Origin: an uncultured Mycoplasmatota bacterium
GTDB lineage: Bacteria; Bacillota_I; Bacilli_A; RF39; UBA660
Direction: 5' to 3'
DNA: 55,631 nucleotides
Assembly: GCA_946494015.1 (NCBI GenBank)
Contig: CAMMBL010000003.1
Span: 1 to 55,631 of the forward strand
Shown here: positions 1 through 55,631 of the stretch, piece by piece
Layout of the letters: each line of letters starts with the position of its first letter
How positions within the stretch are numbered: the stretch's first letter is position 1
Notes under the pieces: generated by a model
Told to the model about the DNA's origin: nothing
What the model saw: the letters and a program-made list of their open reading frames with translations, nothing else
The model's database searches: none
Position numbers and translations under genes: made by a program

Positions 1-140
1 AGTAAATACCCCCTCTGAAACCAGTACCAAATATTGACATAACTCCCAACGGGTGTTCATCATCTTTTACCTACTCCTTCCTTCTATCTTCTTATAACTT
101 TATGTTAACATATTTAGATAACATCAATCAACAATAAATT

Positions 141-1166
141 TTAATTACTTTTATCTTTTAAACTAACACCATAAAACTCCCTAACTTTTTCTTCTATTTC
201 ATTACATAAATCTTTTTTATCTTTTAACAATAATTTAACATTCTCTTTACCTTGGCCTAATTTTTCACCATTATATGAATACCAAGCACCAGTTTTATCA
301 ACAACCCCAGCTTCAACACCTAAATCAATTATTTCCCCTTCCCTAGAAATACCTTCACCATACATGATATCAACAACTGCACTTTTGAAAGGTGGAGCCA
401 CTTTATTCTTAACTACTTTAACAGTAGTTTTATTTCCCATTATTTTATCACCAACTTTAAGTTGTTCATTACGTCTAATATCAAGTCTAATTGTAGAATA
501 AAACTTTAAAGCCCTTCCTCCTGGAGTTGTTTCTGGATTACCAAACATTACTCCAACCTTTTCTCTTAATTGATTAATAAAAATAGCAATTGTATTAGTT
601 TTATTAATAGTACCAGAAAGTTTTCTTAAAGCTTGACTCATAAGTCTAGCTTGAAGCCCAACATGAGAATCACCCATCTCACCATTTATCTCAGCTTGTG
701 GCACTAAAGCCGCTACTGAATCAATAACAACAATATTAACAGCTTCACTTCTAACTAAAGCTTCACATATTTCAAGAGCCTGTTCTCCCGTATCTGGTTG
801 CGACAAAATAAGCTCATTAGTATTAACTCCTAATCTTTTAGCATAAACAGGATCCAATGCATGTTCAGCATCAATAAAAGCCGCCCTTCCTCCTTCTTTT
901 TGAACTTCTGCAATAGCTTGCAACGCAAAGGTAGTTTTACCACTAGACTCGGGTCCATATATTTCGATAATCCTACCTTTAGGATATCCACCAATACCAA
1001 GAGCAATATCTAAACTTAAACATCCACTTGATACAACATCCATTTTCATATGAGGATTATCCCCTAAACGCATAACAGCACCTTTACCAAATTGTTTTTC
1101 TATATCAGCTAAAACTTGTTCTAAATTTTTATCTTTATTTATTTTACTACTAGCAACTTTACTCAT
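141..1166 (-). CDS. recA: Recombinase A
   Basis: GPESSGKTT Walker [40 protein letters not shown]. Start placed at ATG 1166 behind a GGGAGG RBS; the ORF track extends to 1190. Confidence 0.99.
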
Positions 1167-1233
1167 AAATTCCTCCCAAAAATCAATCACAATACCATTT
1201 TATAAAGATACAATAAAAATGTCAAGCCAATTT

Positions 1234-1247
1234 CGAACAAAAGTTTG
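1234..1247. promoter_or_regulatory. LexA (Cheo/SOS) box upstream of recA
   Basis: CGAACAAAAGTTTG matches the Firmicute CGAAC-N4-GTTCG box with one mismatch. It lies just upstream of a minus-strand TTGACA-17-TAAAAT promoter (-35 at 1220-1225). Confidence 0.75.
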
Positions 1248-1337
1248 TTAAAATTAAAAATTTTTTAACATACAAAATTAAAAATTAAATTTCTTAATTA
1301 GTAATTTTTAATTTTTATAAAGAAAAAAAGAACAATT

Positions 1338-1940
1338 TTAAATTTGCTCCTCCTCTTTAAAAATCAACTTTTTATTAAGATTAAAATATTCAATCATTGA
1401 AATAATCGACATGATAGTTGCAAAATAAAGTAAAAAATCAGCAACTCTTATATTCCATAATTCAAATGGTAAATTATAAAAAAATGTTAAAACTAAACCG
1501 ACCATCATAGATGCTGTTTTAATCTTTCCTGATTTAATAGCAGCAACAACCTTTCCTTTACTAGAAGCTTCCATTTTAATTGCATCTACTATTATATCTC
1601 TAAATATAATAACAACAGGAACAACAACAGGAATAAATCCTTTATAAGATAAAATAATTAAAGCCGTATTAACTAAAGCCTTATCAGCAATAGCATCTAA
1701 CATTTTTCCAAGATCTGTAACTTGATTATTTTTCCTAGCTAAATACCCATCAAAAAAATCAGTTAAACTAGCTAACATAAAAATAACACCTGCAACTAAA
1801 TATTCCGTTTTAATATAAACACCAGAAACATATATTTGCGGAAAACTTACTCCAAGCAAATAAAATGGAAAAATCAAAATTATAATCATTACAACAGTTA
1901 AGATTATTCTTAACATAGTCAATTTAGTAGGTAAATTCAT
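1338..1940 (-). CDS. pgsA: CDP-diacylglycerol--glycerol-3-phosphate 3-phosphatidyltransferase
   Basis: CDP-alcohol phosphotransferase motif DFFDGYLAR...G.MLDAIADK; N-terminal NLPTKLT.LR; Bacillus-like synteny with recA. Confidence 0.95.
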   Translation of the reverse strand: MNLPTKLTMLRIILTVVMIIILIFPFYLLGVSFPQIYVSGVYIKTEYLVAGVIFMLASLTDFFDGYLARKNNQVTDLGKMLDAIADKALVNTALIILSYKGFIPVVVPVVIIFRDIIVDAIKMEASSKGKVVAAIKSGKIKTASMMVGLVLTFFYNLPFELWNIRVADFLLYFATIMSIISMIEYFNLNKKLIFKEEEQI

Positions 1941-2421
1941 AAACTTTTATTCCTTTCAATTCACTAGAAATAGCTGGTTCTTTATTAACCGTTTTTATTA
2001 CAATTATTGAAATAATAATAGCACTCACAAAAATAACAATACCTAAAACTATAGGTAATTTTTTAATTTTATTCTTATATACTTTTGTATAAGGAGATTG
2101 AACTTTCTTAGTGCTTTTTTCTTTCTCAGCTGCTTCTTTTTTCTTTTTCGCTTCCATTATATCATCTAAAGATATTTTAGAAGTATGTTCAAATAAGAAA
2201 TCATTAAATTCATCTTGTACTTTAATAGGATCAAGTCCTAAATATTTTGCATAATCTTTAATTAAATCTTTTAAATAATAAACATCTTTAAAAGCTCTAA
2301 CATTTGCACTTTCTATATTTTCAAGAAGTAAAACATCTACACCTAAATCAGTTGCTGCTTCTTCAAGACTAACACCATTACTACGTCTAACATCCTGAAG
2401 ATATTCACCCAATTCTTTCAT
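1924..2421 (-). CDS. RodZ/YmfM-like HTH membrane protein (short form)
   Basis: N-terminal LGEYLQDVRRSNGVSLEE HTH, DYAKYLGLDP motif, single C-terminal TM, upstream of pgsA. Confidence 0.8.
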   Translation of the reverse strand: MKELGEYLQDVRRSNGVSLEEAATDLGVDVLLLENIESANVRAFKDVYYLKDLIKDYAKYLGLDPIKVQDEFNDFLFEHTSKISLDDIMEAKKKKEAAEKEKSTKKVQSPYTKVYKNKIKKLPIVLGIVIFVSAIIISIIVIKTVNKEPAISSELKGIKVYEFTY

Positions 2422-2439
2422 TACTCACCTCTTATAATT

Positions 2440-2784
2440 AATATTTAATAAGCCATGTTCTGTACCTATTTCTAGGTGACAAGTATCTATCTACTATTTC
2501 TAGTTCTCAAAAAAATTCATTTCTCTTTTTGAAACTCCCCTACCATAATTTGGGTTTCTCACTCGTGGGGTTTACCGCGTTTCACTTTTTAGTTTCCTAA
2601 AAAATCGTCACTGTGGCACTTTATAAGTCTTTACCATAGAAACTCCTTAGGTAAAGACTAAGCCGTTAGTGTAAAAACACTACCTTAAGTTATTTTTTCC
2701 TTAAGCACGAACACTACAATCATCTCAGACTGTGTGAGCATGGACTTTCCTCTAAGAATAAATTCTCAGCACTTGTCTAAAATA
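2440..2784 (-). ncRNA. rnpB: RNase P RNA, bacterial type B
   Basis: Minus strand carries GAGGAAAGTCCATGCTC, AGTGCCACAGTGACG, GAAACGCGGTAAACCCC and terminal ACAGAACATGGCTTA; directly downstream of gpsB as in Bacillus. Ends approximate. Confidence 0.95.
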
Positions 2785-3117
2785 TTAATCATTTTCTCTA
2801 CCATATACTTCTTTTTCAAGCTGACTTAATCTTCTTAAAATATCAAGATTATTAAATTCAGCTGTATCAGTACTATTTCTAGCAATTTCAACATTCACTT
2901 TAGCATTTCTAAGATCTTGTTTCAAAGTCATTATCTCTCTTAAAAGTTCAGCTTTTTCTTTTTCTAAACTATCAATAATTGCAAAAAATTGCTCATAATC
3001 GCCAATAATAACATCAAGAAATTGATCAACTTCTTTTAAACGATAACCTCTAGTGTCAATCTTAAAATCTTTCTCTAAAATCTCTTGTGGCGTTAATGTA
3101 ATTTTATTCTGATACAT
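2785..3117 (-). CDS. gpsB: Cell-cycle adaptor GpsB (DivIVA domain)
   Basis: LTPQEILEKDFK...RGY...EVDQFLD DivIVA motif; C-terminal NLDILRRLSQLEKEVYG typical of GpsB. Confidence 0.92.
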   Translation of the reverse strand: MYQNKITLTPQEILEKDFKIDTRGYRLKEVDQFLDVIIGDYEQFFAIIDSLEKEKAELLREIMTLKQDLRNAKVNVEIARNSTDTAEFNNLDILRRLSQLEKEVYGREND

Positions 3118-3162
3118 CTAAATCACCAATCCCTTTACACTACTTATTTTAAGAAATATCTG

Positions 3163-3270
3163 TTATTTTGTCAATCTTTTCCGAATAACTTCTACTTCAT
3201 TTAATCTCAAAGCTAATTTAATATTATTATTAATTTTTGTTAAAAGAAAAATAACATCTTTATTATTCAA
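3163..3270 (-). CDS. Unannotated 35-aa ORF (MNNKDVIFLLTKINNNIKLALRLNEVEVIRKRLTK)
   Basis: TTG start about 11 nt after AAAGGA; below the ORF-track length cutoff; overlaps the gpsB -35 box. Confidence 0.3.
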   Translation of the reverse strand: MNNKDVIFLLTKINNNIKLALRLNEVEVIRKRLTK

Positions 3271-3406
3271 TTTAATCGCATCCTTTCTTTATATTTTTAT
3301 AATAAAAAGTTTTTTAGCAAAGAACAACAAATTCGACAAAACTATATTTTCTTTGACAAATAAAAAAAATTGAGTATAATAAAGTCAGTTTTTAAGAGGT
3401 GTAATA

Positions 3407-4105
3407 ATGACTATAATTGAAAAAATAAATGAATGTTTAAATAATAAAGATCTACAAAAACTTTTAGAAGTTAAAGACTATATAAGTTTTTTTGCCAATG
3501 ACTGGTTTTATCTATTTGAAAAGAAGAAAAAAATATTAGAAAAGATGCTTGTTTTAACAGAGGATGGTAGTACTAATAGAATTCGTTTTAAAGGAAATAA
3601 TATTGCTTTTAGTTTAGGTAAAGATCCCATGGAAAAATTTTATTTAGACCATCTTTTACTAGGTGATATTAAAAATGAAGAATTCATATTTTCATTAAGA
3701 CATCAATATTTAGAAAATGATGAAGTTATTGCTGTAAAATTAGTAGATAATGGTATTTTACATACTTTTAATATTAGTAAAAATTCTTTAAGTATTGAAA
3801 AAACATATGCTAAAGAAATCGATTATACTAATTATAATAAGGATGAGGAAGTAACTTATGAAACACAAATTTTTAATTTAAAAAAAGAAAACAATGAAAT
3901 AAAGGTTTGGAATAATATTGATAATAAAGAACATGAACAAGATATTATGAAAGAATTTCAAATATTAGAAAATTTTTATCCAACAATAACTAGTTATATT
4001 AGTGGATATCTTCCATTCTTATCTGAATGTATTATTAATACTAAAAATATTCAAAAAGAAAAAACTAAAATCTATAAAATTAAAAGAAAAACAACAAACA
4101 ATTAG
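3407..4105 (+). CDS. Hypothetical protein (232 aa)
   Basis: Long ORF with GAGGTG RBS and TTGACA(3353)-16-TATAAT(3375) promoter; no recognised motif. Confidence 0.75.
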   Translation: MTIIEKINECLNNKDLQKLLEVKDYISFFANDWFYLFEKKKKILEKMLVLTEDGSTNRIRFKGNNIAFSLGKDPMEKFYLDHLLLGDIKNEEFIFSLRHQYLENDEVIAVKLVDNGILHTFNISKNSLSIEKTYAKEIDYTNYNKDEEVTYETQIFNLKKENNEIKVWNNIDNKEHEQDIMKEFQILENFYPTITSYISGYLPFLSECIINTKNIQKEKTKIYKIKRKTTNN

Positions 4106-4180
4106 ACAAATAAGTAAATAAAATTCTTATTTGTCTTTTATTATAGCTATTTTTGTATAAATATAGTATAATTATATTAG

Positions 4181-4780
4181 GTGATACAAATGAATTATCC
4201 TACTGGGATAAAAAAAAGTCATAATGTAATTATCAACTATAGTCATAGAGGAATGACACTAGAAGATGATATAAATCAAACTAATAAATACTATAGAGAT
4301 AATGATATTGCATATATATATAAAAAACCTACACCTATAAAAGTTACAAAAGTAGATTTTAGAAAAGATAGAACTTCAACTATTAAAGAAGCTTTTTATG
4401 AAGAACCATCTACTACTGATTATAATGGTATTTACAAAGGATTTTATATTGACTTTGAAGCAAAAGAGACCAAAAATAAAACATCATTCCCACTAGCTAA
4501 TATTCATAAACACCAATTAAAACATTTAGAAAATATTATAAGACATGGGGGAATCGGCTTTATAGTTGTACGTTTTAGTATGCTAAATGAAACATATCTA
4601 TTAAAAGCAGAAGACCTTTTTTCTTTTACTAAAAGCAGCCAAAGAAAATCAATACCAAGATCTTATTTTAAAGATAAAGGAAAAATGCTAAAAGAAAGCT
4701 TTAGGCCACGATTAGACTATTTAAAAGTAATAGATAATTTTTTGGAGGTAAAAAATAATGACAAAGAAAAAGACAAATAA
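4181..4780 (+). CDS. recU: Holliday junction resolvase RecU
   Basis: MNYPTG start, RGMTLE, YIYKKPTPI, TTDYNGIYKGFYIDFEAKET, HQLKHL motifs; upstream of ponA. Confidence 0.97.
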   Translation: MIQMNYPTGIKKSHNVIINYSHRGMTLEDDINQTNKYYRDNDIAYIYKKPTPIKVTKVDFRKDRTSTIKEAFYEEPSTTDYNGIYKGFYIDFEAKETKNKTSFPLANIHKHQLKHLENIIRHGGIGFIVVRFSMLNETYLLKAEDLFSFTKSSQRKSIPRSYFKDKGKMLKESFRPRLDYLKVIDNFLEVKNNDKEKDK

Positions 4781-7589
4781 AAATAAAAAAAATAATTTAC
4801 TAATTCCTATAGCAATTATTTATATAATTCTAATTATAATTAGCTATTTTATACTAGGATTATTAGTAACTGTTTTTATGGGCGTTGGTATCTTAATAAT
4901 AATAGGTATTGCCAAACTAGTAGATAGTGTAAAAAATAAACCTAAGCAAAAAAAGATAGTTAATACTATTTTAATTATAATTTTATCTATTGGTATATTA
5001 GTTATGCTAGCTGGGATAGTCTTTATGATTTATATAGCTATTTCAGCTAATTCAAAATTTGATGCTAGCAAACTAGATAGTAGTGAACCAACTGTTTTAT
5101 ATGATATAAATGGTGATGAATATGCTAAACTTGGTAATGAAATGAGAGATAAAGTAACGTATGATGAATTACCTGAAGTATTAGTTGATGCTATTGTAGC
5201 TACTGAAGATTCAAGATTCTTTCAACATAATGGATTTGATGCTCCAAGATTCTTTAAAGCTTCTTTAGGACAATTAATAGGTAATTCAGATGCTGGTGGA
5301 GCTTCTACTTTATCTATGCAAGTAATTAAAAACAAATTAACATCACGAGTAGCATCTGGAATAGATGGAATTATTAGAAAATTCCAAGATATATATCTAG
5401 CTATTTTCAAACTTGAAAAAAATTATACTAAAGAACAAATAATAGAGTTTTATGTAAACAATCATGGATTAGGTGGAAATATATATGGTGTTAGTCAAGC
5501 AGCTAGAGTATACTTTAATAAAGATATTCAAGACTTAAATCTTGCTGAAGCTAGTATTATTGCTGGAATGTTCCAAGCTCCTAATACATATCGTCCTACT
5601 AATGAAGAAAATATAGAGGCTGTTACTAAACGTCGTAATACTGTTTTATACTTAATGGAACGACATGGATATATTTCTAAAGAAGAAAGAGAAATAGCAA
5701 GTTCAATTAGTGTTGAAAGTCTAGTCAATTATAATGAAACAGCTGATATTAGTGGTAATAGTGAATATCAAGGATATATTGATACAGTAGTAGCGGAAGT
5801 AGAAGATAAATATGATGCTAATCCATACACTACTCCAATGAAAATTTATACTAATTTAGATCGAGAAAAACAAGATGGTGTTAATCGAGTTATGAATGGA
5901 GAAAGCTATACTTGGATTAATGATGTTATTCAAAGTGGAGTTTCTGTACTTGATAGTGAAACAGGAAAAATACTAGCTATAGGAGCTGGTAGAAATAAAA
6001 CGGGAGTTAATACTCTTAATTATGCTACAAGTATAAAAAGACAACCTGGATCGACTGCAAAACCATTATTTGATTATGGACCATTAATTGAATACAATAA
6101 TGCTTCAACTTTTGGATATAATGATGGAAAAGATAACTATAAAATGTTTGTAGATGAACCATATTCCTATACTAATGGCAAAGAAATTAACAACTGGGAT
6201 GGTAAATTTATGGGTAATATGACTACAAGGAGAGCTCTTTCTTTATCAAGAAATATTCCAGCTCTAAAAGCATTCCAACAAGTTGACAATTCTAAAATAA
6301 TTGAATTTGTAGAAAAATTAGGAATTAAACCAGAAGTAGAAAATGGTAAAATTCATGAAGCTCATGCTCTAGGTGCTTTTGATGGTGTTAATTCCCTTCA
6401 AATGGCAGCAGCTTATGCGGCATTCTCTAATGGTGGCTATTATAATGAACCATATTCTGTAAGTAAAGTTGTCTTTACTCAAAGTGGTGAAGAATATGAA
6501 CATAAAAATAAAAAAGAAAAAGTAATGGAAGATTCTACTGCTTTTATGATTACAAGTATACTAGATGATACTAGTATTACTGGTGGAGGAGCAATTGATA
6601 AAGTTGCTATGAAAACTGGTACTACAAATTTTGATGAAAACTATCGTAAACAATTAGGGATGGCTGATGATGCTATTAGAGATTCATGGGTTATTGGTTA
6701 TACAACTAAAACAGTAATTGGATTATGGTATGGTTATAAAGAAACTACCCCTGAATCTGTTGCTCAAGGCTATTATTGCCATAACTTAGCTGGTACAGTT
6801 CAACGTGATAGATTATTTACTGCCTTATCTAATGAAGTATTTGAAAAGAATAAAGAAGATTTTAAAATGCCTGATAGCGTTGTTAAAGTACCATTAGTAG
6901 CTAACAGTAGTACAGCTAAAGTAGCTGGTACAGGTTATACTGGTTCCATAATATATGAATACTTTAAAAAAGATCATGAACCAACAGGTAAACAAGAAAT
7001 AAGCAATTTATCAGCGCCAAGTAATTTAACAGCTACTTATAAAAATGGTAGTGTTCATCTAAATTGGACTGGAGTTAATCCAGGAGTTACTGATTCTTCT
7101 TATGGTGAATTTGGATACAATGTATATCTAAATAATACGCTATTAGGATTTACAACTAATACAAGTTATACAGTTAATAATCCTAGTAATCCATATGGTA
7201 CTTATAAAGTAATTGCTACTTTCAAAAATTATGATGGTCTAGATAGTACAGCTGCTACTTATGAATTAAAGAAAAGTAGTGCTAATTTAAAAATTAATGC
7301 CAGTAGTATAAATGTTGATAAATTCTATATAAATGATATAACTAAATACTTAACTGTATATGATGGTAGTACTAATGTAACAAGTCAAACTAGTAATTGG
7401 ACATTATCAAGTATTTCAGGACCTACAACCTCAACAGCTACAACAGTTTTATCAACACCAGGTACTTATACCTTAAAATATCGCTTTACCTATGATGGTG
7501 AAACTAAAGAAACAGGTAACATAACGGTTACTATAAATGAAAAGAAAGAACCTGAAATATCAGAGCCTAGTACTGATCCTACAACCTAA
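4758..7589 (+). CDS. ponA: Class A penicillin-binding protein 1A with C-terminal FN3/Ig-like region
   Basis: Transglycosylase motifs ATEDSRF, GASTLSMQ, RKFQD; transpeptidase STAK, SRN, KTGT; recU-ponA operon. Confidence 0.93.
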   Translation: MTKKKTNKNKKNNLLIPIAIIYIILIIISYFILGLLVTVFMGVGILIIIGIAKLVDSVKNKPKQKKIVNTILIIILSIGILVMLAGIVFMIYIAISANSKFDASKLDSSEPTVLYDINGDEYAKLGNEMRDKVTYDELPEVLVDAIVATEDSRFFQHNGFDAPRFFKASLGQLIGNSDAGGASTLSMQVIKNKLTSRVASGIDGIIRKFQDIYLAIFKLEKNYTKEQIIEFYVNNHGLGGNIYGVSQAARVYFNKDIQDLNLAEASIIAGMFQAPNTYRPTNEENIEAVTKRRNTVLYLMERHGYISKEEREIASSISVESLVNYNETADISGNSEYQGYIDTVVAEVEDKYDANPYTTPMKIYTNLDREKQDGVNRVMNGESYTWINDVIQSGVSVLDSETGKILAIGAGRNKTGVNTLNYATSIKRQPGSTAKPLFDYGPLIEYNNASTFGYNDGKDNYKMFVDEPYSYTNGKEINNWDGKFMGNMTTRRALSLSRNIPALKAFQQVDNSKIIEFVEKLGIKPEVENGKIHEAHALGAFDGVNSLQMAAAYAAFSNGGYYNEPYSVSKVVFTQSGEEYEHKNKKEKVMEDSTAFMITSILDDTSITGGGAIDKVAMKTGTTNFDENYRKQLGMADDAIRDSWVIGYTTKTVIGLWYGYKETTPESVAQGYYCHNLAGTVQRDRLFTALSNEVFEKNKEDFKMPDSVVKVPLVANSSTAKVAGTGYTGSIIYEYFKKDHEPTGKQEISNLSAPSNLTATYKNGSVHLNWTGVNPGVTDSSYGEFGYNVYLNNTLLGFTTNTSYTVNNPSNPYGTYKVIATFKNYDGLDSTAATYELKKSSANLKINASSINVDKFYINDITKYLTVYDGSTNVTSQTSNWTLSSISGPTTSTATTVLSTPGTYTLKYRFTYDGETKETGNITVTINEKKEPEISEPSTDPTT

Positions 7590-7598
7590 AAAAGAAGC

Positions 7599-8282
7599 TT
7601 ATTTTAACAGCTTCTTTTCTTTTTTACAAATATTTTTTAACTCACAATTATCACATAGAGGTTTAACTGCTTTACAATAATATCTTCCAAATAAAACTAA
7701 CTGTAAGTGTCTTTTAGCCCAAACTTCACGTTTAAATGCTCTTTTAAGTTTTTCTTCTACTTCTATAACACTATCCTTTTCTTTAGCAAGATATAATCTT
7801 TTAGAAACTCTTTCCACATGAGTATCTACCGCTATAGCCGGTATATTATAAAATTCACTTAAAAATACATTAACTGTTTTCCTTCCTACTCCTGGAAAAG
7901 ATTCTAATATCTTTCTACTTTTAGGAACTCTACCATCATACTTAAAACACAACAATTTAGCTATTTCTTTAACATATAAAGCCTTTTTATGATAAGACCC
8001 TATTGGCCTTAAAATATCTTCCAAATCTTCTAAATTAGCCTTAGATAAACTATCAAGATTAGGATACTTTTCTAATAAAATAGGCATAACACTATTAACA
8101 CGTTTATCTGTAGACTGTGCACTTAAAACAATAGCAATCAATAATTCATAATCCGTATTATAATTAAGTTCACATTTAGGATCAGGAAATAAATAATCTA
8201 AATAATTTTCAATAATTTTTACTCTATTCTCTTTCTTCATCATCATCAAACCAATCATAATCAAATACTTCAATTGGTTCAT
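7599..8282 (-). CDS. nth: Endonuclease III
   Basis: LLIAIVLSAQSTD, PGVGRKT HhH motif, VDTHV, C-terminal CxxxxxxCxxCxxxxxC 4Fe-4S cluster. True start probably MMKKENR. Confidence 0.96.
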   Translation of the reverse strand: MNQLKYLIMIGLMMMKKENRVKIIENYLDYLFPDPKCELNYNTDYELLIAIVLSAQSTDKRVNSVMPILLEKYPNLDSLSKANLEDLEDILRPIGSYHKKALYVKEIAKLLCFKYDGRVPKSRKILESFPGVGRKTVNVFLSEFYNIPAIAVDTHVERVSKRLYLAKEKDSVIEVEEKLKRAFKREVWAKRHLQLVLFGRYYCKAVKPLCDNCELKNICKKEKKLLK

Positions 8283-8895
8283 TTAACTCCTTACTTTTCT
8301 TATTTAAAAAATGAATAACATCTTCTTTAGTCTTAATTCCCTTTTTATCCCATTCATATAATATTCTATCTATATATCTAATACTAGAAACCCCATTTAA
8401 AGAAGCCTCTTTAACCGCTTCTATTATCACTTCATTATTAAAATTACTAGCCCAAGCTTTAATAAATTCTATTTCACTAGAATTCAAAGTCCTACCAAAT
8501 TCTTTTTCTATAATTGAAAATACATTCTCATCCAATTCATTATTAACATTATCATCAACTACCTCATCTAGCATAATACTAGTAATTTTTTCATAAAACA
8601 AACTTAAATTTATTTTTTCTTCTATTGTTCCCTTATCATTTTTATAAGTATCTATAACTAATAATTTTTTATCATTTAAAGAAGATATTAATGTTAAAAC
8701 TTCAACAGTTTTTAATCCTAAATCTTCAGATATTCTAACTGGATTAAAAGTAATCAAATTACCTTTTCCTTTTAAATACATTAAGAAAAAAAACTCATCT
8801 AAACTTATATCTAATTTCTTATAACATTTATAAAAACTTAAGGGTACAACAATATTATCTTCTTTTAATAAATCAACTAGAAACTTTTCTTTCAT
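8224..8895 (-). CDS. dnaD: DnaD domain replication protein
   Basis: EKEFGRTL...E.E.I..W, EAVKEA, RYIDRIL.EW.KKGIKT; dnaD-nth synteny. Confidence 0.88.
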   Translation of the reverse strand: MKEKFLVDLLKEDNIVVPLSFYKCYKKLDISLDEFFFLMYLKGKGNLITFNPVRISEDLGLKTVEVLTLISSLNDKKLLVIDTYKNDKGTIEEKINLSLFYEKITSIMLDEVVDDNVNNELDENVFSIIEKEFGRTLNSSEIEFIKAWASNFNNEVIIEAVKEASLNGVSSIRYIDRILYEWDKKGIKTKEDVIHFLNKKSKELNEPIEVFDYDWFDDDEERE

Positions 8896-10006
8896 CGCTA
8901 CCCTCCTTTAACAAATTAAGATATATTTCTTTCGCTAAAAGTAATAGATCTTCTTTTTTATTAGCAACTTTTAACTCAAGAATATAATTCTCTATCTCTT
9001 GCCAAATTTCACGTAAAACAGGTCCTTCTTCAATATCTAAAGTACTCATAATATCATAAGAATCTATTACTATATCACTTCTTTTATGAATAGGCATATC
9101 TTCATATAAATCAACAACTTTCTTTTTATCATATCCCATTATTTCAGAAGCAACTGTACAAACATATAAATCATAATCATATAAAGTTCTAACTGCCAAA
9201 GGATTCTTATCTAATGCTTCTCTTATACTACTCATCAAATTAAGTTCATTTCTAGTAAAAGGATATATATCATCAACTTCTAATAAAGTCCAAATTCCAA
9301 TAACTTGGCTACAAGGCTTTACCTTATTAAGATTTTTTAACTCTAAAAAATTAGTAAGTTCTAATTCTTTAAGTAATTTAATTCCTTTAATTAAATTATT
9401 ACTACTAAAGATTTTATCTAGTTCTTCTTTCTTTCTATTTACAGATAAATCCTTTAATAAATATTTATCTTGTCTAATCGCCTCTTTTAAACTACCATCT
9501 AGTTCAAAATCTAAAGTAGTTGCAAATCTAATAGCCCGTAATATTCTAAGAGAATCAAAAGAAATTGATTTTAAAGGATCGACAACCGTTTTAATTATTT
9601 TTTTATCTATATCTCCTTTATTATTTAATAAATCAATTATATTACCAAATTTATCCATACATATAGTATTAATAGTAAAATCCCTTCTTTTTAAATCTGT
9701 TTTTAAATCATTTACATAAGTTATAACATCAGGATGTCTATTATCACTATAACAATATTCACATCTATAAGTAGTAATTTCAAATCTAATACCATCTAAA
9801 TATATACTAACACTTCCATATGAAGCATTCTCTAAATTAGCATTAGGAAATATCTTAATTAATTCCTTAGGTTTAGCATTAGTAGTAATATCTACATCAT
9901 TAGATTTAACCCCCATTAAATAATCTCTAACAAATCCTCCTACTATATATGCTTCATAAGAATTATCTTCAATCATATTTAAAACTTTTAAGGCTGTATC
10001 TAACAT
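8873..10006 (-). CDS. cca: CCA-adding tRNA nucleotidyltransferase
   Basis: YIVGGFVRD, DVDITT, EITTYR, DLKRRDFTIN, DSLRILRAIRF. Confidence 0.92.
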   Translation of the reverse strand: MLDTALKVLNMIEDNSYEAYIVGGFVRDYLMGVKSNDVDITTNAKPKELIKIFPNANLENASYGSVSIYLDGIRFEITTYRCEYCYSDNRHPDVITYVNDLKTDLKRRDFTINTICMDKFGNIIDLLNNKGDIDKKIIKTVVDPLKSISFDSLRILRAIRFATTLDFELDGSLKEAIRQDKYLLKDLSVNRKKEELDKIFSSNNLIKGIKLLKELELTNFLELKNLNKVKPCSQVIGIWTLLEVDDIYPFTRNELNLMSSIREALDKNPLAVRTLYDYDLYVCTVASEIMGYDKKKVVDLYEDMPIHKRSDIVIDSYDIMSTLDIEEGPVLREIWQEIENYILELKVANKKEDLLLLAKEIYLNLLKEGSDERKVSS

Positions 10007-10062
10007 TATTATATCACCACTACTATTGTATCACATTTAATTTATTTTTTTAAATTATAAAA

Positions 10063-10314
10063 TTATAGACTATCCAAATAATAAAGTATAATCCATATTA
10101 AAAGAAATATTATATTAATAATATAAAAACCTATTTTTGAAGTTTTATGTCTAAATAAAAGCATTGCTAAAAAAGCTCCTAATGCTCCTCCTAAAACACT
10201 AAAACCAAATAATAGTTTTTCACTAATTCTATAATACCCAAAAACTGCTAGAAATTTATCTATTCCATAAAATATAAAAGTAAAAATATTAATCCAAATT
10301 AAATATATATACAT
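10063..10314 (-). CDS. DUF1294 (YsdA-like) small membrane protein
   Basis: YGIDK.LA...YRISEK.L......GGA.GA..AM..FRHKT.K. Confidence 0.88.
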   Translation of the reverse strand: MYIYLIWINIFTFIFYGIDKFLAVFGYYRISEKLLFGFSVLGGALGAFLAMLLFRHKTSKIGFYIINIIFLLIWIILYYLDSL

Positions 10315-10342
10315 AAAGAAAAAAAGCCATTACTGGCTAATT

Positions 10343-10615
10343 TTAATTTACTGCGTCTTTAAGAGCAGATCCTGCTTTAAATGAAACAACATTTCTAGCT
10401 TCAATTTGAACAGTTTCTCCAGTTCTAGGATTACGTCCTTCACGTGCTGCTCTTTTTGATACACTAAATGTACCAAAACCAACTAGTGGAACTTTATCTC
10501 CTTTAGCTAATGCTTCAGCAATAGCTTCACAAAATGCATCAGTAGCACGTACTGCATCAGCTTTAGTTAAACCAGCTTTTTCAGCAACAGCTTCGATTAA
10601 TTCTACTTTTTTCAT
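10343..10615 (-). CDS. hup: Histone-like DNA-binding protein HU
   Basis: GFGTFSV..RAAREGRNPRTGE...I......FKAG..LKDAV. Confidence 0.97.
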   Translation of the reverse strand: MKKVELIEAVAEKAGLTKADAVRATDAFCEAIAEALAKGDKVPLVGFGTFSVSKRAAREGRNPRTGETVQIEARNVVSFKAGSALKDAVN

Positions 10616-10776
10616 TTAAAAACCTCCTATTATATTAAGCATATCTTGCTTACATAATAAGGATACCATGAAAGCCTTTTTAAATCAATGATTTTTAGTG
10701 TTTTTAAAGATAAAAATAAAACAGTTATTTTTATTAAAATATTTTTATAACTGTTTTATATTTCTTGATTTTTTAT

Positions 10777-11253
10777 TTAATTACTAGGAATTTTTAATAT
10801 TTGACCAACAGACAATAAATTAGTTGTTAAATTATTCAAAGATTTAATTGCATCTACTGTTGTATTAAATCTATTAGCTATACTCCATAAACTATCTCCA
10901 CTTTTAACCGTATAATTAACAGGAGTTATATTATTAGAAGATGGTATAAGTAAAACTTGACCTATAGAAAGTAAATTAGATGTTAAACTATTGGCATCTT
11001 TTAAAGCTGCAACTGTAACTCCAAATTGATTGGCAATACTCCATAGACTATCTCCAGACTTTACAGTATAAGTATTTGTAGTTATATTATCATTATCATT
11101 ATTATTATCTTCTTCTAAATCATCACTAGCACTAATACCAGGAATAATCAAAGACTGTCCTATGCTTAAAGTATCACTAATTAAGTCATTTGCATCCCTT
11201 ATTTCTTGAACTGTAATTCCAAATTTCCTAGCTATACTCCAAAGGTTATCTCC
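10777..11253 (-). pseudogene. 3' fragment of the interrupted amidase-LysM gene (rest of LysM4, LysM5, LysM6)
   Basis: The open frame extends 34 codons upstream of the tracked 11151 start as GDNLWSIARKFGITVQEIRDANDLISDTLSIGQSLIIP, beginning exactly at the attachment core. It is in frame with the 5' fragment. Confidence 0.93.
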
Positions 11254-11269
11254 AGATACATTTTTTATG
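11247..11269. repeat. Left attachment junction (core TATCTCC plus arm AGATACATTTTTTATG)
   Basis: Read directly; the arm is the 15/16 reverse complement of the arm at 15369-15384. Confidence 0.92.
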
Positions 11270-12830
11270 TAACATTTTTAAATGTAAATATAATATCTAT
11301 CGTTTTGTCCTGATAGATATAAATTTTTTCAACCAAATTTATTATCAATTCTCTAGTTGGATTTTCTAATGATAAAAATTCATTAATATATTTTTCTATC
11401 ATTTTATTATCTATTTTATTGGATTCACTATTTTCATTTTTAAGATTATCAATACTTGATTTATTATTTTCTATTTCATGCTTTAGATTTTCACTAACTC
11501 TTATATATTGTTCTTCATCAATAATACCCTTTAACATATTCATATAATTTTTATCCAAAGTTTCAGTTAAGTTATTATTTGCAAATTCTAAACTTTCTAT
11601 TTGCTTTTTTATTTTTAAAGTATTATCTATAGGGCTTATATTACCAATAGATTCTTTTACCTTATTTCTATCTAAATACTTTTTGCAAACTCCTTTTATA
11701 TTATCTAAAATAATCCTTTCTAGATTTTCATAATTGTTTGTATGAGTTGTGCAAACATGATATTTAGAATATGTTCTGTAATAATCACAAGTGGTATAAC
11801 TTCTACCTGTTTTATTTTGGTATCTAATTGTTATTCTGTGTTTACAATCTCCACAATATAAAAGCCCATCTAATAAATAAAATCTTTTTTTATCAGGTCT
11901 TTTAACATTTTTAGGTAGTAAAGTTTGTACATAATTAAATTTATCTCTATCAATAATTGCCTCATGGGTATTCTCAACTATAATATAGTCATTGGGGTTA
12001 TTTTTAACCGTCTTTTTAAGTTTATAATTAATCTTTTTAGTTTTACCTTGAACTGTATCTCCTACATATATCTGATTAGTAAGTATTGCTTTTACAGTAG
12101 TATCAACCCATATACCATATTCTTGGCTTATACAATTTGTATTTATGCACTTTGTATTCCATACATAATTATAATAAGATGCTGGAGTTTTAATTTTTCT
12201 TTCTGTAAGATATTGTGCTATATAATGGTAGGTATTACCTTTTAGTGCTAAATCAAATATCAATTTAACAGTATCTGCTTGTTCAACATTCACTACTAAA
12301 TGATTTTTATTTGTTGGATCTTTTATATAACCAAAAGGACATCTACCAGATACATATAATCCTTCTTTCATTCTAGAATGTAAACTTGTTTTAACTTTTT
12401 TAGAAATATCTTTAGCATACATATCATTCATTATTGCTTTAAAAGGTGCTATGTCATTATTAGTATTATCTATAAATGTGTCTATACCATCATTAATAGC
12501 AATATACCTAACATTTTTATTTGGAAAATACTTTTCTATTAATTCACCTGTACCAATATAATCTCTACCTAATCTAGACATGTCTTTGGTAATAATCATA
12601 TTGATTTTACCAAGTTCAATATCTTTCATCATTTTTTTGAATGCTGGTCTATCAAAATTAGTTCCTGAAAATCCATCATCAACATATTCATCTACTACTA
12701 TGTAATTATTTTCTTTAACATATTGTTTTAGTAAACTTCTTTGACTAATAACACTATCAGATTCTATTTTTCCATCATCTCTTGATAATCTTATATATAA
12801 TCCTACTTTAAAACTACTATTCCCAATCAT
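11265..12830 (-). CDS. Large serine recombinase (resolvase, recombinase and zinc-ribbon domains; SpoIVCA/TnpX-like)
   Basis: YIRLS catalytic Ser, YVDDGFSGTNFDRPAF, KDMSRLGRD, PFGY, HEAIID, CGDC...C...C zinc ribbon, 521 aa. Confidence 0.96.
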   Translation of the reverse strand: MIGNSSFKVGLYIRLSRDDGKIESDSVISQRSLLKQYVKENNYIVVDEYVDDGFSGTNFDRPAFKKMMKDIELGKINMIITKDMSRLGRDYIGTGELIEKYFPNKNVRYIAINDGIDTFIDNTNNDIAPFKAIMNDMYAKDISKKVKTSLHSRMKEGLYVSGRCPFGYIKDPTNKNHLVVNVEQADTVKLIFDLALKGNTYHYIAQYLTERKIKTPASYYNYVWNTKCINTNCISQEYGIWVDTTVKAILTNQIYVGDTVQGKTKKINYKLKKTVKNNPNDYIIVENTHEAIIDRDKFNYVQTLLPKNVKRPDKKRFYLLDGLLYCGDCKHRITIRYQNKTGRSYTTCDYYRTYSKYHVCTTHTNNYENLERIILDNIKGVCKKYLDRNKVKESIGNISPIDNTLKIKKQIESLEFANNNLTETLDKNYMNMLKGIIDEEQYIRVSENLKHEIENNKSSIDNLKNENSESNKIDNKMIEKYINEFLSLENPTRELIINLVEKIYIYQDKTIDIIFTFKNVT

Positions 12831-13009
12831 TAATTATTTCTCCTTTCCTTTTGGGAATAATGAGTATGATTGAATGGTAGCTCTAAATTTAAAATATTAC
12901 AAGTCTTATTAATCTTTTTTTGTAATTCAATTTTTAATACTTCAGTTATTGTTTCGTTTAAAGATTTTCCATTTTCTTTAAACTTTAAATTAACTTTGTA
13001 TTCAACCAT
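12830..13009 (-). CDS. 59-aa basic protein coupled to the recombinase (candidate recombination directionality factor)
   Basis: ATG at 13009 after GGAGG; stop overlaps the recombinase start; the ORF track gives a 65-aa version. Function is inferred from position only. Confidence 0.6.
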   Translation of the reverse strand: MVEYKVNLKFKENGKSLNETITEVLKIELQKKINKTCNILNLELPFNHTHYSQKERRNN

Positions 13010-13109
13010 AGAGTTTATTACCTCCATTTAAACCTATGGCATTAACTTTAATTTTAGTAATATTATTTGGTATGCATATTACATACTCAAAAATATTACT
13101 TAACTTCAT
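13002..13109 (-). CDS. Unannotated 35-aa ORF (MKLSNIFEYVICIPNNITKIKVNAIGLNGGNKLYG)
   Basis: GGAGG RBS; overlaps both neighbouring small ORFs. Confidence 0.35.
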   Translation of the reverse strand: MKLSNIFEYVICIPNNITKIKVNAIGLNGGNKLYG

Positions 13110-13140
13110 ATTCCTCCATTATATTTTTCATAAACATCAT
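13096..13140 (-). CDS. Unannotated 14-aa leader ORF (MMFMKNIMEEYEVK)
   Basis: AAGGAG RBS immediately downstream of a sigma-A-like promoter. Confidence 0.3.
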   Translation of the reverse strand: MMFMKNIMEEYEVK

Positions 13141-13154
13141 CTCCTTTTGCATGG

Positions 13155-13183
13155 ATGATACCTCTTTAAAATATAGGAGTCAA
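13155..13183 (-). promoter_or_regulatory. Sigma-A-like promoter for the small ORFs and recombinase
   Basis: TTGACT-17 nt-TATCAT on the minus strand. Confidence 0.65.
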
Positions 13184-13250
13184 GTTATATTTTTATTGTT
13201 AATTTTTTATATTATCCTAAAATTCAAAAAAATTAATTAATTACTGATTA

Positions 13251-13340
13251 GCAGGATAAGAAGTAGGCGCCTTGATCCTTATTTTTCTTTATAAAATAAG
13301 TAAAATAGTAGGTGCCATTCTTATTTTGCACTTGCAAAAT
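13251..13340 (-). other. Candidate origin of transfer (MOBP/RP4-like nic motif with repeats)
   Basis: Minus strand GCCTACTTC-T-TATCCTGC versus RP4 oriT GCCTACTTC-ACC-TATCCTG^C (recalled); flanked by two AGTAGGYGCC...CTTATTTT direct repeats and short inverted repeats. Confidence 0.5.
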
Positions 13341-13456
13341 TCATCCTATTTTATAGGTTTATATTAAGGTTAAATATAAACAATATAAAATTTTAAGACA
13401 ATAAAAAATCATCCTTTTTTCCAATTTTTATTAAAAATAGTAGGATGATTAAATTT

Positions 13457-14182
13457 TTATTTTTGTTTAATGGTTTTTAATTTTTCATCATAATAATTAA
13501 ACATCTTCTGAATTATATTATCACCAAATTCATTAATCGTTGAAAAATCTGACATTAAATTTTTAAATTGCTCAATACTTAATATTTCTGATAAATATCT
13601 TATAGATAGATAACTTAAATCATAGCCATTATAGTTATCATTAATGAAAGAATTTCCATGTTTTAAATTATTCATTTGAGGTATTACTTTGGTTTGCTCC
13701 CTTACCCTTAAATAAAAATCATTAAAAACACCTGAATCGTTCAGTGAATCTTTTTCTCCTGACATAAATTGTGCCATTCCTTCATCGTACCAAACTATCC
13801 TTTTTGAATAATCATTGTGCAATATATATTTCATATATAAAATATGAAATAATTCATGGCTAGCAGTATACAATCTTTTTAACTGGAATTTAGGATTCAC
13901 ACACGCATTAACCATTTCATTATCATAAGTCCCTGTAGCATATTCGGGTAACGAATCTCTTTCACCTCTTAAAGAATATATAAATTCTCTAAATTCTTCT
14001 ACATTATCAAAATAATTAACAACTATTGGTTCATCACTAGAAATACTAAAAAATAATTTATATTCTTCTATCTTTTTATTAAGTAAGGAAACAGTTGCTT
14101 GTGCTAAATTTTCTAGGCTCTCTGAATAATTTATTTCACACAAGTTTGTTTTTAAACTTTTTCTCATTTTCATCACCACCAC
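13457..14182 (-). CDS. Gluzincin-type zinc metallopeptidase (MA clan-like), no signal peptide evident
   Basis: SHELFH (HExxH) followed by WYDEGMAQF (third-ligand EG.A motif) and C-terminal Y..SYL.I.YL helix. Confidence 0.72.
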   Translation of the reverse strand: MVVMKMRKSLKTNLCEINYSESLENLAQATVSLLNKKIEEYKLFFSISSDEPIVVNYFDNVEEFREFIYSLRGERDSLPEYATGTYDNEMVNACVNPKFQLKRLYTASHELFHILYMKYILHNDYSKRIVWYDEGMAQFMSGEKDSLNDSGVFNDFYLRVREQTKVIPQMNNLKHGNSFINDNYNGYDLSYLSIRYLSEILSIEQFKNLMSDFSTINEFGDNIIQKMFNYYDEKLKTIKQK

Positions 14183-14184
14183 AA

Positions 14185-15264
14185 TTAACTTTCTAAATCT
14201 TTTTCAGATAAATTTAACATATTCCTAGCTCTCAATAAGAGTTGCTGATAAGTAAGAATATGTATATTGTGATAAGAAGAATTCAATATTCTTAAATATT
14301 TTTTTTCTTCATCACTTAATTCATTCTTAGTACCAATTAATATAATACCTCTTGGTCTTGCTATGACACAATCATTATCATCTTGATAACTATTATTTGA
14401 AGTCATTTTTTCTAATTCAAAAATATAATTTTGAGTTTGTGCAATTGCTTTTGTTAATTCACTAGATGAATAATAATTTTTATGATTCGTATCATAATGA
14501 AATAACTCCGCAGTTGGTAATTTAACTTCTATTATATCAATAAAATCCTCTAAATTTTTAGGAATACCATCTAATATATTTTTAGAATTAATTTTTTCTT
14601 CTTTTACAAAAGTACAATATTCACTCCCAAAAAGCCACAAATTTTTCTTTAAAAATTTTTGTATAAAAACTTCATTTTTAAATTTACCATTAATTATTTT
14701 TTCTAGATCTAAAATTGCTTGTTCTTTCATTTTAATATTTACTAATTTATAATAATCATCTATGCTATCAATATTATTTTCTATTAATTTAAGAAAATCA
14801 TTTTTTGAAATAGCTTTATTATAATTGTTATTAGAAGTTTGAATTTTATATGACAAATCATTATTACATAATTTTATTTCATCTAAAAATTGTTTTAAAA
14901 CGCTTATTGCGTGAGGGTTTAATGTTACTTCTTGTTCATTGTAGATATTGCCTTTAGATGTTCTTCTACATATATGTAAACCAGAAGTTTTATTACCTTC
15001 TTCTGTCTCAACAAGCCAACACCAATATTTCTGTTGTCCTGTTGGTGATTCGAATAATTTTATCTTTTCTGAAATTTTAAATTCAAGAGATTGCTGTCCA
15101 ATCTCATATTGTTCTTCTGTATATGTATTTCCGCAATCTGATATTGCCTCAGCCATTCTATAATTATCTCCATCCTCTTTATTTATTTTTTTACCTATGT
15201 ATATTTTTCCATCTTTTTTATTATCATCAAAATTCGGATTAAAATTATTCAAGCAAATCACCAC
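14185..15264 (-). CDS. Shedu (SduA/DUF4263)-like anti-phage nuclease
   Basis: E.FIQKFLKKNLWLFG.EY, D...D.IEVK.P (PD-(D/E)xK), ELTKAIAQ..NY, PRGIILIG, I.ILTY..LL.RA: the DUF4263 core, preceded by an unrecognised N-terminal domain. Confidence 0.75.
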   Translation of the reverse strand: MVICLNNFNPNFDDNKKDGKIYIGKKINKEDGDNYRMAEAISDCGNTYTEEQYEIGQQSLEFKISEKIKLFESPTGQQKYWCWLVETEEGNKTSGLHICRRTSKGNIYNEQEVTLNPHAISVLKQFLDEIKLCNNDLSYKIQTSNNNYNKAISKNDFLKLIENNIDSIDDYYKLVNIKMKEQAILDLEKIINGKFKNEVFIQKFLKKNLWLFGSEYCTFVKEEKINSKNILDGIPKNLEDFIDIIEVKLPTAELFHYDTNHKNYYSSSELTKAIAQTQNYIFELEKMTSNNSYQDDNDCVIARPRGIILIGTKNELSDEEKKYLRILNSSYHNIHILTYQQLLLRARNMLNLSEKDLES

Positions 15265-15298
15265 CCAAAGTTTTTAGTTATCTATAATTATATCATAT

Positions 15299-15327
15299 AA
15301 AAAGGCACTTTTCTTAAAAAAGCCCTT
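15299..15327 (-). terminator. Intrinsic terminator supplied by the element downstream of the truncated amidase
   Basis: Minus strand AAGGGCTTTT-ttaag-AAAAGTGCC-TTTTT hairpin plus U-tract, 27 nt after the new stop codon. Confidence 0.55.
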
Positions 15328-15353
15328 AAGATTCCTTGTGATTTTAAATATTT

Positions 15354-16538
15354 CTACTCATTATTCCCCATAAAAATTGTATCTCCTTTTTCTACTGTGT
15401 AATAAAAGACAGCACCATTATTATCTCCTTGATTATTATTTTCACCACTAACACCAGGAATAGTTAGAACTTGGCCTACACTAAGAGTATCAGTTACAAG
15501 ATTATTAGCATCTCTTATTTGTTGAACTGTAACTCCAAATTGATTAGCAATCTTCCATAAACTATCTCCTTTTACTACCGTATAAGTAGTAGAGGGCTGT
15601 GTTTGATTATTATCTTCATTGTCATTACCTGCACCAGGAATTATTAAAACTTGGCCGATACTAAGGACATCACTTGTCAAATTATTAGCTCTCCTTAAAT
15701 CATTAACACTAATACCATAACGACTTGCTATACTCCATAAACTATCTCCCTTTTGAACAGTATAAGTAGTAGATCCACCTATATTATTATCATTATTTCC
15801 ATTATTACCAGGTATTCTTAAAACTTGTCCTACACTAAGAAGATCAGTTGTTAAATTATTAGCATCTCTTAACTCTTGTACAGTAACTCCAAAGCGATTA
15901 GCAATACTCCAAAGACTATCTCCTTTTTTTACTGTATAAAAATTAGTACCACTTCCTTCTGGTGGAGTATAAGGAACTCCAGCATATTCAGCAATTGCTC
16001 TAACTACTGCTTCTACATAATTTAATAAATCATTTTGTAACTTAACTCTATCATTAGCATTATCAATAAAACCATACTCTACAAGTAATGATTGCATAGG
16101 AGAAGTTTCTCTAATAATATAATAATAATCTTTTGAAGGATCTTCTGGTAATCTTCTTTGATAATATTTACGCATAATTTGTCCTTCAGAACCAATTTCT
16201 TCTAAAATATTTTGAGCTAAAGTAGAAGAATTACGCAAAGCATAAATAACTTCAGCACCTTCTCCTCCTCCAGCATTTATATGATTAGAAATAAGTATAG
16301 CATCCCTACTTCCACCAAAAGCCTCATTAGCACGTCTAAGCCGTTCTTCTCTACTCAAATTTTCATCAAAATCTCTTGTTAAAACTGCTGGTATACCTAG
16401 TTCTTGTAATCTTTCATACATATATAAAGAAGCATCTAATGTAAAATTTTTCTCTTGCAAGCCACCACTAACAGCTCCAGGATCAGAACCTCCATGTCCC
16501 GCATCTACAACAACACCTGTTACTCTACGCTCATTCAT
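15354..16538 (-). CDS. N-acetylmuramoyl-L-alanine amidase (Amidase_3) with 3 LysM repeats; 5' part of the interrupted gene
   Basis: VVVDAGHGGSDPGA, EKNFTL, ISNHINAGGGEGAE, LLVEYGF; three complete LysM repeats, then YTVEKGD breaking into the element-derived tail TIFMGNNE. Start at ATG 16538 after GAGGTG. Confidence 0.93.
   Translation of the reverse strand: MNERRVTGVVVDAGHGGSDPGAVSGGLQEKNFTLDASLYMYERLQELGIPAVLTRDFDENLSREERLRRANEAFGGSRDAILISNHINAGGGEGAEVIYALRNSSTLAQNILEEIGSEGQIMRKYYQRRLPEDPSKDYYYIIRETSPMQSLLVEYGFIDNANDRVKLQNDLLNYVEAVVRAIAEYAGVPYTPPEGSGTNFYTVKKGDSLWSIANRFGVTVQELRDANNLTTDLLSVGQVLRIPGNNGNNDNNIGGSTTYTVQKGDSLWSIASRYGISVNDLRRANNLTSDVLSIGQVLIIPGAGNDNEDNNQTQPSTTYTVVKGDSLWKIANQFGVTVQQIRDANNLVTDTLSVGQVLTIPGVSGENNNQGDNNGAVFYYTVEKGDTIFMGNNE
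15369..15386. repeat. Right attachment junction (arm CATAAAAATTGTATCT plus CC; core TATCTCC 15380-15386)
   Basis: Read directly. Confidence 0.92.
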
Positions 16539-16901
16539 AATATTCACCTCTACATTAAAATATGTAAAAAGGCCTATTTTGCTACTATTATAAGCATTAA
16601 GCTTAATAAAACTAACTATATTTTAAAAAATAAAAGATTTTCTAATGATGAAATATTATAAAACCAAAATAAAATATTAACAACAACAAAACATAACTTA
16701 AAAAAATTTGATAGAGGTGTATTTTCTAAAATGGAAAACAATACCAATGCTAAATTAAATACACTAGTAAAAAACTTACAGGCAAAAAAAATAACCTTTT
16801 GCTTTTTAGCAATACGGCTATTTTTATATAACAAATTACTTAATAACTTTTTATAGTTTTTGATATTAAATTCAATAAACTTATAATTCTTTCTTATTAA
16901 T

Positions 16902-18170
16902 CTACCAATCTCTATCTTGATAAGGAGTACTTTCAATACCTTCATTTTGCAATTTTTTTACAAGCTTATCTAATTTACCTTTCCACAATTTTTTAAACCA
17001 TTTAGTATTACCAAAAAGTTTAACTATTGTTGGACTAATAGTATAATATGTATGAATAAATAATCTTCCATACCACGTTTTTGCTAATTTATAATCTCTA
17101 TATCTTCTTAATGTCCAAACCTGAGGACAATCATATGATCCATAAACACAAGTAGCAACATAACATCCACCAGCATTACTATTAGATGGAGCTGGTCTAG
17201 GTGGTACTTCATAATTAGGATCAAGTTCTTTAATCTTATTATGATATTCCATAATCTTATCTATTAATTGTTCTTTATATTCTACTTTCCAAAATTTATC
17301 AGTAACCCATCCTCCCCTTTGTGAGCTATATGTATAAGATTTAGCCGCTTCAAGATCTGTTGTAATAATAATCAAATTTTTATAAATTTGAATATCATTT
17401 TCTTTATCATCATCACACAAACTAATAGCTGTTTCTAATAATAATATAGCTCCTTTTGTTTTCTCAGTATAATTTTCAAAATCATAATCATTAGGATGTC
17501 CATCTCTACCTACATAATCAGCCCTAATTTTATTATAAGCTGAAACAACAGAAACATTAATAACATCAGCTAACTCAGCATTTATATCATCCATATTAGC
17601 TTTGCATTTTATTAAAAACTTTAATGCAATTTTCTTTATTGTAAGTATTCCATTTAATATAGTATTTGCTTCTGATACACTTCCATATTTAGCATAATTC
17701 TTACAAGCAAGAGAAACTAATGCACTACATAAAGTTGTTGTTTCTTTAATCGCTTCTTTTTTCATTTCTTTAACTCTATCTTTAGGAGCACTATCAATTG
17801 CTTTTTGAAAAGCATTTACCGACTCATCAATTCTTAAATTTGCTAATGTAGATTGCCATCCAGCCGCTTTACCTTTCAATAACCAAGCATCACAATTAGT
17901 AGGTTCAATTTCAATAATTTTATTACAATAATTTTCAGCTTCTTTTTTATTATCAGCATCATAAGCATTATTTGCCATCATTAAATAATTTTTAATTTTA
18001 TCAGTATCATCAACTTTAACTTTACTTCCAGAAACATCTACTTTTCCTTCAACCATCATCTTCTTAGCTTCTTCAACAGAATATTTTGTCCCACAACTCT
18101 GACAAACAAACACATTATCCTTTTTTAATAAATCATTACTACCACACATTTCACATACAATTTTTTTCAT
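16902..18170 (-). CDS. TFIIB-type zinc ribbon + TPR + CFI-box-CTERM domain protein
   Basis: CEMCGS...CQSCGT; TPR-like EAENYCNKIIEIEPTNCDAWLLKG; C-terminal GGCYVATCVYGSYDCPQVWTLRRYRD...GRLFI.TYY.ISP. Confidence 0.8.
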   Translation of the reverse strand: MKKIVCEMCGSNDLLKKDNVFVCQSCGTKYSVEEAKKMMVEGKVDVSGSKVKVDDTDKIKNYLMMANNAYDADNKKEAENYCNKIIEIEPTNCDAWLLKGKAAGWQSTLANLRIDESVNAFQKAIDSAPKDRVKEMKKEAIKETTTLCSALVSLACKNYAKYGSVSEANTILNGILTIKKIALKFLIKCKANMDDINAELADVINVSVVSAYNKIRADYVGRDGHPNDYDFENYTEKTKGAILLLETAISLCDDDKENDIQIYKNLIIITTDLEAAKSYTYSSQRGGWVTDKFWKVEYKEQLIDKIMEYHNKIKELDPNYEVPPRPAPSNSNAGGCYVATCVYGSYDCPQVWTLRRYRDYKLAKTWYGRLFIHTYYTISPTIVKLFGNTKWFKKLWKGKLDKLVKKLQNEGIESTPYQDRDW

Positions 18171-18180
18171 TTACTCCACC

Positions 18181-18870
18181 TCATTTATTATTCTCAATAA
18201 TTACCTTTCTCTCATTAATTAATTTAATTAATTCTTTAATAGAATTAATATCTATATCTTTTTCTATCTTCTTTAATAGATTATCTATTTTAATATCTAA
18301 TTCTCTAGTAACATCATTTTCAACTGGATCCATATATTTAACAATTTCATATAAATTTGTTAAATCTTTTTTTATATCCTTATCAGTACAATTATTTAAT
18401 AATATCTCTATTCTTGTTTCTAAATCACTAACTCTTTTAGTTTTATTTACTATTTTTTCTTCTTGATTAATAATTAATTTATTACCATTTATTAAGAAAA
18501 AGAATAATACAAAACTTATAAGTACTAATATTAAATTTAAAATTACAACTATACTTGTATTAATAAAAATAAACTTAGAAAAAACTAGAAGAACAATTGT
18601 TATTATATTTAAGAAAATATAAATATATATTACTGATACATTTAATATATCTTTCTTTAAAATAGAACTTGTATTTTTACATATTACAAATAAAGATAAT
18701 ATATTAAAAATTAAATAGTATAAAAAAGTTATAATAAAACCAAGTTCATTTTGTATTTTTATAGGAATTAATAATATTATTATACTTATAATCAAAACGA
18801 TAATAATACTTGGAATCAAAAAATGCTTTTTACTCATAATTAACTTCTCTCTTTCCCACAATTTGGACAA
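18181..18870 (-). CDS. Four-TM membrane protein with cytoplasmic coiled-coil tail
   Basis: Four hydrophobic segments, then L..L.E.VKYMDPV motif; in operon with the SPFH gene. Confidence 0.7.
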   Translation of the reverse strand: MSKLWEREKLIMSKKHFLIPSIIIVLIISIIILLIPIKIQNELGFIITFLYYLIFNILSLFVICKNTSSILKKDILNVSVIYIYIFLNIITIVLLVFSKFIFINTSIVVILNLILVLISFVLFFFLINGNKLIINQEEKIVNKTKRVSDLETRIEILLNNCTDKDIKKDLTNLYEIVKYMDPVENDVTRELDIKIDNLLKKIEKDIDINSIKELIKLINERKVIIENNK

Positions 18871-19982
18871 TATTTACTATCTTTTTTAAATTTATATCCA
18901 CAAAATTTACATTTTGCTTCTACTCCTAATTTACTTCCACAATTATCACAAAATTGCTGTCCAGCTTCTAATTTATTACCACAATTATCACAATAATGTG
19001 TTTGATTATTATTAACATCATTAATCGCTGAACCAAAAGTACTATTAACAGTAGAACCAATACTTGTCATAATACCAAGCCCAATACCCGCACTACTAAA
19101 GTTTCCAGCTCCTTCATTTTGGGCAATTTTCTCAGCTACATCATACCCTCTTTCTTCTTGATATGAATATCCTTCAGTTTTCCTTTTTTCAGCTATACCT
19201 TCAGCTTCAATTATCATTTTCTTCTTTTCTGTTTCTTGATTAATAACATCTACTTTTTGTTTTAATTCAGCTTCAGCAATATCTGAATATTGTCTAAAAT
19301 ATAATTCTTTAAACTTTTCATATTGTGAATCTCCATCAGGTTTTATAATTGTCGTTATAAAAAAATGTTTTAAATCAATACCATATTCCATAAAATCTGG
19401 AATTAATAATTTTTCCATATCATTAGAAATAATCTCCAATTTTTCATCTATTTCAAATATATTAATTTTATTATCTTTAATATATTTTGAAAGATATGGT
19501 TTTAAATGAATTACAAGAAATGACTTAAAGTAACTAACTAATTTTTCTTTACTTAAATTAGTCTCAGTTCCAACTAACTTTAATAATAATTTCCTAGCAT
19601 CAGATATCGTTATAGCCATCTCACCATTAGCCCCAATACTTAAAGGAAATTTATAAGTTGGTTCAATAAATTGAAGCTTACTATCAGTCCCCCATTTAAT
19701 TGCAAGATGTTCGACTTTATTAATAAAATATATCTCGCAATGAAATTGAGACTCACCATTTGTTGGTATATTAATAAGCTTTGATAGTATAGGAAGATTA
19801 GAAGTTTCTAAAGTATATTTCCCTGCTTTAAATGAATCAAGTGCCTTCCCATCCATAAAGAAAATCGCTTCCTGTGATTCATGAACAATAAGTTGAGATC
19901 CATAGTTAAAATCTTCTTTAGGATGCTTCCATATAATTGTTTCATTATCCCCTTCATATTTAATTACATCTAAAATTTCCAT
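18840..19982 (-). CDS. SPFH/band-7 (YdjI/virion-core-like) protein with C-terminal double zinc ribbon
   Basis: GSQLIVHESQEAIFF.DGKALD.F.AG.YTL.T.NLP, F.CEIYFIN, KWGT; C-terminal CDNCG...FCDNCG...CKFCG...YCPNCG. Confidence 0.85.
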   Translation of the reverse strand: MEILDVIKYEGDNETIIWKHPKEDFNYGSQLIVHESQEAIFFMDGKALDSFKAGKYTLETSNLPILSKLINIPTNGESQFHCEIYFINKVEHLAIKWGTDSKLQFIEPTYKFPLSIGANGEMAITISDARKLLLKLVGTETNLSKEKLVSYFKSFLVIHLKPYLSKYIKDNKINIFEIDEKLEIISNDMEKLLIPDFMEYGIDLKHFFITTIIKPDGDSQYEKFKELYFRQYSDIAEAELKQKVDVINQETEKKKMIIEAEGIAEKRKTEGYSYQEERGYDVAEKIAQNEGAGNFSSAGIGLGIMTSIGSTVNSTFGSAINDVNNNQTHYCDNCGNKLEAGQQFCDNCGSKLGVEAKCKFCGYKFKKDSKYCPNCGKERS

Positions 19983-20076
19983 ATTTACCTCTTTTCTAAA
20001 TCATATTAAAAATTCTTTTTAGCAATATAATTATAACATGATTTTAAAAATAATACTATTTTAAATTATATTTTTA

Positions 20077-20113
20077 TAACTAATATTACTATAAGCCATA
20101 ATAATATTAGTTA
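20077..20113. promoter_or_regulatory. Perfect 12-bp inverted repeat between divergent SPFH and XRE genes (candidate operator)
   Basis: TAACTAATATTA (20077-20088), 13-nt spacer, TAATATTAGTTA (20102-20113). Confidence 0.45.
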
Positions 20114-20140
20114 AAATTTTATTAAAGGAGGTTAAAAGAT

Positions 20141-20579
20141 ATGAATAATATAAAAAAATTCGCTATGTTGTAGTTTTTGGGGGATATCCAATAAAATCAA
20201 TACATTTAATTGCTTATAATATATGCAATTTTAAAAGTTATCCCTCAAATTGTACAACATAGCCAAAAAATTAAGAAAAAATAAAAACATATTACAAACA
20301 AAATTAGCAATAGATCTTAATTTAACACAAGAAGCAATTAGTTCATATGAAACCGAAAGAGTTACTCCAAGTGCTGATATTTTAATAAAACTAGCTGATT
20401 ATTTTAATACTAATATTGACTATTTACTTTGTAGAACTAATTACGATTTACCCATATCTGATATTAAACCTACTAACATAAATGAAGAACAATTTCAATT
20501 ATTAACAAAAATAAATAAACTTTCAAAAATTGATATAGCAAAAGTTGAAGGATATATAGATGGATTAATTTCCAAATAA
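20141..20579 (+). pseudogene. XRE-family HTH regulator interrupted after codon 6 by a MITE
   Basis: AGGAGG RBS and ATG at 20141 (MNNIKK); removing the MITE plus one target duplication joins in frame to LRKNKNILQTKLAIDLNLTQEAISSYE (108 aa). The tracked 20250 TTG start lies inside the MITE. Confidence 0.8.
20161..20264. mobile_element. 104-bp MITE, probably IS1595-family derived
   Basis: 26-bp imperfect TIRs (CGCTATGTTGTAGTTTTTGGGGGATA and reverse complement GGCTATGTTGTACAATTTGAGGGATA); 8-bp duplication AAAAAATT at 20153-20160 and 20265-20272. Confidence 0.85.
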
Positions 20580-20605
20580 ATAGTTCTATCTAAATTTATA
20601 TAATA

Positions 20606-20655
20606 AAAAAAGAGACTGTCTAAAGATTATAACCTATCTTAACAGTCTCTTTTAT
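20606..20655. terminator. Bidirectional terminator between the XRE gene and pheT
   Basis: AAAAAAAGAGACTGT ... ACAGTCTCTTTTT. Confidence 0.65.
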
Positions 20656-20660
20656 AAATT

Positions 20661-23084
20661 TTATTCTCTACGAAGTTCTGCTCCACATTTATCATTAAGT
20701 ATCTTTATAATATTGTTCATACTATCATTAATTTGTTCTGAATTCATTGTACTATCATCATTACCTATTTTAATATGTAACATAATTGACTTTTTACCAT
20801 CAGGTATTTGATCACCTTTATATTCTTCAATAAACTCAAGATACTTAACTTTAGACTTAATAGCCTTAGAAATTTCTTCAAAAGTAACATCATTATCTAC
20901 TAAGATTGATAAATCTTTTGCCACTAATGGAAATTGTGGTAAAGCTTCAAAATTATTTGTTCTAGATGCATATGGAATAAATTTATCTGAATTAAGTTCA
21001 AAAACAGCTACATTAGTACGTTTTATCTTACTTTCCATCATAGTAAAGACAGATACTAAACCAAATGATCCTATAATTTCATTTTTACAAACCACATTTA
21101 AATAAACATCACTATCAGCCCATGAAGGTTTTTCTTTCTTTACAAAAGACAATTCTTCCATATGACAATATGAAGCCATAGATTCTATAACACCTTTAAG
21201 TTCATAAAATATTTTCTTAGCATCCTTACCAACAATACAGCCTGTTAAATATTTTTTATGAATTGGTAATGTTTCCTCTAAAGTAGATTCATGATATTCT
21301 CCCTTTTCAAAAACTTGTGCTATTTCAAACATTTTAAAATTATCAAAATATCTTAAATTCTTAGATACAGCTTCAAGCATTCCTGGTACAAGAGAACTTC
21401 TAAGAGTAGCTAAAGTTGGTGATGGTGGAGTAGCTAATCTAACAGAATTAGTAGTATCTATTTTAGCAGCATTAATATATTTAATATCTATCCAAGGATA
21501 AGTATATATTTCATTAAAACCACATCTAAATGCTAAATATTCTCTTAATCTTCTTTCTAATAAAACATCATTTTGCCTTACAGCATGATCAAATTTTATA
21601 GTTAAAGGTTTAGGTTCAAAACTTTGATAACCTAAAAGCCTTGCTATATCACCCATAACATCATCTTTAATAGAAACATCTCCAGTTGATCTCCATACTG
21701 GCGCTATAACATGATAAATGTTATTCTTATATTCTACATCATAACCAAGTAATTTAAGGACTTTCTCTATAGTTTCTCTAGTTAAAACTTTTCCTAATCT
21801 TATATCTAAAAATTCTTGTGGTACATCAATTACGCTTCTTTTTGTTTTAACTGGATAATTATCTCCATAAGCAACAACTTTACTTTCTTTAAATAATTCT
21901 TTAATTAATTGTAAAGACATAGAAACTCCTAAATCAACCCGTTCTGTATCCATGTTTTTCTCATATCTAATAGAAGCATCTGTTTTCTCATCAAATCTTT
22001 TACCTGTTTTTCTAATTGTTCCAGCAGTAAAATTGGCAACTTCTAATACAATTCCTTTAGTATCAGGAAGTATAGAATCTTTTTTCCCGCCACGAATACC
22101 AGCAAGACCAATAGCATTATTAACATCACTAATAACTAAATCATCTTCAGTAAAATTAAGAGTAGCATTATCAAGTAATAATAACTTCTCACCTTTTCTT
22201 GCATTTCTAACAATTATTTTTTCTCCTTCAACATGTGTTCTATCAAAAGCATGTAAAGGTTGGCCAACCGCTAACATTACATAATTAGTAATATCTACAA
22301 TAGCACTAATTGGTCTCATACCACCATTTATAATTAAAGCTTTCATCCATAAAGGTGATTCTTTAACATATACATTTTCAATCTCAATACCCACATATCT
22401 TTGACATTTTGTAGGTTCTTTTATCTCTATTTTATATTCAGGTAGATTAGGATCAATATCTATTTTAGGCAATTCCTTAAGTGGTACATCATAAATAGCT
22501 GATAATTCTCTAGCAATTCCATAATGTCCCCATAAATCTGGTCTGTTTGTTAAAGATTTATTATCAATTTCAAAAACTGTATCATTCATAAAAACAATAT
22601 CAGCAATATTTTGACCAGGCTTACAATCAACATCTTTAAGATCAACTATTTCAGAACTATCTTTCGCAGGAAAGAAATAGTCTAAATAAACTTCACAAGC
22701 AGAACAAATCATACCATAAGATTCTTCTCCTCGTATTTTAGACTTTCCAATTGTAACAGGTTCCCCTTCACCATGCCAAACTACTTTAGCACCTGGCTTA
22801 GATACAACAACATACTCTCCTTTATATAAATTAGAACCTCCACAAACAATTTGCACAGGATGATCTTCACCAATATCTGTAATACAAATTCTAAGCTCAT
22901 CAGCATTTGGATGATTTTTTACTTCTAAAATTTTACCAACAACTATATCACGATATTTTTCACTAGTATCTAAAACATCTTCTACTTCTACAGTTCTAAG
23001 TGTTAAATCATATGCTATTTGTTTAGGGGTTAAATCTTTTGGTAAATCTATATATTTTTTTATCCAATTTAATGATACTTTCAT
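20661..23084 (-). CDS. pheT: Phenylalanine--tRNA ligase beta subunit
   Basis: MKVSLNWI, HPNADEL, IVCGGSN, tRNA-binding RGEESYGMICS, NRPDLWGHYGIAREL, B3/4, B5 and FDX-ACB domains. Confidence 0.96.
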   Translation of the reverse strand: MKVSLNWIKKYIDLPKDLTPKQIAYDLTLRTVEVEDVLDTSEKYRDIVVGKILEVKNHPNADELRICITDIGEDHPVQIVCGGSNLYKGEYVVVSKPGAKVVWHGEGEPVTIGKSKIRGEESYGMICSACEVYLDYFFPAKDSSEIVDLKDVDCKPGQNIADIVFMNDTVFEIDNKSLTNRPDLWGHYGIARELSAIYDVPLKELPKIDIDPNLPEYKIEIKEPTKCQRYVGIEIENVYVKESPLWMKALIINGGMRPISAIVDITNYVMLAVGQPLHAFDRTHVEGEKIIVRNARKGEKLLLLDNATLNFTEDDLVISDVNNAIGLAGIRGGKKDSILPDTKGIVLEVANFTAGTIRKTGKRFDEKTDASIRYEKNMDTERVDLGVSMSLQLIKELFKESKVVAYGDNYPVKTKRSVIDVPQEFLDIRLGKVLTRETIEKVLKLLGYDVEYKNNIYHVIAPVWRSTGDVSIKDDVMGDIARLLGYQSFEPKPLTIKFDHAVRQNDVLLERRLREYLAFRCGFNEIYTYPWIDIKYINAAKIDTTNSVRLATPPSPTLATLRSSLVPGMLEAVSKNLRYFDNFKMFEIAQVFEKGEYHESTLEETLPIHKKYLTGCIVGKDAKKIFYELKGVIESMASYCHMEELSFVKKEKPSWADSDVYLNVVCKNEIIGSFGLVSVFTMMESKIKRTNVAVFELNSDKFIPYASRTNNFEALPQFPLVAKDLSILVDNDVTFEEISKAIKSKVKYLEFIEEYKGDQIPDGKKSIMLHIKIGNDDSTMNSEQINDSMNNIIKILNDKCGAELRRE

Positions 23085-23097
23085 ATACTCTCTCCTC

Positions 23098-24135
23098 CTA
23101 TTTAAATTGATCTAAAAATCTTAAATCAGCACTGTGGAATAATCTAATATCATCTACTCCATAACGCATCATTACAAGTCTTTCTAAACCTATATTAACA
23201 TAAAATCCTGTCCATTCATCTGGGTCAAGACCAGCTGATTTTAATACATTAGGATGAATAACACCACCTGGCATTATCTCTAACCAACCATTATGTTTAC
23301 AAACCTTACATCCTTTACCACCACAAACTAAACATTCCATATCAATTTCATATCCTGGTTCGACAAATGGGAAAAATCCTTCTCTCATTCTAACCTTTAT
23401 CTCACGTCCAAAAACTTTCTCTAAAATAGTTTGAATCATTACCATTCCAGATGAAAATGACATATCTTTATCAACTATTAATGCTTCATATTGAAAGAAA
23501 GCTCTTTCATGTCCAGAATCAATATCTTCATTTCGATATACCCTTCCTGGATATACAAAACGTGCTGGCGCTCCATGTTTTAATAAATATCTAACAGATG
23601 CTCCAGTTAAATGTGGCCTAAGACATAATCTTTCATTAGCAGCCTTATCTTCAGTTCCCTCTAACCAATAAGTATCCATCATTTGTCTTGCTGGATGATC
23701 TGGAGCAAAGTTTAAATTATCAAAAGCAAACTTTTCACTACTAATATCATCTTCACTAAACACTTCAAAACCAAGTGATAAAAAGGCATCATTCAAATCA
23801 TAACACATTTGCGTAATAGGATGAAGTGTACCTCTATTAATTTTCGTACCCGGTAATGTTAAATCAATAGGTTCATCTAATACTTTTTTAGATGCTACAA
23901 TCATATCTTCTTTTTCTTTTAACTTATCTAAAAATATATTTTTAATCTCAGTTGTTTTAATACCTATTTCTTTTCTTTCATCTAATGATAAACTTCCAAG
24001 ACTCTTTAAAACTTTAGAAAGCTCACTTTTCTTACCAGTAAGATTTTTTCTAACTTCTTGCAACTCTGAAATACTATTTGCATTTTCAATTTCTTTTAAA
24101 CCTTGAGTTTGAATTTCCTCTAACTTTTCTTTCAT
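23098..24135 (-). CDS. pheS: Phenylalanine--tRNA ligase alpha subunit
   Basis: HPARQMMDTY, PGRVYRNE, FFPFVEPG, C..CGG.GC..CK..GWLEI, G.ERL.M.RYG..DIRLF. Confidence 0.97.
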   Translation of the reverse strand: MKEKLEEIQTQGLKEIENANSISELQEVRKNLTGKKSELSKVLKSLGSLSLDERKEIGIKTTEIKNIFLDKLKEKEDMIVASKKVLDEPIDLTLPGTKINRGTLHPITQMCYDLNDAFLSLGFEVFSEDDISSEKFAFDNLNFAPDHPARQMMDTYWLEGTEDKAANERLCLRPHLTGASVRYLLKHGAPARFVYPGRVYRNEDIDSGHERAFFQYEALIVDKDMSFSSGMVMIQTILEKVFGREIKVRMREGFFPFVEPGYEIDMECLVCGGKGCKVCKHNGWLEIMPGGVIHPNVLKSAGLDPDEWTGFYVNIGLERLVMMRYGVDDIRLFHSADLRFLDQFK

Positions 24136-24185
24136 AATCTTCTTCCTTTCTTATAAACTTAATAAAGCAACATACGAAGTCATAA

Positions 24186-24410
24186 AAATAAAAACGAGCA
24201 ACCATCCCGAAAGGACGAATTGCTCGTGGTACCACCTTTGTTCATAGTATTTCTACTACCTCTTATAGATTAACGCTCTAATACGATTTGACTCCGTTAT
24301 TGAAATTCATTAACTTGCCTTATCTACTATGGTTCTCAGTCGCTGACCATAATTTCCTGTATAGAGTTTCAAATTAACTACTTAGATAACATCTAAATCA
24401 ACAAATTTCT
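24186..24410 (-). promoter_or_regulatory. T-box riboswitch (Phe) with terminator
   Basis: Minus strand AAAGGTGGTACCACG T-box, GACTGAG stem I apex, GAATTTC with a UUC specifier, terminator CGAGCAA...TTGCTCG-TTTTT. Confidence 0.88.
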
Positions 24411-24474
24411 ATTTGATTATAGTATAGTTTATTATTTTTGTCAAATTTTAAATACATTTTTTATAAATAATATC

Positions 24475-25854
24475 TTAAGCATTCATTAAGAAAGCTAAAT
24501 AACCACGATATGCTTCATAAATATCAACTTTACTAGTAACTTCAAATGGTGCATGCATATTTAAAACTCCAATTCCCCCATCTATTACTTTAACATTTAA
24601 ATTAGCAAGAATATAAGCAATAGTACCACCACCACCAGCATCTACTTTACCAAGTTCAGAAATTTGATAAGAAACATTTTCACTATCTAAAATATTTCTA
24701 ATATCAGCAATAAACTCAGCATCAGCATCATTACTACCACTCTTACCACGAGATCCTGTATACTTACAGAAAACTAAACCACGAGAAAGATATGAAGAAT
24801 TACGTTTATCCATAACAGATGAATATAAAGGATCATATGCAGCATTAACATCACTAGATAACATCTTAGAGTTTGCAAACACTCGTCTTACAGAAACCAA
24901 ACTATCTTCATGAAGTAAATGACAAATTTCAGCTACAGTATTTTCATAAAACTTAGATTCCATTCCTGTCGCTCCAACACTACCTATTTCTTCTTTATCT
25001 ACTAAAATACAACTTAAAGTCTTATCTGTAACTTCAGCATCAAGAAAAGCCATAAGAGATGAATAAGCACAACTTCTATCATCTTGACCATAGGCTAATA
25101 CCATACTCCTATCAAAGCCCATATCACGAGCACTTCCAGCTGGTACTACTTCTATTTCACTAGATAGAAAATCATCTTCCATAATATCATATTTTTCTTT
25201 TAATAAAGCTAAAACATTCGCTTTTACGCTTTCTTTTTCCTCTCCTTTTAAAGGCATATTACCAATTAAAACATCTAAAGCTTCTCCTTCAATTAAATTA
25301 GAAGCATTCTTCTTCATCTGTTCACTTGCTAAATGAGGAAGTAAATCAGTTATACAAAATACAGGATCTAAAGCATCCTCTCCAATATTAACCTCTATCT
25401 TACTACCATCTTTTTTCACAATAACTCCATGAAGGGCTAAAGGAATAGTAGTCCATTGGTATTTTTTTATTCCTCCATAATAATGAGTATCAAAATATGC
25501 AAAATCAGTATCTTCATATAAAGGATTAGCTTTTAAATCAAGTCTAGGCGAATCAATATGAGCCCCTAAAATATTCATTCCCTTAGTAATAGATTCGTTT
25601 CCAATTATAAAAAGAGCGACAGCCTTTCCTCTATTATCAGCATAAATCTTATCACCAGCTTTTAATTTTTTATCTTTATCAATATAATCTAAAATATTAC
25701 AAAAGCCTTTAGCTTCAGCTCTTTTAATAATTTCTTTATTACATTCTCTTTCTGTCTTTGCCAAAGATAAAAACTTCTTATAATCTTCTCCCATCTCTAA
25801 AATTTTAGAAACTTCTACAGCATCATATTTTTTCCATATATTTTCTTTCACCAC
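24475..25854 (-). CDS. M18 family aminopeptidase (ApeA-like)
   Basis: GAHIDSPRLDLK, YGQDDRSC, DKEEIGS, SSDV.AA.DP, NMHAPFE. Confidence 0.92.
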   Translation of the reverse strand: MVKENIWKKYDAVEVSKILEMGEDYKKFLSLAKTERECNKEIIKRAEAKGFCNILDYIDKDKKLKAGDKIYADNRGKAVALFIIGNESITKGMNILGAHIDSPRLDLKANPLYEDTDFAYFDTHYYGGIKKYQWTTIPLALHGVIVKKDGSKIEVNIGEDALDPVFCITDLLPHLASEQMKKNASNLIEGEALDVLIGNMPLKGEEKESVKANVLALLKEKYDIMEDDFLSSEIEVVPAGSARDMGFDRSMVLAYGQDDRSCAYSSLMAFLDAEVTDKTLSCILVDKEEIGSVGATGMESKFYENTVAEICHLLHEDSLVSVRRVFANSKMLSSDVNAAYDPLYSSVMDKRNSSYLSRGLVFCKYTGSRGKSGSNDADAEFIADIRNILDSENVSYQISELGKVDAGGGGTIAYILANLNVKVIDGGIGVLNMHAPFEVTSKVDIYEAYRGYLAFLMNA

Positions 25855-25920
25855 AAATCATCCTTTCTTATTGTAGTATACCACAAATAAATCAAATTAC
25901 ACTATCACAGCCAATATTAA

Positions 25921-26553
25921 TTATAACGTTTTATCTAAAGATACAGGTTTTAAAGCTTTCATAAATTCTAATTCTATAATTGATCTAAAAGCTCTACCTT
26001 TATCAATAACTTCATTAATAGCATCTTTATCAACATTAGCCCATGAAAAGTTAACTTCCCCTATTGGAAGTTCTCTACTCTTAGAATTTGCATATTCTCT
26101 TATAAACTCTCTAATAGTTCTACCATTACCTTCTCTAAACGGATGAATATTTAAAAGTTCAACATAATAAGTAGCAAGAAAAGAAGCAAAAGAAAACTTA
26201 GAATCAACAGTTTTAATTTCTTCATTCATCATTTTAAAAGTATAATCTAGTCTATAATCAATTTCTTCTACTGGAGCAAAATAAGAATTATTTTTTCCCA
26301 TATAAACAGTTCTATTTTTACCAGCAAAGGGATAAATATCTGAAAACAAATAAAAATGAATCATTCGCAAATGAGCAGTATCAAAATTCATATCAATTGG
26401 CTGCTTATATAATGAAACCATCTTCTCAAAAGTTATTTCAATTTCTTTTCTTTTTAATTCTTCTTTATCAGTTATACCTAAATTATTTTTCAAAACATCA
26501 CTACTAGGTATAAAATATTCATTCCATCTCTTTGTATTTTCAGCATCACTCAT
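25921..26553 (-). CDS. Fic-domain protein (canonical AMPylase motif)
   Basis: HPFREGNGRTIR; IH.YLF.DIY.FAGK.R.V. Confidence 0.9.
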   Translation of the reverse strand: MSDAENTKRWNEYFIPSSDVLKNNLGITDKEELKRKEIEITFEKMVSLYKQPIDMNFDTAHLRMIHFYLFSDIYPFAGKNRTVYMGKNNSYFAPVEEIDYRLDYTFKMMNEEIKTVDSKFSFASFLATYYVELLNIHPFREGNGRTIREFIREYANSKSRELPIGEVNFSWANVDKDAINEVIDKGRAFRSIIELEFMKALKPVSLDKTL

Positions 26554-26556
26554 AAA

Positions 26557-26721
26557 CTAAAGCCTCTCTTTATTTTTTAATACTAATTTTTTTTCTTCTT
26601 TTCTTTGTATATCCATTTCTTCTTTAACTTTCTCTATTATTAAATTAGGAACTATAAGAAAATCCATAGCAAAAGATGCTAAAACATCATCTATAATCTT
26701 ATTATTTACATCTCCCATCAT
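26557..26721 (-). CDS. Unannotated 54-aa ORF upstream of fic (candidate VbhA-like antitoxin)
   Basis: GAGGT RBS; MMGDVNNKIIDDVLASFAMDFLIVPNLIIEKVKEEMDIQRKEEKKLVLKNKERL; stop 3 nt before the fic ATG. Confidence 0.55.
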   Translation of the reverse strand: MMGDVNNKIIDDVLASFAMDFLIVPNLIIEKVKEEMDIQRKEEKKLVLKNKERL

Positions 26722-26778
26722 AAAACTACCTCTTATTAATATAATATCATAAAACTAATAGTATGATACATTAAATTA

Positions 26779-27990
26779 TTACTTATATAATATATCTATA
26801 TCAACAAAACCATTAATACCATCAATAACTCCATCTTGACATAACTGCCACATCATATAATCTTTATCATAATCAGTTTTCTCAGTATAATGAGCAAGCC
26901 ATACTTGATTAGTGTTATATTTCCAAATAGCATTTAAATAATTCTTACTACCATAAAGCATAGTTTTATACCCTTTATCTTCTAAAGTAGAAAAATAAGA
27001 CTTTGCAACTTCATTTAACTCAAATAAACTAAGATTCATAGTATTAAATGAAGAAAAGCATTCAAAATCAAAAGCAATTGGTAAAGTAATATTATAATCT
27101 TTTATTTGCTTAATTATCCATCTAGCCTGTTTCTTAGCTTCTTTATTACTATCAGCATAAGAATAAAAATATATTCCTACTTTTAAATCATTTTTTAGGG
27201 CTTCTTTAATATTTCTTTTAAAGTAAGGATCAAGAACATATTCGCCTCCTACTCCATTTTGATGCCCTACACGAATAATAACAAACTCAGCTCCAGCTTC
27301 TTTTACTTTAGAAAAATCTATCGCTCCTTGCCATTTTGAAACATCTATACCAACTAAAGTATCATTAGTTTTATGCTTAGTAACTATTTCTTTAAAATCA
27401 GTATAAGTAATATCACTATTACCGCCACCTCCAGTTACTTCTCTTGGTTCATAAACATACAAAGTAAAATCTACACTTTCTTTATTACCACTACTATCTT
27501 TAGCTTCATAAGTTAAAGAATAGTTCCCAGCTGTATTTAAATCATAATCTCCTATAATTTTACAACTAGGATTACTATCATAATTATCAGCACAGAGTAT
27601 CTCATCTTCTAAATTAACATCATCTCCTACTCTAACACTATAACTATTAGAAAGCCATATTAAAGGTTCCTCTAAGTCTTTTACTTCAACTTCAAAAGTA
27701 CCTATTCTTTTCTTATTGTCACTATTTAAATAAAGAAATTCTATATCAATTTTACCTAACTTATTAGTATTAATTTTATTATTATCAATAACTTTACCAT
27801 CAATATCTTTAATAAAATCTTTTACTTTAACATCACTATAAACATTAACAGTTAAATCATCTTTTAATGTAAAAGAACTATTATCTAAAACTATTCTATT
27901 ATTAAAATAAATTATTAAAACTATAATAAATATTAAAAAAATAAATATAGATGATATTATAATAACTTTATTTTTATTCAAAACTACCAC
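26779..27990 (-). CDS. Membrane-anchored GH25 muramidase with Ig-like (DUF5011-type) domains
   Basis: N-terminal TM; VGIDVSKWQG.IDF, AEFVIIRVG, GIYFYSYA, PIAFDFE, WLAHY, MWQ...G..DGI.G.VD.D. Confidence 0.88.
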   Translation of the reverse strand: MVVLNKNKVIIISSIFIFLIFIIVLIIYFNNRIVLDNSSFTLKDDLTVNVYSDVKVKDFIKDIDGKVIDNNKINTNKLGKIDIEFLYLNSDNKKRIGTFEVEVKDLEEPLIWLSNSYSVRVGDDVNLEDEILCADNYDSNPSCKIIGDYDLNTAGNYSLTYEAKDSSGNKESVDFTLYVYEPREVTGGGGNSDITYTDFKEIVTKHKTNDTLVGIDVSKWQGAIDFSKVKEAGAEFVIIRVGHQNGVGGEYVLDPYFKRNIKEALKNDLKVGIYFYSYADSNKEAKKQARWIIKQIKDYNITLPIAFDFECFSSFNTMNLSLFELNEVAKSYFSTLEDKGYKTMLYGSKNYLNAIWKYNTNQVWLAHYTEKTDYDKDYMMWQLCQDGVIDGINGFVDIDILYK

Positions 27991-27997
27991 CTCAATT

Positions 27998-28888
27998 TTA
28001 ATTTTTTCTTACTTTTATTATATCATCTTTTTCTAACTCACCAATAAGTAAAGATGAATTTACATTATGCTGTTTATAATTACTAATAACATCACTTTCA
28101 TTATAATTAGCATAACAATAACGACAAAAATGTTTACAAGAATTATAATAACCTATATCAACCATTTCTACACAATTACATAGATTACCTTTTCTAATTC
28201 TACTTTTCTTAAATTTAGTCTTTCCAGTAAGCCTTTTAGCAAGTTCTACTCCTAAACAATCTCCTTTAATAAAACCATACTCTACAAGATTTTCTTTTTC
28301 AAAGCAAGTTTGTACTGTCATATTATATTTATTTGCAATAGAACTAAAAGATGTTCCTATTATTTTATAATCTTCAAAATCAAAAGGTTTAACTCTTAAT
28401 ACGCTCATATTTTTCCTTACATTTTTATAATCATCTATAAAAGAAACAATAATATGTTTAACATATCCATTAAGTAAACTACAAAGTCTCTTGAAGGCTT
28501 TAATATGATAAGCCAAATTATATTTATCACTCAAAAATATAGGATCATATCTAACATAAATATTATCACTTCCTATTATCTTAGATATTTCTATAACACT
28601 TTCTATTATCTTATCTTTATTAAATACATTAGGTTCAATATCTCTTTTATAAGGAGTAATTGTAACATTAAAAATAATTGGTTTATTTATCTCTTTTAAG
28701 TAAGGAATAATAGGTCTAGGATTCTTAGTACAAAAGTAAATCAAATCTACATCACTAAAATATATCCTACTAACTTGTTTCTTATAAAAAGGATTTCTAA
28801 CATCAACATATCCTTCCTTTAATCGTTTCATAAACCAAGGAGTATAGAATGCTACTATATCACATCTACCACTTACAAAAAGAATCAC
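27998..28888 (-). CDS. DUF1848 family protein
   Basis: ILFVSGRCDIVAFY..WF..RLKEG.V.VRNPF, FCTKNP, RYDPI, C.CV..VDIG.YNSC.H.C.YCYAN. Start moved to GTG 28888 (RBS AAGGT). Confidence 0.88.
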   Translation of the reverse strand: MILFVSGRCDIVAFYTPWFMKRLKEGYVDVRNPFYKKQVSRIYFSDVDLIYFCTKNPRPIIPYLKEINKPIIFNVTITPYKRDIEPNVFNKDKIIESVIEISKIIGSDNIYVRYDPIFLSDKYNLAYHIKAFKRLCSLLNGYVKHIIVSFIDDYKNVRKNMSVLRVKPFDFEDYKIIGTSFSSIANKYNMTVQTCFEKENLVEYGFIKGDCLGVELAKRLTGKTKFKKSRIRKGNLCNCVEMVDIGYYNSCKHFCRYCYANYNESDVISNYKQHNVNSSLLIGELEKDDIIKVRKN

Positions 28889-29047
28889 ATTTATCACTAC
28901 CTTAACACATATAATATTACAAAAACTTGAAACTAATTTATTACAGCTTCTATTGCTATACAAAATTTAATTTGATACTATATTTATAAGGAACATTTCA
29001 ATATGAGTGTCGTCTCCTTCCAACTTATAAAAGGAGGCTTGAAAAAT

Positions 29048-29140
29048 ATGAAAATTAAAACTTTTATATTAAGACTTTTAAAGTCTCTTGCTTTTATTAT
29101 TTTAAGCCTTGCCATATTGGTAATAGCCATTAAAATATAA
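29048..29140 (+). CDS. Unannotated 30-aa hydrophobic peptide, candidate type I toxin
   Basis: MKIKTFILRLLKSLAFIILSLAILVIAIKI; AAAGGAGG RBS; anti-SD CTCCTT upstream; promoter TTGCTA(28953)-17-TACTAT(28976). Confidence 0.75.
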   Translation: MKIKTFILRLLKSLAFIILSLAILVIAIKI

Positions 29141-29252
29141 AAACGGCACTCTAATCATCATGACTAGAGTGTCAAACCCATTTTTTGATGAGACATTCAC
29201 TTGACGAATTGAATTGTTCCTCTTTTTATATTGTATGAAAATTTTTTTTACA
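29141..29252 (-). ncRNA. Candidate antisense antitoxin RNA (about 110 nt)
   Basis: Convergent promoter TTGCAT(29281-29286)-17-TATGAT(29258-29263); terminator GACACTCTA...TAGAGTGCC-GTTTTT ending near 29141. Confidence 0.55.
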
Positions 29253-29296
29253 TATACATCATATCATAATTATTACATTTATGCAAATTTATATTT

Positions 29297-31243
29297 TTAA
29301 AATTCTACATATCTATTACTATTATAAATAGTTCCATCTACTTCTACATAAATAGAATATTTCCCACTAAGTCCTTCTTCATTAATATATTTAGTAACAC
29401 TAATACCTTCTTTAGTTTCTTCTTCTGTAAATATATCAACACATAAAGCTGTATAAGGTTTCCTACTTATAGGAACATTATAAATATTTTTTGTACCATT
29501 TTTGTAAAGGATAACATTAACATTAGTACCTCTTTTAAACTTACCAGTAAATACTAATCTATCAACTTCTTTAGTAATACTAATATTATGTTCTTCTTCT
29601 ATATCCTTAAAATCTTTACTATTTAAAACAAAACCTAACTTATTACTAGTAACAGGAGTTTCTCCTAAACTACCAACTCTTTCAGCTTTTTCTAAAGTAA
29701 AGTTTTCATTTTCTGGATACAAGCTCATCTTTTCTACTCGATAATTATTAGTAGGTAAAACGATTTCAAAGATAACCTCTCCATCTTTATATTCGACAGT
29801 ATCACTAACTAACTTATCCGCTCCACCAATTCCAGCAGGCTGATTAGAGTTCTTTCCATCTACATAAACTATACCACCAGAATGAATTATATAATGGTCA
29901 TTATCTAAGTAATCAACATCAGATATATAAGGAGAATAAAACTCACTACCACGTTCTTTTCCATATTCAAAGACTTGTTCAATAGTCATATTATCTGTAT
30001 CTATCTTATACATAACACCACGAGAATAACTATCACTAGCATCAACATATTCATCTTTATTTTTAGATTTATTATTACCATTATCAAAGATAAATACATA
30101 ACCTTCAGGAGTAATCATCGCAGCATGTTGACTCCATTGCCACTCAAAATCATCACCTACAGGTTTAAAGAAATACTTCTGATATTCACTACTCCAATTG
30201 GTAGAATCTCCTATTATCCAGTTTAAATCCCCACTATCATAATCTATATTAATAACAGCATCTTGATGTCTTCCAGATAATGTTATGGAATTCGTCTTTT
30301 CATCATACCAAACAGAATTATTATGGAACCAGTCATACTGTGTCCAGTTTTCACTCTTACCATCTTCCATATTTAAAACATCTTTTAAATCAAAATGTTT
30401 AACAATTTTACCAGTTTCTCTATCAAGTTCTACAACATAATCTTCAACAGTACCATCTCCACTAGTAAAATCATCACTTGCAACTAGCAAATTACCATTA
30501 GGCATTTCATAATAATCATGATGGTACCCTCCTGGTAAACTATACTCTTTATATATCTTACCTAACATATCCATCTCATATAAACCTGTCATATAATAAG
30601 GACTATTAACTAATCTTTCTGTACTTAACATTAAATGGCCATTATCGAGTCTATTAACCTCCCAAATAGAGTTAATAGTTAAATACCATCGAACACTCCC
30701 ATTTACATCATATGCACAAGTATAACCACCACTAGATGGTGTAAAGAAATATAAGTCGTTTGTTAATTCACTTTTATCAGCATTAACAGAAGTAGGCAAG
30801 ATAAAATCATCAGGTAATGCTTCCGTAGTAATTGTAAACTCACGTCTTACATCACCATATTCTACAACTACTATATTATCTCTATCAGGATAAAGTCCAT
30901 ATATAGGTAAATAATGTTCAGTTCCTTCCTCAAAAGTATATTCATAAGTTGTAAGTTCATCATCACCTTCTATAGTAACTTTAGGACTAACGGACTTCTC
31001 AGTCTTAAAGATAATAAGTGCCGTTAAAGGTGAAATCTCATAAGGATTAACAATTACATCAGCATCAGCAAGATCTTTAAGTTTTATAGGAAAATCATCC
31101 TCTAACTTACTCTCCCTCTCTATTAAACTACTAACAAATTTTACTTCTTTATTATTAGTACTTAAATCATTTAAAACTAAAAAAGAACCTAAAACTAATA
31201 CAAAAATAATTATAATAGTTATAATAACAATTTTCTTCTTCAT
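29297..31243 (-). CDS. Aryl-sulfate sulfotransferase (ASST), N-terminally membrane anchored
   Basis: NPY..SPLTALI.F N-terminal domain, YHHD, DWFHNNS, GRHQDAV, SQHA, FDNGNN, SPYISDV motifs. Confidence 0.88.
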   Translation of the reverse strand: MKKKIVIITIIIIFVLVLGSFLVLNDLSTNNKEVKFVSSLIERESKLEDDFPIKLKDLADADVIVNPYEISPLTALIIFKTEKSVSPKVTIEGDDELTTYEYTFEEGTEHYLPIYGLYPDRDNIVVVEYGDVRREFTITTEALPDDFILPTSVNADKSELTNDLYFFTPSSGGYTCAYDVNGSVRWYLTINSIWEVNRLDNGHLMLSTERLVNSPYYMTGLYEMDMLGKIYKEYSLPGGYHHDYYEMPNGNLLVASDDFTSGDGTVEDYVVELDRETGKIVKHFDLKDVLNMEDGKSENWTQYDWFHNNSVWYDEKTNSITLSGRHQDAVINIDYDSGDLNWIIGDSTNWSSEYQKYFFKPVGDDFEWQWSQHAAMITPEGYVFIFDNGNNKSKNKDEYVDASDSYSRGVMYKIDTDNMTIEQVFEYGKERGSEFYSPYISDVDYLDNDHYIIHSGGIVYVDGKNSNQPAGIGGADKLVSDTVEYKDGEVIFEIVLPTNNYRVEKMSLYPENENFTLEKAERVGSLGETPVTSNKLGFVLNSKDFKDIEEEHNISITKEVDRLVFTGKFKRGTNVNVILYKNGTKNIYNVPISRKPYTALCVDIFTEEETKEGISVTKYINEEGLSGKYSIYVEVDGTIYNSNRYVEF

Positions 31244-31314
31244 AAAATCTCCTCCACAGTTTTATTTTACTTTAAAGAAAACTACTAAGTAAATAAAACA
31301 GCAGTTGAAAAAAC

Positions 31315-32025
31315 TCAACTATCAGTTGAGTCTAAACAATTATCATCAAAACTTAAAGGGACTTCATAAGTAACAGTCTTATCATCAAGACTAGTAGCAT
31401 TAATCTCCAATACTAACTGATTATCTTTAAATAACTTACAACTACTAGCATAATCATCTACTGTAAAATCTATATTACTAAGTAAATCTTTAAGAGTCTC
31501 TACATCTCTATTATCACTCTTACAACTACTAATCTTAGTCTTAGCATCACCATTAACATCATAAAGATTACAACTTAAACTCTTATATTCTGTATCATCA
31601 TCACTATTATTATAGTTAATACTAGATATATAAATAGATGACTTATCAGGAGAAAAGGCAAGTACTCCACTAACATCAAAATCATTAGAATCAGTTTCTA
31701 ACACTTTAAATTCATAAGTTTCTTTATGAGTGACAAAAAACACCAATATTCCTATAAAACAAATACCTAAAACTGATATCGGAATAAGTATTTTCTTATT
31801 TAACTTCTTCCTATCTTTAACAGTTCCCTCTAATAACTCGTCTATATTAACATTAAATATCTCACTAATAGTTTTAAGAATGACAATATCAGGTATACTT
31901 TTCCCATTCTCCCATTTACTAACCGCTTGATAAGTAACCCCTAACTTCTTAGCAAGTTCATCTTGTGTTAAGTTATTATCTTTTCTAAGTTTCTTTATAA
32001 ATTTACCAATTCTCTCTTGATCCAT
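31315..32025 (-). CDS. XRE HTH + single TM + extracytoplasmic domain regulator
   Basis: IGKFIKKLRKDNNLTQDELAKKLGVTYQAVSKWENG, followed by a TM segment. Confidence 0.85.
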   Translation of the reverse strand: MDQERIGKFIKKLRKDNNLTQDELAKKLGVTYQAVSKWENGKSIPDIVILKTISEIFNVNIDELLEGTVKDRKKLNKKILIPISVLGICFIGILVFFVTHKETYEFKVLETDSNDFDVSGVLAFSPDKSSIYISSINYNNSDDDTEYKSLSCNLYDVNGDAKTKISSCKSDNRDVETLKDLLSNIDFTVDDYASSCKLFKDNQLVLEINATSLDDKTVTYEVPLSFDDNCLDSTDS

Positions 32026-32121
32026 TTACATCACTTTCTTCCCCTAAACAATATTATATTAATATTATAACACATAGAAAGTTATTCTTTTATAGTAAAA
32101 AATAGTTGATCAACAACTATC

Positions 32122-32874
32122 TCATTTAACTTCTAACTCTATCGGACAGTGATCACTTCCAAACACATCACTGTCTATTTTCATATCCTTTACACTCTCT
32201 ATAAATCTATTTGACACTAGAAAATAGTCAATTCTCCAACCTATATTCTTCTCTCTTGCTCTACCCATATAACTCCACCAAGTATAAGCATCAGTCCTAT
32301 CTTTATATAGATAACGATAAACATCAGTAAAGCCCCCATCTAAAAGTCTTGTAAAAGCATCACGTTCTTCAACAGTAAAACCAGCATTACCAACATTACC
32401 TTTAGGATTAGCAAGATCTATTTCTTTATGAGCAACATTAAAATCTCCACAAACTATAACAGGTTTCTTTTTGTCAAGGCTCTGTAAATATTTAAGAAAA
32501 TCTTCTTCCCAAGTCATTCGATAATCAAGCCTTGACAAGTCTCTCTTTACATTAGGAACATATACACAAACTAAGAAAAAGTCATCATATTCAAGTGTTA
32601 TAACTCTCCCTTCATGATCATGAATATCAACATCAATTCCATAAGCCACATCAAGAGGTTTAACTCTAGAATAAACAGCCACCCCAGAATAACCTTTCTT
32701 ATCAGCAGTATTTAAATAAAAGTTGTACCCCTCCGGTCTAAATGGAATCTCACTTTCAATTGCTTTAACTTCCTGCAAACAATAAACATCAGCATTAGAC
32801 TCTTTAAAGAAGTCTTCAAAACCTTTCTTTAAACATGCTCTAAAACCAGCTACATTAAAAGATACTATCTTCAT
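32122..32874 (-). CDS. exoA: Exodeoxyribonuclease III / AP endonuclease
   Basis: SFNVAG, CLQEVK, KGYSGVA, EGRVITLE, CGDFNVAH, YTWWSY, GWRIDYF, SDHCP. Confidence 0.96.
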   Translation of the reverse strand: MKIVSFNVAGFRACLKKGFEDFFKESNADVYCLQEVKAIESEIPFRPEGYNFYLNTADKKGYSGVAVYSRVKPLDVAYGIDVDIHDHEGRVITLEYDDFFLVCVYVPNVKRDLSRLDYRMTWEEDFLKYLQSLDKKKPVIVCGDFNVAHKEIDLANPKGNVGNAGFTVEERDAFTRLLDGGFTDVYRYLYKDRTDAYTWWSYMGRAREKNIGWRIDYFLVSNRFIESVKDMKIDSDVFGSDHCPIELEVK

Positions 32875-32881
32875 AATACAC

Positions 32882-33889
32882 CTACTTACTATTCATTGCT
32901 TGTAAAGCTGTAATTGCCACAACACCTACTATATCATTAGCATTACAACCACGTGACAAATCATTAACAGGTTTAGCAAGTCCTTGGGTAACAGGTCCAT
33001 ATGCTTTCGCATGAGCAAGACGTTCTGTAATTTTATAACCAATGTTTCCAGCATCTAAATCTGGAAAAATTAATACATTAGCTTTACCAGCAACACTACT
33101 ATTAGGAGCTTTACTCTTAGCAACAAGAGGAACAACAGCAGCATCAAACTGTAATTCTCCATCTAAATTAATATCAGGATATTCCCTCTTAGCCATCTCA
33201 ACAGCCTTTACTACTTTATCAACATCAGCACATTTAGAAGATCCAAAAGTAGAATGAGATAAAAAGGCTACATTAGGTTCTTCTTCTACCAATAATTTAA
33301 AAGTTTTTGCACTCTCTTTAGCAATCTCTACTAATTCTTCACTACTAGGATTTTGGATCATTCCACAATCAGAATAAACAAACACACCATTAGAACCATA
33401 TTCACAATTAGGAACAACCATTAAAAAGAAAGCAGAAGCAACTTTTGTATCTTTACTAGTCTTAATTATCTGTAAAGCTGGTCTTAGAGTATCAGCACTA
33501 CTATGACGAGCTCCAGAAACAACCCCATCAGCAAACCCGTTTTTAACTAACATATTAGCAAAATAAACATAATCATTTAAAATAGTATTTCTTGCTTCAT
33601 CTAAACTAATACCTTTATGTTTTCTAAGAAGATAATAGTCATTAATTAACTTTTCACTATCACTAAAAGTCTCTGGATTAATAATAGTAACCCCATTAAT
33701 ATCAATATTATTATCTTTAGCAAGACTTTCTATTTCACTTTCCCTACCTACTAAAATAATATCAGCGAAAGCTTCTTTTTTTATAATAGAAGCCGCCTCT
33801 AACACTCTAACATCATTAGATTCAGGTAAAACTATTTTCTTAAAATCAGCTTTAACTCTTGCCTTTATTTTATCAATAAATTCCATCAA
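32882..33889 (-). CDS. pta: Phosphate acetyltransferase
   Basis: IVLPESND.RVL, LRPALQIIK, DGELQFDAA, FPDLDAGNIGYK, PVNDLSRGC. Confidence 0.97.
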   Translation of the reverse strand: MMEFIDKIKARVKADFKKIVLPESNDVRVLEAASIIKKEAFADIILVGRESEIESLAKDNNIDINGVTIINPETFSDSEKLINDYYLLRKHKGISLDEARNTILNDYVYFANMLVKNGFADGVVSGARHSSADTLRPALQIIKTSKDTKVASAFFLMVVPNCEYGSNGVFVYSDCGMIQNPSSEELVEIAKESAKTFKLLVEEEPNVAFLSHSTFGSSKCADVDKVVKAVEMAKREYPDINLDGELQFDAAVVPLVAKSKAPNSSVAGKANVLIFPDLDAGNIGYKITERLAHAKAYGPVTQGLAKPVNDLSRGCNANDIVGVVAITALQAMNSK

Positions 33890-34067
33890 ATCATCTCCAT
33901 AAACATTTTATCAAAGCAAAAGATTTAAGTCTATATCAAATATATTTTATTACAAAAGAAAAATAGAGCTCCATCGAAAGACAGTGCCCTTATTTAATAT
34001 TTTTTTCTTGCATAAACAATATACCATATGTTACTACTTATATCAAACTATTATCAATATTTTCTTA

Positions 34068-35018
34068 TTAATTTTCTTTATTTATTTTATGTTCAATACG
34101 TTTTACCAACTGTACACTAGCTTCCACATCATCAACACTACGATTAGTAAATTCAGCTATTTCCCTAACATTAGCTTTAGATGAAAGATTATACCTACTT
34201 GCATGAATAACCTTACTAATAGTTATCAAAGCTTCATTCATATCATCTTCATCATGAATTACATCCATAATACTATCACCAACAATTTCAATTATTTTTC
34301 TAGATTCGTCTGCTAATTTAATATTATCTTTAACTTCATTAACTAACCCAAATGGATACATTTTTTTAACCATTTCTTTAAGTTTCAAAGACATTGGCAT
34401 TTTTTTCTTTCCCATTAAATAAAAAGCATAATCACAATCTAAAGTTATACCAAACTCTGATAATATAGACATCATAGTTTGGACTTTAACATTAATATCT
34501 TCACTACTAAAGTCAGGATTTTCTTTATAAAATAACTTATATATTTCTATTAGTGCTTTATCATTATCATTAATTATAATAGGACCTACATTAGATAAAT
34601 CAGAAATATATTTCATAATATCGCTTAAATCATCAGTATATTTTTTTAAATTATCTACCTCATTATGATAATTAAGCTCTAATCCCATAATATTGTCATA
34701 CTTTATTTTATATTTTTGTGAATTTTTAGTAAAATTAAACCAATGAAGATTATATAAATTAAGATAAAAAACCTTTTCTTTTTCATCATCACAACTAACA
34801 ATAACATCAAGCGATATTTCCTGATACTCCCTTAAGATCGTTCTTAAAATTGTTACATTTTCTATCATATTATCATGTTTATGATTATCTACAAAATTTC
34901 TTATCATACGTTTAACTTCGTCTTCATCAATATCTTGTTTTAAAGGAATGCCTTCGTATTTAACTTCTATACTTTCACCCTCAAAGTTACACATTTCACT
35001 AAAACTTACCGTTTCCAT
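34068..35018 (-). CDS. Hypothetical protein (316 aa); C-terminal half weakly YwgA/Panacea-like
   Basis: AGGAGG RBS; segment KVQTMMSIL..FG..L..DY.F...P.S..L. Confidence 0.7.
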   Translation of the reverse strand: METVSFSEMCNFEGESIEVKYEGIPLKQDIDEDEVKRMIRNFVDNHKHDNMIENVTILRTILREYQEISLDVIVSCDDEKEKVFYLNLYNLHWFNFTKNSQKYKIKYDNIMGLELNYHNEVDNLKKYTDDLSDIMKYISDLSNVGPIIINDNDKALIEIYKLFYKENPDFSSEDINVKVQTMMSILSEFGITLDCDYAFYLMGKKKMPMSLKLKEMVKKMYPFGLVNEVKDNIKLADESRKIIEIVGDSIMDVIHDEDDMNEALITISKVIHASRYNLSSKANVREIAEFTNRSVDDVEASVQLVKRIEHKINKEN

Positions 35019-35153
35019 ATGTTCCTCCTTTATTTGACTAATTATTATATACTATAAGACCTTTTTCTACAATGCCTTTATTAAAAAATAGGTCTATGTT
35101 TGTAAGAATTTGCAAAAATAATTTAACATTTTTCTCTCATAATTAATATATAA

Positions 35154-35378
35154 TTATCTACAATGTTTATGTTTTTCTTGTAAAGAATCATCGTCTTGAA
35201 TCATCATAACATCATAAAAAGCTTTACTTACTGCATCAACTTGTTCCATAGTTGCATATTCCTTACCATCAATAGCCTTATAACTAATTCCTTTTCCATA
35301 ATCTGTTAAATTATCAATATTATAATCGTTACTTGCTTTTATTTTATTATCAATATACGTATATTCCTCCACTTGCAA
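35154..35378 (-). CDS. Small hypothetical protein (74 aa)
   Basis: ORF track; start uncertain (an internal GTGGAGG may be the RBS of a later start). Confidence 0.5.
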   Translation of the reverse strand: MQVEEYTYIDNKIKASNDYNIDNLTDYGKGISYKAIDGKEYATMEQVDAVSKAFYDVMMIQDDDSLQEKHKHCR

Positions 35379-35394
35379 TTAAAATATCATACTA

Positions 35395-37911
35395 TTATCT
35401 AACTCTCTTTCTATAATAAATAAGAGTTCCTAAAAACATCACTAAACAAACACAAGATATAACTAATCCTTCTTTAAATAAGGGAGAGACATAAACTAAT
35501 TTAATATTATGATTACCTTCATTTATCTTAAAGCCAATAAAACTCTTATTAACAACTTCATAAGTAGTCTTTTCACCATCAACATATATTTCAAAACCTT
35601 TATCATAAGGAATAGATAGTTTAAAGTAACCATCATTCTTAACATCAATATTACCTTCTATAACATCACCTTTAGTCTTATCTCTATCAATAACAAAAGG
35701 AGATATTTCATCATTAATAGACACTAAATCATTATAATTATAGATAGCAGAAGAAAGATTAGATAACCTAAATTTACCTTCACTAAAAGTAATCTCTAAA
35801 GTATTATTACCACTTAAAGAATATTCAAAGTTATAATTATTATTATGATATTTCCATTTTCTACAACTAAGTTTATTACTAACCCCATTAATAGTAATAT
35901 AAGAGTCCCCCACACTGCATTTACTATTATAAAGCATCTTAAACTTTAAAAGTAAAATATCACTATCACTAATATTATTTAATTTAATAACTAGTTTATT
36001 ATCTTTAGAAGCTTTAATAGAGTATTCTCCCTTATCTTCCTCTATCTTTAAGTTCTTACTTTCTAAAACTTCAAAATCAGGTACATAATCTTTAACTTTT
36101 TTAACATAACTATCACTATAATCTCCATCAACAATAGCATAATTCAAATAAGCATCTAACTTCTCAAAATAAGATAAACTATTATACTCATCTAAACTCA
36201 TTATCTTACTAGTACTATAACCGGTAGGAAAAACATCTTCATTTCTATAAATACTATCAGCAACTTTTTTATAACCTAACATATTATTACTACTATTAAG
36301 TAAATACTTATTACCCATATAAAAGTTATAGAAAATATTATTATTACCCGTAAGCATACCATAACTTCTATAAATAAATTCATTATTAATTAAATTATTA
36401 TAGAAATCTTTATAATAAGAATTAGATAAAGAAGAATAAATACTACCTGTATAATAATTTACATCATAAATATAATTTGCCTTATCTAACTTAACACTTT
36501 GATCACTCATTCTATAAAAACTCTTATCTCTATCTAATACTTGATGTACTTTATCACTAGTTTCTTCATAATCTAAAGTATCATAAAAATCTTTAGTTAC
36601 AAAAATATCAGAAAAGTTAGTTGGAATAACTAAGACTAATGACATAACTCCAAGATAAATATAAAAAATAATATTCTTTTTAAGCTTAAAACTAATAAGT
36701 AAAAAGATAAGCAGAAGAACCATATCAACAACAAACAATAAGCATAAGAATTCATTCTTATAAACGAAAATAAGAAGATTGATAACTACAACTATTAAAG
36801 AAGTAATAATACTAATCTTTAATTTATTCTTATTGTTAAAAACATTCTTAAGAAAATACCCTATTAAAAGAATTGCAGGAGGTAGCATTGGTATAAAAGC
36901 TTTACCATTTAAATACATGCCTCCATTAAATACATAATCAAAAATAGGAAATACTAACAAAATGCTAAAAATTATACTAATTACTTTAACTTCACGTTTT
37001 TTAGTAATAATTCCATATATCAAAGCTATTATAAAGATGGCACTAAGTCCTAAAGAATAAGCTGAATACAGAGTATTAGAAATATCAAAGTTAGGAATAA
37101 ATAATCCAAATAATGAAATATCTTTATTAGTAGCAGTTCTACCACTTAGTAAAGCTGATGCTGTTGGAAGTAAAAGAAAACAACTCAAAAGCACTGGTAT
37201 TAACATTATAAAGACAAACCTAAAGCCTTCCCGAAAGAAATCTTTTACTGTAATTTTATCATTTCTTTTATCTTCTATATATCTATAAATACCATAAAGT
37301 AAAACACTAACTAAACCAACAACACTAAAATAATAACTAGTTAAAATTATTAAGAAAATAGCTATAACTAATAAAGATATTATCTTCTTATCAAAGTATT
37401 TATCGACACCTATTAAAGCCATAAGTAGGAATGGCATATAGTCAACAAACATAATATGTCTATGTAAATGAAAGATAAAACATCCTGATGTTAAAAATAA
37501 TAAAGTACTAACAAAACTAACTTTTAAATCAAATCTTCTTCTCAAAAAATAATACATTAAAACGATACTTACTATTAGACAAATAATCATACTAAACGGT
37601 ATATAAGTAATCATAGATACAAAAGGTAATAAATAAGAAATTAAAATAATAGGATTAAAAAGCCCATAATAAGAAATATTGTAAATATTTTGTCCTCCCC
37701 CAAGATTAAAAGCAAAATTAGGAAAAATATCACCAGTATCATAAAATAACTTTCTTAAATAATCAGGAAACATAATATGTTGACTAAGCCAGTCTTTCTT
37801 AGACCCAAAAAAATTAGTAAAGTTAACAAGTACTAATATAATAACTAAACTAATAATAATTAAAGTTAAAATATTTATAATATCATTTCTATGTTTTCTA
37901 ATTTTTTGCAA
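35395..37911 (-). CDS. YfhO-family polytopic membrane glycosyltransferase-like protein
   Basis: D...QH..F..Y, G.GG.N.Y....YY....P, multiple TMs, C-terminal SIPYDKGF..YVDG......VN..FIG.....G.H.I.L.Y. Confidence 0.88.
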   Translation of the reverse strand: MQKIRKHRNDIINILTLIIISLVIILVLVNFTNFFGSKKDWLSQHIMFPDYLRKLFYDTGDIFPNFAFNLGGGQNIYNISYYGLFNPIILISYLLPFVSMITYIPFSMIICLIVSIVLMYYFLRRRFDLKVSFVSTLLFLTSGCFIFHLHRHIMFVDYMPFLLMALIGVDKYFDKKIISLLVIAIFLIILTSYYFSVVGLVSVLLYGIYRYIEDKRNDKITVKDFFREGFRFVFIMLIPVLLSCFLLLPTASALLSGRTATNKDISLFGLFIPNFDISNTLYSAYSLGLSAIFIIALIYGIITKKREVKVISIIFSILLVFPIFDYVFNGGMYLNGKAFIPMLPPAILLIGYFLKNVFNNKNKLKISIITSLIVVVINLLIFVYKNEFLCLLFVVDMVLLLIFLLISFKLKKNIIFYIYLGVMSLVLVIPTNFSDIFVTKDFYDTLDYEETSDKVHQVLDRDKSFYRMSDQSVKLDKANYIYDVNYYTGSIYSSLSNSYYKDFYNNLINNEFIYRSYGMLTGNNNIFYNFYMGNKYLLNSSNNMLGYKKVADSIYRNEDVFPTGYSTSKIMSLDEYNSLSYFEKLDAYLNYAIVDGDYSDSYVKKVKDYVPDFEVLESKNLKIEEDKGEYSIKASKDNKLVIKLNNISDSDILLLKFKMLYNSKCSVGDSYITINGVSNKLSCRKWKYHNNNYNFEYSLSGNNTLEITFSEGKFRLSNLSSAIYNYNDLVSINDEISPFVIDRDKTKGDVIEGNIDVKNDGYFKLSIPYDKGFEIYVDGEKTTYEVVNKSFIGFKINEGNHNIKLVYVSPLFKEGLVISCVCLVMFLGTLIYYRKRVR

Positions 37912-37923
37912 ATTATCAATCTC

Positions 37924-39030
37924 CTAACTAAATACAATATTACTATTAAGTGGTACTACTTGGATCATTGTATTACCATCACTAACAACTAACTCATTAC
38001 CACTCTTATAATAATAATGAGTTTTATCAGTCCTAGAAGCTTTACTCCAAGTAATAGGAATAGCATAGCCATTAGTAATATAATATCCTTCCCCATTACC
38101 TACAGTATCTAAATCTTGTCTACCATAACTATCTAAAGTATGGTTATTAACTCTCATAATAATTATATTTTTATAATGATATTGTTTCCCACTATCTCTA
38201 TCAATATGTGGACTATTATTCATATAACGTAAATAATATCTATTAGTAGCATCATAAGTATAACTTCTAACCCCACTATTAGAATATGTCATAGTAATGT
38301 TATTAGCAGTTAATAAATCACTTGTATCATTAAATGCAACTTCATCAGTAGTATAATTTAAAAGACTATAATTATTACTAGTAATGCGATAATTTTTACT
38401 AGTAGCACTATCATATAAATTTTCTATACTAGTAAAAACATTATGAGGAGCAGCAATTTGATTATTACGATAATATCCATTATCATAAAGGCCATTTATA
38501 TTATTAACCCCTAAACTTTTAATATCATTTTCAGCATATGGACTCCATCCATAATGAGCATATATCGCATCACTCTCAAGGGCATAATCTAAAAAATAGT
38601 GTCTACTACTTCTAACTGGACCAATTACGCTAGTATTAATATCTTTAAAAATAGCCATTATTCTAGTTAGTCCACCTTCTACTATTATCTCATAAGTTAA
38701 ATAAGCATCTTGTAATCCTACATGAGCATTATTAAAAACATTATTATCAATCATAATAGCGATAGGTCGTTTATTACTATTAACATCATAAACAGTTAAA
38801 TCTTTCTTTTCTAAAGTCGAAACATCATCAATTTTTAATTTTTCTTTATTCTTAGGTTTACTATCATTAATAGATAATAAAAAATAGAAAATTCCTGTTA
38901 ATACCAAAAACAATAACAAACTAACTAAAATAACTATAATTAATTTCTTTTTTTTATTCTTAGGTTTAATTCTAGCATCTTTTAAAGACTTTGGCCTTCT
39001 CACAATTACCACCCAACTAAATTTTAGCAT
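37924..39030 (-). CDS. DUF3048 (YerB-like) membrane-anchored protein, copy 1
   Basis: RPIAIMIDN, GLQDAYLTYEIIVEGGLTR, GPVRSSRHYF, APHNVF. Confidence 0.9.
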   Translation of the reverse strand: MLKFSWVVIVRRPKSLKDARIKPKNKKKKLIIVILVSLLLFLVLTGIFYFLLSINDSKPKNKEKLKIDDVSTLEKKDLTVYDVNSNKRPIAIMIDNNVFNNAHVGLQDAYLTYEIIVEGGLTRIMAIFKDINTSVIGPVRSSRHYFLDYALESDAIYAHYGWSPYAENDIKSLGVNNINGLYDNGYYRNNQIAAPHNVFTSIENLYDSATSKNYRITSNNYSLLNYTTDEVAFNDTSDLLTANNITMTYSNSGVRSYTYDATNRYYLRYMNNSPHIDRDSGKQYHYKNIIIMRVNNHTLDSYGRQDLDTVGNGEGYYITNGYAIPITWSKASRTDKTHYYYKSGNELVVSDGNTMIQVVPLNSNIVFS

Positions 39031-39106
39031 ATAATAAAGAATTATTAAACTTTTATATAAAAATATTCTCAGTTAATTTATAACGAGAATATTTTTATTT
39101 ATATAA

Positions 39107-39328
39107 TTATTTTACAAGCTTTTTTACATAAGGACTTTCTACAGATTTATATCCCTTAAAAGACTCCATACTATTAACATCTTCTTTTCTATTTTGAAAA
39201 AAAATTAATTTATTAGCATTTTTTAATTCAATCTTATCGGCTTTATCAATACTTTTTACAACTTTACCTGACCTAGTCACACTAGTACCGGGCAAAGTCT
39301 TTTCTTTCATTTTATCTGCCATTCCCAT
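39107..39328 (-). CDS. Small hypothetical protein (73 aa)
   Basis: GGGAGG RBS; own downstream hairpin at about 39060-39095. Confidence 0.6.
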   Translation of the reverse strand: MGMADKMKEKTLPGTSVTRSGKVVKSIDKADKIELKNANKLIFFQNRKEDVNSMESFKGYKSVESPYVKKLVK

Positions 39329-39345
39329 AAACTAAAACCTCCCTA

Positions 39346-40398
39346 TTAATTAACAACTATATCTCTATCACTAGGCATAACTTGTATAAAAGTATTACCA
39401 TCACTAACCTCTATTTCATCCCCATTACTATAAGAATAAAGTGTCTTACCACTTCTTGAGTCTTTCTCCCAAGTAATAGGCATAGCATAACCATTAGTAA
39501 TATAATAACCAACTCCTGTACCTACAGTATCTAAATCTTGTCTACCATAATCATCAAGAGTACTATTATTAACTTTCATAATAATTATATTTTTATAATG
39601 ATATTGTTCTCCACTATCTCTATCAGTATGGGCAATTCCATTCATATAACGAAGATAATAACCATTATCACTATCATAAGTATAACTTCTAACTTCACTA
39701 TTAGAATAAGGTATTTCAATACTAGTTAAAGTACTTCCTTCTAATTCACAATTATCTCCATCACAATTTAATGATTTATCTATTTTTTCTAAGTCTACCT
39801 TGTTAGCTACAAAATTTAAATTTTCATAATTACTAGATGTCGTATCATAACCTAATTGTTTGGCCATCAAATACAAATTATCAATACTAGTAAAAACATT
39901 ATGAGGAGCGGCAATTTTATTATCACGATAAAATGCATCATCATAAAGACCGTTAATATTATCAACATCTAAAGATTTTATATCATTTTCAGCATATGTA
40001 CTCCAACCATAATGAGCATAAATTGCATCATTTTCAAGCGCATAATCTAAAAAGTAATGTCTACTACTACGAACTGGCCCTATTACAGTAGTATCAACAT
40101 CTTTATAAATAGCCATTATTCTAGTTAAACCACCCTCAACAATTATCTCATAAGTTAAATATGCATCTTGCAATCCTACTTGTTCATCATTTTCTACATT
40201 ATTATCAATCATAACAGCGATAGGCCGTTTATTACTATTAACATCATAAACTTTTAACTCTTGCTTTTCCTTGACTATAGGTATATCATTACCTAAATAA
40301 ACAAAATAATAATAAAAAGCTCCTGCTACTATTAAAAGTAAAATTATTATCATCACTACAATAATTTTTCTTTTTTTCTTTTTTTTCAAAAGTATCAT
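39346..40398 (-). CDS. DUF3048 (YerB-like) membrane-anchored protein, copy 2
   Basis: Same motifs as copy 1; long stretches of near-identical DNA shared with 37924-39030. Confidence 0.9.
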   Translation of the reverse strand: MILLKKKKKRKIIVVMIIILLLIVAGAFYYYFVYLGNDIPIVKEKQELKVYDVNSNKRPIAVMIDNNVENDEQVGLQDAYLTYEIIVEGGLTRIMAIYKDVDTTVIGPVRSSRHYFLDYALENDAIYAHYGWSTYAENDIKSLDVDNINGLYDDAFYRDNKIAAPHNVFTSIDNLYLMAKQLGYDTTSSNYENLNFVANKVDLEKIDKSLNCDGDNCELEGSTLTSIEIPYSNSEVRSYTYDSDNGYYLRYMNGIAHTDRDSGEQYHYKNIIIMKVNNSTLDDYGRQDLDTVGTGVGYYITNGYAMPITWEKDSRSGKTLYSYSNGDEIEVSDGNTFIQVMPSDRDIVVN

Positions 40399-40438
40399 CT
40401 CCTAATTACATTTTATCATAAATACTTCTAACTTAATA

Positions 40439-40467
40439 GAACTTTTTATAAAGTAAAACATAAAGTA
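40439..40467 (+). promoter_or_regulatory. Sigma-K/E-like sporulation promoter of cwlJ
   Basis: GAAC-16 nt-CATAAAGTA fits the AC-N16-CATAnnnTA mother-cell consensus. Confidence 0.45.
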
Positions 40468-40473
40468 TATTAG

Positions 40474-40914
40474 GTGATCAAAATGTCCCAAATAGTTCAA
40501 TATACAAATAAAGAATTAGATTTATTGGCAAGATTAATGAGAGCAGAAGCAGTTGGTGAAGGAGAATATGGTATGTTAATGGTTGGTAATGTAGGAGTAA
40601 ATAGAGTCCTTGCTAATTGTTATACTTTTAAAAAAATTAATACCATAACACAAATGGTTTATCAAAATCCTGGCGGTTTTGCTGGTATTAATAGTCCTCA
40701 ATTTACATCAGGATCTACTATTAAAGAACGTGAATTAGCTCAAAGAAATTTAAAAGGTGAATGCTACTATCCTGCTACTAATGCCCTATGGTTTTATGCT
40801 CCTGGAAGAAATAACAACTGTATTAGTACTTGGTATGATCAAGCACTAGCAGGAAGATTTAAAAATCACTGTTTTTATGCTCCTGATCCTAATATTTGTC
40901 CACCCCTTCACTAA
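40474..40914 (+). CDS. cwlJ: Spore cortex-lytic enzyme CwlJ (Hydrolase_2)
   Basis: LDLLARLMRAEAVGEGEYGMLMVGNVGVNRV.ANC, LWFYAP, WY.Q...RFKNHCFY.P...C closely follow B. subtilis CwlJ. Confidence 0.88.
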   Translation: MIKMSQIVQYTNKELDLLARLMRAEAVGEGEYGMLMVGNVGVNRVLANCYTFKKINTITQMVYQNPGGFAGINSPQFTSGSTIKERELAQRNLKGECYYPATNALWFYAPGRNNNCISTWYDQALAGRFKNHCFYAPDPNICPPLH

Positions 40915-40976
40915 AAATATATTGTCAAAATAAAATAAACTATGCTATAATGAATGTGTTCAAGAAATAAACCCAT

Positions 40977-41050
40977 AGGGGCGTGGTATAATGGTAGCAT
41001 AGGAGTCTCCAAAACTTTTGATGGGAGTTCGATTCTCTCCGCCCCTGCCA
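40977..41050 (+). tRNA. tRNA-Trp (CCA)
   Basis: AGGGGCG/CGCCCCT acceptor stem, CT-CCA-AA anticodon loop, TTCGATT T-loop, encoded 3' CCA; 74 nt. Confidence 0.95.
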
Positions 41051-41085
41051 TAAAAATAAACTCTACTAAGAGTGTTAATATAAAT

Positions 41086-41120
41086 AAAACCATGATTTTT
41101 ATAATAAGTCATGGTTTTTC
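41086..41120 (+). terminator. Terminator after tRNA-Trp
   Basis: AAAACCATGA ... TCATGGTTTTT hairpin. Confidence 0.6.
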
Positions 41121-41262
41121 ATTTAACAAAAAAAATTAGATAAAAAAGAATCTAGGAAAATATTCTAAATCTATTATATTAAGCTTATTAATTTATACAA
41201 TTATGAAAAAATACCAAAATATGGTACAATAACTTTATCCATAGCCTTTAAGGAGTGATAAA

Positions 41263-42744
41263 ATGAGTCAATTAAATTTTAGAACTTATCAAAGAAGAAA
41301 TGTAACTCGCGAAAGTGGTTACCACACTTGTAAAGAAACTACTGGTAGTGAATGTATAGTTATTCATGCTAATAGATGTAATATTAATCAAAATGAAATA
41401 TTCACCTTTAAAAAAAATAATTTACATCTTAAAAAAACATTTGGAAAAAATAGTAGTATTTTAGCTTTTGGAGGATATATATATTGTCAAAAAAGTATTA
41501 ATATTACATATGATCTATCATATATAAAAAACAAAAAAACATTTAATTATACTATTAACCAAACTACACCACTTAATGCAAATGATTGGAACAATATAGG
41601 ATTTCATAAATTAATTGAAATAGAAAATTACCCTTTATTAGAAAATATTATTATAAAAATGAAAATAGCAACACCTGATAATAACTATATAGATTTAATT
41701 GGTTTCGATATCAATATTATTGACAAAAGTGAATTTGAAGATGAAAAATTTGCTAAAAGTTTTTATCAAAAAACAAATATGCATATACCTCATATATATT
41801 ACTTAAACACAACCTTACCAATTAAAGAATATTTAATATCTAATCAACAATTTTCTAAAGGGCAACTAGTAGTATTAAAAAGTTGTAATAGATGTGGAAG
41901 ATTTTTACCAATAAATATAAAAAATGAAATAAATACTCTTGCTTTTTCATTACATTGTAAAAAGCAAGCACCTTGCAAACATTCAGCTTTTAAAGCATAT
42001 AAAATTCAAAATAAAATTAATAAACAAGAATTAATAGATTTTGGAATAAAAATAGAAAATGATAAAGTTATTAGTTATTATGGACATCAATTAGAATGTA
42101 AAGCTTGTAAAAAGTTCTTTGTAAATACTCCCCTTAATCCCCAAAGAAATGCCCAACAATTTAAAGAAGATGGACTACGACGTCGAGCTATTGAAATTTT
42201 AATAAATGAACTATTACACACTAACTTAATTCACTTTGAATTTGAAAAGAAAACAAGAAAACAATTTGCCGAATATATTTGGAATAAATTTGATCATAAG
42301 TGTTTTAAATGTAAAAAAGAATTAACCTTAAATGAAATGAACTTAGATCATACAATGCCCTTAGCCTATTTATATAGACTAGATGATACAGCAACATGTC
42401 TATGTTCTACCCATAATTCTCAAAAAAGTGATACTTTTCCAGTTGATTATTATTCTAAAGATGAGCTTATTGAGTTAAGTAAAATAACTGGATTACCTTT
42501 AAAAAAATTACAATCTAAAGAAATAAATAAAGAAGTGCTAAATTTATTAGTAAAAAATGTGGTATGGTTCTATGATGATTTTTTAATGCATCCTGAATAT
42601 CAGAAAAAACGTGATGGAATACTAACAGCTAATAAAATTAATGATTCCCTAAAACGAGTAATTGCTAATAAAGTTGATTTAGCTGAAGAATATAAAAAAA
42701 GAACTGGTCATTATCCAAGTTCTATTACAATTATAGAAAAATAA
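41263..42744 (+). CDS. HNH/zinc-finger type IIS restriction endonuclease, SapI/BspQI-like
   Basis: LKSCNRCGRFLPI, HQLECKACKK...NP.R, W.KF..KCFKC.K.L.L.E..LDHTMPLAYL..LD.TATCLC..HN..K.D.FPVDYYS follow the SapI pattern as recalled. Confidence 0.75.
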   Translation: MSQLNFRTYQRRNVTRESGYHTCKETTGSECIVIHANRCNINQNEIFTFKKNNLHLKKTFGKNSSILAFGGYIYCQKSINITYDLSYIKNKKTFNYTINQTTPLNANDWNNIGFHKLIEIENYPLLENIIIKMKIATPDNNYIDLIGFDINIIDKSEFEDEKFAKSFYQKTNMHIPHIYYLNTTLPIKEYLISNQQFSKGQLVVLKSCNRCGRFLPINIKNEINTLAFSLHCKKQAPCKHSAFKAYKIQNKINKQELIDFGIKIENDKVISYYGHQLECKACKKFFVNTPLNPQRNAQQFKEDGLRRRAIEILINELLHTNLIHFEFEKKTRKQFAEYIWNKFDHKCFKCKKELTLNEMNLDHTMPLAYLYRLDDTATCLCSTHNSQKSDTFPVDYYSKDELIELSKITGLPLKKLQSKEINKEVLNLLVKNVVWFYDDFLMHPEYQKKRDGILTANKINDSLKRVIANKVDLAEEYKKRTGHYPSSITIIEK

Positions 42745-42764
42745 TAGTACTTTGCTTAATACTA

Positions 42765-45143
42765 TTATTTTTTTATTAAAAACATAAATTCATGCTCTAC
42801 TGTATTACCCTTATCTTTTATTCCATGTTTTTCTATATTAGATACATTCTCTTTCCCAATATAAACTATATCAAAATATTTTGAAGCATATTTTTCTAAT
42901 TCACATGCCATATCTATTTTAGAAGTTTTCCCAAGATGTAAAATAACCTTACCATCTTTTTTTAATACTTTACTACACATTTTAAAAAAAGAATCATAAA
43001 CACTAAAATCTTTTTTTTGTTTTGAATCCAAAAATAATTGTTCAGCATCTTTAAAATGTTTTTTATCCCAACCACATAACCATAATCTCATCCAATTTTG
43101 CATATAAAATTTAATTGAATCAGCGAAGGGAGGAGAACAAATAATATAATCAACTTCTAAATTATATGAAACTATATTACTATAATCTCCATATATAGCT
43201 CTACCCTTTACGTAATTAGAAAAATCACCAGTTTTATATGCAGCATCTATTTTATCTTTTATATGCTTAATAACATTTTTATAAACAAACTCTCCTTTTG
43301 GTGCATAAGGAGTTAAAGAATGTGAAATTCTAGATAAAGCATAAGGTCTATTTCCATGTAAAACATGCATAAACGCTGATAATATAACAGCATCAGAAGA
43401 TGTAATATTATGTATATTTGTTAAAAAATATTCTCTTGCACATATTATTTCTCTAAAAGTATCTTCATGAAAATAGGCTGCTAAAGTCTTATTATAACCA
43501 AAATCTTTATTTTCTAAAATCTTTTGAGCTATCTTTTTCGTATCTTTATTTTTTAAAATATACTTATCTAACTTATCAAGTGCAATTTTTACTTCTTCAT
43601 AATCAGGTTTTTCTAATTTAGCTTTAGAAACAACAAAAGCCATTTCACTTAAATCATTACCAATACCAATTCTTCCTTGTAAACATGCTTCAAAAGGAAT
43701 AGTACCAACTCCTGATAAAGGATCTAAAACTATATCACCTTCTTCAGTAAAATCTTTTATTAAAAAATAAGCAATAGCTGGTTTTAATTTACCATGATAT
43801 GAACATAAAGAATGCCAAGGATGACCCCAATTTCTTCCTACATAAGGTTTATTTTTGTAAGGCATAATCTTAATAAAGTCCGTAGCTTTTTTTAAAAACT
43901 TTTGAGCTTCTTTATTATGTTCATCTACTAACTTATTCTTTTCTAATTTAAAGCGAAGAATTCTTTGCGATAAAACCATCTTATTTTTAGATCTCCTCTT
44001 TCTTAAAATGCTCTCATCATACTTAATAAACCCATAATTTTCACATATCTGAGATAAAATTTCATGAGTAGGAATATGTACTCCAGCAAATTGTGAATCA
44101 CCAATATCCATAATAAATATACCATTATCTTTAAGAGCAACTGACAATTTTTTAATAACAGTATCCATATCATTAAAATATCCAATTATCATTTTAACTA
44201 TTCTTTTATCATAGACAATAGGTTCTAACCTATCAACATATGGTTTAACAAAATCTAATGGAATAAAATTTTCATTTCTTTTTGAAACATTATTAATACC
44301 AGCGATAATACCTTTTGAATGAAAAAAAGGCATATTACTTTCATCAGTTATAAAATCATTAAGCTTCAACTCTAATTTTGTATTTCTAATATAATTAGTT
44401 CCATTTAAATAAGGAGGAGAGGTAATAACACAATCAAATAAATTTTCTTCACTAATATCCCTTGCATCTGGCTTTAATAAAGTTGTTTCACATTTTAAGG
44501 TATTACCATAATACTCAATATCATTAATAATACTTTCTAATTTTTTAATAAATAAATCTATAACACTATCTTTATTTTTTTTAATCATTTCTTTTTCAGT
44601 GGCATATCGCAAATCACCACGTCTAACAGTTTTAGAACTAGGTACAACAATAGAAGATAATGCTAACATCAAAATTTTTCTAGTATTTTCTTCTTTTACC
44701 TTAAAAATTTCTTTTTTAATTTGCAAAATTATATTTAATCTTTCTTCTTCAAAAAACTTTTCAAATCCTCCCCATTCAATATTTTTAATACTTTTAAAGT
44801 TCTTTTTTTCAATTTTATCTAAAAATTCTTTTAATAAAGTTGTCCCTATTTTTTCATTACATATTTTTCTTACACAATTAATTTTAGTGTCAATAACATT
44901 TAACATAAAAGGATTAGTCTCACTATAATATGATTTAATCCCTCGTTGACTTGCCACAAGGGGTGTTGTTCCTGTACCGGCAAAAGGATCATATATACAT
45001 TCAATCTTTTTATCTTTAATCATATCTAATTCATTTATAACCAAACATGCTGAATATCCTTCAACATAAGAATACCAATTATGAATAGGTTCTATTTTAT
45101 TTAATTCAAAAGTTCCCGCTTTTTTCAAATCTTCTTTTTTCAT
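42765..45143 (-). CDS. Fused tandem alpha-class amino-methyltransferase (two probable m4C domains)
   Basis: Domain 1 YDPFAGTGTT ... VITSPPY; domain 2 LDPLSGVGT ... IICSPPF; 792 aa; convergent with the endonuclease. Confidence 0.88.
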   Translation of the reverse strand: MKKEDLKKAGTFELNKIEPIHNWYSYVEGYSACLVINELDMIKDKKIECIYDPFAGTGTTPLVASQRGIKSYYSETNPFMLNVIDTKINCVRKICNEKIGTTLLKEFLDKIEKKNFKSIKNIEWGGFEKFFEEERLNIILQIKKEIFKVKEENTRKILMLALSSIVVPSSKTVRRGDLRYATEKEMIKKNKDSVIDLFIKKLESIINDIEYYGNTLKCETTLLKPDARDISEENLFDCVITSPPYLNGTNYIRNTKLELKLNDFITDESNMPFFHSKGIIAGINNVSKRNENFIPLDFVKPYVDRLEPIVYDKRIVKMIIGYFNDMDTVIKKLSVALKDNGIFIMDIGDSQFAGVHIPTHEILSQICENYGFIKYDESILRKRRSKNKMVLSQRILRFKLEKNKLVDEHNKEAQKFLKKATDFIKIMPYKNKPYVGRNWGHPWHSLCSYHGKLKPAIAYFLIKDFTEEGDIVLDPLSGVGTIPFEACLQGRIGIGNDLSEMAFVVSKAKLEKPDYEEVKIALDKLDKYILKNKDTKKIAQKILENKDFGYNKTLAAYFHEDTFREIICAREYFLTNIHNITSSDAVILSAFMHVLHGNRPYALSRISHSLTPYAPKGEFVYKNVIKHIKDKIDAAYKTGDFSNYVKGRAIYGDYSNIVSYNLEVDYIICSPPFADSIKFYMQNWMRLWLCGWDKKHFKDAEQLFLDSKQKKDFSVYDSFFKMCSKVLKKDGKVILHLGKTSKIDMACELEKYASKYFDIVYIGKENVSNIEKHGIKDKGNTVEHEFMFLIKK

Positions 45144-45214
45144 TGTTTTCCTTTACCCATCAAAAAATCAGTAATACTTTCTTTAATATGATATGATTTC
45201 AATAAATATCTCAT
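45140..45214 (-). CDS. 24-aa leader ORF overlapping the methyltransferase start (ATGA)
   Basis: AAGGAG RBS; MRYLLKSYHIKESITDFLMGKGKQ; its TGA overlaps the MTase ATG. Confidence 0.4.
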   Translation of the reverse strand: MRYLLKSYHIKESITDFLMGKGKQ

Positions 45215-45228
45215 TTTTAAGACTCCTT

Positions 45229-45248
45229 TTAGACTAAATACAGTCTAA
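45229..45248. promoter_or_regulatory. Palindrome TTAGACT-N6-AGTCTAA at the methyltransferase promoter
   Basis: Perfect 7-bp arms immediately downstream of a minus-strand TTGACG-18-TAAAAT promoter with extended -10 TG. Confidence 0.45.
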
Positions 45249-45290
45249 TTTTAGCACTGAAAATAACCCTTCGTCAATAAATTATAAGTA

Positions 45291-47474
45291 TTAAAAATCT
45301 TTTATTTTACTAAGTCTAAGTGAATTTAACACTACTGTTAAACTGCTAATTGTCATAGCAATACTTGCAAACATAGGACTCATACTTACTCCATAATTTT
45401 CAAATAAACCAATAGCGATAGGAATCATAAGTAAATTATAGAAAAAAGCCCAGAATAAATTCTCTTTAATTATAAGATATGCTTTTTTACTTATTTTAAT
45501 AAGATCTAAAATATTAGAAATATCATTATTCATAAGGATAACATCAGCAGAATCCATCGCTACATCAGTTCCATCATTAACACTTATACCAATAGTAGAA
45601 TTTACTAAGGCAGGAGCATCATTAATACCATCTCCTACCATTATTACTTTTCTACCTTTAGAAACTAAGTCTTTAATAGTACTTGCCTTCTTCTTTGGTA
45701 AGACATTAGAAATCACTTTAGTTATACCAAGTTCTTTGGCAATAATACTAGCCGTTATTTCATTATCTCCTGTTAACATTATTACTTCTATATTATTATC
45801 ATTAAATTTCTTAATTACATCTTTTATATTATCTCTAACTATATCTTTAACACCTATAAGACCAATAACTGTTTTATCTTCTATTACATAGATAATACTA
45901 CAACCATTATTTATTAGAGTAATATAATCTTCTTCATGACTATCTTTTATTTTTAAATCTTTTAATAAAGTATTATTTCCTAGATAATATTCTTTATTAT
46001 TAACACTTGCCTTAATTCCTTTACCATTTATTGTTTTAAAGTCAGTTACACCTAATTTCTTTTTAACTTTAAAAGCCGTACTAATAGGATGAGAGGAGTT
46101 CTTTTCAATATTAGATACAATATTAATTAAATCATAATCTTTATAGTTAGAGTAATTATAAGCTTTGAATATTTTCAAATTACCATAGGTAAGGGTTCCT
46201 GTTTTATCAAAGACAACTGTATCAATAGTTCTTGCTTTCTCCAAGACTTCACTATTTCTTAAGATTAAGCCTTTCTTAGCACATATTCCATTACTTACAA
46301 CTACAACAAGTGGTACGGCAAGTCCTAAAGCACAAGGACAAGCGACTACTAGGACTGTTACCATATGAATTAGTGCTTCATTTAAAGGTAGACCTATTAT
46401 TAGTTGAATAATAAATGTTAAAAAGGCAATGATTAAGATTACTGGAACAAAGATACCACTTACTTTATCGGCAATTCTTTGTATTTTTGTTTTGGTATTA
46501 GTAGATTCTACTACTAGTTTAACTATTTCAGAGATGGTAGAGTCTCTTCCTATTCTTTTAGCTTTATATTCAATAAGTCCATCATAACTAATAGAACCAG
46601 CGATAACAGTTGCACCTTTTTCTTTTAGGACAGGGGCACTTTCTCCTGTAATAAAGCTTTCGTTAACATAAGTCTTACCTTTAGTAACAATACCATCAAC
46701 AGCGATTTTCTCTCCTGCTTTACAAATTAGAGTATCCCCTACTTCTACTTCATCAATAGTTACTTTTAACTCTTTGTTATTCTTTTTAACTACAGCATAA
46801 CTTGGAGTTATTTGGACTAACTTTCTAATAGCATCTTTTGTTTTATCTTTACTAGAGTCTTCAATAACACGACCTAGTTTAATAAAATAGATAACCATAC
46901 AAGTAGATTCAAAATATAGATTATGAAGTAAAGTGTTATTTCCCCCTAATATATTTATATAATTGTAAAGACTATATAGAAAACTAAAGATAACACTAAA
47001 CATAACAAGGGTATCCATATTAGGCATCTTATGAAGTAAATTCTTTATACCGCTTTTTATAATGTCTAATCCATAGATTAAATAGACTAAAGTAATTATC
47101 AACATAGTTGTGGATAAAATAAGAGGGTAATTGTGATTAAGATAAGGTATACTTGGTAGGTTTAACATATTTCCCATAGATATATACATCATAAAGATAA
47201 TTAATAATCCCAAAAGAATTAATTTTATCTTATCATTTTTATTAGTAACTTTATCTTCTATGCCTTTAAACTCTCCTAGACTAGTAAAACCAGCTTCTTT
47301 AATATATCTTTCTATATCTTTAACTGTTATATTTTCATAGTAAATAGTAGCGATTGATAAGACTAAATTAACTGTCGCTTCTTTTACTCCCTCTTGTTTA
47401 TTTAGATACTTTTCAAGACCTGATGAACAGGCACTACAAGTCATTCCACCTATTTTTAAAACTATTTTTTTCAT
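45291..47474 (-). CDS. copA: Cu(I)-transporting P1B-1 ATPase
   Basis: N-terminal GMTCSAC, TGES, CPCALGLA, DKTGTLT, GDGINDAP, YN and MxxSS helices. Confidence 0.9.
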   Translation of the reverse strand: MKKIVLKIGGMTCSACSSGLEKYLNKQEGVKEATVNLVLSIATIYYENITVKDIERYIKEAGFTSLGEFKGIEDKVTNKNDKIKLILLGLLIIFMMYISMGNMLNLPSIPYLNHNYPLILSTTMLIITLVYLIYGLDIIKSGIKNLLHKMPNMDTLVMFSVIFSFLYSLYNYINILGGNNTLLHNLYFESTCMVIYFIKLGRVIEDSSKDKTKDAIRKLVQITPSYAVVKKNNKELKVTIDEVEVGDTLICKAGEKIAVDGIVTKGKTYVNESFITGESAPVLKEKGATVIAGSISYDGLIEYKAKRIGRDSTISEIVKLVVESTNTKTKIQRIADKVSGIFVPVILIIAFLTFIIQLIIGLPLNEALIHMVTVLVVACPCALGLAVPLVVVVSNGICAKKGLILRNSEVLEKARTIDTVVFDKTGTLTYGNLKIFKAYNYSNYKDYDLINIVSNIEKNSSHPISTAFKVKKKLGVTDFKTINGKGIKASVNNKEYYLGNNTLLKDLKIKDSHEEDYITLINNGCSIIYVIEDKTVIGLIGVKDIVRDNIKDVIKKFNDNNIEVIMLTGDNEITASIIAKELGITKVISNVLPKKKASTIKDLVSKGRKVIMVGDGINDAPALVNSTIGISVNDGTDVAMDSADVILMNNDISNILDLIKISKKAYLIIKENLFWAFFYNLLMIPIAIGLFENYGVSMSPMFASIAMTISSLTVVLNSLRLSKIKDF

Positions 47475-47476
47475 AC

Positions 47477-49324
47477 TTAATCCTTCTTTACTCTTAATAT
47501 TCTTAAAGCATTAATGATAGCGATAACAGAAACACCAACATCGGCGAATACAGCTGCCCACATTGTAGCAATACCGATGGCACTGAATAACAATACTACT
47601 ATTTTAACAGTAATAGCAAAGATAATATTTTCTTTTACTATTTTCATTGTCTTTTTACTTATTTTAATAGTACTTGCTAGTTTAGAAGGCTCATCTGTCA
47701 TAATGACAATATCAGATGCTTCTATCGCAGCATCACTACCAAGACCTCCCATTGCAACACCAATATCTGATAAAGCAAGAACTGGAGCATCATTAATACC
47801 ATCTCCGATAAAGACTAGTTTACCATATTCGCTTTTTTCTTTCATTAAAGACTCTACTTTTTTTACTTTATCCTGAGGAAGTAGTTCAGCATAATATTTA
47901 TCTAGCTTTAATTCTTTTGCAACATTTTTACTAATTTCTTCTCTATCTCCTGTTAACATTACTATTTTCTTAACATTGTTTTTTCTAAACTCTTTTACCG
48001 CTTTATAAGCATCTTCTTTAATTTTATCAGAGATTATAATAGTACCAGCGAAAATTTTATCAATAGCAATATAAATGACCGTTCCAATATCATTACTCTT
48101 AATATAGTCAATATTATACTCTATCATTAACTTTTCATTACCTACTAGAACTTCTTTAGACTCTACTTTTGCTATTACACCTTTTCCTTTAAGTTCTTTT
48201 GTTTTCGTAACTTGCTTTTCATTTATATCTTTACCATAAGCTTCTTTTATAGATAAGGCAATTGGATGATTAGAATAATTTTCAGTATAACTTGTATATC
48301 TTAATAAATCTTCTTTAGAATAACCTATAGGATTAACTTTTTGAACTTCAAAAATACCTTCGGTTAGAGTTCCTGTTTTATCGGACACTATAATTTCAGT
48401 ATTAGCAAGATCTTCTAAATAATTACTTCCTTTTACTAAAACACCTATTTTAGAAGCTGCACCTATTCCTCCAAAGAAACTCAAAGGTATTGATATTACT
48501 AAAGCACAAGGACATGAAACAACTAAAAATGATAAAGCTCTATATATCCATATTTTAAAAGAAGTATCTAATATTAAAGGCGGAATTAATGCTAGGAAAA
48601 TAGCAATTATTACAACGATAGGAGTATAATATTTAGCAAATTTACTGATAAAGTTTTCTGATTTAGATTTCCTACTACTAGCATTTTCTACTAAGTCTAA
48701 GATTTTACTGACAGTAGATTCACCATACTCTTTAGTTACTTTAACTTTTAATATTCCTTCATTATTAATACAACCGCTTAATACCTCATCATTAACACTT
48801 ACACTTTTTGGAACTGCTTCTCCTGTAAGGGCAAGAGTATTAAGAGTAGATGGACCTTCTACGACAATACCATCTAAAGGTATCTTTTCACCTGGCTTTA
48901 TTAAGATAATATCCCCAACTTTAACTTTATTAGGGTCTACTCTTTCAGTCTTTTTATCATGATAAAGATTAGCATAGTCAGGTCTTATATCCATAAGTGA
49001 TGCCACACTCTTTCTTGATTTATCAACAGCATAACTTTGGAATAATTCTCCTACTTGATAAAATAGCATTACAGCGACTGCTTCAGGAAACTCGCTAATA
49101 AAAAAGGCTCCAATGGTGGCAATAGTCATTAAGAAGTTTTCATCAAAGACTTTTCCTCTTGTAATGTTTCTTAAGGCTTTTAAGATGATATCATAACCTA
49201 CTATTAAATAAGCACTAATAAATAAAATATTTTTAATAATACTATAATTTAAAATCATAGCAATTATCAAAAGAATAAACGCTATAATAATTCTAATTAA
49301 TTTCTTCTTCATTTTTTTAGTCAT
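47477..49324 (-). CDS. cadA: Zn/Cd-transporting P1B-2 ATPase lacking an N-terminal HMA domain
   Basis: FDENFLM.IAT.GAF, TGE, SCPCALVIS, DKTGTLT, K and ADVG transmembrane signature. Confidence 0.9.
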   Translation of the reverse strand: MTKKMKKKLIRIIIAFILLIIAMILNYSIIKNILFISAYLIVGYDIILKALRNITRGKVFDENFLMTIATIGAFFISEFPEAVAVMLFYQVGELFQSYAVDKSRKSVASLMDIRPDYANLYHDKKTERVDPNKVKVGDIILIKPGEKIPLDGIVVEGPSTLNTLALTGEAVPKSVSVNDEVLSGCINNEGILKVKVTKEYGESTVSKILDLVENASSRKSKSENFISKFAKYYTPIVVIIAIFLALIPPLILDTSFKIWIYRALSFLVVSCPCALVISIPLSFFGGIGAASKIGVLVKGSNYLEDLANTEIIVSDKTGTLTEGIFEVQKVNPIGYSKEDLLRYTSYTENYSNHPIALSIKEAYGKDINEKQVTKTKELKGKGVIAKVESKEVLVGNEKLMIEYNIDYIKSNDIGTVIYIAIDKIFAGTIIISDKIKEDAYKAVKEFRKNNVKKIVMLTGDREEISKNVAKELKLDKYYAELLPQDKVKKVESLMKEKSEYGKLVFIGDGINDAPVLALSDIGVAMGGLGSDAAIEASDIVIMTDEPSKLASTIKISKKTMKIVKENIIFAITVKIVVLLFSAIGIATMWAAVFADVGVSVIAIINALRILRVKKD

Positions 49325-49326
49325 TA

Positions 49327-49551
49327 TTAAATCTCCTCAATACTAACATCTGGTTCTTCTTTTCTTATTATCTTTTTTATTTGTTTTAAAGCATTATTTA
49401 AATTATTTTCGTAACAACTAAAAACTAAACTTTCCATCATAAAATTAATAGAAACATTGTCTATTAAAGTAATTTTTCTTAAAGCTTCCTCTAATTCATT
49501 AGCACAGTTTACACAGTCTAAACCTTCTATTTTAAATTTGTAATTTTTCAT
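49327..49551 (-). CDS. Stand-alone HMA metal-binding domain protein
   Basis: FKIEGLDCVNCANELE; its 3' end contains the GAGGAG RBS of the ATPase. Confidence 0.85.
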   Translation of the reverse strand: MKNYKFKIEGLDCVNCANELEEALRKITLIDNVSINFMMESLVFSCYENNLNNALKQIKKIIRKEEPDVSIEEI

Positions 49552-49565
49552 ACTACTCCTTCTTT

Positions 49566-49928
49566 CTAATTTTTATGATTAATATGCTCTAGGCCTATTT
49601 CAAAAAGTTTTACAATATGATCATCATCTAAAGTATAATAAACTTCTTTACCGCTTCTTCTACATTTAACAATCCCACTTTCTCTTAAAGTTGCTAATTG
49701 ATGAGAAACACTCGATTTAGTCATATTCAAAACATTAGCAAGATCACAAACACACATTTCATCTTGATCAAGAGCAAAGAGAATTTTACATCTTGTTGTA
49801 TCACCAATTAATTTAAATAACTTAGCTAGTTGACTAAATGTAATATCTTTGGGTATTTTCTCTAAAACTTTATTAACAATATCTTCATGAATAATATTAC
49901 AATCACAAGTAAATTCATTTCTAGACAT
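49566..49928 (-). CDS. ArsR/SmtB (CadC/ZiaR-like) metalloregulator
   Basis: CDCNIIH, FK.IGD.TRCKIL, EMCVCDLA, SSVSHQL..LR, RRSGK.VYYTL.D.HI. Confidence 0.92.
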   Translation of the reverse strand: MSRNEFTCDCNIIHEDIVNKVLEKIPKDITFSQLAKLFKLIGDTTRCKILFALDQDEMCVCDLANVLNMTKSSVSHQLATLRESGIVKCRRSGKEVYYTLDDDHIVKLFEIGLEHINHKN

Positions 49929-49956
49929 TTTTACACCCCTTACTATTATATTATTA

Positions 49957-50015
49957 AATAGTTGAATACACTCTCAACTATTATTAGTATAATTGAATAA
50001 TTATTCAATTGTCAA
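49957..50015 (-). promoter_or_regulatory. Metal-operon promoter with two ArsR/SmtB-type operators
   Basis: Palindrome AATTGAATAATTATTCAATT (49991-50010; TGAA-N6-TTCA core) between TTGACA and TATACT; second repeat AATAGTTGA-N8-TCAACTATT at 49957-49982. Confidence 0.75.
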
Positions 50016-50074
50016 CAGTTAATATTTAATAATATTTGAATCTAACTAATCTTTGAATTATAATATAATTAGAG

Positions 50075-50905
50075 GTGATATTTTTGATAGTATGTCCAAA
50101 TTGTCATACTGAAAATGATGATGATGCTAAATTTTGTAAAAATTGTAGTTATTATTTCTTAGAAACTAATAATGAAAATAATAAAAAAGAGAAAACTAAA
50201 AATTCTAAAGGAAAAGTAAAAAAGAAAACTAAAACGAAAAATAAAGTTAAGACTAAAGTAAAAAAAGAAAAAGCTAATAGAAATAATACTAATAGAGAAA
50301 ATCACAATTTCTTCACTAAATTTCTTTTATTCTTTTTTATACTTATTAGTTTAATACTAATCGCTGTTACTGCTATTTTTGCCTACAATTATTATCAAGA
50401 ACAAAACATTATAGTACCAAATGTACTAGGTTATTCAACTAATGAAGCAAAAGAAGTATTAAAAGAAGCAAAACTTAGTTATGAAATAAAAGAAGAAGAA
50501 ACAACTAACGAAAACGAAATTGGTCTTGTTATAAAACAAAATAAAAAAGCTGGATCAAAAGTCCATGAAAATACCATTATTACTTTAACTATAGGTATAT
50601 TAGATAATCATATTATTGTACCAAATGTTGTAGGAATGCCTATAGAAGAAGCTCTTAATCTTTTAAATAATGATGGTATTGCATATCAAATTATTTATCA
50701 AGAAACTTCTACTGATAATGACAAAGTTTTAAAACAAAGTATAAAAGCTGGAAAAAAAATTGAAAAAACAGAAATAATAACTCTAACCGTTAATAAAAGT
50801 ATTGAAGAAAAGAAAGATACTATTAGTAAAGACGATGAAGATGAAGATATTACTGATAATAAAAATACTATTGATAATAATGATAATTCAACTAAATCAG
50901 AATAA
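50075..50905 (+). CDS. Zinc ribbon + Lys-rich linker + TM + two PASTA domains
   Basis: CPNC......A.FC.NC; VPNVLG.S..EA...L and VPNVVG...EEA...L PASTA repeats; no kinase domain. Confidence 0.8.
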   Translation: MIFLIVCPNCHTENDDDAKFCKNCSYYFLETNNENNKKEKTKNSKGKVKKKTKTKNKVKTKVKKEKANRNNTNRENHNFFTKFLLFFFILISLILIAVTAIFAYNYYQEQNIIVPNVLGYSTNEAKEVLKEAKLSYEIKEEETTNENEIGLVIKQNKKAGSKVHENTIITLTIGILDNHIIVPNVVGMPIEEALNLLNNDGIAYQIIYQETSTDNDKVLKQSIKAGKKIEKTEIITLTVNKSIEEKKDTISKDDEDEDITDNKNTIDNNDNSTKSE

Positions 50906-50946
50906 AAAAACAAAAAGATATAATGATCACATGTTATATCTTTTTA

Positions 50947-51987
50947 TTAATCTAAATTTTTACTATCAACATTAGCCTTATTTACAACCACTTTAGTTTC
51001 AGGATTAAAACAAGAAGGTAATAATTGTTTAAGATATATCGCTTCATATGGAACAGTCTTATCATAAGGTAAATTATTTATCGATTTCAACTCATCAGAA
51101 AGTCCATCATTAAGATTTAAACGTAATAAATAATTATTTTTAATAGAATAATTATTTAAATAATAATCATAGCGACTTAAACCATCTAAAAATTTATTAG
51201 CATCTAACTGTTCACCTTCAGGTACAGCAATTGTAACAGTAGGAGCATTACTAACAACATTTTCAATATCTGAAGGAACTAATTTCGTATTGTCTTCTGA
51301 AACACTATAAACTCCACGCTGTATACCACTACCAATAACATCAGCCTCATTAAATGATGAAACTAATCCTAATGCCAACAAATCTGAATTAGTATTGCCA
51401 GAATTATAATTACCTATAATTTTAGGAACCTTTCCCTTATAAGAAGTCAAAGCAACATAAGTTTCAACATCACTTACATCCAAACTATTAATATCTCTAA
51501 CTTCTACTTCTAAACCATCATTAGTTAATTCATTAGATAATCCTTCAATTTGTATATCAGATACTCCATCATTAACTAAAACTAAATCAAGACTAGATAA
51601 CTCACTAATATTAGTTTCAATAACATTATCAAAGTCATCATTATTATTAATATTATTTTCTTCATAAGTAATACTTATATTATTAGAAGATATTGTCTTA
51701 TCCTTACTTAAAGAATTAGCAAAAATACCTGCTGCTAAAGCAGCAGCTGATATACCTATAATCATTCCTACAATCTTTTTCTTATTAACAACATATTTCT
51801 TATGAGAACATTTTGCAACTTCTTTAGTAACTACAACATTTCTTGCAATAAATCTTTCATAACGATCCCTATTTCCTTCAATAGGAAAAAATTCAATCTC
51901 ATCTTTATTATAATCAGTTCCCGTTTTCTTTAATTTCCTTTTTTCTATAATTCTTTTCCCATCACCAATATTAATAATCTCAGCCAT
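50947..51987 (-). CDS. Hypothetical single-TM protein (346 aa)
   Basis: Basic N-terminus, TM at about residues 70-90, Asn/Asp-rich linker. Confidence 0.7.
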   Translation of the reverse strand: MAEIINIGDGKRIIEKRKLKKTGTDYNKDEIEFFPIEGNRDRYERFIARNVVVTKEVAKCSHKKYVVNKKKIVGMIIGISAAALAAGIFANSLSKDKTISSNNISITYEENNINNNDDFDNVIETNISELSSLDLVLVNDGVSDIQIEGLSNELTNDGLEVEVRDINSLDVSDVETYVALTSYKGKVPKIIGNYNSGNTNSDLLALGLVSSFNEADVIGSGIQRGVYSVSEDNTKLVPSDIENVVSNAPTVTIAVPEGEQLDANKFLDGLSRYDYYLNNYSIKNNYLLRLNLNDGLSDELKSINNLPYDKTVPYEAIYLKQLLPSCFNPETKVVVNKANVDSKNLD

Positions 51988-51995
51988 ATTATCAC

Positions 51996-52391
51996 CTACT
52001 TCTTACCTTTATTAGCTGCTATTTCTCTAAGTAAATTTATAATTTCACCCATACCATAAATTAAACTACAAAAAACAAAGCTACATAGCCAAAATAAAAT
52101 AGTTAAAGATAAATTATATTCTGTTTTTGTACAAGTATCAAACAAATTAGAAGTCTCACTACAAGCGGGAAATAAATTACCTAAAATTACACCAGCAATA
52201 AATAAAAATATAAATAAACAAACTGCCAACTGTTGATAAAAATTATAATTTCGTTTTTTTTGAACTTCTTTACTAATCTTTTTCAATCTAGGTAATTCTT
52301 TACGTTCTTCGTCTATTTCATCAAACAGATCCTTCATTTTTTTCCTCCTTTTTATCAGTTTCCTTCTTTTTAGAATTATTCTTACTAACAT
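51996..52391 (-). CDS. Two-TM membrane protein with a Cys pair in the loop
   Basis: Likely start MKDLFDE after GGAGG; FPAC......TC loop; GMGEIINLL.EI tail. Confidence 0.7.
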   Translation of the reverse strand: MLVRIILKRRKLIKRRKKMKDLFDEIDEERKELPRLKKISKEVQKKRNYNFYQQLAVCLFIFLFIAGVILGNLFPACSETSNLFDTCTKTEYNLSLTILFWLCSFVFCSLIYGMGEIINLLREIAANKGKK

Positions 52392-53034
52392 TTTTATTAT
52401 CTATGTATTCTTTATACAAATAAATATATCTAATAAATAAGAAATTATACATACTTTCTAACAGATAAACAACAACATCTTCAAAGCTATTAACTGAAAC
52501 TAATGAAACAATCAAACTAATTCCTATAATTCCAACTAATAAATAATAATATTGTCCATTTTCTATTTCAGAAAGAGGACTATCAAAAAGGCCTAAATCT
52601 TTTCCAATAACAGTATTACTAAAAAAAGAATAACCAAAATAAAGAACAATCAATACATTAAATGCTAAACTTAAAATAGAACTAAAACCAAATGATTGAA
52701 ATATAGTAAATAAACTAGCAAAAGCTGAAAGCAAGTAAAATATAAACATAATTACATTTAAATAATCAAAATATCTTTTACCAACTTTAGTTCTAATTAA
52801 AATAAAATAAATCAAAGCTACCAAATATATACTATTTTGATTTATAATAGATCTAAAAATTTCTGTAGCACTCAAATGACTTTGAATAGCAAAAGATTGT
52901 GATAAAATAATTAAAACTATTAATAAACCAATCATAATAAATGTAATAATATTTGGACTATCAAAAAAGTCTTTTTCATTTTTTCTACTCATATAAACCT
53001 CCTTATCCTCCTTAATTATAACATAAAAAGACAA
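52321..53034 (-). CDS. Polytopic membrane protein
   Basis: About six hydrophobic segments; likely start MSRKNE after GGAGG. Confidence 0.7.
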   Translation of the reverse strand: MSFYVIIKEDKEVYMSRKNEKDFFDSPNIITFIMIGLLIVLIILSQSFAIQSHLSATEIFRSIINQNSIYLVALIYFILIRTKVGKRYFDYLNVIMFIFYLLSAFASLFTIFQSFGFSSILSLAFNVLIVLYFGYSFFSNTVIGKDLGLFDSPLSEIENGQYYYLLVGIIGISLIVSLVSVNSFEDVVVYLLESMYNFLFIRYIYLYKEYIDNKNVSKNNSKKKETDKKEEKNEGSV

Positions 53035-53050
53035 AAACCATCATATAAAT

Positions 53051-53662
53051 TTAATTAACTAGCACACGTTTACGATAAGCTTTCTTCTCTTTAACTTCAT
53101 AATCTTTTTTTATTTCTTTTAAATTATTATATTTACTACCATAACTATCCATAACTAATCTTATAAATAAATTCTTTTCATAATATCCATTTAATAATTG
53201 TTTACCATCTTTAAACAAAGTATAAAGAACAGTAACATCAACATGAGATCCTTTTTTTTCTTTAAAAGACCAATCACTAACTTTATAAATATTATAATCT
53301 TTTTTTGTTATATCCTGATTATAAATCAAATAATCTCCACATCTAAAAGTAACAAGTCTCTTATCATCTTTAAACTCAACCTTAGAATCATAAATATTAC
53401 AAAATTCATCATCCGAAAAAGTATTTTTCATATTAGTAACTAAATTATCATTTATCATTTCATATAAATATACAGTTTCGTCATTATAATTAATAGCATT
53501 AATACCAATTATCTTTGCATTATATTTAAAAACTTGAAAACTAGTTTGTTTATCAACATTAATAACTATTAATAAAACAATTACTGTTATAATTAAGCAA
53601 ACAAAAACAATAACTAAAAACTCATACGTCCCACTACCACGTTCTTTAAATAATTCTCTCAT
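53051..53662 (-). CDS. Hypothetical protein with prepilin-like N-terminus
   Basis: KERG-SGTYE-FLVIVFVCLIITVIVLL (Gly -1, Glu +5, hydrophobic helix). Confidence 0.55.
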   Translation of the reverse strand: MRELFKERGSGTYEFLVIVFVCLIITVIVLLIVINVDKQTSFQVFKYNAKIIGINAINYNDETVYLYEMINDNLVTNMKNTFSDDEFCNIYDSKVEFKDDKRLVTFRCGDYLIYNQDITKKDYNIYKVSDWSFKEKKGSHVDVTVLYTLFKDGKQLLNGYYEKNLFIRLVMDSYGSKYNNLKEIKKDYEVKEKKAYRKRVLVN

Positions 53663-55368
53663 ATTTTTTTCAACTTACTTTCAATATTATCATCAACTAT
53701 TTTTAAGGTTTCAATACTTAATTTAAAAGAACTCTCATAATCACCTTTATAAAATAAATTAGTGGCTCTATTAAGACCAGTATTTATCTCCTCATACAAA
53801 AATCTATATCTATTTCCATAAACTATTACCATTTCACTAAGTTTAGCTTTCTTAATCATATTTAAAGTTGTATTATATAATTTTAAAACTAAGTCCCTTG
53901 CTGTATCAACACGAGTATTAAGAGTTTTTATTACAATAGGTTTACGAGATAATTCCTTTACAATTTCCAAAATTGCTTCATTTGCTTCACTAAGTTCCAC
54001 AAAATAATTATCACTAATAATAGGCAATTTAAACTCTCTCATCTTTTCTTTACATTCACGTAATAGTTTATCAATTTCTTCTAATTGTTCCCTTGCTCTT
54101 TGTTCATCTTCATACATATTGCCAAGAGATTTTAAAGCAACATCCAAAGTAGATTCAGTTTGTTTAAGTCTAATTGTAAGATCATCCACTTCTTTAGTAA
54201 TTAAAGAATAAGGTGTTGCAAAGTTTTTAACTCTGCCAATTATATTTTTATAATCATCCTTTATAGATGTTAAATCTTTATTAACTTCATAAATGATATT
54301 AACATCTTCTTCATTAAGATCATACATATTTTTTATATCATCTAATTGTTCATAAATATCTGTTACAATCTTATCAGTTTTCTTTAATTTTTTAGCAAAA
54401 TCTTTAATACCTTCTTCATAAACCTTACGTGAAAGTCTTTCTTTCTCAAAATCAACAAAAATACTATCTAAATAATCTAAAATTGTTTTTAACTCAAACA
54501 TACAATCTTCAAGATTTAAAACTTTAATACGATCAAGAATAGTATCAACATTTTTCTTCGATTCTTTTAAATTATAATCAAGATTTAAATATTCTATAGG
54601 ATAACCTTTTTCAATCATATCTTCACTAGTATCTTCGATTTCTTTAATTCGTTTAGGAATTAATTGTTTACACATCAACATTAAATCAGGAACTTCAGAA
54701 ACAACAATTTCCATATGTTCAATCATAGTATCTAAAGCTTTAACAATATGTACAACATCACTATACATATTATCATCCATGGCTTTTTCAAATTCTAAAA
54801 ATCTTTTTTCTATATTTTCAAGTTGCAATTCAATAGCTTCACTCATTTCTTCATAAAGATTTTTATGTTCATTATACTCTTTATTTAAAGCCCTATATTT
54901 AGTTTTAAGCTTACTAATAATACTCCGATATTTTTCTTCACTCAAGGTAATTTCTTTTATTTGATCTAATAAATCATCAGCTTGTTCTCTTAATTTATAG
55001 ACTTCCATTTCACATTTAGCAATTCTAAATTTAGCTGTTTTATATTCTTTTTTAGCAATTAAAGTATCTAAATCTATAAGCATATCGTCAATTTTAGGTA
55101 AGTCTTCATTTTTAATGATATCAAATCTTTCTTCCCATTTTTGATATTTTTCTTCCATTTTTTCATTTTTTACAATAGGCTCTAATTTAGATAATTCTAA
55201 AAGAACAGGAGTACTCCCAATTAAATTTTTCTCACGTTCTAATTCATTATATATATTTTGATAATACTTCTTTTGCTTACTTTTTAAAATAGTGATAATA
55301 GCAATTACTAAAATCAAAACTACAATAATACCAACAACAAACAAAAGTGTATGACTCATTACTATCAC
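53659..55368 (-). CDS. ezrA: Septation ring formation regulator EzrA
   Basis: N-terminal TM, long acidic coiled-coil spectrin-like repeats, C-terminal SEMVIVYGNRYR equivalent to the QNR patch. Confidence 0.88.
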   Translation of the reverse strand: MIVMSHTLLFVVGIIVVLILVIAIITILKSKQKKYYQNIYNELEREKNLIGSTPVLLELSKLEPIVKNEKMEEKYQKWEERFDIIKNEDLPKIDDMLIDLDTLIAKKEYKTAKFRIAKCEMEVYKLREQADDLLDQIKEITLSEEKYRSIISKLKTKYRALNKEYNEHKNLYEEMSEAIELQLENIEKRFLEFEKAMDDNMYSDVVHIVKALDTMIEHMEIVVSEVPDLMLMCKQLIPKRIKEIEDTSEDMIEKGYPIEYLNLDYNLKESKKNVDTILDRIKVLNLEDCMFELKTILDYLDSIFVDFEKERLSRKVYEEGIKDFAKKLKKTDKIVTDIYEQLDDIKNMYDLNEEDVNIIYEVNKDLTSIKDDYKNIIGRVKNFATPYSLITKEVDDLTIRLKQTESTLDVALKSLGNMYEDEQRAREQLEEIDKLLRECKEKMREFKLPIISDNYFVELSEANEAILEIVKELSRKPIVIKTLNTRVDTARDLVLKLYNTTLNMIKKAKLSEMVIVYGNRYRFLYEEINTGLNRATNLFYKGDYESSFKLSIETLKIVDDNIESKLKKI

Positions 55369-55450
55369 CTCTACTATACCATAATAACATAAACTAACAT
55401 TTTCTGCTACTTAAATTCAGATATTTTTAAAACCTTTTTAAGATGAAGAT

Positions 55451-55575
55451 CTTGACAAACTAATCTTTTCATAATATGATATTAGAGCATATTTACTTGA
55501 AACAGCAATGTTTTACTTTATTCAATGTGTTTTCTAAATTTATAGTAACTTTTGTGCTGTAAAGTGAAAGAAATA
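55451..55575 (+). promoter_or_regulatory. Sigma-A promoter and structured leader divergent from ezrA (possibly the rpsD leader)
   Basis: TTGACA near 55452 and TATGAT downstream; ACAGCA...GTAAC...TGCTGT pairing. The downstream gene is outside the window. Confidence 0.3.
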
Positions 55576-55631
55576 CTCCCTAGTTTGACAGTTTTGTTAT
55601 AAAAATCCTTGCAACCCTAGATAAAATCTAG

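Follow-up and report, generated by a model that had tools for sequence, protein, structure and literature searches.

We found that the gene for an Amidase_3 cell-wall amidase in an uncultured bacterium is broken inside LysM repeat 4 by a 4.1-kb element and that, as read from the sequence, precise removal of the element restores the intact reading frame of Amidase_3 and six LysM repeats. We consider it highly probable that the insert is an integrated and recently mobile mini-element of the large serine recombinase (LSR) kind. In the window, by which we mean the whole stretch of 55,631 nucleotides that was analyzed, all genes of the element are co-oriented with the amidase gene, and the locus is laid out as follows:

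16556 to 16582, minus strand: sigma-K-type promoter motif of the amidase, GC-N16-CATATTTTA, about 12 nt ahead of the ribosome-binding site (RBS)
15387 to 16538, minus strand: 5' part of the amidase gene, codons 1-384, with Amidase_3, LysM1-3 and the start of LysM4, without a signal peptide
15380 to 15386: attL core, GGAGATA on the gene strand, with the crossover GG at 15385-15386 and the boundary of the run X14 contig at 15386
11254 to 15379, minus strand: inserted element, 4126 bp between the 7-bp cores (4133 bp with one core)
15354 to 15379, minus strand: P' arm, which gives the truncated amidase its tail T-I-F-M-G-N-N-E-stop and is kept by every family member
14185 to 15264, minus strand: cargo 1, predicted Shedu nuclease SduA, 359 aa (Pfam SduA_C, PF14082, 1.3e-19, above cut-off; PADLOC SduA, 1.8e-40)
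13457 to 14182, minus strand: cargo 2, protein of 241 aa resembling HExxH metallopeptidases, about 2 nt 3' of sduA
13155 to 13183, minus strand: sigma-A-like promoter TTGACT-17-TATCAT before the recombinase operon, a motif match only
13002 to 13109, minus strand: micro-ORF of 35 aa (MKLSNIFEYVICIPNNITK...) with a GGAGG RBS, candidate directionality or regulatory factor
12830 to 13027, minus strand: small ORF of 65 aa when started at its first ATG (59 aa as called), candidate recombination directionality factor
11265 to 12830, minus strand: LSR, 521 aa (Pfam Resolvase 7.7e-23, Recombinase 9.6e-24, Zn_ribbon_recom 7.9e-10)
11247 to 11253: attR core, with the crossover GG at 11252-11253, where contigs from runs X14 and X12 start at 11252
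10777 to 11253, minus strand: 3' part of the amidase gene, with the remainder of LysM4, LysM5, LysM6 and the stop

The initial annotation had described an amidase ORF broken after YYTVEK-GD and resumed 4.1 kb on, which is borne out by the ORFs and the sequence: the minus-strand ORF at 15354-16547 ends in FYYTVEKGD followed by TIFMGNNE and a stop, and the 3' frame at 11253-10777 reads GD followed by NLWSIARKFGITVQEIRDAN and stays open as far as its stop. Upon joining 16538-15387 to 11253-10777, we obtained 1638 nt in frame, encoding 542 aa from the ATG at 16538 (545 aa with the GTG at 16547), in which Pfam placed Amidase_3 at residues 9-183 and six LysM stretches. This single ORF, as had been proposed, was further corroborated by assembly L148 (ENA ERZ27349973) of a near-identical strain, which matched the joined gene at 99.88% identity over 1641 nt without a gap through the junction. 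The uninterrupted six-LysM allele, which had been suggested as a check, thus exists in relatives, with full-length six-repeat orthologs also present in the related metagenome-assembled genomes L001, L024 and L040 (81-83% identity) and L006 (75%). In run X9, moreover, an 869-nt contig passed from 11246 directly to 15380, keeping the seven shared bases and skipping 4133 bp. Recombination is conservative, with nothing duplicated or lost, as the empty sites of L148 and X9 equal the joined flanks. These exact empty sites, together with the LSR domains, uphold the earlier description of a precisely excisable serine-recombinase element; because integration was conservative, its reversal would rebuild the 542-aa gene exactly.

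On the plus strand, TATCTCC is present twice, at 11247-11253 and 15380-15386, as expected from the GGAGATA that the initial annotation had noted at both junctions. This 7-bp identity is real but owed in part to coincidence, since the attP arm resembles LysM codons; the bases at which crossover truly takes place are GG (CC on the plus strand, at 11252-11253 and 15385-15386), a dinucleotide that the sequence comparison places in the Gly codon of the LysM motif K-G-D. The attP arms, CATAAAAAATGTATCT and AGATACAATTTTTATG, are 16 bp long and 15/16 palindromic around GG, and the P arm overlaps the final LSR codons. Across more than 60 attR sites, the Gly codon varied at its third base, just 3' of GG, while the P arm was constant.

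The element has been found in other places. Run X14 contained the whole element, bounded at 11252-15386 so that its boundaries match GG...GG, in other flanks, where it differed by 2 mismatches and a deletion of 1 nt in sduA, and run X12 held an identical copy, again in other flanks. The occurrence of a ~99.9% identical element in other flanks of two further metagenomes indicates recent movement. We also observed strain-level presence/absence polymorphism of the element and, in runs X5 and X9, a depth of the LSR module 5-30 times that of the cargo or flanks. That the arrangement might be a chimeric assembly, or a dead and immobile relic in a decaying pseudogene, appears extremely improbable to us: while the window does derive from a metagenome assembly and the X14 copy carries its deletion in sduA, the interrupted form also occurs in the independent Logan assembly L155, contigs of run X2 span both of its junctions, every ORF of the element is intact, and the uninterrupted allele matches the two gene halves at 99.9% identity. 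Together with the element copies in other flanks, L155, X2 and L148 effectively refute such a reading.

The LSR belongs to a family with more than 500 relatives, at 76-98% identity among the best 80. In nearly all of these best 80 loci, attR codes for G-D-(S/T)-L-(W/Y)-x-I-A, and the 5' amidase parts end at repeat positions (residues ~210, 268, 328, 389 and 455); some insertions lie in LysM1, so that all wall-binding repeats are lost. By far the commonest target is one sigma-K-type amidase, and other targets include PG_binding_1+LysM, GH25+LysM, M23+LysM in phage-like contigs and LysM-only proteins, genes with sigma-A-like promoters and, in one case, a non-LysM pseudo-site. The earlier notion of a gene-reconstituting element holds insofar as removal would rebuild the gene, but the LSR is specific to the LysM-coding motif and not to this gene. 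A search of the literature returned no paper reporting that such elements target an amidase or a LysM repeat, in agreement with the earlier remark that a LysM repeat of an autolysin is a target class not recognized from described cases. The best NCBIfam matches of the LSR were CcrB (112 bits) and XisF (86 bits), both far under cut-off, and its PDB relative was SprA/YokA of SPbeta (9DXH chain, 67 bits). XisF belongs to the developmentally excised element that interrupts fdxN in Anabaena heterocysts, and the Ccr recombinases of SCCmec insert cassettes with their cargo at a single conserved gene end; kinship of the LSR with both is at the family level only, as hosts, targets and accessory factors differ.

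Family members share a chassis in the order P' arm, cargo, micro-ORF, small ORF, LSR and P arm, with relatives carrying AbiU, DpnII restriction-modification, a PDC-S32 candidate and others as cargo, mostly for defence. In the window, cargo 1 matches SduA models, as Shedu proteins do, and is assigned to SduA with a C-terminal DUF4263 (PD-(D/E)xK-type) nuclease domain and a predicted defence activity; unlike described single-gene Shedu, it is tightly coupled to the HExxH peptidase-like gene, whose Pfam matches to Peptidase_M9 and Peptidase_MA_2 were weak and under cut-off and for which a PADLOC search gave no match. The cargo would act as a vegetatively expressed defence module of Shedu SduA and a peptidase-like partner, with an extended -10 promoter of its own and insulating hairpins on either side. 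The TTGACT-17-TATCAT-type promoter of the recombinase operon is kept in many family members, and a terminator-like hairpin is predicted to shield this operon from upstream transcription; such hairpins make transcription running on from the amidase promoter less likely. Both small reading frames are widely kept. The micro-ORF, without a match in Pfam, is conserved with in-frame changes in ~45 of 72 elements, and the small ORF, whose stop overlaps the LSR start and which matched no family or PDB entry, is 69-97% identical in six loci where it adjoins the same LSR and has a homolog in 72 loci. Homology of either to any known directionality factor was not detected in family and PDB searches. The stretch before the LSR can be read as sigma-E-like, but we rejected this reading, as the stretch is conserved micro-ORF coding sequence.

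The amidase itself looks like a late mother-cell gene, judging from a conserved sigma-K-type motif and the absence of a signal peptide at its N-terminus (MNERRVTGVVVDAGHGG). CATAnnnTA occurred at the same position in 19 of 23 amidase orthologs (1.2 expected), and 17 of the 23 had the full (A/G)C-N16/17-CATAnnnTA at a constant distance from the start (0.07 expected). The motif is short and not enriched window-wide (13 found against 10.8 expected), and its weight lies in position and conservation only. An ORF of the SleB/CwlJ family elsewhere in the window (Hydrolase_2, Pfam 4.8e-15; TIGR02869 38.6 bits, under cut-off) bears the same motif, and the context of the amidase consists of chromosomal housekeeping genes. 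The host is an uncultured chicken-gut bacterium (Candidatus Onthousia relatives), a putative spore-former on the strength of this weak SleB/CwlJ-like match and of the promoter motifs. Sporulation has been predicted for some related uncultured Bacilli orders (PMC10868615), and cwlC and cwlH of B. subtilis are late sigma-K/GerE mother-cell lysis genes (PMC517825). Like CwlC and CwlH, the amidase has an N-terminal Amidase_3 domain, no signal peptide, C-terminal wall-binding repeats and a sigma-K-type motif, whereas its wall-binding module is made of six LysM repeats and not SPOR as in CwlC; its best NCBIfam match was CwlD, far under cut-off. The amidase, we infer, most likely serves probably endospore-forming gut Bacilli in mother-cell lysis, as a CwlC-like and sigma-K-dependent enzyme; because of its LysM repeats, we call it a putative functional analogue of CwlC.

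The same gene is occupied elsewhere by other recombinases. Among relatives, the catalytic domain of the amidase was split at codon 90/91 in 25 loci and at codon 14/15 in 8, next to LSRs only 31-39% identical to that of the window; more than half of the related species carry insertions of these two other LSR families at the two codon positions, with the gene pieces intact, and sites B and C alternate in occupancy between strains. All 23 of 23 split 3' pieces were open to the natural stop, and dN/dS was 0.087 for split and 0.095 for intact genes, with dS saturated (~1.4). The ratios indicate that the split amidase stays under purifying selection, to be read with the saturated dS and with insertions that are perhaps younger than the divergences used.

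What role, if any, the element has in controlling its host gene can be explained in two ways. There is close to an even chance that the element is simply integrated as a parasite or mutualist, that it plays no part in controlling the gene and that its rare excision serves only horizontal transfer, for example via hitch-hiking in prophage lysin genes; a LysM repeat would then be a conserved, multi-copy and tolerant safe harbour, and the truncated amidase would suffice. The motif-level targeting is consistent with this, as any repeat, unrelated LysM proteins, a phage-type M23-LysM lysin and one non-LysM pseudo-site are used, and insertion into sigma-A-type genes, the phage-type lysin and the non-LysM site suggests a design independent of a sporulation gene. 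The promoters are sigma-A-like, the cargo is insulated, and strain-level polymorphism together with identical copies elsewhere speaks for fast turnover. As the truncated amidase retains the catalytic domain and three LysM repeats, it is probably active, and restoration may be unnecessary. Against plain integration stands that the commonest target is a sigma-K-type amidase on which two other LSR families have docked at inactivating positions, that some insertions of the same family in LysM1 remove all wall-binding repeats, and that the co-transcribed small ORFs suggest built-in excision control.

More tentatively, the element may instead be of the skin type: during sporulation, the LSR and a directionality factor from a small ORF would excise it in the mother cell alone, so that the six-LysM lysis amidase would be rebuilt shortly ahead of mother-cell lysis and the element would be retained in the forespore. 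The sigma-K-type promoter kept across diverged orthologs and the lack of a signal peptide favor this reading, as do the small conserved ORFs adjoining the LSR like GirX and SprB, and the catalytic-domain splits in more than half of the related species at a dN/dS of ~0.09 are hard to explain without reconstitution; the known cases skin, SPbeta, vfbin, vrin and gin, moreover, all lie in mother-cell genes (PMC4191935, PMC5595907). Yet the LSR operon has only a sigma-A-like promoter, with no sigma-E/K-type motif found before it at the motif level and no RC-N16/17-CATAnnnTA ahead of the small ORFs in either the window or six relatives; the LysM motifs that the LSR family hits belong to many genes, among them sigma-A-type genes and one for a phage-type lysin; and insertion in LysM4 leaves a probably functional enzyme. 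Furthermore, neither an excision junction nor a circle from an occupied strain was seen in assembled metagenome contigs, which drop rare variants, and a search for the attP pattern gave one ambiguous 1.4-kb contig and zero hits in the genome collection.

Among the closest known systems, the gin element interrupts gerE of Bacillus cereus ATCC 10987 and encodes the LSR GirC and the 42-aa directionality factor GirX (PMC5595907). Like gin, the element is small, non-phage and LSR-bearing, lies in frame in a gene of predicted late mother-cell type, has a short core identity at both junctions and a tiny conserved partner ORF, and its precise removal restores the gene; unlike gin, it targets an amidase LysM repeat rather than gerE, uses as attB a repeated protein-motif sequence found in many genes, carries predicted anti-phage defence cargo, and has small ORFs without detectable kinship to known directionality factors. 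The skin element interrupts sigK; its recombinase is SpoIVCA in B. subtilis and, paired with the directionality factor CD1234, CD1231 in C. difficile (PMC5025042). SPbeta interrupts spsM, with SprA and SprB (PMC4191935, PMC5499854). Shared with these is the LSR-mediated conservative interruption of a gene, here one with predicted mother-cell expression, by an LSR distantly related to SprA. By contrast, skin and SPbeta are prophages or remnants of 15-134 kb with one unique site and a sigma-E/K promoter for recombinase or directionality factor, whereas here a 4.1-kb cassette has many possible sites and a sigma-A-like motif only, and the interrupted gene is probably still partly functional.

For the mini-element, the sequences indicate that the LSR recognizes attP, with its two 16-bp inverted arms and central GG, and recombines it with a chromosomal site centred on the Gly-codon GG of the LysM motif Y-T-V-K-K-G-D-S-L-W. 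Integration is conservative, and its reversal would give back the whole gene. The truncated amidase left behind by integration keeps the catalytic domain and three LysM repeats and is probably active; excision would need the LSR and a directionality factor, for which the two conserved small ORFs are candidates. The attB is a protein-motif coding sequence, of which the amidase gene has six copies, and as the motif is repeated six times, the family lands in any repeat and in other LysM genes. Overall, this very large and apparently undescribed element family lands on LysM-coding DNA, and the amidase gene would act as a multi-socket landing pad.

Joining the sequences on either side of the 4.13-kb Shedu insert restored a single amidase gene. 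The 5' part of this minus-strand gene ran into a stop within its fourth LysM repeat (LysM4), the frame resumed beyond the insert, and TATCTCC was present at both junctions. The joined flanks gave a 1638-nt open frame that starts with the ATG at 16538 and encodes 542 aa, with an Amidase_3 and six LysM domains by Pfam.

Features of the split amidase gene and its insert
15354-16547, minus strand: ORF with the amidase 5' part, a truncated protein of 397 aa with Amidase_3 and three LysM domains, ending ...FYYTVEKGD-TIFMGNNE*
15380-15386: attL core, TATCTCC
14185-15264, minus strand: SduA, the Shedu nuclease (Pfam 1.3e-19, PADLOC 1.8e-40)
13457-14182, minus strand: HExxH peptidase-like protein, weak M9 and MA matches
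13002-13109, minus strand: micro-ORF, 35 aa
12830-13027, minus strand: small ORF, 59/65 aa
11265-12830, minus strand: large serine recombinase (LSR), 521 aa, with Resolvase, Recombinase and Zn ribbon domains
11247-11253: attR core, TATCTCC
11253-10777, minus strand: amidase 3' part, GD-NLWSIARKFG..., two and a half further LysM repeats, then stop

The initial annotation had described the broken ORF, the resumed frame, the shared TATCTCC and the 542-aa joined product with its domains, and all of these elements were borne out. The uninterrupted six-LysM allele, sought in relatives, was indeed present: L148, an independent assembly from another sample, was colinear with the joined gene through the junction (2 mismatches in 1641 nt), and related MAGs hold full-length six-repeat orthologs at 75-83% identity. 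In the metagenome run X9, a single 869-nt contig spanned 10442-11246 and resumed at 15380, precisely skipping 4133 bp with 7 bases shared. The occupied form was recovered in an independent Logan assembly (L155) and in run X2, and chicken-gut metagenomes with the occupied strain comprise runs X1, X2 and X4 and the assembly ERZ15845406; together with the uninterrupted allele of L148, these copies ruled out an artefact or a pseudogene.

The cores lie 4126 bp apart and enclose six co-oriented ORFs on the amidase strand, five of them itemised here. The recombinase gene ends 11 nt from its core, so that the P arm, one of the two ends of the element, overlaps its last codons. A gap of only ~2 nt separates sduA from the peptidase-like gene (13457-15264, minus strand), whose product has no PADLOC model; the pair suggests a two-gene variant of Shedu. 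Hairpin and T-run structures follow both the P' arm, at the opposite end, and the cargo. An extended -10 (TGATATAAT) stands upstream of sduA. On these signs the cassette appears shielded from amidase transcription, and its cargo appears to be expressed in vegetative cells. Upstream of the micro-ORF, motif matching found a sigma-A-like TTGACT-17-TATCAT, and a motif search found no sigma-K- or sigma-E-type motif ahead of it. A sigma-E-like promoter, AATATT-N17-CATACCAA, considered upstream of the 59/65-aa ORF, was dropped, as its conservation among 72 elements is that of the 35-aa coding micro-ORF. Both small ORFs are conserved with the recombinase and translationally coupled to it, and searches of family models and PDB with the 59/65-aa ORF and of Pfam with the micro-ORF detected no homologs. 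By analogy with the directionality factors GirX (42 aa) and SprB (PMC5595907, PMC4191935), they are obvious candidates for a directionality factor.

The element has moved recently. A 6.3-kb contig from run X14 carried the entire element (11252-15386) between quite different flanks, differing by 2 mismatches and by a single nucleotide deleted from sduA at 14299, and an identical copy was present in X12. The X14 flanks rebuild a non-LysM site, ...AAAACGTGGAG-GG-GGAAACTTATGAAAAAG, in the stretch that leads from a gene's RBS to its start codon. GG dinucleotides delimit the insertion exactly, and the site was probably used as a pseudo-attB. In X5 and X9, the recombinase module was 5-30 times deeper than cargo or flanks, indicating that the same chassis circulates there with other cargo. 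Across the family, elements measure 2.8-7.9 kb and their cargo differs: Shedu in the window, AbiU/AIPR with a TyrRS/TrpRS-like gene in L051, DpnII restriction-modification with a PDC-S32 candidate in L033 and L049, and an MFS transporter in L053. The class I (Tyr/Trp-type) tRNA-synthetase-like gene beside AbiU/AIPR lies at L051:8884-10091, in sequence that contains masked letters.

What the recombinase family recognises is the coding sequence of the LysM motif. Among the best 80 of at least 527 LSR relatives in species-representative genomes (76-98% identical), the recombinase stop was followed by ...AAAAA(T/G)TGTATC(T/A)-GG-n-GA(T/C)..., where any of A, G, T or C followed GG and the sequence beyond it coded for G-D-(S/T)-L-(W/Y)-x-I-A, while the opposite end of every element read (GG)nGATACAATTTTTATGGGGAATAATGAGTA. 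The variable base after GG, the constant other end and the X14 boundaries place the crossover at the GG of the Gly codon. An earlier placement in GATA, made from six loci, was overturned by the 80-locus set and the X14 boundaries. The 7 bp that the initial annotation had highlighted are present at both junctions, but their identity arises because the P' arm (AGATA...) mimics LysM codons; the crossover itself is GG. The reconstructed attP, CATAAAAAATGTATCT-GG-AGATACAATTTTTATG, has arms that are palindromic at 15/16 positions, and the junction sequences are GTAGAAAAAGGAGATAACCTTTGG for attB and AAAAATGTATCTGGAGATACAATTTTTATGGGG for attP. GGAGATA occurs in each of the six amidase repeats, which agree with the LysM4 attB at 24-30 of 34 positions. 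The 5' gene pieces interrupted by family members stop at successive repeats (~residues 210, 268, 328, 389 and 455 of the query), indicating that the family uses any repeat. In L086 and L116, the attR position just past the LSR stop showed an attP-like junction (P arm, then left end ...GATACAATTTTTAT...), as expected if two family members lie in tandem, which is the suggested arrangement.

About half of the 5' flanks that could be recognised belonged to the Amidase_3 family of this gene; others came from PG_binding_1 x2 proteins with LysM, a GH25 and LysM lysozyme, a divergent Amidase_3 paralog and LysM-only proteins. As the targets span unrelated LysM genes, attB is the coding sequence of a domain motif and not one particular gene. 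Some of the target genes had sigma-A-like upstream motifs and others CATAnnnTA-type ones. Two IMG/VR contigs of 39.5 and 56.5 kb (L162 and L163), phage-like in content, held, in the region 5905-9580, a 3.2-kb mini-element (LSR 88% identical to that of the window) in the LysM domain of an M23 lysin that adjoins holin-like ORFs and a GH25 lysin, and insertion into a phage lysin is a possible hitch-hiking route. A phage origin of the element was unsupported, since the closest LSR relative in phage records reached 35% identity at most, although mini-elements of the family do sit within phage-like contigs.

Upon comparing about 57 related genomes, we found the amidase gene to be interrupted at several positions. 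It was broken exactly between codons 90 and 91 (HINAG|GGEG; site B) in 25 genomes, each time with an LSR 33-39% identical to that of the window immediately upstream of the 3' piece; at codon 14/15 in 8, beside a third LSR type (~31% identical); and within a LysM repeat, by the LSR family of the window, in 6. Two genomes (L024:2440-6003 and L056:698-6003) carried an LSR-less insert after codon 17 (GHGG), whose far end provides a second amidase promoter and the first 17 codons (~110 bp duplicated), so that the gene remains intact and a promoter and 5' stub are left behind. Several genomes had two sites occupied at once, and occupancy varied between strains with an identical neighbouring gene: L157 and L158, with L148, have site B filled and LysM4 empty, the site-B island of L156 encodes AbiEii, DpnII-MboI, AAA_13, a methylase and ICEA, and L155 is a strain-level variant with the Shedu cassette. 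All 23 of 23 site-B 3' pieces were open to the natural stop, and dN/dS over codons 91-190 was 0.087 in split versus 0.095 in intact genes, with dS saturated and insertions that may postdate the divergences compared. These ratios, along with occupancy in more than half of the species, argue that the amidase still works in occupied lineages and would be rejoined at some stage. In L160 (3974-7082), ~3.1 kb with genes for an acetyltransferase and for a 525-aa protein resembling class I tRNA synthetases is inserted between the terminator of the upstream gene, itself identical, and the amidase promoter.

The surroundings of the amidase are core chromosome (recA, pgsA, recU, ponA, nth, dnaD, cca, hup, pheST and ezrA), so the amidase is not a prophage lysin. 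Its protein lacks a signal peptide, and the best matches were MAGs of Candidatus Onthousia and other uncultured gut Bacilli with genomes of ~1.5 Mb. Among 23 orthologs with 46-83% protein identity and otherwise unalignable upstream DNA, CATAnnnTA preceded the RBS in 19 (1.2 expected by shuffling), and the extended (A/G)C-N16/17-CATAnnnTA in 17 (0.07 expected). This is the sigma-K promoter pattern, with AC-16/17-CATAnnnTA as the B. subtilis consensus. Over the whole window, the sigma-K-type motif was not enriched (13 found versus 10.8 expected), so that only position and conservation give it weight. In B. subtilis, the genes cwlC and cwlH act in mother-cell lysis and belong to the late sigma-K/GerE set (PMC517825), and sporulation has been predicted in some families of related uncultured orders (PMC10868615). 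We infer, with good support, that the organism is probably a spore-former whose mother cell expresses the amidase. Regex searches of the window and of 147 loci, all of the latter amidase or LSR neighbourhoods, returned nothing useful for sporulation proteins such as SASP and SpoIVA, and contig walking outward from other genes reached no sporulation gene. The sole spore-type marker gene found in the window was a 146-aa SleB/CwlJ-family (Hydrolase_2) ORF at 40474 (region 40441-40914, plus strand), directly preceded by a perfect AC-N16-CATAAAGTA. Outside the element, a 792-aa fused N6/N4 DNA methylase, type IIG-like (42765-45143, minus strand), and a Fic-domain protein (25921-26553, minus strand) are further defence or toxin-type genes of the window.

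The initial annotation had proposed a gene-reconstituting element, and excision of the cassette timed by sporulation would rebuild the lysin. The cassette's own regulatory signals give such timing no support and the LysM4 insertion does not require it, and we regard developmental excision as rather doubtful. Plain integration into a safe harbour, with occasional excision, has a chance that we place only a little short of even. The assembled contigs, which miss rare variants, contained neither a circle nor a composite junction that came from an occupied strain. A scan for the attP pattern gave no match in the genome collection and one ambiguous contig in metagenomes (L183; UMJX01012991.1, 1380 nt), where an attP-configured site (P-arm-like sequence, GG and P' arm) lies downstream of an ORF that does not resemble the recombinase C-terminus normally present there. 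The contig may derive from a circle or a tandem array, or it may represent a variant element. Odd joints from 11296 to 15283 (X2 and X14) and from 15394 back to 11312 (X3) were rejected as excision products and treated as related elements, given their short sides and extra letters.

A reading that joins these observations, unlikely as a whole, would run as follows. A serine integrase family would have evolved to use the LysM-motif coding sequence (Y-x-V-x-x-G-D-S-L-W) as its attachment site, so that interchangeable defence cassettes could take each LysM repeat of any wall-binding protein, whether of a host or of a phage, as a socket. The favoured socket in spore-forming uncultured gut Bacilli would be the sigma-K-controlled mother-cell lysis amidase, which would host two further integrase lineages as well. 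All residents would be excised in the terminal mother cell, the lysin rebuilt and circular cassettes released as the cell lyses, thereby coupling sporulation to the horizontal spread of defence genes.

To our knowledge, gene-interrupting recombinase elements are known for few sporulation genes, namely sigK, spsM, spoVFB, spoVR and gerE. In our literature search, no paper was found to report LSR insertion into an amidase or a LysM repeat, in keeping with the initial annotation, which did not recognise a LysM repeat of an autolysin among described target classes. The finding would add to these genes a lysis-type amidase, a new target and a very common one: more than half of the related species have it split, at three or four positions. 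The targeting logic would likewise be new: with a repeated domain-coding motif as attB, an integrase has several sockets in one gene and many in a genome, also in phage lysins. For integrase tools, the family offers an attP/attB pair that can be tested directly, with its crossover defined at GG, and two candidate micro-protein directionality factors. In nature, its compact chassis of 2.8-8 kb would serve uncultured gut Bacilli as a shuttle for Shedu, AbiU, restriction-modification and other cargo and, if excision were indeed timed by sporulation, spore formation would be linked to the spread of defence islands.

What the first reader, a model, noticed from the sequence alone, without database searches (positions are those of the whole stretch)
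11247..15386. Excised circle would carry a textbook 16-2-16 serine-integrase attP
Seen: joining the element ends gives CATAAAAATTGTATCT-CC-AGATACATTTTTTATG, with 15 of 16 arm positions complementary around a CC/GG dinucleotide. The recombinase stop codon (11265-11267) sits inside one arm. Known: large serine recombinases cut at a central 2-bp overlap flanked by inverted arms. Inference: the sites are intact, so the element is recent or under selection, and integrase plus attB/attP can be read directly from this window as a candidate genome-engineering tool.
Basis: partly seen in the sequence, partly recalled or inferred. Interest (0 to 1): 0.78.

Follow-up and report, generated by a model that had tools for sequence, protein, structure and literature searches.

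The report
LysM-targeting serine-recombinase element: attP confirmed
The predicted docking sites are real: a 4.1-kb mobile element driven by a large serine recombinase sits in the DNA for a LysM cell-wall-binding repeat, its empty target exists unchanged in sister strains, and it belongs to a large gut-bacterial family, not found described in the papers searched, that always crosses over at the same GG and carries changing anti-phage genes.

Summary
Observation confirmed. A 7-bp core TATCTCC lies at 11247-11253 and 15380-15386. Joining the ends gives CATAAAAATTGTATCT-CC-AGATACATTTTTTATG, 15/16 complementary (chance about 1e-6). The recombinase stop lies in one arm.

Interpretation supported and sharpened:
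- **Restored gene.** Removing 4133 bp restores a 545-aa Amidase_3 + 6xLysM ORF.
- **Empty site.** The exact predicted attB occurs in four metagenome contigs whose flanks are about 99.9% identical to the window.
- **Family.** Of 80 related loci from different species, 76 have a recognisable recombinase-side end, and in 73 of these LysM codons (G-D-T/S-L) follow it.
- **Crossover.** GG is invariant at both junctions in 49/49 complete elements. It is the only identity shared by the two junctions in 14.
- **Recent transfer.** A 2.2-kb core (small ORF + recombinase + ends) is 97.7% identical to an element in a host whose flanks are about 71% identical.

Cargo varies: Shedu here, DpnII R-M, AIPR and others elsewhere.

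Corrections:
- The enzyme is TnpX/TndX-like, not a phage integrase.
- attB is a degenerate protein-motif site present in every LysM repeat, and only one half resembles attP.
- The functional sites probably exceed 34 bp.

Excision, the need for a directionality factor and any sporulation link are untested.

The parts
11252..11253 (-). Crossover dinucleotide (GG on the gene strand) at the recombinase-side junction
   Evidence: GG is invariant at both junctions in 49/49 complete elements. It is the only identity shared by the two junctions in 14/49.
15385..15386 (-). Crossover dinucleotide (GG on the gene strand) at the cargo-side junction
   Evidence: Same analysis. It lies within the 7-bp core TATCTCC at 15380-15386.
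11254..11269 (.). attP arm next to the recombinase (gene strand CATAAAAAATGTATCT). It contains the recombinase stop codon at 11265-11267.
   Evidence: Family consensus is CATAAAAAtTGTATCa at about 2 bits per position.
15369..15384 (.). attP arm at the cargo end (gene strand AGATACAATTTTTATG)
   Evidence: It is 15/16 complementary to the other arm. Family arms are 12-16/16 complementary, most often 14.
11236..11251 (-). attB half-site B' (gene strand AGATAACCTTTGGAGT; LysM codons D-N-L-W-S)
   Evidence: Identical in the natural empty sites L082-L085. Family consensus nGATAC-TTTATGG equals the attP arm minus 4 bp.
15387..15402 (-). attB half-site B (gene strand TTACACAGTAGAAAAA; LysM codons Y-T-V-E-K)
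   Evidence: Identical in the natural empty sites. It shows little similarity to the attP arms.
11265..12830 (-). Large serine recombinase, 521 aa
   Evidence: Pfam Resolvase 7.7e-23, Recombinase 9.6e-24, Zn_ribbon_recom 7.9e-10. TnpX N-terminal domain 2mhc E=4e-29 and SPbeta integrase E=1e-17. 36.7% identity to TndX.
12830..13009 (-). Conserved 59-aa ORF (65 aa counted from 13027). Its stop overlaps the recombinase ATG. Candidate directionality factor or regulator.
   Evidence: Present in 48/48 recombinase-bearing elements. N-terminal half is nearly invariant. No Pfam or PDB match. AF2 pLDDT 73, with a short strand and one long helix.
13028..13458 (-). Conserved non-coding leader of the core module
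   Evidence: Part of the 2210-bp block that is 97.7% identical to L001. Conservation rises from about -430 and is strong from about -235 before the recombinase start.
13457..14182 (-). Cargo: 241-aa HExxH metallopeptidase-like protein
   Evidence: Weak, below-threshold Pfam hits: Peptidase_M9 1.4e-5 and Peptidase_MA_2 8e-4. Flagellinolysin HExxH 1.9e-6.
14185..15264 (-). Cargo: 359-aa Shedu SduA-like nuclease
   Evidence: Pfam SduA_C 1.3e-19. PADLOC SduA 1.8e-40.
15286..15368 (-). Conserved cargo-side end. It supplies eight codons and a stop (TIFMGNNE*) to the truncated host ORF.
   Evidence: About 100 bp at roughly 80% identity between elements. The outer flank GGGGAATAATGAGTA carries 1.5-2 bits per position. 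Truncated product.
15387..16547 (-). Host gene, 5' part: Amidase_3 domain plus LysM repeats 1-3 and the start of repeat 4
   Evidence: Pfam Amidase_3 5.8e-33, LysM 4.3e-62.
10777..11251 (-). Host gene, 3' part: rest of LysM repeat 4 plus repeats 5-6
   Evidence: The restored 545-aa ORF. Intact 540-549-aa orthologues at 79-84% identity.

Best explanation
The 34-bp palindrome is the core of the attP site of a 4133-bp integrative element. The element is moved by a TnpX/TndX-like large serine recombinase.

Shown:
- The element interrupts LysM repeat 4 of an Amidase_3 + 6xLysM gene.
- Removing it restores the gene exactly.
- The empty target exists in sister strains.
- In the family, both junctions always carry GG (the first two bases of the Gly codon in K-G-D-T/S-L-W), often as the only shared bases.

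Inferred mechanism:
- Recombinase dimers bind the near-symmetric attP (CATAAAAAWTGTATCN-GG-NGATACAATTTTTATG) on a circular form.
- They also bind the LysM-coding attB.
- They synapse, cut both sites with a 2-nt stagger at GG, rotate and religate.
- The non-palindromic GG and the asymmetric attB fix the orientation. Cargo, small ORF and recombinase are therefore always co-directional with the host gene.

The attB half on the D-T-L-W side carries the same two motifs as the attP arm (GATAC and TTTATGG) but 4 bp closer together. This matches the shifted zinc-ribbon-domain motif model for serine integrases.

The element is a shuttle for variable, mostly defence cargo. Here the cargo is a Shedu nuclease and a peptidase-like protein. 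The element has moved recently between species.

Whether excision needs the conserved 59-aa ORF, or is intrinsic to the recombinase as in TnpX, is not known.
For: - **Palindrome, core and restored ORF:**
- **Chance:** about 1e-6.
- **Enzyme:** recombinase domains and catalytic serine present.
- **Empty site:** exact attB in L082-L085. Flanks show 6 mismatches in 6493 nt on one side and 2 in about 860 nt on the other.
- **Family:** at least 527 related recombinase loci in species-representative genomes. LysM codons follow 73 of 76 recognisable recombinase-side ends.
- **Crossover:** 49 complete elements all have GG at both junctions. No shared base to the left in 21, none to the right in 29, and GG only in 14.
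- **Symmetry:** attP arms 12-16/16 complementary against attB 0-7/16.
- **Motif shift:** the P'/B' motif is shifted by 4 bp. LI integrase shows a 5-bp ZD-motif shift (PMC3783163).
- **attP-type joints in nature:** L019 9562-9595, a tandem with a recombinase-less derivative, and contig L081.
- **Horizontal transfer:** core module 97.7% nt identical to L001, host flanks about 71%.
- **Architecture and cargo:**
- **Precedent:** TnpX recombines 2-bp identities and needs no RDF (PMC5704250).
Against: - No read or contig shows the circle joint or a fresh excision of this particular copy. Only assembled Logan contigs were available, and they gave no clean joint.
- The empty sites could be never-occupied alleles rather than excision products.
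- The attB half on the Y-T-V-K side has little similarity to the attP arms.
- The palindrome is shorter than the minimal attP of characterised integrases. Those are about 40-50 bp (PMC3783163; PMC12286644).
- L019 and L081 may be tandem arrays rather than circles.
- No transfer function (relaxase or similar) was detected among the element's four ORFs.
Confidence: 0.85

Rival explanations
1. The element is mainly a developmentally excised gene-intervening element of the skin / SPbeta / gin type. The recombinase and the 59-aa ORF would cut it out only in the sporulating mother cell, restoring a CwlC-like lysis amidase. Mobility would be secondary.
For: - Excision restores the ORF exactly.
- The amidase domain starts at residue 12, leaving no room for a signal peptide. 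This matches the architecture of mother-cell amidase CwlC (my own knowledge).
- A small conserved ORF sits next to the recombinase in 48/48 elements. This resembles GirX/GirC of gin (PMC5595907) and SprB/SprA.
- Many species carry the interrupted gene.
Against: - The family hits repeats 1-5 of many different LysM proteins, including M23, GH25 and PG_binding_1 types.
- The insertion is polymorphic between 99.9%-identical strains.
- The core has crossed between hosts with about 71%-identical flanks.
- Cargo turns over.
- No sporulation gene lies in this window.
- Sporulation-specific expression was not tested. This reading can coexist with the mobile-element reading.
Confidence: 0.2
2. It is a phage-type, strictly unidirectional serine integrase with one dedicated attB. 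Integration happens once at a unique site, and excision needs an RDF.
For: Canonical three-domain recombinase. Near-perfect attP inverted repeat around a non-palindromic dinucleotide. A conserved small ORF could be an RDF.
Against: - There are no phage genes in the element.
- The nearest characterised relatives are the transposon recombinases TnpX and TndX.
- Targets are many different LysM repeats.
- Occupied and unoccupied repeats barely differ.
- Tandem arrays carry attP-type joints.
Confidence: 0.1
3. The copy is an immobile relic. The palindrome would persist only through coding constraint on the recombinase C-terminus or by chance.
For: One arm overlaps the last codon and stop of the recombinase. 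No circle joint was seen for this copy.
Against: - The other arm lies outside any element gene and is equally conserved.
- All ORFs are intact.
- The chance of 15/16 or better is about 1e-6.
- The insertion is polymorphic in near-identical strains.
- A 97.7%-identical core occurs in another host.
Confidence: 0.03

Closest known systems
Tn4451/Tn4453 (TnpX) and Tn5397 (TndX): large-serine-recombinase transposons of Clostridium perfringens and C. difficile
   Same: - Closest characterised enzymes: TnpX catalytic domain E=4e-29, TndX 36.7% identity over 98% of the length.
- Small cargo-carrying elements that excise as circles and recombine at a 2-bp identity.
- Several targets are used (PMC5704250).
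- The target partly resembles the circle joint. That holds here for the B' half.
   Different: - Crossover is GG, not GA. The GA value is from my memory of the TnpX/TndX literature.
- No Mob or oriT module was detected in this element.
- The target is a defined protein-motif-coding sequence (LysM) and not loosely AT-rich sites.
- The recombinase sits at the 3' end, reading out of the element.
- A conserved 59-aa ORF is coupled to it.
- Cargo is anti-phage defence, not antibiotic resistance.
Multi-targeting clade of large serine recombinases (for example Cp36; Durrant et al. 2022, PMC10083194)
   Same: Recombinases that integrate into many attB sites sharing a motif of 20 bp or more with a conserved core dinucleotide. 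Motifs built from natural attB sites predict their targets.
   Different: The Cp36 motif is A-rich / AA core / T-rich. Here the motif is the codon string for Y-T-V-K-x-G-D-T-L-W with a GG core. LysM targeting is not mentioned in that paper ('LysM': 0 occurrences). Membership of that clade was not tested here.
Phage serine integrases with solved site recognition (Listeria A118/LI integrase, SPbeta SprA, Bxb1, phiC31)
   Same: Same domain order. attP is an imperfect inverted repeat around a non-palindromic dinucleotide. attB carries the outer motif shifted toward the centre: 5 bp in LI (PMC3783163), 4 bp here on one half.
   Different: Not in a prophage. Only one attB half shows the motifs. Only 34 bp is palindromic. 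Directionality control is unknown.
Sporulation gene-intervening elements (skin in sigK, SPbeta in spsM, gin in gerE)
   Same: A large serine recombinase plus a small accessory protein, precise in-frame reconstitution of a host gene, and non-phage cargo as in gin (PMC5595907).
   Different: Those sit at one fixed gene per element and excise in the mother cell. This family uses many genes and repeats, is polymorphic and is horizontally transferred. Developmental control is untested.

Membership tests
Large serine recombinase (LSR) integrative element | N-terminal resolvase catalytic domain with the serine nucleophile | tested here: met
   PF00239 at residues 11-157, E=7.7e-23. The YIRLSRDD motif aligns with TnpX and puts Ser16 on TnpX's LSRDD serine. 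That this is TnpX's catalytic Ser15 is from my own knowledge.
Large serine recombinase (LSR) integrative element | Recombinase domain followed by a zinc-ribbon domain | tested here: met
   PF07508 at 183-306 (9.6e-24) and PF13408 at 319-379 (7.9e-10). Aligns with SPbeta integrase over residues 12-485. The coiled-coil insert was not examined separately.
Large serine recombinase (LSR) integrative element | Crossover at a 2-bp non-palindromic dinucleotide shared by attP and attB | tested here: met
   GG at both junctions in 49/49 complete elements, and the only shared bases in 14/49. This is comparative evidence, not biochemical.
Large serine recombinase (LSR) integrative element | attP with inverted-repeat half-sites | tested here: met
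   15/16 here and 12-16/16 across the family. Symmetry ends at 16 nt.
Large serine recombinase (LSR) integrative element | Conservative insertion: the empty site equals the two flanks joined at the dinucleotide | tested here: met
   Exact 34-nt attB in L082-L085, with flanks about 99.9% identical.
Large serine recombinase (LSR) integrative element | Catalysis of attP x attB recombination; directionality; RDF dependence | not testable with these tools
   Needs a plasmid or in vitro assay.
Tn4451/Tn5397-type (TnpX/TndX) transposons | Recombinase orthologous to TnpX/TndX | tested here: inconclusive
   These are the best characterised relatives, but identity to TndX is only 36.7%. It is a homologue, not an orthologue.
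Tn4451/Tn5397-type (TnpX/TndX) transposons | GA dinucleotide at the element ends | tested here: not met
   The ends carry GG. The GA feature is recalled from the literature.
Tn4451/Tn5397-type (TnpX/TndX) transposons | Mobilisation (Mob/oriT) or conjugation module | tested here: not met
   No relaxase or conjugation family was found among the four ORFs. The oriT-like motif suggested by another first-stage note was not evaluated.
Sporulation gene-intervening elements (skin/SPbeta/gin) | The interrupted gene is sporulation-specific, and excision occurs in the mother cell | not testable with these tools
   The amidase has no signal peptide and is CwlC-like in layout. Only an unchecked note reports sporulation genes.
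Sporulation gene-intervening elements (skin/SPbeta/gin) | One fixed, vertically inherited insertion site | tested here: not met
   Different repeats and different LysM genes are hit. The insertion is polymorphic within the species. The core has moved between hosts.
Shedu defence system (cargo) | SduA protein with the DUF4263 nuclease domain | tested here: met
   PADLOC SduA 1.8e-40 and Pfam SduA_C 1.3e-19. Catalytic residues were not inspected.

The most novel reading that the evidence does not exclude
One recombinase lineage may have evolved to read the DNA that encodes a protein domain motif (LysM, Y-T-V-K-x-G-D-T-L-W) as its attB. Every LysM repeat in hundreds of gut Bacilli species would then be a landing pad.

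The elements would act as exchangeable defence-gene cassettes expressed by read-through from the host gene. They would also be excised on cue, for example in the sporulating mother cell and with the 59-aa ORF as directionality factor, to rebuild the full-length wall hydrolase. That would make them both the smallest and the most widespread class of programmed gene-intervening elements.

Motif targeting and cassette behaviour are largely shown here. Cued excision is not.
Probability: 0.2. Interest if true: 0.85.

Novelty: new variant of a known kind. Interest (0 to 1): 0.6.

Why it matters
- **A ready-made specificity data set.** The window and its relatives supply one recombinase lineage (76-98% identical) with 49 natural attP/attB pairs, a verified empty site and a crossover fixed by comparison. 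That is unusually rich for studying how serine integrases read DNA. It includes an attB in which only one half carries the recognisable motifs.
- **A safe-harbour strategy.** The target is a repeated, codon-constrained protein motif. The site therefore cannot easily mutate away, and losing some repeats is likely tolerated.
- **Spread of defence genes.** It shows how Shedu, DpnII R-M, AIPR and other defence genes move among uncultured small-genome gut Bacilli.
- **Limits for engineering.** The enzyme is a plausible candidate but a motif-targeting one. Off-target use of related sequences should be expected.

Tried and rejected
- **Whole-genome search closed.** I could not count element copies or LysM sites, or look for sporulation genes in the window's own genome.
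- **Reads.** All 23 runs found are kept only as Logan contigs. Laying four of them gave fragmentary pieces and no clean attB or circle joint. Two odd joints with extra letters (15394>11312, 11296>15283) look like related elements from other organisms and were set aside.
- **attP pattern scan.** At 1380 bp it is too short to tell a circle from a tandem array.
- **The 59-aa ORF.** No Pfam, NCBIfam, PADLOC or PDB relative. The AF2 model has moderate confidence and shows one long helix. It does not show the second helix a ribbon-helix-helix fold would need. I did not run a fold search on it.
- **Symmetric attB rejected.** I looked for attP-like motifs in the Y-T-V-K half of attB in several registers by eye and found none convincing.
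- **Target choice among repeats.** Occupied and unoccupied LysM repeats differ very little (largest KL 0.4 bit, outside the 16-nt arms).
- **Prophage endolysin rejected.** The surrounding genes are housekeeping: HU, CCA-adding enzyme, DnaD, PBP, RecU, RecA, PheS.
- **Literature.** Three full-text searches found no description of LysM-targeting recombinase elements.


Full report
**1. The observation**

- The window reads ...CAAAGGTTATCTCC|AGATACATTTTTTATGTAA... at the left junction and ...CCCCATAAAAATTGTATCTCC|TTTTTCTACTGTGTAA... at the right junction.
- The longest string shared by the two junctions is TATCTCC, at 11247-11253 and 15380-15386. The element is 4133 bp.
- Joining the ends gives CATAAAAATTGTATCT-CC-AGATACATTTTTTATG with 15/16 complementary arm positions. 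Beyond 16 nt the symmetry ends.
- The recombinase stop (11265-11267) lies inside the arm 11254-11269.
- Random end pairs from this AT-rich window reach 15/16 or better in 2 of 2,000,000 trials. The analytic estimate is 2e-7.
- The arm pattern occurs nowhere else in the 55.6-kb window.

**2. What the element interrupts and carries**

All genes are on the minus strand.

- Removing the element fuses 15387-16547 to 10777-11251. The result is a 545-aa ORF with an Amidase_3 domain starting at residue 12, so there is no signal peptide, and six LysM repeats.
- The joint reads ...YTVEKGD|NLWSIARKF..., a perfect LysM motif in repeat 4.
- In the integrated state the ORF ends after eight element-encoded codons (TIFMGNNE*).
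- In gene orientation the element carries:
  - a Shedu SduA-like protein of 359 aa (PADLOC 1.8e-40);
  - a weakly HExxH-peptidase-like protein of 241 aa;
  - a 430-bp leader;
  - a 59-65-aa ORF whose stop overlaps the next start;
  - a 521-aa large serine recombinase with Resolvase, Recombinase and Zn_ribbon_recom domains.
- The closest solved structure is the TnpX catalytic domain (E=4e-29). YIRLSRDD aligns with TnpX LYERLSRDD, placing the nucleophile at Ser16. SPbeta integrase aligns over residues 12-485.
- The best named relative in plasmid records is TndX, at 36.7% identity over 98% of the length.
- The neighbours are housekeeping genes (HU, CCA-adding enzyme, DnaD-like, PBP, RecU, RecA, PheS), not phage genes.

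**3. The predicted attB exists in nature**

- A search with the restored protein found many intact 540-549-aa orthologues at 79-84% identity, one named from Candidatus Onthousia, a chicken-gut Bacilli genus.
- It also found P0067, a 421-aa protein differing from the restored protein at a single residue and spanning the joint.
- Its four contigs (L082-L085, separate assemblies) all contain TTACACAGTAGAAAAAGGAGATAACCTTTGGAGT exactly.
- In L082 the flanks differ from the window by 6 mismatches in 6493 nt downstream and 2 in about 860 nt upstream.
- The insertion is therefore polymorphic among near-identical strains and is conservative to the base.

**4. The family fixes the crossover**

- The recombinase has relatives at 76-98% identity in species-representative genomes of uncultured gut Bacilli / 'Tenericutes' MAGs.
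- Of those 80 loci, 76 have a recognisable recombinase-side end. In 73 of them LysM codons G-D-T/S-L-x-x-I-A follow it.
- 49 elements have both ends (2.9-7.9 kb, plus one 1.6-kb recombinase-less derivative). In each, removal restores ...Y-T/I-V-K-x-G|D-T/S-L-W/Y-S-I-A....
- GG is present at both junctions in 49/49.
- No base is shared to the left of GG in 21, none to the right in 29, and GG is the only shared identity in 14.
- The 7-bp core in this window cannot locate the exchange on its own.

**5. Site architecture**

- The family attP arms are CATAAAAAtTGTATCa and its complement, at about 2 bits per position and 12-16/16 complementary. attB halves are 0-7/16 complementary.
- The D-T-L-W half of attB reads nGATAC-TTTATGG. 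The attP arm reads nGATAC-AATT-TTTATGG. These are the same two motifs, 4 bp closer in attB.
- This parallels the LI/A118 model. There the zinc-ribbon-domain motif sits 5 bp nearer the centre in attB than in attP (PMC3783163). Assigning the motifs to domains here is my inference.
- The Y-T-V-K half of attB shows no convincing similarity to the attP arms.
- Sequence outside the palindrome is also conserved: GGGGAATAATGAGTA on the cargo side and the recombinase C-terminal codons on the other side. The functional attP probably exceeds 34 bp.
- Occupied and unoccupied LysM repeats are nearly indistinguishable. All six repeats of this gene carry GGAGATA. The enzyme therefore targets a motif, not a unique site.

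**6. Architecture, cargo and movement**

- Every element has the same order: attL, cargo, small ORF, recombinase, attR. All are co-directional with the host gene.
- The small ORF is present in 48/48 recombinase-bearing elements, with a nearly invariant N-terminal half MVKYKVNLKFK..GKSLNEIITEVLKIEL.
- It has no detectable relatives. Its model shows a short strand and one long helix at pLDDT 73.
- Clustering gives about 100 protein clusters in 50 elements. Annotated cargo includes DpnII-type R-M (D12 methylase, N6_N4 methylase, DpnII), AIPR, and SWIM + RhuM + UPF0158. By my reading of the sequences, not a family search, there are also an MMPL-type transporter with a TetR-like regulator and a ProRS-like protein.
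- Against L001, the 2210-bp core (leader + small ORF + recombinase + end) is 97.7% identical in nucleotides and stops exactly at the element end. Cargo differs and host flanks are about 71% identical. That indicates recent horizontal transfer with cargo exchange.
- Targets: 32 of 50 elements sit in Amidase_3-LysM genes. By tblastn the rest lack an Amidase_3 domain. From their N-terminal sequences I read them as other LysM proteins (M23, GH25, PG_binding_1, a membrane protein); no family search was run on them. Repeats 1 to 5 are hit.
- attP-type joints occur in sequence data:
  - L019 carries a full element followed directly (P-GG-P') by a 1.6-kb derivative that keeps only the last ~130 bp of the recombinase gene.
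  - L081 is a 1380-bp metagenome contig running from a recombinase 3' end through P-GG-P' into cargo.
  - Either could be a tandem array or a circle.

**7. Mechanism and what remains open**

- Shown:
  - exact boundaries;
  - conservative insertion;
  - GG as the shared overlap;
  - conserved near-symmetric attP;
  - an intact recombinase;
  - recent mobility.
- Inferred: the standard serine-recombinase pathway of dimer binding, synapsis, a 2-nt staggered cut at GG, rotation and religation. The non-palindromic GG would set the orientation.
- Unknown: whether excision is intrinsic, as for TnpX (PMC5704250), or needs the 59-aa ORF as an RDF. How the circle moves between cells is also unknown. 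No relaxase was found.
- Contigs of a metatranscriptome run cover the recombinase, small ORF, cargo and the amidase-to-cargo junction at 100% identity. This is compatible with read-through expression, but DNA carry-over cannot be excluded.

**8. The sporulation rival**

- Earlier notes of this scan are unchecked leads. They report the same family in other genomes, and sporulation genes elsewhere in this genome.
- The signal-peptide-less amidase is CwlC-like in layout, and the recombinase-plus-small-ORF pairing recalls gin, skin and SPbeta (PMC5595907).
- Against a purely developmental role stand the multiplicity of targets, within-species polymorphism, horizontal transfer and cargo turnover.
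- The two readings can coexist.

**9. Comparison with the literature, and novelty**

- The system works like a TnpX/TndX-type serine-recombinase transposon and like the 'multi-targeting' recombinases of Durrant et al. (PMC10083194). Its site logic is that of phage serine integrases.
- It fails two Tn4451-type features: GA ends and a Mob module. It also fails the fixed-site feature of sporulation intervening elements.
- Full-text searches found no description of LysM-motif targeting by a recombinase.
- I rate it a new variant of a known kind.

**10. Verdict**

- The finding is correct and is better supported than a single window could show.
- For the proposed assay:
  - use sites of at least 60 bp;
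  - include the 59-aa ORF as a variable;
  - test the other LysM repeats;
  - expect motif-level rather than unique-site specificity.

Noticed in passing
L082:5850-5950, L083, L084, L085; also L003, L006, L013, L014, L028, L030, L036, L052, L070, L071, L072, L076 just upstream of the amidase fragment: The same amidase gene is hit at a second fixed site, inside the catalytic motif N-A-G-G-(G/D/E)-G-A-E, with the break just before AGG(T/A)GG. The inserted elements have at least three different end types. In L082 the element carries a 555-aa serine recombinase only 34% identical to the window's. The strains with the empty LysM-4 site all carry such an insertion 861 nt upstream.
   Followed up: partly
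L019:9562-11175: Tandem array. A full element is followed directly, through a precise attP-type joint, by a 1.6-kb recombinase-less derivative. The derivative has its own cargo and keeps only the last ~130 bp of the recombinase gene, so it looks like a non-autonomous 'mini' element.
   Followed up: partly
L081:1-1380: Short metagenome contig running from a recombinase 3' end through P-GG-P' (14/16 complementary) into a cargo gene. It is either an assembled circle joint or another tandem array.
   Followed up: no
window 15354-15386 and the equivalent left end of all elements: The first ~100 bp of the cargo end are conserved across elements. They always give the truncated host ORF the same tail and stop (T-I-F-M-G-N-N-E-stop). 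The sequence may be an extended attP, a deliberate stop, or a restart signal for cargo translation.
   Followed up: partly
window 13028-13458: The 430-bp leader before the small ORF belongs to the conserved core: 97.7% identity to L001 and strongly conserved from about -235. Another first-stage note proposes an oriT-like motif here. I did not evaluate it.
   Followed up: no
window 11657-15900 (run X3): Contigs from a chicken-gut metatranscriptome run match the recombinase, small ORF, both cargo genes and the amidase-cargo junction without mismatches. This suggests the element is transcribed, possibly by read-through from the amidase promoter. DNA carry-over is not excluded.
   Followed up: no
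L017, L056, L064 host genes: Some target 'amidases' read DAYRGG or DPYRGG where the window has DAGHGG. A catalytic-site residue may be replaced, so these hosts may be non-catalytic wall-binding proteins.
   Followed up: no
whole window: Strong strand asymmetry: G 9.5% against C 16.9% on the plus strand. Nearly all long ORFs lie on the minus strand.
   Followed up: no
L053:3337, L066:9949, L075:9226: Three recombinase-side ends are not followed by LysM codons. L053 looks like an attP-type joint with a 1-nt deletion. L066 and L075 may be decayed or atypical targets.
   Followed up: no

Follow-up and report, generated by a model that had tools for sequence, protein, structure and literature searches.

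The window analysed here is a stretch of 55,631 nucleotides from an uncultured Mycoplasmatota bacterium (contig CAMMBL010000003.1), in which a gene for an Amidase_3 protein with six LysM repeats is interrupted within LysM4 by an insert of 4,133 bp (Table 1). The 5' part of this host gene matches Amidase_3 (5.8e-33) and LysM (4.3e-62) in Pfam, the 3' part is in frame once the flanks are joined, and the joined gene encodes an intact protein of 542 aa with Amidase_3 and all six LysM repeats. The ATG at 16538 is the likely start codon and is favoured over the GTG at 16547 of the ORF list. The element encodes the Shedu protein SduA, a metallopeptidase-like protein, an ORF of 59-65 aa and a large serine recombinase, and it lies between the attL and attR halves of LysM4, the repeat that the original prediction had named as occupied. 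The minus-strand positions also confirm its claim that all six repeats carry GGAGATA at the Gly-Asp codons in a single register; the six repeat flanks quoted with it agree letter for letter with the sequence, and the residue preceding Gly-Asp is K or S throughout (K/K/K/K/S/S in LysM1-6). The heptamer occurs 18 times in the window against 7.2 expected, an excess that reflects the homology of the repeats and AT-rich codon choice (GGA GAT A..) rather than independent events. Because Gly-Asp codons yield this heptamer in a genome of 26% GC, GGAGATA alone is weak evidence. An additional copy at 15422-15428 lies in the linker between LysM3 and LysM4 (QGDNNG), out of the LysM register.

Table 1. Coordinates of the split amidase gene, its LysM sites and the inserted element.
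Feature	Position	Strand	Evidence or score
Host gene 3' part: LysM4 remainder, LysM5, LysM6, stop codon	10777..11246	-	Pfam LysM 3.9e-37
LysM6 GGAGATA, empty candidate attB centre	10893..10899	-	site-matrix score 51.5
LysM5 GGAGATA, empty candidate attB centre	11049..11055	-	site-matrix score 55.5, genome's best
attR overlap GGAGATA; proposed crossover GG 11252-11253	11247..11253	-	empty-site joint 11246/15380 in X8, X9
attP P arm; recombinase stop codon inside	11254..11283	-	paired-locus comparison
Large serine recombinase, 521 aa	11265..12830	-	Pfam Resolvase, Recombinase, Zn_ribbon_recom
Small conserved ORF, 65 aa as listed, overlaps recombinase start	12830..13027	-	cluster C1
HExxH (HELFH) metallopeptidase-like protein, 241 aa	13457..14182	-	Pfam, weak
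Shedu nuclease SduA, 359 aa	14185..15264	-	Pfam SduA_C 1.3e-19; PADLOC SduA 1.8e-40
attP P' arm AGATACAATTTTTATGGGGAATAATGAGTA	15355..15384	-	0-4 mismatches over 26 nt in paired related loci
attL overlap GGAGATA; proposed crossover GG 15385-15386	15380..15386	-	attP symmetry centre = GG
Host gene 5' part: Amidase_3, LysM1-3, LysM4 codons 1-5	15387..16538	-	Pfam
LysM3 GGAGATA, empty candidate attB centre	15563..15569	-	site-matrix score 48.6
LysM2 GGAGATA, empty candidate attB centre	15743..15749	-	site-matrix score 53.5
LysM1 GGAGATA, empty candidate attB centre	15917..15923	-	site-matrix score 52.5
CATATTTTA, sigmaK-type -10 box (CATAnnnTA), 26 nt before amidase ATG	16556..16564	-	motif conservation

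The recombinase has the architecture of a large serine recombinase, with Resolvase at residues 11-157, Recombinase at 183-306 and Zn_ribbon_recom at 319-379. Its best match in a PDB search is the N-terminal domain of TnpX (4e-29), and SprA is similar over the full length (1e-17). The best NCBIfam match is CcrB; with 112 bits where the model demands 900, the protein is not a Ccr orthologue. DUF4368, a domain typical of the TndX-like clade of large serine recombinases, is absent (Pfam finds only the three other domains). A phage origin of the element was considered and rejected, the closest match among phage records being 35% identical to the recombinase. Across family members dN/dS of the recombinase is 0.08-0.19, which indicates purifying selection. 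For the small ORF, a conserved RBS and an ATG at 13009 give a protein of 59 aa, which has no match in protein-family searches; its cluster, C1, is found in 28 of 50 elements with conserved nucleotides, and it is a candidate recombination directionality (excision) factor. A sigmaA-like promoter (TTGACT-17-TAnnAT) is conserved ahead of the small ORF and the recombinase.

Serine integrases exchange strands with a 2-bp stagger at a central dinucleotide and need a directionality factor for excision; their attP is about 50 bp long with inverted-repeat arms around a non-palindromic dinucleotide, and attB is shorter and less symmetric. In their symmetry the sites of the element follow this pattern. 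The attP forms a 16-2-16 palindrome, conserved and with GG in the middle, TGTATC(T/A)-GG-(N)GATACA, with arms of about 30 bp, 111 bits of information and a symmetry about GG of 0.8-1.0 at offsets 2-6 and 9-16. The attB carries 63 bits, inseparable from the coding constraint, and has a 3-nt periodicity and weak symmetry. After insertion, the P' arm appends TIFMGNNE and a stop codon to the truncated amidase. Both the attP symmetry and the shared bases point to the GG of the glycine codon as the putative crossover point. The search pattern for junctions itself required GG, the GA that follows three bases later is likewise common to 45 of 47 attL/attR pairs, and attL and attR are identical over 2-13 bp (median 4; 13 bp in L029), so that the assignment rests mainly on the symmetry of attP.

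Where relatives insert was surveyed in a one-genome-per-species collection, in which 527 candidate stretches code for a relative; the junction counts that follow refer to the best 80 of these 527. At about 60 of 78 loci the recombinase stop is followed by AAAnTGTATC(T/A)GG and then by the 3' remainder of a LysM repeat. Both attL and attR could be paired in 50 loci, and joining them at GG restores an open LysM frame, Y.V../GD[ST]L[WY].IA, in 48 of these, all in other species. The repeat used ranges from the first to the fifth in host genes with one to six repeats, and the host genes encode Amidase_3, M23, GH25, PG_binding_1 and LysM-only proteins. The 21 closest scorable pairs of recombinases (93.5-98.5% identity) occupy different LysM sites, and two elements with their main cargo genes in common (L024 and L028) are inserted at different sites. 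The recombinases of the window element and of L001 differ by a dS of 0.045, yet host sites and cargo differ. One genome (G108) carries two copies in different LysM genes. The original prediction of an integrase that targets a LysM codon pattern thus gains support from homologues of 76-98% identity at Gly-Asp codons in varied genes and repeats, and the comparison of homologue flanks proposed with it gave the opposite of a family held to this one repeat or to non-LysM loci. Recombinase clades of 58% identity or less adjoin sequences of a different kind, such as a P-type-ATPase-like EGLPMMITLVLS motif, and LysM targeting is therefore confined to a clade of at least about 76% identity. The window's own genome has no other copy of the family; its four other serine recombinases are at most 34% identical.

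When a site matrix was run over this genome of 1.23 Mb, six intact sites passed, namely the five empty repeats of the amidase gene and one other; only LysM sites passed in the real genome and none in a shuffled one. The abundance of landing sites that had been expected is thus not found within the window's own genome. The matrix hardly separates used from unused repeats (AUC 0.56, P = 0.13): the occupied LysM4 is the lowest scorer among the six repeats of its gene, the median of used sites is 43.2, which the empty LysM1 exceeds, and positional differences are weak and limited to -18, -17 and +22. Nor is the heptamer the determinant that it had been taken for, since exact GGAGATA is present at 22 of 47 used and 49 of 122 unused sites. 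All five empty repeats outscore LysM4 and on that basis are predicted to work equally well as attB. The first repeat is used in 18 of 42 cases against 12.3 expected (P about 0.04) and the used site is the top scorer of its gene in 20 of 43 against 12.8 expected, which suggests that the repeats are perhaps not fully equivalent.

An uninterrupted LysM4 site was found in genomes of the same genus, and the metagenomic runs X8 and X9 contain the empty site on near-identical flanks as well as the occupied attL. In contigs from both runs, position 11246 adjoins 15380, so that exactly 4,133 bp are missing and 7 letters are shared, and the empty-site contig of X9 differs by one letter over 547 covered flank bases. 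No attP circle junction of the window element was found in the assembler contigs of eight public runs. Loose attL ends in X5, X6, X7 and X10 were considered as the window element in another repeat but belong to different members of the family or to orthologous hosts.

The locus and its relatives are very probably explained by a small non-conjugative, non-phage cassette that carries the large serine recombinase responsible for moving it into LysM-encoding attB sites and that spreads across genes, repeats and species. The recombinase would recombine attP with an attB that is probably about 40 bp long and encodes the conserved N-terminal LysM segment Y-x-V-x-x-G-D-[ST]-L-[WY]-x-I-A, with strand exchange at the glycine codon's GG. 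Since GG is non-palindromic, the element would always enter in the direction of the LysM reading frame. The underlying DNA is conserved by selection on the protein fold, so that every LysM repeat in AT-rich Firmicutes would be a potential landing site, and with such conserved sites the family could spread over genes, repeat positions and species. Interchangeable, largely anti-phage cargo would travel with the cassette, in the window Shedu. Serine integrases are usually described as having one chromosomal site or loose specificity; the LysM site is specific over about 40 bp and yet recurs across taxa because a conserved domain motif is encoded there.

Compatible with a self-moving cassette, and possible though distinctly tentative, is the reading as an intervening element of the skin, SPbeta or gin kind in a mother-cell amidase gene, which the recombinase and a small factor would excise late in sporulation, rebuilding the gene while the spore retains the element. 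A precedent is gin in gerE of Bacillus cereus, an element of 28.6 kb with the GirC recombinase and the 42-aa GirX (PMC5595907). Like gin, skin (SpoIVCA) and SPbeta (SprA-SprB), the LysM-family element relies on a large serine recombinase paired with a small ORF and is not a phage, and like gin it can carry R-M cargo (PMC5595907). As in sporulation intervening elements, its insertion is in frame and removing it precisely leaves an intact gene, which may itself form part of the mother-cell programme. In contrast, gin, skin and SPbeta each occupy one fixed gene, whereas the LysM family uses a domain motif in many genes and repeats, and its elements measure 2.9-7.9 kb as opposed to the 28.6 kb of gin. 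In favour of this reading, Spo0A and SpoIVA are encoded in the genome, and of the 11 distinct amidase upstream regions in the fetched loci, 10 have a sigmaK-type AC-N16/17-CATAnnnTA motif at -24 to -27. The motif may act as the amidase promoter, and its conservation in amidase hosts makes sporulation-coupled excision possible. Amidase genes are, moreover, often split again at NHINAGG/G by an unrelated large serine recombinase, the small ORF ahead of the recombinase is conserved, and the split genes are still open in 48 of 50 paired loci (best 80 of 527). The detached 3' fragment has a dN/dS of 0.20 (against another occupied allele), similar to the 0.17 of the 5' part, but these values may reflect the history before insertion. 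Against it, the sigmaK-like motif is mostly absent from M23, GH25 and other LysM targets, and a search ahead of the recombinase module for a promoter of mother-cell type found only the conserved sigmaA-like one. The AC element lies 16-17 nt upstream of CATAnnnTA in most amidase upstream regions.

That both features form one domain-homing system, in which recombinase specificity equals the LysM codon consensus and sigmaK amidase hosts are rebuilt by excision during sporulation, is likewise doubtful as a whole. If true, the target could not be erased by selection and would be present in nearly every Firmicute, and the favoured hosts would be sigmaK-driven CwlC-like mother-cell amidases, which are also split by other recombinase families. 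Passage through spores would then cost a guild of interchangeable defence islets next to nothing, and insertions at different repeats with recombination between them could alter LysM copy number. Sporulation-coupled excision, if it occurs, would extend the concept of rearranged sporulation genes to gut bacteria with very small genomes.

Multi-targeting recombinases have been described in a TndX/TnpX-like clade (Durrant et al., 2022; PMC10083194). The LysM family resembles them in that closely related recombinases insert into unrelated target gene clusters, more than three in number (here at least five host gene families for recombinases 76-98% identical), and that TnpX gives the nearest match to the catalytic domain. 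The text of that study and the supplements searched make no mention of LysM (PMC10083194). It is nevertheless very improbable that the element is a transposase of this kind with relaxed specificity for a short core in AT-rich DNA, to which LysM is incidental, even with several target gene families, TnpX as nearest catalytic domain and one non-LysM insertion (L075). Whereas the TndX/TnpX-like target motif, around TT or GA, is short and AT-rich, the LysM-family target is long, information-rich and tied to a domain (about 40 bp, about 63 bits, no matches in the shuffled genome and LysM sites alone in the real one); 48 of 50 insertions (best 80 of 527) share one register of one protein motif, and the recombinase lacks the DUF4368 typical of the multi-targeting clade. 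Slightly less probable still is an ordinary single-site integrase, for which attB would be the LysM4 locus and its orthologues and the other heptamers a by-product of homology and codon bias: GGAGATA is plain GGA-GAT-A at 26% GC, the genome holds one copy and L013 carries an element at the orthologous LysM4 site, but recombinases 94-98% identical occupy LysM sites that are not related, spread over five or more host gene families and repeat positions 1-5. The least credible account is a passive element carried by homologous recombination or gene conversion through the flanking LysM halves, for example after transformation; the repeats do offer short homology on either side, but the account is at odds with host flanks that diverge between near-identical elements from the first base past GG (attB identity 32-44/68), with junctions that all fall at one dinucleotide, and with the strong conservation of recombinase and attP arms.

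SCC-type cassettes, moved by Ccr serine recombinases and with anti-phage cargo among their contents (PMC11470126), offer another comparison. Like SCC, the LysM family consists of small cassettes without replication, conjugation or capsid genes that carry variable cargo including defence genes and can leave tandem arrays or arrays of remnants where they insert, but SCC enters only the 3' end of rlmH and the LysM family enters LysM codons. Across 50 elements the cargo comprises 81 gene clusters, highly variable and largely anti-phage, including DpnII R-M, RhuM/PDC-S05, AbiU, OLD-like ATPases, PDC-S32, PDC-M33A and Shedu. In the window, an SduA_C score of 71 bits against a cut-off of 27 assigns the cargo gene to Shedu, a system defined by an SduA protein with a DUF4263 nuclease domain; the likeness is limited to this gene and has no bearing on how the element finds its target. 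The metallopeptidase-like protein has weak matches to Peptidase_M9 and MA_2, under the curated cut-offs, and its cluster (C11) recurs in three other elements that lack Shedu. The shuttling of such diverse anti-phage cargo suggests a compact route for the exchange of defence genes and a source of candidate new systems.

A literature search found no publication on a LysM-targeting recombinase family, which is apparently large and undescribed. A site that encodes a domain motif would explain how a cassette of 3-8 kb without transfer genes of its own reached at least several hundred species-level genomes, and more than 45 natural attB variants for one attP should be useful for the study of recognition by large serine recombinases and for their use as tools. 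These genomes are those of gut Firmicutes, and about 11% of the sampled genomes of this bacterial family carry an element.

The amidase gene of the window is interrupted within its fourth LysM repeat by a 4,133-bp insert, all of whose genes lie on the minus strand. When the flanks of the two element ends, attL and attR, are joined, the frame is open for 542 aa and LysM4 is rebuilt as YYTVEK/GDNLWSIARKFG (here and below, a slash within a peptide, or before a token or GG, marks the junction). In metatranscriptome run X3, unbroken contigs extend over attR, from the HU gene region to the recombinase 3' end (window 10000-11612), and over attL, from the amidase 5' part to sduA (14913-17000), which suggests read-through transcription, DNA carry-over being the alternative source. 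The same genome encodes four more serine recombinases, 26-34% identical to that of the insert (contigs C14:6521-7213, C25:11370-12590, C1:55451-56908, and C8:13776-14216).

Features of the split amidase gene, its insert, and the second junction in related loci
Feature	Position	Strand	Basis or remark
CATAnnnTA box, ~26 nt before amidase start codon	16556-16564	minus	conserved upstream motif
N-acetylmuramoyl-L-alanine amidase gene, Amidase_3 + six LysM repeats	16538-10777	minus	Pfam
attL, reads gaaaaaGGAGATAcaattttt	15380-15386	minus	
SduA/Shedu	14185-15264	minus	Pfam + PADLOC
241-aa HELFH metallopeptidase-like protein	13457-14182	minus	weak matches only
Small ORF of insert	12830-13027	minus	
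521-aa large serine recombinase (LSR)	11265-12830	minus	Resolvase, Recombinase, Zn_ribbon_recom domains (Pfam)
attR, reads tgtatctGGAGATAacctttgg	11247-11253	minus	
Second amidase junction (...caggt/GGnGAnGG)	L003:6142, L006:3106, L013:2205, L014:5231, L036:4085, L070:6296, L072:6014		

The original prediction, that the integrase may target a codon pattern of the LysM domain, is supported at the family level. When one genome per species was scanned, 527 stretches encoded recombinase relatives, the best 80 of which were fetched (76-98% identity). Beyond the stop codon of the recombinase, some 60 of 78 loci read AAAnTGTATC(T/A)GG and continue into a locus-specific LysM 3' part, and in 50 loci a conserved left end, GG-nGATACAATTTTTATGGGGAATAA, lies upstream of the recombinase. 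After fusion of the flanks at GG, 48 of these 50 again had an intact Y.V../GD[ST]L[WY].IA frame, the flanks thus being LysM GD codons in different genes and repeat positions: repeat 1, 2, 3, 4 or 5 is occupied, in genes with 1-6 repeats, which encode Amidase_3-LysM proteins (27 loci), PG_binding_1-LysM, Peptidase_M23-LysM, GH25-LysM, and LysM-only or other proteins. The elements measure 2.85-7.9 kb and are co-directional with the LysM frame in every case. The two loci without a restored frame are a tandem array (L019) and a non-LysM site (L075). At the latter (L075:4320 and 9230), the sole family member outside a LysM repeat, the flanks read ...gtcgtagaaaccGG/ggtttagttaaaaaaaag and give no LysM frame when joined; this is likely an off-target insertion. 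L019:9566-11200, L049:4030-5400, and L074:1271-2950 are tandem accretion arrays, in which the element with the recombinase leads, through a P-GG-P' junction of the two attP arms, to a 1.3-1.7-kb recombinase-less remnant and on to a second attR that bears the LysM 3' half.

The joined site of the element, attP, shows strong conservation, with 111 bits in 68 positions, and forms a near-perfect palindrome about GG, ...ATAAAAAnTGTATC(T/A) GG (n)GATACAATTTTTAT..., while the empty target, attB, holds 63 bits with a clear 3-nt periodicity and the consensus TAT-ACn-GTn-AAa-nnn-GGn-GAT-ASn-YTn-TGG/TAT-nnn-ATT-GCn, a conservation that is the one imposed by the LysM peptide. GG, the symmetry centre of attP, is common to all attL/attR pairs, but was demanded by the search pattern; GA three bases downstream is common to 45 of 47 pairs.

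All six LysM repeats do have GGAGATA at their G-D codons in a single register, exactly as originally quoted. Its recurrence is due to repeat homology and codon bias, GGA-GAT-A being the codons expected at the 26% GC of this genome, and alone is no evidence of targeting. A seventh copy (15422-15428) falls in the Asn/Asp-rich linker that precedes LysM4, where it encodes QGD outside any LysM context, and agrees with the reconstructed attB at 20 of 47 central positions. The reading of this 7-mer as the insertion core was not borne out: the exact string occurs in 22 of 47 used and 49 of 122 unused sites, and attL and attR are identical over only 2-13 bp (median 4). The "core" is therefore a chance local match between the P' arm (GG-AGATACA) and G-D-[ST] codons, and we infer that the functional centre is GG.

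Used sites served to build a leave-one-out matrix, with which the 47 used and 122 unused repeats were scored. They score nearly alike (AUC 0.56, P = 0.13), in a matrix that does not separate enzyme need from coding constraint. The used repeat is the top of its own gene in 20 of 43 cases (12.8 expected), and the first repeat is occupied slightly more often than by chance (18 of 42, 12.3 expected, P ~0.04); the occupied LysM4 of the window scores lowest of its six. Across the whole 1.23-Mb genome, six intact sites reach at least the score of the weakest used site, namely the five empty repeats and one on contig 41, and the same scan of a shuffled genome gave no sites. On these scores, which merge enzyme need with coding constraint, the five empty repeats are predicted to be competent attB sites.

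Tolerance of the insertion may have a further layer, linked to sporulation. The genome, in spite of its size of 1.23 Mb, encodes Spo0A (C16) and SpoIVA (C1). AC-N16/17-CATAnnnTA is the sigmaK promoter pattern of B. subtilis, and CATAnnnTA lies at -24 to -27 in 10 of the 11 distinct regions upstream of amidase genes in the fetched loci, with AC mostly 16-17 nt upstream. In at least seven related loci the amidase gene is split again, at NHINAGG/GEGAE codons of the Amidase_3 domain (uninterrupted in the window), by an element with an unlike LSR, 31-39% identical to the present one. Between two occupied alleles, dN/dS is 0.20 in the detached 3' fragment vs. 0.17 in the 5' part. Such features would suit a mother-cell lysis amidase, dispensable in growth, but non-amidase targets mostly lack the sigmaK-type motif and the recombinase does not have a mother-cell-type promoter, and we hold this layer to be rather unlikely. 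Its likeness to skin, SPbeta, and gin would be a gene possibly rebuilt by excision in the mother cell (PMC5595907).

Mobility between LysM sites is apparent from close relatives. In all 21 closest scorable recombinase pairs (93.5-98.5% identity) the LysM context differs, with attB identities of 32-44/68. L024 and L028 have 98% identical recombinases and their main cargo genes in common, but they lie in different genes, in repeat 2 of 4 and repeat 4 of 4, respectively. The L001 recombinase differs from that of the window by a dS of 0.045, and its element lies in repeat 3 of a 4-LysM amidase with unlike cargo (PDC-S32 and a DpnII R-M system). Transfer via flanking homology is ruled out, since host flanks of closely related elements differ from the first base past GG. 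Recombinase dN/dS values of 0.08-0.19 among family members indicate purifying selection. In one genome (G108), a MAG of just 71% completeness and 4% contamination, two separate LysM genes carry a copy each. The orthologous LysM4 site is empty in same-genus genomes, and public runs X8 and X9 each have a contig that links 11246 with 15380, with 4,133 bp absent and 7 shared letters (in X9, 1 other letter over the 547 flank bases covered). Further contigs of both runs span the occupied attL, so both alleles appear to coexist on near-identical flanks.

A recombinase of at least 77% identity is encoded by 33 (11%) of 301 genomes sampled from the same bacterial family. The next clades (at most 58%) have other neighbours, for example EGLPMMITLVLS in a gene resembling those of P-type ATPases, so that LysM targeting belongs to the clade of this recombinase. 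Recombinases at 47-50% identity end beside EGLPMMITLVLSSNMKR, resembling a P-type ATPase, and those at 55-57% beside ...KKGQRHVCPINTRIINHHIYRHTY; more distant clades (L134-L137; L126, L129, L133) apparently use other coding motifs. Phage records offer nothing closer than 35% identity to the recombinase, which also falls short of every NCBIfam cut-off; among solved structures its best relatives are SprA and the catalytic domain of TnpX.

Integration by LSRs is a well-known mechanism class, and full-text literature searches found no account of a LysM-targeting element family. What appears new is a long, specific attB set by the codons of a protein-domain motif, and hence repeated within genes and common across genes and taxa. 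The absence of DUF4368 (Pfam) from a multi-site LSR also appears new, this domain being the mark of the known multi-targeting clade (PMC10083194), as does the format, a very small cassette whose defence cargo is highly variable.

Besides the recombinase, the constant module is made up of a 59-65-aa ORF, short leader ORFs, and a sigmaA-like promoter. Its position and size alone make the small ORF, conserved in 28 loci, a candidate directionality factor; some loci have another ORF, of 67 aa. The cargo comprises 81 gene clusters among 50 elements, including Shedu in the window, a DpnII R-M system with two methylases in 8-11 loci, RhuM/PDC-S05, AbiU/AIPR, OLD/Gabija-like ATPase-nucleases, PDC-S32, PDC-M33A, and an HNH protein. 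The cargo of L024 and L028 has a non-defence look: judged by eye, its genes seem to encode a regulator of the TetR type and a multi-pass membrane protein of 1,354 aa.

Follow-up and report, generated by a model that had tools for sequence, protein, structure and literature searches.

The window analysed here, the whole stretch of 55,631 nucleotides, contains a cell-wall hydrolase gene (Amidase_3 plus LysM) that is split by an insertion of 4,133 bp (Table 1). The amidase-LysM gene reads through once the element is removed, and the integration site is the run of codons for a LysM motif, GD-x-LWSIA. When the element ends were joined in silico they formed a palindrome, AAAAATGTATCT-GG-AGATACAATTTTT, as would be expected for the attP site of a serine integrase. 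All genes of the element lie on the minus strand. They comprise a large serine recombinase, whose relatives are 87%, 82% and 56% identical to it, a 65-aa reading frame that is a possible candidate for a directionality factor, and two cargo genes. A Pfam scan of all four reading frames of the element found no relaxase or secretion component, in agreement with an earlier note on this DNA that had described the element as free of relaxase and conjugation genes.

The interval of interest, a candidate oriT module, lies between the cargo genes and the recombinase operon. The cargo genes are closed just upstream of the module by a terminator-like hairpin that is kept in sister elements (alignment A1) and that was missed by a consensus scan because its stem is poor in G-C pairs. 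On the other side, the conserved sigma-70-like promoter falls between the module and the recombinase operon, which places the module outside the 5' leader of the recombinase. A promoter-like site just upstream of the module (13401-13373) was rejected; it is unconserved, and such sites were no commoner than in shuffled sequences.

Table 1. Features of the element and of the interrupted gene, in window coordinates. The caret marks the predicted nick.
Feature	Position	Strand	Remarks
Split hydrolase, N-terminal part	15354-16547		
Split hydrolase, continuation	from 11262 down to 10777		
att core GGAGATA, recombinase end	11247..11253	-	Break point (11247 or 11252) of metagenome contigs in which the element has other flanks
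att core GGAGATA, cargo end	15380..15386	-	Match to X4 contig stops at 15386
Predicted attP junction sequence			AAAAATGTATCTGGAGATACAATTTTT
Large serine recombinase, 521 aa	11265..12830	-	Pfam Resolvase, Recombinase, Zn_ribbon_recom
65-aa ORF, overlaps recombinase start	12830..13027	-	Without Pfam match; kept beside this recombinase type (cluster c27)
Short leader ORF	13131-13096	-	
Sigma-70-like promoter of recombinase operon, TTGACT-17-TATCAT	13155..13183	-	10/12 matches; kept in G025, G007 and G018
Candidate oriT module, about 133 nt	13239..13371	-	Covariance model R1, 121 bits, E=2e-26
Predicted nick core, TATCCTG^C	13251..13258	-	Match to MOBP consensus; predicted nick 13252/13251
Long stem C, left arm AAGAATGGCACCT, right arm AGGCGCCTACTTCTT	13258..13322	-	Foot abuts nick core
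Hairpin D, enclosed by stem C	13278-13300	-	
Hairpin B, ATTTTGC-AAGT-GCAAAAT	13323..13340	-	100% of cells paired; three pairs with compensatory changes
Hairpin A, CCTAT-AAA-ATAGG	13345..13357	-	3/5 pairs covary (alignment A2)
Terminator-like hairpin, AATCATCCT...AGGATGATT, then T run	13401..13450	-	Closes cargo genes, just upstream of module
Cargo: peptidase-MA/M9-like protein, 241 aa	13457..14182	-	Weak Pfam matches, below curated cut-offs
Cargo: Shedu (SduA_C) defence nuclease, 359 aa	14185..15264	-	PF14082, 71 bits

The element is present in chicken-gut metagenomes. A contig from run X4 matched 11252-15386 at about 99.9% identity (two substitutions, one gap), and its flanks were unrelated. 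The matching contigs of runs X3 and X5 leave the element at 11247 and continue into another flank of LysM type. Near-identical copies are thus known from at least three contexts, and the predicted ends are confirmed by the points at which the matches stop. Candidate circle or empty-site joints in the metagenome contigs were ambiguous, either with short sides that lay within LysM repeats or with offsets of 8 and 59 nt and 10 inserted letters, and were set aside.

Sister elements were found in three other species of the genus. Their recombinases are 99%, 87% and 56% identical to that of the window, and an alignable non-coding block is kept in all of them; one sister element carries different cargo in the same target gene. 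Copies of the block were sought in 53 genomes of the genus, first by BLAST and then with a covariance model built from 17 copies, which yielded 27 copies of the module in 21 of the 53 genomes. A wider pattern scan, limited to one genome of each species, added at least 119 copies, and nearly all of those listed came from gut MAGs labelled Bacilli, Tenericutes or Mollicutes (e.g. 'Mycoplasma sp. CAG:877'). A BLAST search of 72,556 plasmids with the module returned nothing beyond a 53-nt match (81%) in Lactococcus plasmids, which straddles the 3' end of a hypothetical gene and was judged to be chance. The Lactococcus match adjoins bacteriocin genes, and no relaxase is nearby.

Read 5' to 3' on the minus strand, the module consists of hairpins A and B, then stem C around hairpin D, and finally an unpaired TATCCTG^CT tail. 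In an alignment of 17 sequences (A2; the window copy and 16 relatives), 88.8% of the pair cells were paired compared to 39-52% in controls in which the partners were slid by one to three columns, and 17 of the 31 pairs showed compensatory changes. Hairpin B is the best-conserved part of the module in all contexts; its family form is ATTTYGY-AAGT-RCRAAAT, with an invariant AAGT loop and a covarying stem. The family form of hairpin A is CCTAC-AAA-GTAGG. Hairpins A and B are probably where auxiliary relaxosome proteins bind. Compensatory changes in inverted repeats would be expected of an RNA just as much as of sites bound by dimeric proteins. Wobble pairs on the motif strand numbered 33 G-T versus 17 A-C, a modest excess that is too weak to tell which strand folds.

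At its foot the inverted repeat adjoins the 5' side of the nick core, such that stem C ends in TCTT and ATCCTG follows. Pairing of AAGA with TCTT can lengthen the stem as far as the base that immediately precedes ATCCTG; within this extension the two best-kept pairs are invariant, so that it is compatible with a stem, without support from covariation.

The earlier note had drawn attention to the interval by its resemblance to the oriT of plasmid RP4. The sequence that it read on the minus strand from 13268 to 13251, GCCTACTTCTTATCCTGC, is present, and the RP4 oriT sequence that it cited was correct, as the published oligonucleotide is GGGCCTACTTCACCTATCCTGCCCGGCTGA (PMC3772185). The resemblance holds for the 8-base core, TATCCTGC; that of the flank outside the core is coincidental and is unconserved in relatives. 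The nick that had been placed between 13252 and 13251 agrees with the MOBP nick consensus, (C/T)ATCCTG(C/T) (PMC3772185). Two repeats that had been described as direct, AGTAGGCGCC (13262-13271) and AGTAGGTGCC (13307-13316), do exist but are the arms of an inverted repeat, stem C. They were mistaken for direct repeats because GGCGCC is palindromic, so that the partner GGCACC/GGTGCC looks like a direct copy, and the corresponding positions of relatives form ordinary inverted repeats such as GGCACCAC/GTGGCGCC. The follow-ons of the CTTATTTT type after the two repeats were both recovered, as were the inverted repeats CTTATTTT/AAAATAAG at 13278-13300 and ATTTTGCA/TGCAAAAT at 13323-13340.

The frequency of the motif is uninformative. 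The 8-mer YATCCTGY occurs three times in the window versus 3.34 expected, which is chance frequency. The longer pattern GCCTACTTC-N0-6-TATCCTG was found once in the window compared to 0.00 times in 100 shuffles, and once in the whole 1.23-Mb genome; since this RP4-like 17-nt pattern was picked post hoc, sequence statistics alone decide nothing. The evidence against chance is conservation. Sister elements keep the TATCCTG core of the motif proposed in the earlier note, with TCTTATCCTG(Y)T invariant and the flanks different, but its GCCTACTTC half changes to GCCATCTTC or GTCAACATC. The RP4-matching GCCTACTTC is present only in G000 and G025, which are the element of the window and the sister closest to it, and relatives have GCCATCTTC, GTCAACATC, GTAAGTATC and others in its place. 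Among the 27 copies in the genus, TATCCTG(C/T)T was in the same register in 19 while the flanks varied, seven had a second variant, CTTATGCCC, and one (in G072) was mutated to TATGCTC. The in-register TATCCTG(C/T)T extends to divergent copies that score 34-58 bits.

In three copies in the genus, those of G035, G067 and G031, the module is flanked by T4SS genes on one side and by a relaxase operon on the other. The upstream T4SS genes encode a VirB4-like ATPase (803-846 aa) and an M23 peptidase; downstream are two or three small ORFs, one of them weakly ribbon-helix-helix-like, and then a relaxase of 435-454 aa. Relative to this relaxase operon the core lies upstream and on the sense strand. 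The G035 relaxase matched MobL (PF18555) with 39.5 bits and the adjacent relaxases matched PF03432 (MobA/VirD2-like) with 27-30 bits (cut-off 24.6), while the matches of the G067 and G031 enzymes were weak (PF03432 27 bits, MobL 17-27 bits). These profile matches suggest that the linked relaxases fall in the MOBP/MOBL superfamily, an assignment made to superfamily level. The TATCCTG variant of the core pairs with the G035-type relaxase, and the CTTATGCCC variant pairs with the 45%-identical relaxase of G067 and G031. Both variants were found in conjugative and in recombinase-only elements, and for the second variant there are conjugative and recombinase-only elements with the same stem arms.

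Of 80 loci retrieved through the wider scan, seven had these T4SS genes upstream of the module. Six of the seven are new, since L137 is the copy of G035. A homologous relaxase lies downstream of the module in three of the seven. The other four (L118, L128, L138 and L155) end after 745-891 nt, and as far as they go they encode homologues of the auxiliary proteins of G035. The gene order, running from T4SS through module and auxiliary genes to relaxase, is therefore whole in G035, G067, G031, L141 and L151 and can be followed up to the contig end in L118, L128, L138 and L155, so that the three loci of the genus and the six from other species make nine independent loci with this arrangement. A weak BLAST match upstream of the MobL relaxase of G075 was discarded; it lies in coding sequence and was not recovered by the covariance model. 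The clade of the G075 MobL relaxase evidently uses another oriT. The MobL genes of G015 and G069 sit at contig ends.

In at least 49 of the 80 wider loci and in most of the copies in the genus, the module is followed after about 0.5-1 kb by a large serine recombinase on its own strand, and no relaxase was detectable. The recombinase is at a fixed distance downstream in at least 61% of the wider copies, and several recombinase subfamilies are represented. These orphan copies keep the core beside recombinases that are 33-90% identical to that of the window, and among the matches listed they outnumber the copies on conjugative elements by about 7:1. The arms of stem C exist in at least 45 variants. 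For 59 recombinase-linked copies with 31 distinct right arms, the right arm matched its own left arm at 6.75 of 8 positions versus 4.73 of 8 for the left arms of other copies; seven or more positions matched in 64% of the recombinase-linked copies when the comparison was with their own left arm, and in 6% when it was with those of other copies. Since right arms fit their own left arms, the stem is kept by compensatory change within elements that have no relaxase, which argues against a decaying relic.

The host genome (1.23 Mb, 94% complete, 78 contigs, about 25% G+C) carries conjugation genes of its own. Contig C9 encodes a T4SS with VirB4, VirB6/TrbL, VirB11 and a coupling protein; no recognisable relaxase lies beside it, and the contig ends in the host genes SepF and DivIVA. 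On contig C8 a second, divergent copy of the module (core CATATCCTGTT) lies beside a truncated recombinase and a MOBV relaxase. A search of the whole host genome found no MobL (PF18555), PF03432 or G035-type relaxase. The earlier note had proposed a MOBP relaxase as the helper. The cognate enzymes would be MobL/MOBP-like relaxases that belong to uncultured gut Bacilli, and none is encoded in the window's own genome. The G035-type conjugative element comes from chicken-gut sequence of the same studies as the element of the window, and in runs X2 and X13 the window's element and the G035-type relaxase operon (about 96-99% identity) occur together. The stem-C arms of the element (GGCACCT/AGGCGCC) were found in none of the nine copies on conjugative elements, the closest being 70% identical, so no helper with a matching oriT was found among them.

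We consider it probable that the interval represents an orphan oriT, borrowed from conjugative elements and carried by a relaxase-less integrative mobilizable island ("iOriT"). The module is conserved, its structure covaries and its core is invariant; elsewhere it adjoins relaxase operons; and the element has exact ends, lacks a relaxase and exists as near-identical copies in different flanks. From this we infer nicking, the kind of helper, transfer and the order of entry. The comparative evidence lends support to the proposal in the earlier note of an oriT with a MOBP-type core on a relaxase-less integrase and defence element that might be mobilised in trans. In the mechanism that we propose, the recombinase would excise the element as a circle, and a conjugative element that resides in the same cell and belongs to the same oriT family would supply a MobL/MOBP-type HUH relaxase together with ribbon-helix-helix helper proteins, which would bind the hairpins. 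The relaxase would cut after G13252, remain on the 5' end at C13251 and be handed to the type IV secretion system of the helper, through which the strand would be exported. The recipient would receive the recombinase operon first; the complementary strand would then be made, and the recombinase would integrate the circle into a GD-x-LWSIA (LysM) motif. The weak points of the proposal are the unmatched arms of the helper, the weak family matches of the relaxases and the tight linkage to serine recombinases.

Several other readings have to be weighed against an orphan oriT. Covarying hairpins would also suit a structured RNA (antiterminator, leader or sRNA) or another cis-regulatory element, or else operator palindromes for the downstream operon, in which case TATCCTG would be unrelated to nicking. 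The module is always upstream, on the same strand, of a recombinase operon or an auxiliary-relaxase operon, and metatranscriptome contigs run through it, although read-through transcript and DNA carry-over are indistinguishable in these contigs. We nevertheless regard a regulatory role as unlikely. The conserved promoter intervenes between the module and the recombinase operon; an Rfam scan of 12700-13600 with E up to 10 gave two chance matches only, both far below gathering scores; the RNA contigs are long pieces with flanks and show no discrete small RNA; and the invariant tail is the nick consensus of the relaxase superfamily that adjoins the module at nine loci. Somewhat less likely still is a replication element, i.e. 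a single-strand origin or priming site, or a rolling-circle double-strand origin, instead of or besides a transfer nick site. The sso elements of rolling-circle plasmids and of ICEBs1 are strand-specific, hairpin-dense and about 130 nt long, and the module is like them in these respects. It also heads the DNA that a recipient would receive first, and ICE relaxases can start rolling-circle replication as well. Its loops (AAA, AAGT and TTT), however, contain no CS-6/RSB motifs of the ssoA type, and its conserved unpaired tail is a relaxase nick consensus. This explanation mostly overlaps with that of an oriT and does not replace it.

The recombinase elements might instead have arisen from conjugative elements by deletion, leaving a decaying oriT that is no longer used. 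The host genome without a cognate relaxase, the mutated core of G072 and the failure to find a helper with the same stem arms among the copies compared would all fit a relic of this kind. We nonetheless think it very improbable, given that compensatory changes maintain the stems of the orphan copies, that their core is unchanged across such divergent recombinases, that they prevail in number over conjugative-element copies among the matches listed and that near-identical elements have been found with different flanks. A purely chance resemblance in AT-rich intergenic DNA, which the frequency of the 8-mer in the window and the unconserved GCCTACTTC part might suggest, is scarcely credible for a module with more than 100 homologous copies, a covarying structure, an invariant core and a place beside relaxase operons.

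The fixed distance to a serine recombinase could mean that the function of the module is tied to the recombinase and not to conjugation. A rather speculative extension of the orphan oriT reading, to which we give limited credence, would account for the same linkage. The arrangement of the module followed at about 0.5 kb by a serine recombinase on the same strand may be no accident of descent but a functional minimal unit, an oriT plus a leading integrase, that is shuffled between sets of cargo. The recombinase operon would be the first DNA to reach the recipient, and the hairpins might serve also as a priming or promoter device on single-stranded DNA, so that the integrase would be made at once. 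The variants of stem C would then set the pairing of hitchers with helpers.

We know of no plasmids on record from this abundant lineage of uncultured small-genome gut Bacilli. If the module works as an oriT, it would explain how tiny recombinase islands spread between species of the lineage. The islands carry defence cargo, which is Shedu in the window and type I restriction-modification systems and methylases in relatives. The module would add an undescribed and widespread family of oriT, with more than 100 copies, a MOBP-like core and MobL-like relaxases, and would widen the iOriT lifestyle from Proteobacteria and tyrosine integrases to Firmicute-type elements and serine integrases. The covarying stem variants would offer a natural system in which to study the specificity of relaxosomes and the way in which hitchers are split among helpers.

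The closest known counterparts are integrative elements that carry an oriT only (iOriT; Ares-Arroyo et al., bioRxiv 10.64898/2026.01.13.699239), which include the mobilizable genomic islands of Vibrio such as MGIVflInd1. Like them, the element combines an integrase with a putative oriT resembling those of conjugative elements, has no relaxase or mating-pore genes and carries defence cargo near the oriT; in both cases the hitchers outnumber the helpers and are otherwise unrelated to them. The iOriT survey covered six proteobacterial species, in which almost all of the integrases were tyrosine integrases and serine integrases made up less than 1%, whereas the element described here has a large serine recombinase. 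It also differs in its host, an uncultured gut member of the Bacilli with a small genome, in its size of 4.1 kb and in its new family of oriT.

The TATCCTG^C core is shared with the oriTs of MOBP systems (TraI of RP4/RK2, the Ti borders cut by VirD2, and H. pylori tfs4). In the oriTs of RP4 and H. pylori tfs4 an inverted repeat lies immediately 5' of the core (PMC3772185), and the geometry here is the same. Unlike RP4, the flank GCCTACTTCACC is not a feature of the family, and the hairpins differ in sequence and in number; judged by its sequence, the module is not RP4-like beyond the core. It departs from MOBP systems also in that the linked relaxases are MobL-like, with weak matches to PF03432, and in the placing of the core on the sense strand upstream of the relaxase operon.

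The relaxosome module of pLS20, oriT_LS20-aux1-aux2-relLS20 of the MOBL family, has been defined experimentally (PMC5313138, PMC5675868). The copies on conjugative elements, though not that of the window, have the same ordering of an oriT, small auxiliary genes and a MobL relaxase inside a Firmicute conjugation cluster. The nick of pLS20 is in a stretch of 73% GC, after GAATCGGGGGCCGG, on the template strand, whereas the predicted nick here is in a MOBP-like core in AT-rich DNA on the sense strand, and a comparison with oriT_LS20 found no sequence similarity. A further parallel is with the pWBG749 family of S. aureus, for which non-conjugative plasmids carry oriT mimics of several subtypes, each with mimics of its own (PMC8136818). 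The likeness lies in relaxase-less replicons that carry copies of a conjugative oriT, with two core variants and many variants of stem C in the present case. The S. aureus mimics are on plasmids and not on integrated elements, and their relaxase family and oriT sequence are different. The lifestyle is already known, and what is new is the host lineage, the serine integrase, the 4.1-kb size and an oriT family that joins a MOBP-type core to MobL-like relaxases.

The entire 4.1-kb element (window 11247-15386) was also found, nearly identical in sequence, in other flanks in three runs (X3, X4 and X5). Two of these copies occupy a different LysM-type site (ending in GCTATRCTCCACAAAC), and one adjoins an unrelated gene start. 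These flanks fit an integrase that favours the GD-x-LWSIA codon motif as a target without depending on it strictly.

Within the element, an 11-codon leader ORF (MKNIMEEYEVK) lies downstream of the predicted recombinase promoter and is followed by an inverted repeat (see the table); the stop context of the leader, AAGTAATAT, is kept in sister elements. Together, the leader and the repeat look like an attenuation or translational-coupling device preceding the 65-aa ORF and the recombinase. In metatranscriptome contigs covering window 12700-13460 (RNA runs X9 and X47-X49), breaks recur at 13120-13171, surrounding the predicted promoter and start site, and contig depth was 12-28 on the cargo/module side compared to 6-9 on the recombinase side. 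The breaks and the difference in depth suggest that transcripts of the cargo operon read through into the module, the hairpin-rich candidate oriT, and that expression of the recombinase is low.

Coordinates of the features discussed, in the window, elsewhere in its own genome and in a conjugative element of the genus
Feature	Location	Strand	Remarks
Leader ORF, 11 codons	within window 13050-13131	minus	downstream of promoter
Inverted repeat, 25 nt	window 13050-13106	minus	after leader ORF
Second module copy, divergent (L110)	own genome, C8:3373-3512	minus	49 bits
T4SS cluster (L067, L068)	own genome, C9:10374-26744		
N6/N4 DNA methyltransferase of the G035 conjugative element	L058:13654-14388		directly after relaxase

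The genome from which the window comes carries a second copy of the module (L110), in which hairpin B reads TTTCGGC-AAGT-GCCGAAA, the arms of the long stem are TGCACCAAAAAAACG/CGTTTTTTTTTGGTGCA and the core is CATATCCTG^TT (caret, predicted nick). Upstream of it are a 92-aa ORF and a serine recombinase of 414 aa, possibly truncated, and a MOBV relaxase (Mob_Pre, 97 bits) is encoded about 2 kb away on the opposite strand. The same genome has a T4SS cluster that encodes VirB11-like and VirB4-like ATPases, a TrbL/VirB6-like protein, a protein with a SpoIID domain and a coupling protein of the VirD4 type. No relaxase was recognisable in this cluster, which is directly continued by the housekeeping genes SepF and DivIVA. 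The cluster may be a conjugation system, either chromosomal or without a relaxase, of potential use to hitchers, the relaxase-less recombinase elements with a module.

Exact matches to the module pattern, among those listed, also occur in MAGs that carry the labels Actinomycetes, Muribaculaceae and Sphaerochaetaceae (L128, L136, L149, L155, L162 and L172). Either these bins are contaminated by contigs from Bacilli, or elements with the module have spread across phyla.

At two loci with the second core variant (L057 in G023:C3 and L064 in G034:C52), a type I restriction-modification system (HsdR, HsdM and HsdS), its families assigned by eye from translations, as for all cargo there, lies just downstream of the module. 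This insertion, which at one locus also includes a large N6-methyltransferase-type protein, separates the module from the HTH_36 genes (clusters c18 and c19) that come before the recombinase in sister elements; its position would be the predicted leading region. A methyltransferase is also encoded in the conjugative element of G035, and members of its protein cluster are among the cargo of three recombinase-only elements (G007a, G025 and G071a). This N6/N4 methyltransferase may be an anti-restriction methylase common to helper and hitchers.

What the first reader, a model, noticed from the sequence alone, without database searches (positions are those of the whole stretch)
13457..15264. Shedu-like nuclease translationally coupled to a gluzincin metallopeptidase as the element's only cargo
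Seen: a 359-aa protein with the DUF4263 core (IEVK, ELTKAIAQ..NY, PRGIILIG) and an unfamiliar N-terminal domain of about 190 aa. It is followed after 2 nt by a 241-aa HELFH...EGMA peptidase without an obvious signal peptide, under an extended -10 promoter (TGaTATAAT near 15285-15295). Known: Shedu normally acts as a single-gene anti-phage nuclease whose variable N-terminal domain is the sensor; HExxH proteases act in defence (Lit) and in activation by cleavage (IrrE/ImmA). Inference: a possible two-component, protease-regulated Shedu, or two independent defence genes that pay for the element's maintenance.
Basis: partly seen in the sequence, partly recalled or inferred. Interest (0 to 1): 0.78.

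Follow-up and report, generated by a model that had tools for sequence, protein, structure and literature searches.

The report
Shedu nuclease plus unrelated peptidase cargo
A small mobile island in a chicken-gut bacterium carries a genuine Shedu anti-phage nuclease followed by a zinc peptidase, but in related islands the two genes occur without each other, so they are separate modules and not a protease-controlled Shedu system.

Summary
The minus-strand ORF at 14185-15264 is a bona fide Shedu nuclease (PF14082 E 1e-19; PADLOC SduA E 2e-40; fold matches B. cereus Shedu). The ORF at 13457-14182 is an intact stand-alone gluzincin (invariant HExxH plus E; M1/M9-like catalytic fold, pLDDT 92). Both lie in a roughly 4.1-kb serine-recombinase island that splits an amidase-LysM gene.

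The favoured reading, a two-component protease-regulated Shedu, is not supported.
- None of 58 species-level genome loci with the peptidase has a Shedu beside it.
- None of 12 genome loci, and none of four metagenomic close homologs of this Shedu, has the peptidase beside it.
- The pair recurs only in near-identical copies.

In sister islands the invariant TGnTATAAT promoter drives Pycsar, a RhuM trio, Shedu, or nothing, followed by the peptidase. One island keeps Shedu but has a DpnII R-M system where the peptidase would be. Shedu copies 92% identical sit beside peptidases only 76% identical.

Shedu therefore occupies a swappable cargo slot. The peptidase is a frequent, independent and dispensable module of unknown substrate. 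The result is ordinary for Shedu. The uncharacterised peptidase family remains a moderately interesting defence-associated candidate.

The parts
11252..15386 (-). Mobile island of about 4.1 kb (serine-recombinase element) that holds the Shedu-peptidase operon
   Evidence: The amidase-LysM reading frame is broken at GGAGATAC/GGAGATAA. A metagenome contig (run X4, record 15) matches exactly 11252-15386, with different flanks on both sides.
15287..15295 (-). Extended -10 promoter TGATATAAT in the island's conserved left end
   Evidence: Read. TGnTATAAT is invariant in seven islands with different cargo, including the empty-slot island. The generic promoter scan is not informative in this AT-rich DNA.
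14185..15264 (-). Shedu nuclease SduA (longest ORF 359 aa; probable start TTG 15252, 355 aa). It fills the island's variable cargo slot.
   Evidence: PF14082 E 1.3e-19. PADLOC SduA E 1.8e-40. D231, D242, E245 and K247 are invariant in 34 homologs. The ExK motif aligns with solved SduA 8ps4. Top Foldseek hits are B. cereus Shedu 8ti9/8ti8, E 4e-8. DNA homology to sister islands stops at 15279 and resumes at 14178.
13457..14182 (-). Stand-alone gluzincin metallopeptidase (longest ORF 241 aa; conserved start ATG 14167, 236 aa)
   Evidence: Sub-threshold hits to Peptidase_M9 (25.0 bits against a cutoff of 26) and Peptidase_MA_2. Invariant H108, E109, H112, E133, H174, Y183 and Y186. AF2 pLDDT 91.7. 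Foldseek matches M1 aminopeptidase and M9 collagenase catalytic domains, probability 1.0, TMq 0.5-0.6. The start codon and ribosome-binding site are conserved across cargo types.
13400..13461 (-). Terminator-like hairpin with U-tract directly after the peptidase stop; probable end of the operon
   Evidence: RNA fold -14.3 kcal/mol, z -4.0 against shuffles, followed by UUUUUUAU.
12830..13027 (-). 65-aa ORF overlapping the recombinase start (island backbone; possibly an excision factor)
   Evidence: Conserved at 72-98% identity directly before the recombinase in sister islands. No family hit.
11265..12830 (-). Large serine recombinase of the island
   Evidence: Resolvase + Recombinase + Zn_ribbon_recom domains. 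phrog_95 integrase E 1e-103.
15354..16547 (-). 5' part of the interrupted N-acetylmuramoyl-L-alanine amidase-LysM gene
   Evidence: Amidase_3 plus three LysM domains. The frame ends 8 codons inside the island.
10777..11256 (-). 3' part of the same gene (rest of the 4th LysM repeat plus two more LysM repeats)
   Evidence: LysM E 4e-37. The frame continues upstream to about 11256.

Best explanation
The two genes form one operon: promoter, Shedu, peptidase, terminator. The operon sits inside a roughly 4.1-kb serine-recombinase island inserted in a LysM repeat of an amidase gene. The genes are independent modules, not a dedicated pair.

Shedu occupies a swappable cargo slot between the island's conserved promoter and the peptidase gene. 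It most likely works as characterised Shedu proteins do. It would form a homotetrameric PD-(D/E)xK nuclease, held in check by and targeted through its own N-terminal domain, which attacks invading (for example free-ended) DNA without a partner protein. That mechanism is inferred from the family.

The peptidase is a cytoplasmic, catalytically intact, minimal gluzincin that is expressed whichever cargo lies upstream. It is common in these islands but dispensable. Its substrate is unknown. My preferred guess is a second, self-contained function on a phage or host protein (a defence or abortive-infection type protease). A general cytoplasmic peptidase role is about as likely.
For: - **Shedu identity and completeness:**
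- **Peptidase without Shedu:** none of 58 species-level loci has a Shedu beside the peptidase. Its upstream neighbours are a UPF0158+SWIM+RhuM/PDC-S05 trio (13 loci), YhcG/PDC-S02 after comEC (8), ComEC (3), NUDIX (3), the amidase itself (3), rpoBC (3), KsgA, GyrA, UDG, HIT and Bax1-I. Pycsar PycC+PycTM is the neighbour in L001-L004.
- **Shedu without the peptidase:** 0 of 12 genome loci sharing the same N-domain. The same holds for P0130 (82% identical, same island type, followed by a DpnII R-M system), P0134, P0140 and P0128.
- **Slot boundaries:** DNA homology between islands covers 15401-15279 and 14178-11214 and excludes exactly the Shedu ORF. The promoter is invariant. The peptidase keeps its own ribosome-binding site and start in all contexts.
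- **Empty slot:** in L029 the promoter sits directly before the peptidase.
- **Peptidase replaced:** in L009 homology resumes at 13460, so the R-M genes sit where the peptidase would be.
- **No co-evolution:** Shedu of the window and of L005 are 92% identical, yet their peptidases are 76% identical and are not sisters in the tree.
- **Literature:** Shedu is a single-gene system often found with R-M systems, transposons and prophages (10.1101/2023.08.10.552793). It senses DNA ends through its N-terminal domains (10.1101/2023.08.10.552762).
Against: - The genes are only 2-17 nt apart, co-oriented, with no terminator between them, so they are almost certainly co-expressed. A functional interaction in this particular island cannot be excluded by genomics alone.
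- Removing the N-terminal domain activates B. cereus Shedu, so activation by proteolysis is mechanistically conceivable.
- The peptidase repeatedly sits immediately 3' of different defence-type genes. That could mean it serves them all.
- No experiment, transcript data or co-fold was available.
Confidence: 0.8

Rival explanations
1. Dedicated two-component system. The peptidase activates or regulates this Shedu by cleaving off or processing its inhibitory N-terminal domain on infection.
For: Tight spacing and a shared promoter and terminator. [quoted passage not shown] Two-gene Shedu variants exist, such as KELShedu.
Against: Adjacency is 0 of 58 from the peptidase side and 0 of 12 plus 4 from the Shedu side outside near-identical copies. 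The same Shedu subtype, N-domain included, occurs alone in many contexts. The peptidase occurs with unrelated cargo or none. Sequence identities are discordant, 92% against 76%. The known two-gene Shedu partner is an upstream DNA-binding protein, not a peptidase.
Confidence: 0.05
2. Generic accessory. The peptidase is a shared helper for whatever defence cargo sits upstream (Shedu, Pycsar, RhuM trio, YhcG, NUDIX). It might degrade phage anti-defence proteins, or act as a common infection-triggered switch, as CapP-type peptidases do for CBASS operons.
For: It is the fixed last gene behind at least five unrelated defence-type cargos, usually with a gap of 20 nt or less. The catalytic residues are under strong conservation. 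One relative is fused to an XRE-type HTH domain (P0251), an architecture reminiscent of peptidase-repressor modules (the comparison is from my own knowledge).
Against: It also stands alone behind the promoter (L029). It lies next to housekeeping genes such as rpoBC, ksgA, gyrA, and between comEC and holA. It is replaced by an R-M system in L009 with Shedu retained. The island has no HTH repressor partner. There is no match to M78/ImmA-type families.
Confidence: 0.1
3. The peptidase is an ordinary lineage-specific cytoplasmic peptidase with a housekeeping or nutritional role. It was captured by the island, is merely co-transcribed, and has nothing to do with phage defence.
For: More distant family members lie in housekeeping neighbourhoods and in one copy per genome region. 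Island-borne copies form one clade nested among chromosomal ones. There are no PADLOC or PHROG hits. The fold resembles M1 aminopeptidase and M9 catalytic domains.
Against: The family is small and patchy, 339 clusters among 1.84 billion representatives, which is unlike a core enzyme. One MAG carries both an island-borne and a chromosomal paralog (L012 and L069). It is strongly associated with mobile islands and defence-type neighbours.
Confidence: 0.3

Closest known systems
Shedu (SduA), Type 1: B. cereus B4264 SduA (PDB 8TI8/8TI9) and E. coli SduA (PDB 8PS4)
   Same: C-terminal DUF4263 PD-(D/E)xK nuclease domain with a conserved D...ExK motif. An N-terminal regulatory domain is joined by a helical linker. 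It is a single-gene system located on a mobile element, and a close relative is adjacent to an R-M system, as reported for the family.
   Different: Only 16-19% identical to the solved proteins. The N-terminal domain belongs to a sequence family without a Pfam model. Its predicted beta-sheet-plus-helix shape could not be assigned to a solved N-domain, because the Foldseek hits cover only the nuclease part.
KELShedu two-component system (KELA + KELB), 10.1101/2025.09.13.674623
   Same: A DUF4263 nuclease encoded next to a second gene in one operon.
   Different: There the partner is a dsDNA-binding protein that forms a complex with the nuclease. Here the neighbour is a downstream zinc peptidase that does not co-occur with Shedu outside near-identical copies.
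Gluzincin catalytic domains of clan MA(E): M9 collagenase peptidase domain, M1 aminopeptidases, Pfam Peptidase_MA_2
   Same: HExxH with a third zinc ligand Glu about 20 residues downstream (WYDEGMA). Thermolysin-like alpha/beta catalytic fold.
   Different: It is only about 236 aa, with no activator, collagen-binding or other accessory domains and no signal peptide. Its scores fall below the gathering thresholds of both Pfam families. The family is narrow.
Defence-related metallopeptidases: Lit (peptidase U49), ImmA/IrrE/CapP (M78)
   Same: A cytoplasmic HExxH zinc peptidase encoded on a mobile element beside defence genes. A Lit-like or switch-like role is a possible function (resemblance recalled from my own knowledge).
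   Different: No sequence match to these families in Pfam, NCBIfam or PADLOC. The island has no cognate HTH repressor gene.
Variable defence hotspots in small mobile elements (P4-like satellites, integron cassettes); comparison from my own knowledge
   Same: A conserved backbone (integrase or recombinase, promoter) flanks a slot in which unrelated defence systems replace one another.
   Different: The backbone here is a roughly 3-kb large-serine-recombinase unit that targets a LysM-repeat coding sequence. The slot lies between a conserved extended -10 promoter and the peptidase gene.

Membership tests
Shedu (SduA) | DUF4263 / SduA_C nuclease domain | tested here: met
   PF14082 scores 71.4 bits against a cutoff of 27, over profile positions 3-159 of 159. 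PADLOC SduA E 1.8e-40. Foldseek finds B. cereus Shedu at E 4e-8 with TMt 0.72.
Shedu (SduA) | Intact PD-(D/E)xK catalytic residues | tested here: met
   D231, D242, E245 and K247 are invariant in 34 homologs. DIIEVKLP aligns with DIIEVKKP of solved SduA 8ps4.
Shedu (SduA) | Acts as a single gene (no obligatory partner) | tested here: met
   Full-length relatives at 37-85% identity stand in unrelated neighbourhoods without the peptidase. This is genomic evidence only.
Shedu (SduA) | Homotetramer; anti-phage activity that depends on the nuclease | not testable with these tools
   Needs protein biochemistry and a phage challenge.
   0 of 58 peptidase loci and 0 of 12 Shedu loci show the pair. It is seen only in L005-L008 and the window.
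   Shedu is 92% identical but the peptidase 76% identical between the window and L005. The two peptidases fall in different subclades.
Gluzincin metallopeptidase (clan MA(E)) | HExxH motif plus a downstream Glu as third zinc ligand | tested here: met
   H108, E109, H112 and E133 are invariant in 30 homologs down to 34% identity.
Gluzincin metallopeptidase (clan MA(E)) | Thermolysin-like catalytic fold | tested here: met
   AF2 pLDDT 91.7. Foldseek probability 1.0 to ERAP1/IRAP (M1) and to ColH and Vibrio collagenase (M9) catalytic domains, TMq 0.5-0.6.
Peptidase family M9 (collagenase) | Score above the Pfam gathering threshold; collagenase activator and accessory domains | tested here: not met
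   25.0 bits against a cutoff of 26, covering only profile positions 158-264 of 289. The protein is 236 aa with no extra domains. The flagellinolysin model scores 27.6 against a cutoff of 205.
ImmA/IrrE/CapP (M78) or Lit (U49) defence peptidases | Sequence membership of the family; for M78, a cognate HTH repressor partner | tested here: not met
   These families do not appear among the Pfam, NCBIfam or PADLOC hits at E <= 0.01. No HTH protein is encoded in the island.

The most novel reading that the evidence does not exclude
The roughly 236-aa gluzincin may define a new defence-associated protease family. It could be a self-contained abortive-infection or anti-phage protease. Alternatively it could be a cargo-independent helper expressed as the fixed last gene behind interchangeable defence systems (Shedu, Pycsar, RhuM trio, YhcG, NUDIX) in LysM-targeting serine-recombinase mini-islands.
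Probability: 0.25. Interest if true: 0.7.

Novelty: new member of a known kind. Interest (0 to 1): 0.35.

Why it matters
The result removes an attractive but unsupported idea, a protease-gated Shedu. It shows instead a clean natural example of modular defence cargo: the same promoter and recombinase backbone carries Shedu, Pycsar, a RhuM trio, Shedu plus R-M, or nothing.

For Shedu biology it adds one more single-gene Type-1 member, from uncultured low-GC gut Bacilli. The only open item of wider interest is the small, uncharacterised, catalytically intact gluzincin family that rides in these islands. If it turned out to be a defence gene or a general helper, it would be a new component.

Tried and rejected
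- **Close-relative scan for Shedu in species-level genomes** found nothing. It was repeated with an alignment and gave 12 loci.
- **PHROGs and NCBIfam** gave nothing useful for Shedu or the peptidase. PADLOC gave nothing for the peptidase.
- **Sequence search of the PDB with the peptidase** gave only marginal collagenase hits, E 0.26.
- **Generic promoter scan** was not above the shuffled expectation in this AT-rich DNA. The promoter call rests on conservation instead.
- **Hairpin upstream of the promoter** (15296-15345) is not more stable than shuffles, z -0.08, although its sequence is conserved.
- **A comEC-linked copy of the peptidase** was sought in the window and not found.
- **RNA runs:** none were found, so co-transcription is inferred, not shown.
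- **Cell-wall role for the peptidase**, compensating for the split amidase: considered and rejected, because it has no signal peptide and occurs in genomes without the island.
- **ImmA-like excision switch:** considered and rejected, because there is no family match, no repressor gene, and the island L009 lacks the peptidase.
- **Literature search** for LysM-targeting serine-recombinase defence islands found nothing relevant.

Full report
**1. What is at the locus**

All the relevant genes lie on the minus strand. In order they are:
- an Amidase_3 plus 3 LysM ORF (16547-15354)
- a 359-aa ORF (15264-14185)
- a 241-aa ORF (14182-13457)
- small ORFs, including a 65-aa ORF (13027-12830)
- a 521-aa large serine recombinase (12830-11265)
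- a LysM-only ORF (11151-10777)

The amidase frame breaks inside a LysM repeat at GGAGATAC. It resumes after GGAGATAA near 11256. The stretch of about 11252-15386 is therefore an inserted island. A chicken-gut metagenome contig (run X4) carries exactly 11252-15386 between different flanks. This shows that the island is a discrete, recently mobile unit.

Related islands come from MAGs labelled uncultured Bacilli, Tenericutes, 'Mycoplasma sp. CAG:472' or Erysipelotrichaceae. The window's own sequence is present in at least 19 public runs, mostly chicken gut.

**2. Shedu**

The 359-aa ORF is a genuine Shedu.
- It matches PF14082 SduA_C at E 1.3e-19 over nearly the whole profile.
- It matches 16 PADLOC SduA models, the best at E 1.8e-40.
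- In an alignment of 34 homologs, D231, D242, E245 and K247 are invariant.
- DIIEVKLP aligns with the ExK motif of solved E. coli SduA 8ps4.
- The AF2 model has mean pLDDT 74. It shows a beta-rich N-terminal domain (strands 19-100) plus a helix (116-129), then linker helices, then the nuclease. Its best PDB matches are B. cereus Shedu 8ti9 and 8ti8, at E 4e-8 and TMt 0.72.

The N-terminal half is conserved along its full length in more than 100 homologs down to 43% identity. It is therefore a widespread Shedu subtype rather than something unusual. I could not assign its fold to a solved N-domain.

Homologs and the called gene P0122 (355 aa) begin at the TTG at 15252, behind a GGGTGGTG ribosome-binding site.

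**3. The peptidase**

The second ORF gives only sub-threshold hits: Peptidase_M9 at 25.0 bits against a cutoff of 26, Peptidase_MA_2, and flagellinolysin.

H108, E109, H112 (the HExxH motif), E133 (in WYDEGMA), H174, Y183 and Y186 are invariant in 30 homologs down to 34% identity. The AF2 model is confident, with pLDDT 91.7. It matches the catalytic domains of M1 aminopeptidases and M9 collagenases with probability 1.0 and TMq 0.5-0.6. The protein is thus a minimal, intact gluzincin with no signal peptide.

The family is small. It has 339 clusters at 50% identity with E <= 1e-3 among 1.84 billion representatives. Most members are 230-260 aa. Rare members carry fusions to GNAT, an XRE-type HTH, or an FGase-like domain.

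Alignment of the junction across cargo types shows that the conserved start is ATG 14167 (MRK...), with a GGTGAT ribosome-binding site. That is 17 nt after the Shedu stop, not 2 nt.

**4. Is the pair a system?**

From the peptidase side, 58 species-level genome loci encode a homolog at 33-80% identity. None has a Shedu next to it. The gene immediately upstream is:

| Upstream neighbour | Loci |
|---|---|
| RhuM/PDC-S05 protein, preceded by UPF0158 and SWIM proteins | 13 |
| YhcG-type PDDEXK/PDC-S02 protein, after comEC | 8 |
| ComEC itself | 3 |
| NUDIX protein, after GNAT/ASCH/deaminase genes | 3 |
| The amidase-LysM gene itself | 3 |
| rpoBC | 3 |
| KsgA, GyrA, UDG, HIT, Bax1-I and others | 1 each |

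In metagenome contigs the same island backbone carries Pycsar (PycC + PycTM) before the peptidase.

From the Shedu side, 12 genome loci hold full-length relatives at 37-70% identity. None has the peptidase. Closer metagenomic homologs behave the same way:
- P0130 (82% identical) sits in the same island type but is followed by a DpnII R-M system.
- P0134 (81%), P0140 (68%, next to a Fic gene) and P0128 (85%) also lack the peptidase.

The pair is seen only in the window and in L005-L008, where Shedu is 92% identical.

**5. Anatomy of the slot**

DNA comparison of islands shows two conserved blocks. One is 15401-15279, which holds attL, the added stop codon, a hairpin sequence and the promoter. 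The other is 14178-11214, which runs from the peptidase to attR. The non-homologous gap between them is exactly the Shedu ORF.

The extended -10 TGnTATAAT is invariant in seven islands with different cargo. Two islands mark the extremes:
- In L029 the promoter stands directly before the peptidase, so the slot is empty.
- In L009 homology resumes at 13460, so an R-M system takes the place of the peptidase while Shedu stays.

A hairpin with a U-tract follows the peptidase stop (-14.3 kcal/mol, z -4.0). No terminator lies between the two genes.

In a maximum-likelihood tree, island- and LysM-linked peptidases form one clade (support 98/92). Its sister is a comEC-linked clade. The window's peptidase is not sister to that of L005-L008, even though both follow nearly the same Shedu. 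Cargo and peptidase therefore reassort.

**6. Mechanism**

Shown here:
- gene identities and intact catalytic motifs
- the operon layout
- independent assortment of the two genes

Inferred from the family:
- Shedu acts alone as a tetrameric nuclease whose N-terminal domains sense invading DNA (10.1101/2023.08.10.552762; 10.1101/2023.08.10.552793).
- The literature already reports Shedu as single-gene and frequently associated with R-M systems, transposable elements and prophages. That matches what is seen here.

Deleting the N-terminal domain activates B. cereus Shedu. The known two-gene Shedu, KELShedu, uses a DNA-binding partner.

The peptidase's role remains open. My odds are:
- a separate defence or abortive-infection type protease, or a generic helper: about 0.25-0.35 together
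- an ordinary cytoplasmic peptidase captured by the island: about 0.3
- a Shedu-specific regulator: about 0.05

**7. Verdict**

The headline interpretation is not supported, while the fallback of two independent genes is. Shedu here is a new member of a known kind. The modular island and the uncharacterised peptidase family are the more interesting by-products.

Noticed in passing
L001:2568-4235, L005:1-919, L017:1861-3516, L022:2910-4517: Sister loci hold a second, distant serine recombinase (34-38% identical) just upstream of another amidase/LysM fragment. It is accompanied by other cargo: MutH and HTH_36 in L001, and Bro-N, TIR and DUF6414 in L005 and L002. Islands therefore seem to stack in tandem in the repeated LysM-coding sequence, building a defence island.
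   Followed up: partly
window 14292-14299 (A8 run in the Shedu 3' part): Contigs from two metagenome runs (X4, X8) have one A fewer at 14299. That would frameshift Shedu about 38 codons before its stop and remove conserved C-terminal residues. It is either a real inactivated or phase-variable allele, or a homopolymer assembly error.
   Followed up: no
L039:2868-9862: In the comEC-linked relatives, the ORF after the peptidase combines a ComEC C-terminal fragment with a YhcG-like part. This suggests that a YhcG+peptidase island integrates into the 3' end of comEC and duplicates the target end.
   Followed up: no
L009:3465-4181: A metallo-beta-lactamase-fold gene with a hit to the Anti-Pycsar Apyc1 family lies about 2 kb upstream of the interrupted amidase gene, in a genome whose relatives carry Pycsar in the same island slot.
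   Followed up: no
P0251, P0242, P0243 (protein representatives): Rare members of the peptidase family are fused to an XRE-type HTH domain, a GNAT acetyltransferase, or an FGase-like domain. The HTH fusion recalls peptidase-repressor switches. These may instead be gene-calling fusions.
   Followed up: partly
L012 and L069 (same MAG, CALVJW01): One genome holds two paralogs of the peptidase. One is island-borne (79% identical to the window's copy). The other is chromosomal and divergent (47%), and lies next to a UDG-family gene.
   Followed up: no
L066-L068:7926-8711: The most distant peptidase relatives (33-35% identical) carry an N-terminal hydrophobic helix and sit between rpoBC and an AMP-binding enzyme gene. 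These are membrane-anchored versions in a housekeeping context.
   Followed up: no
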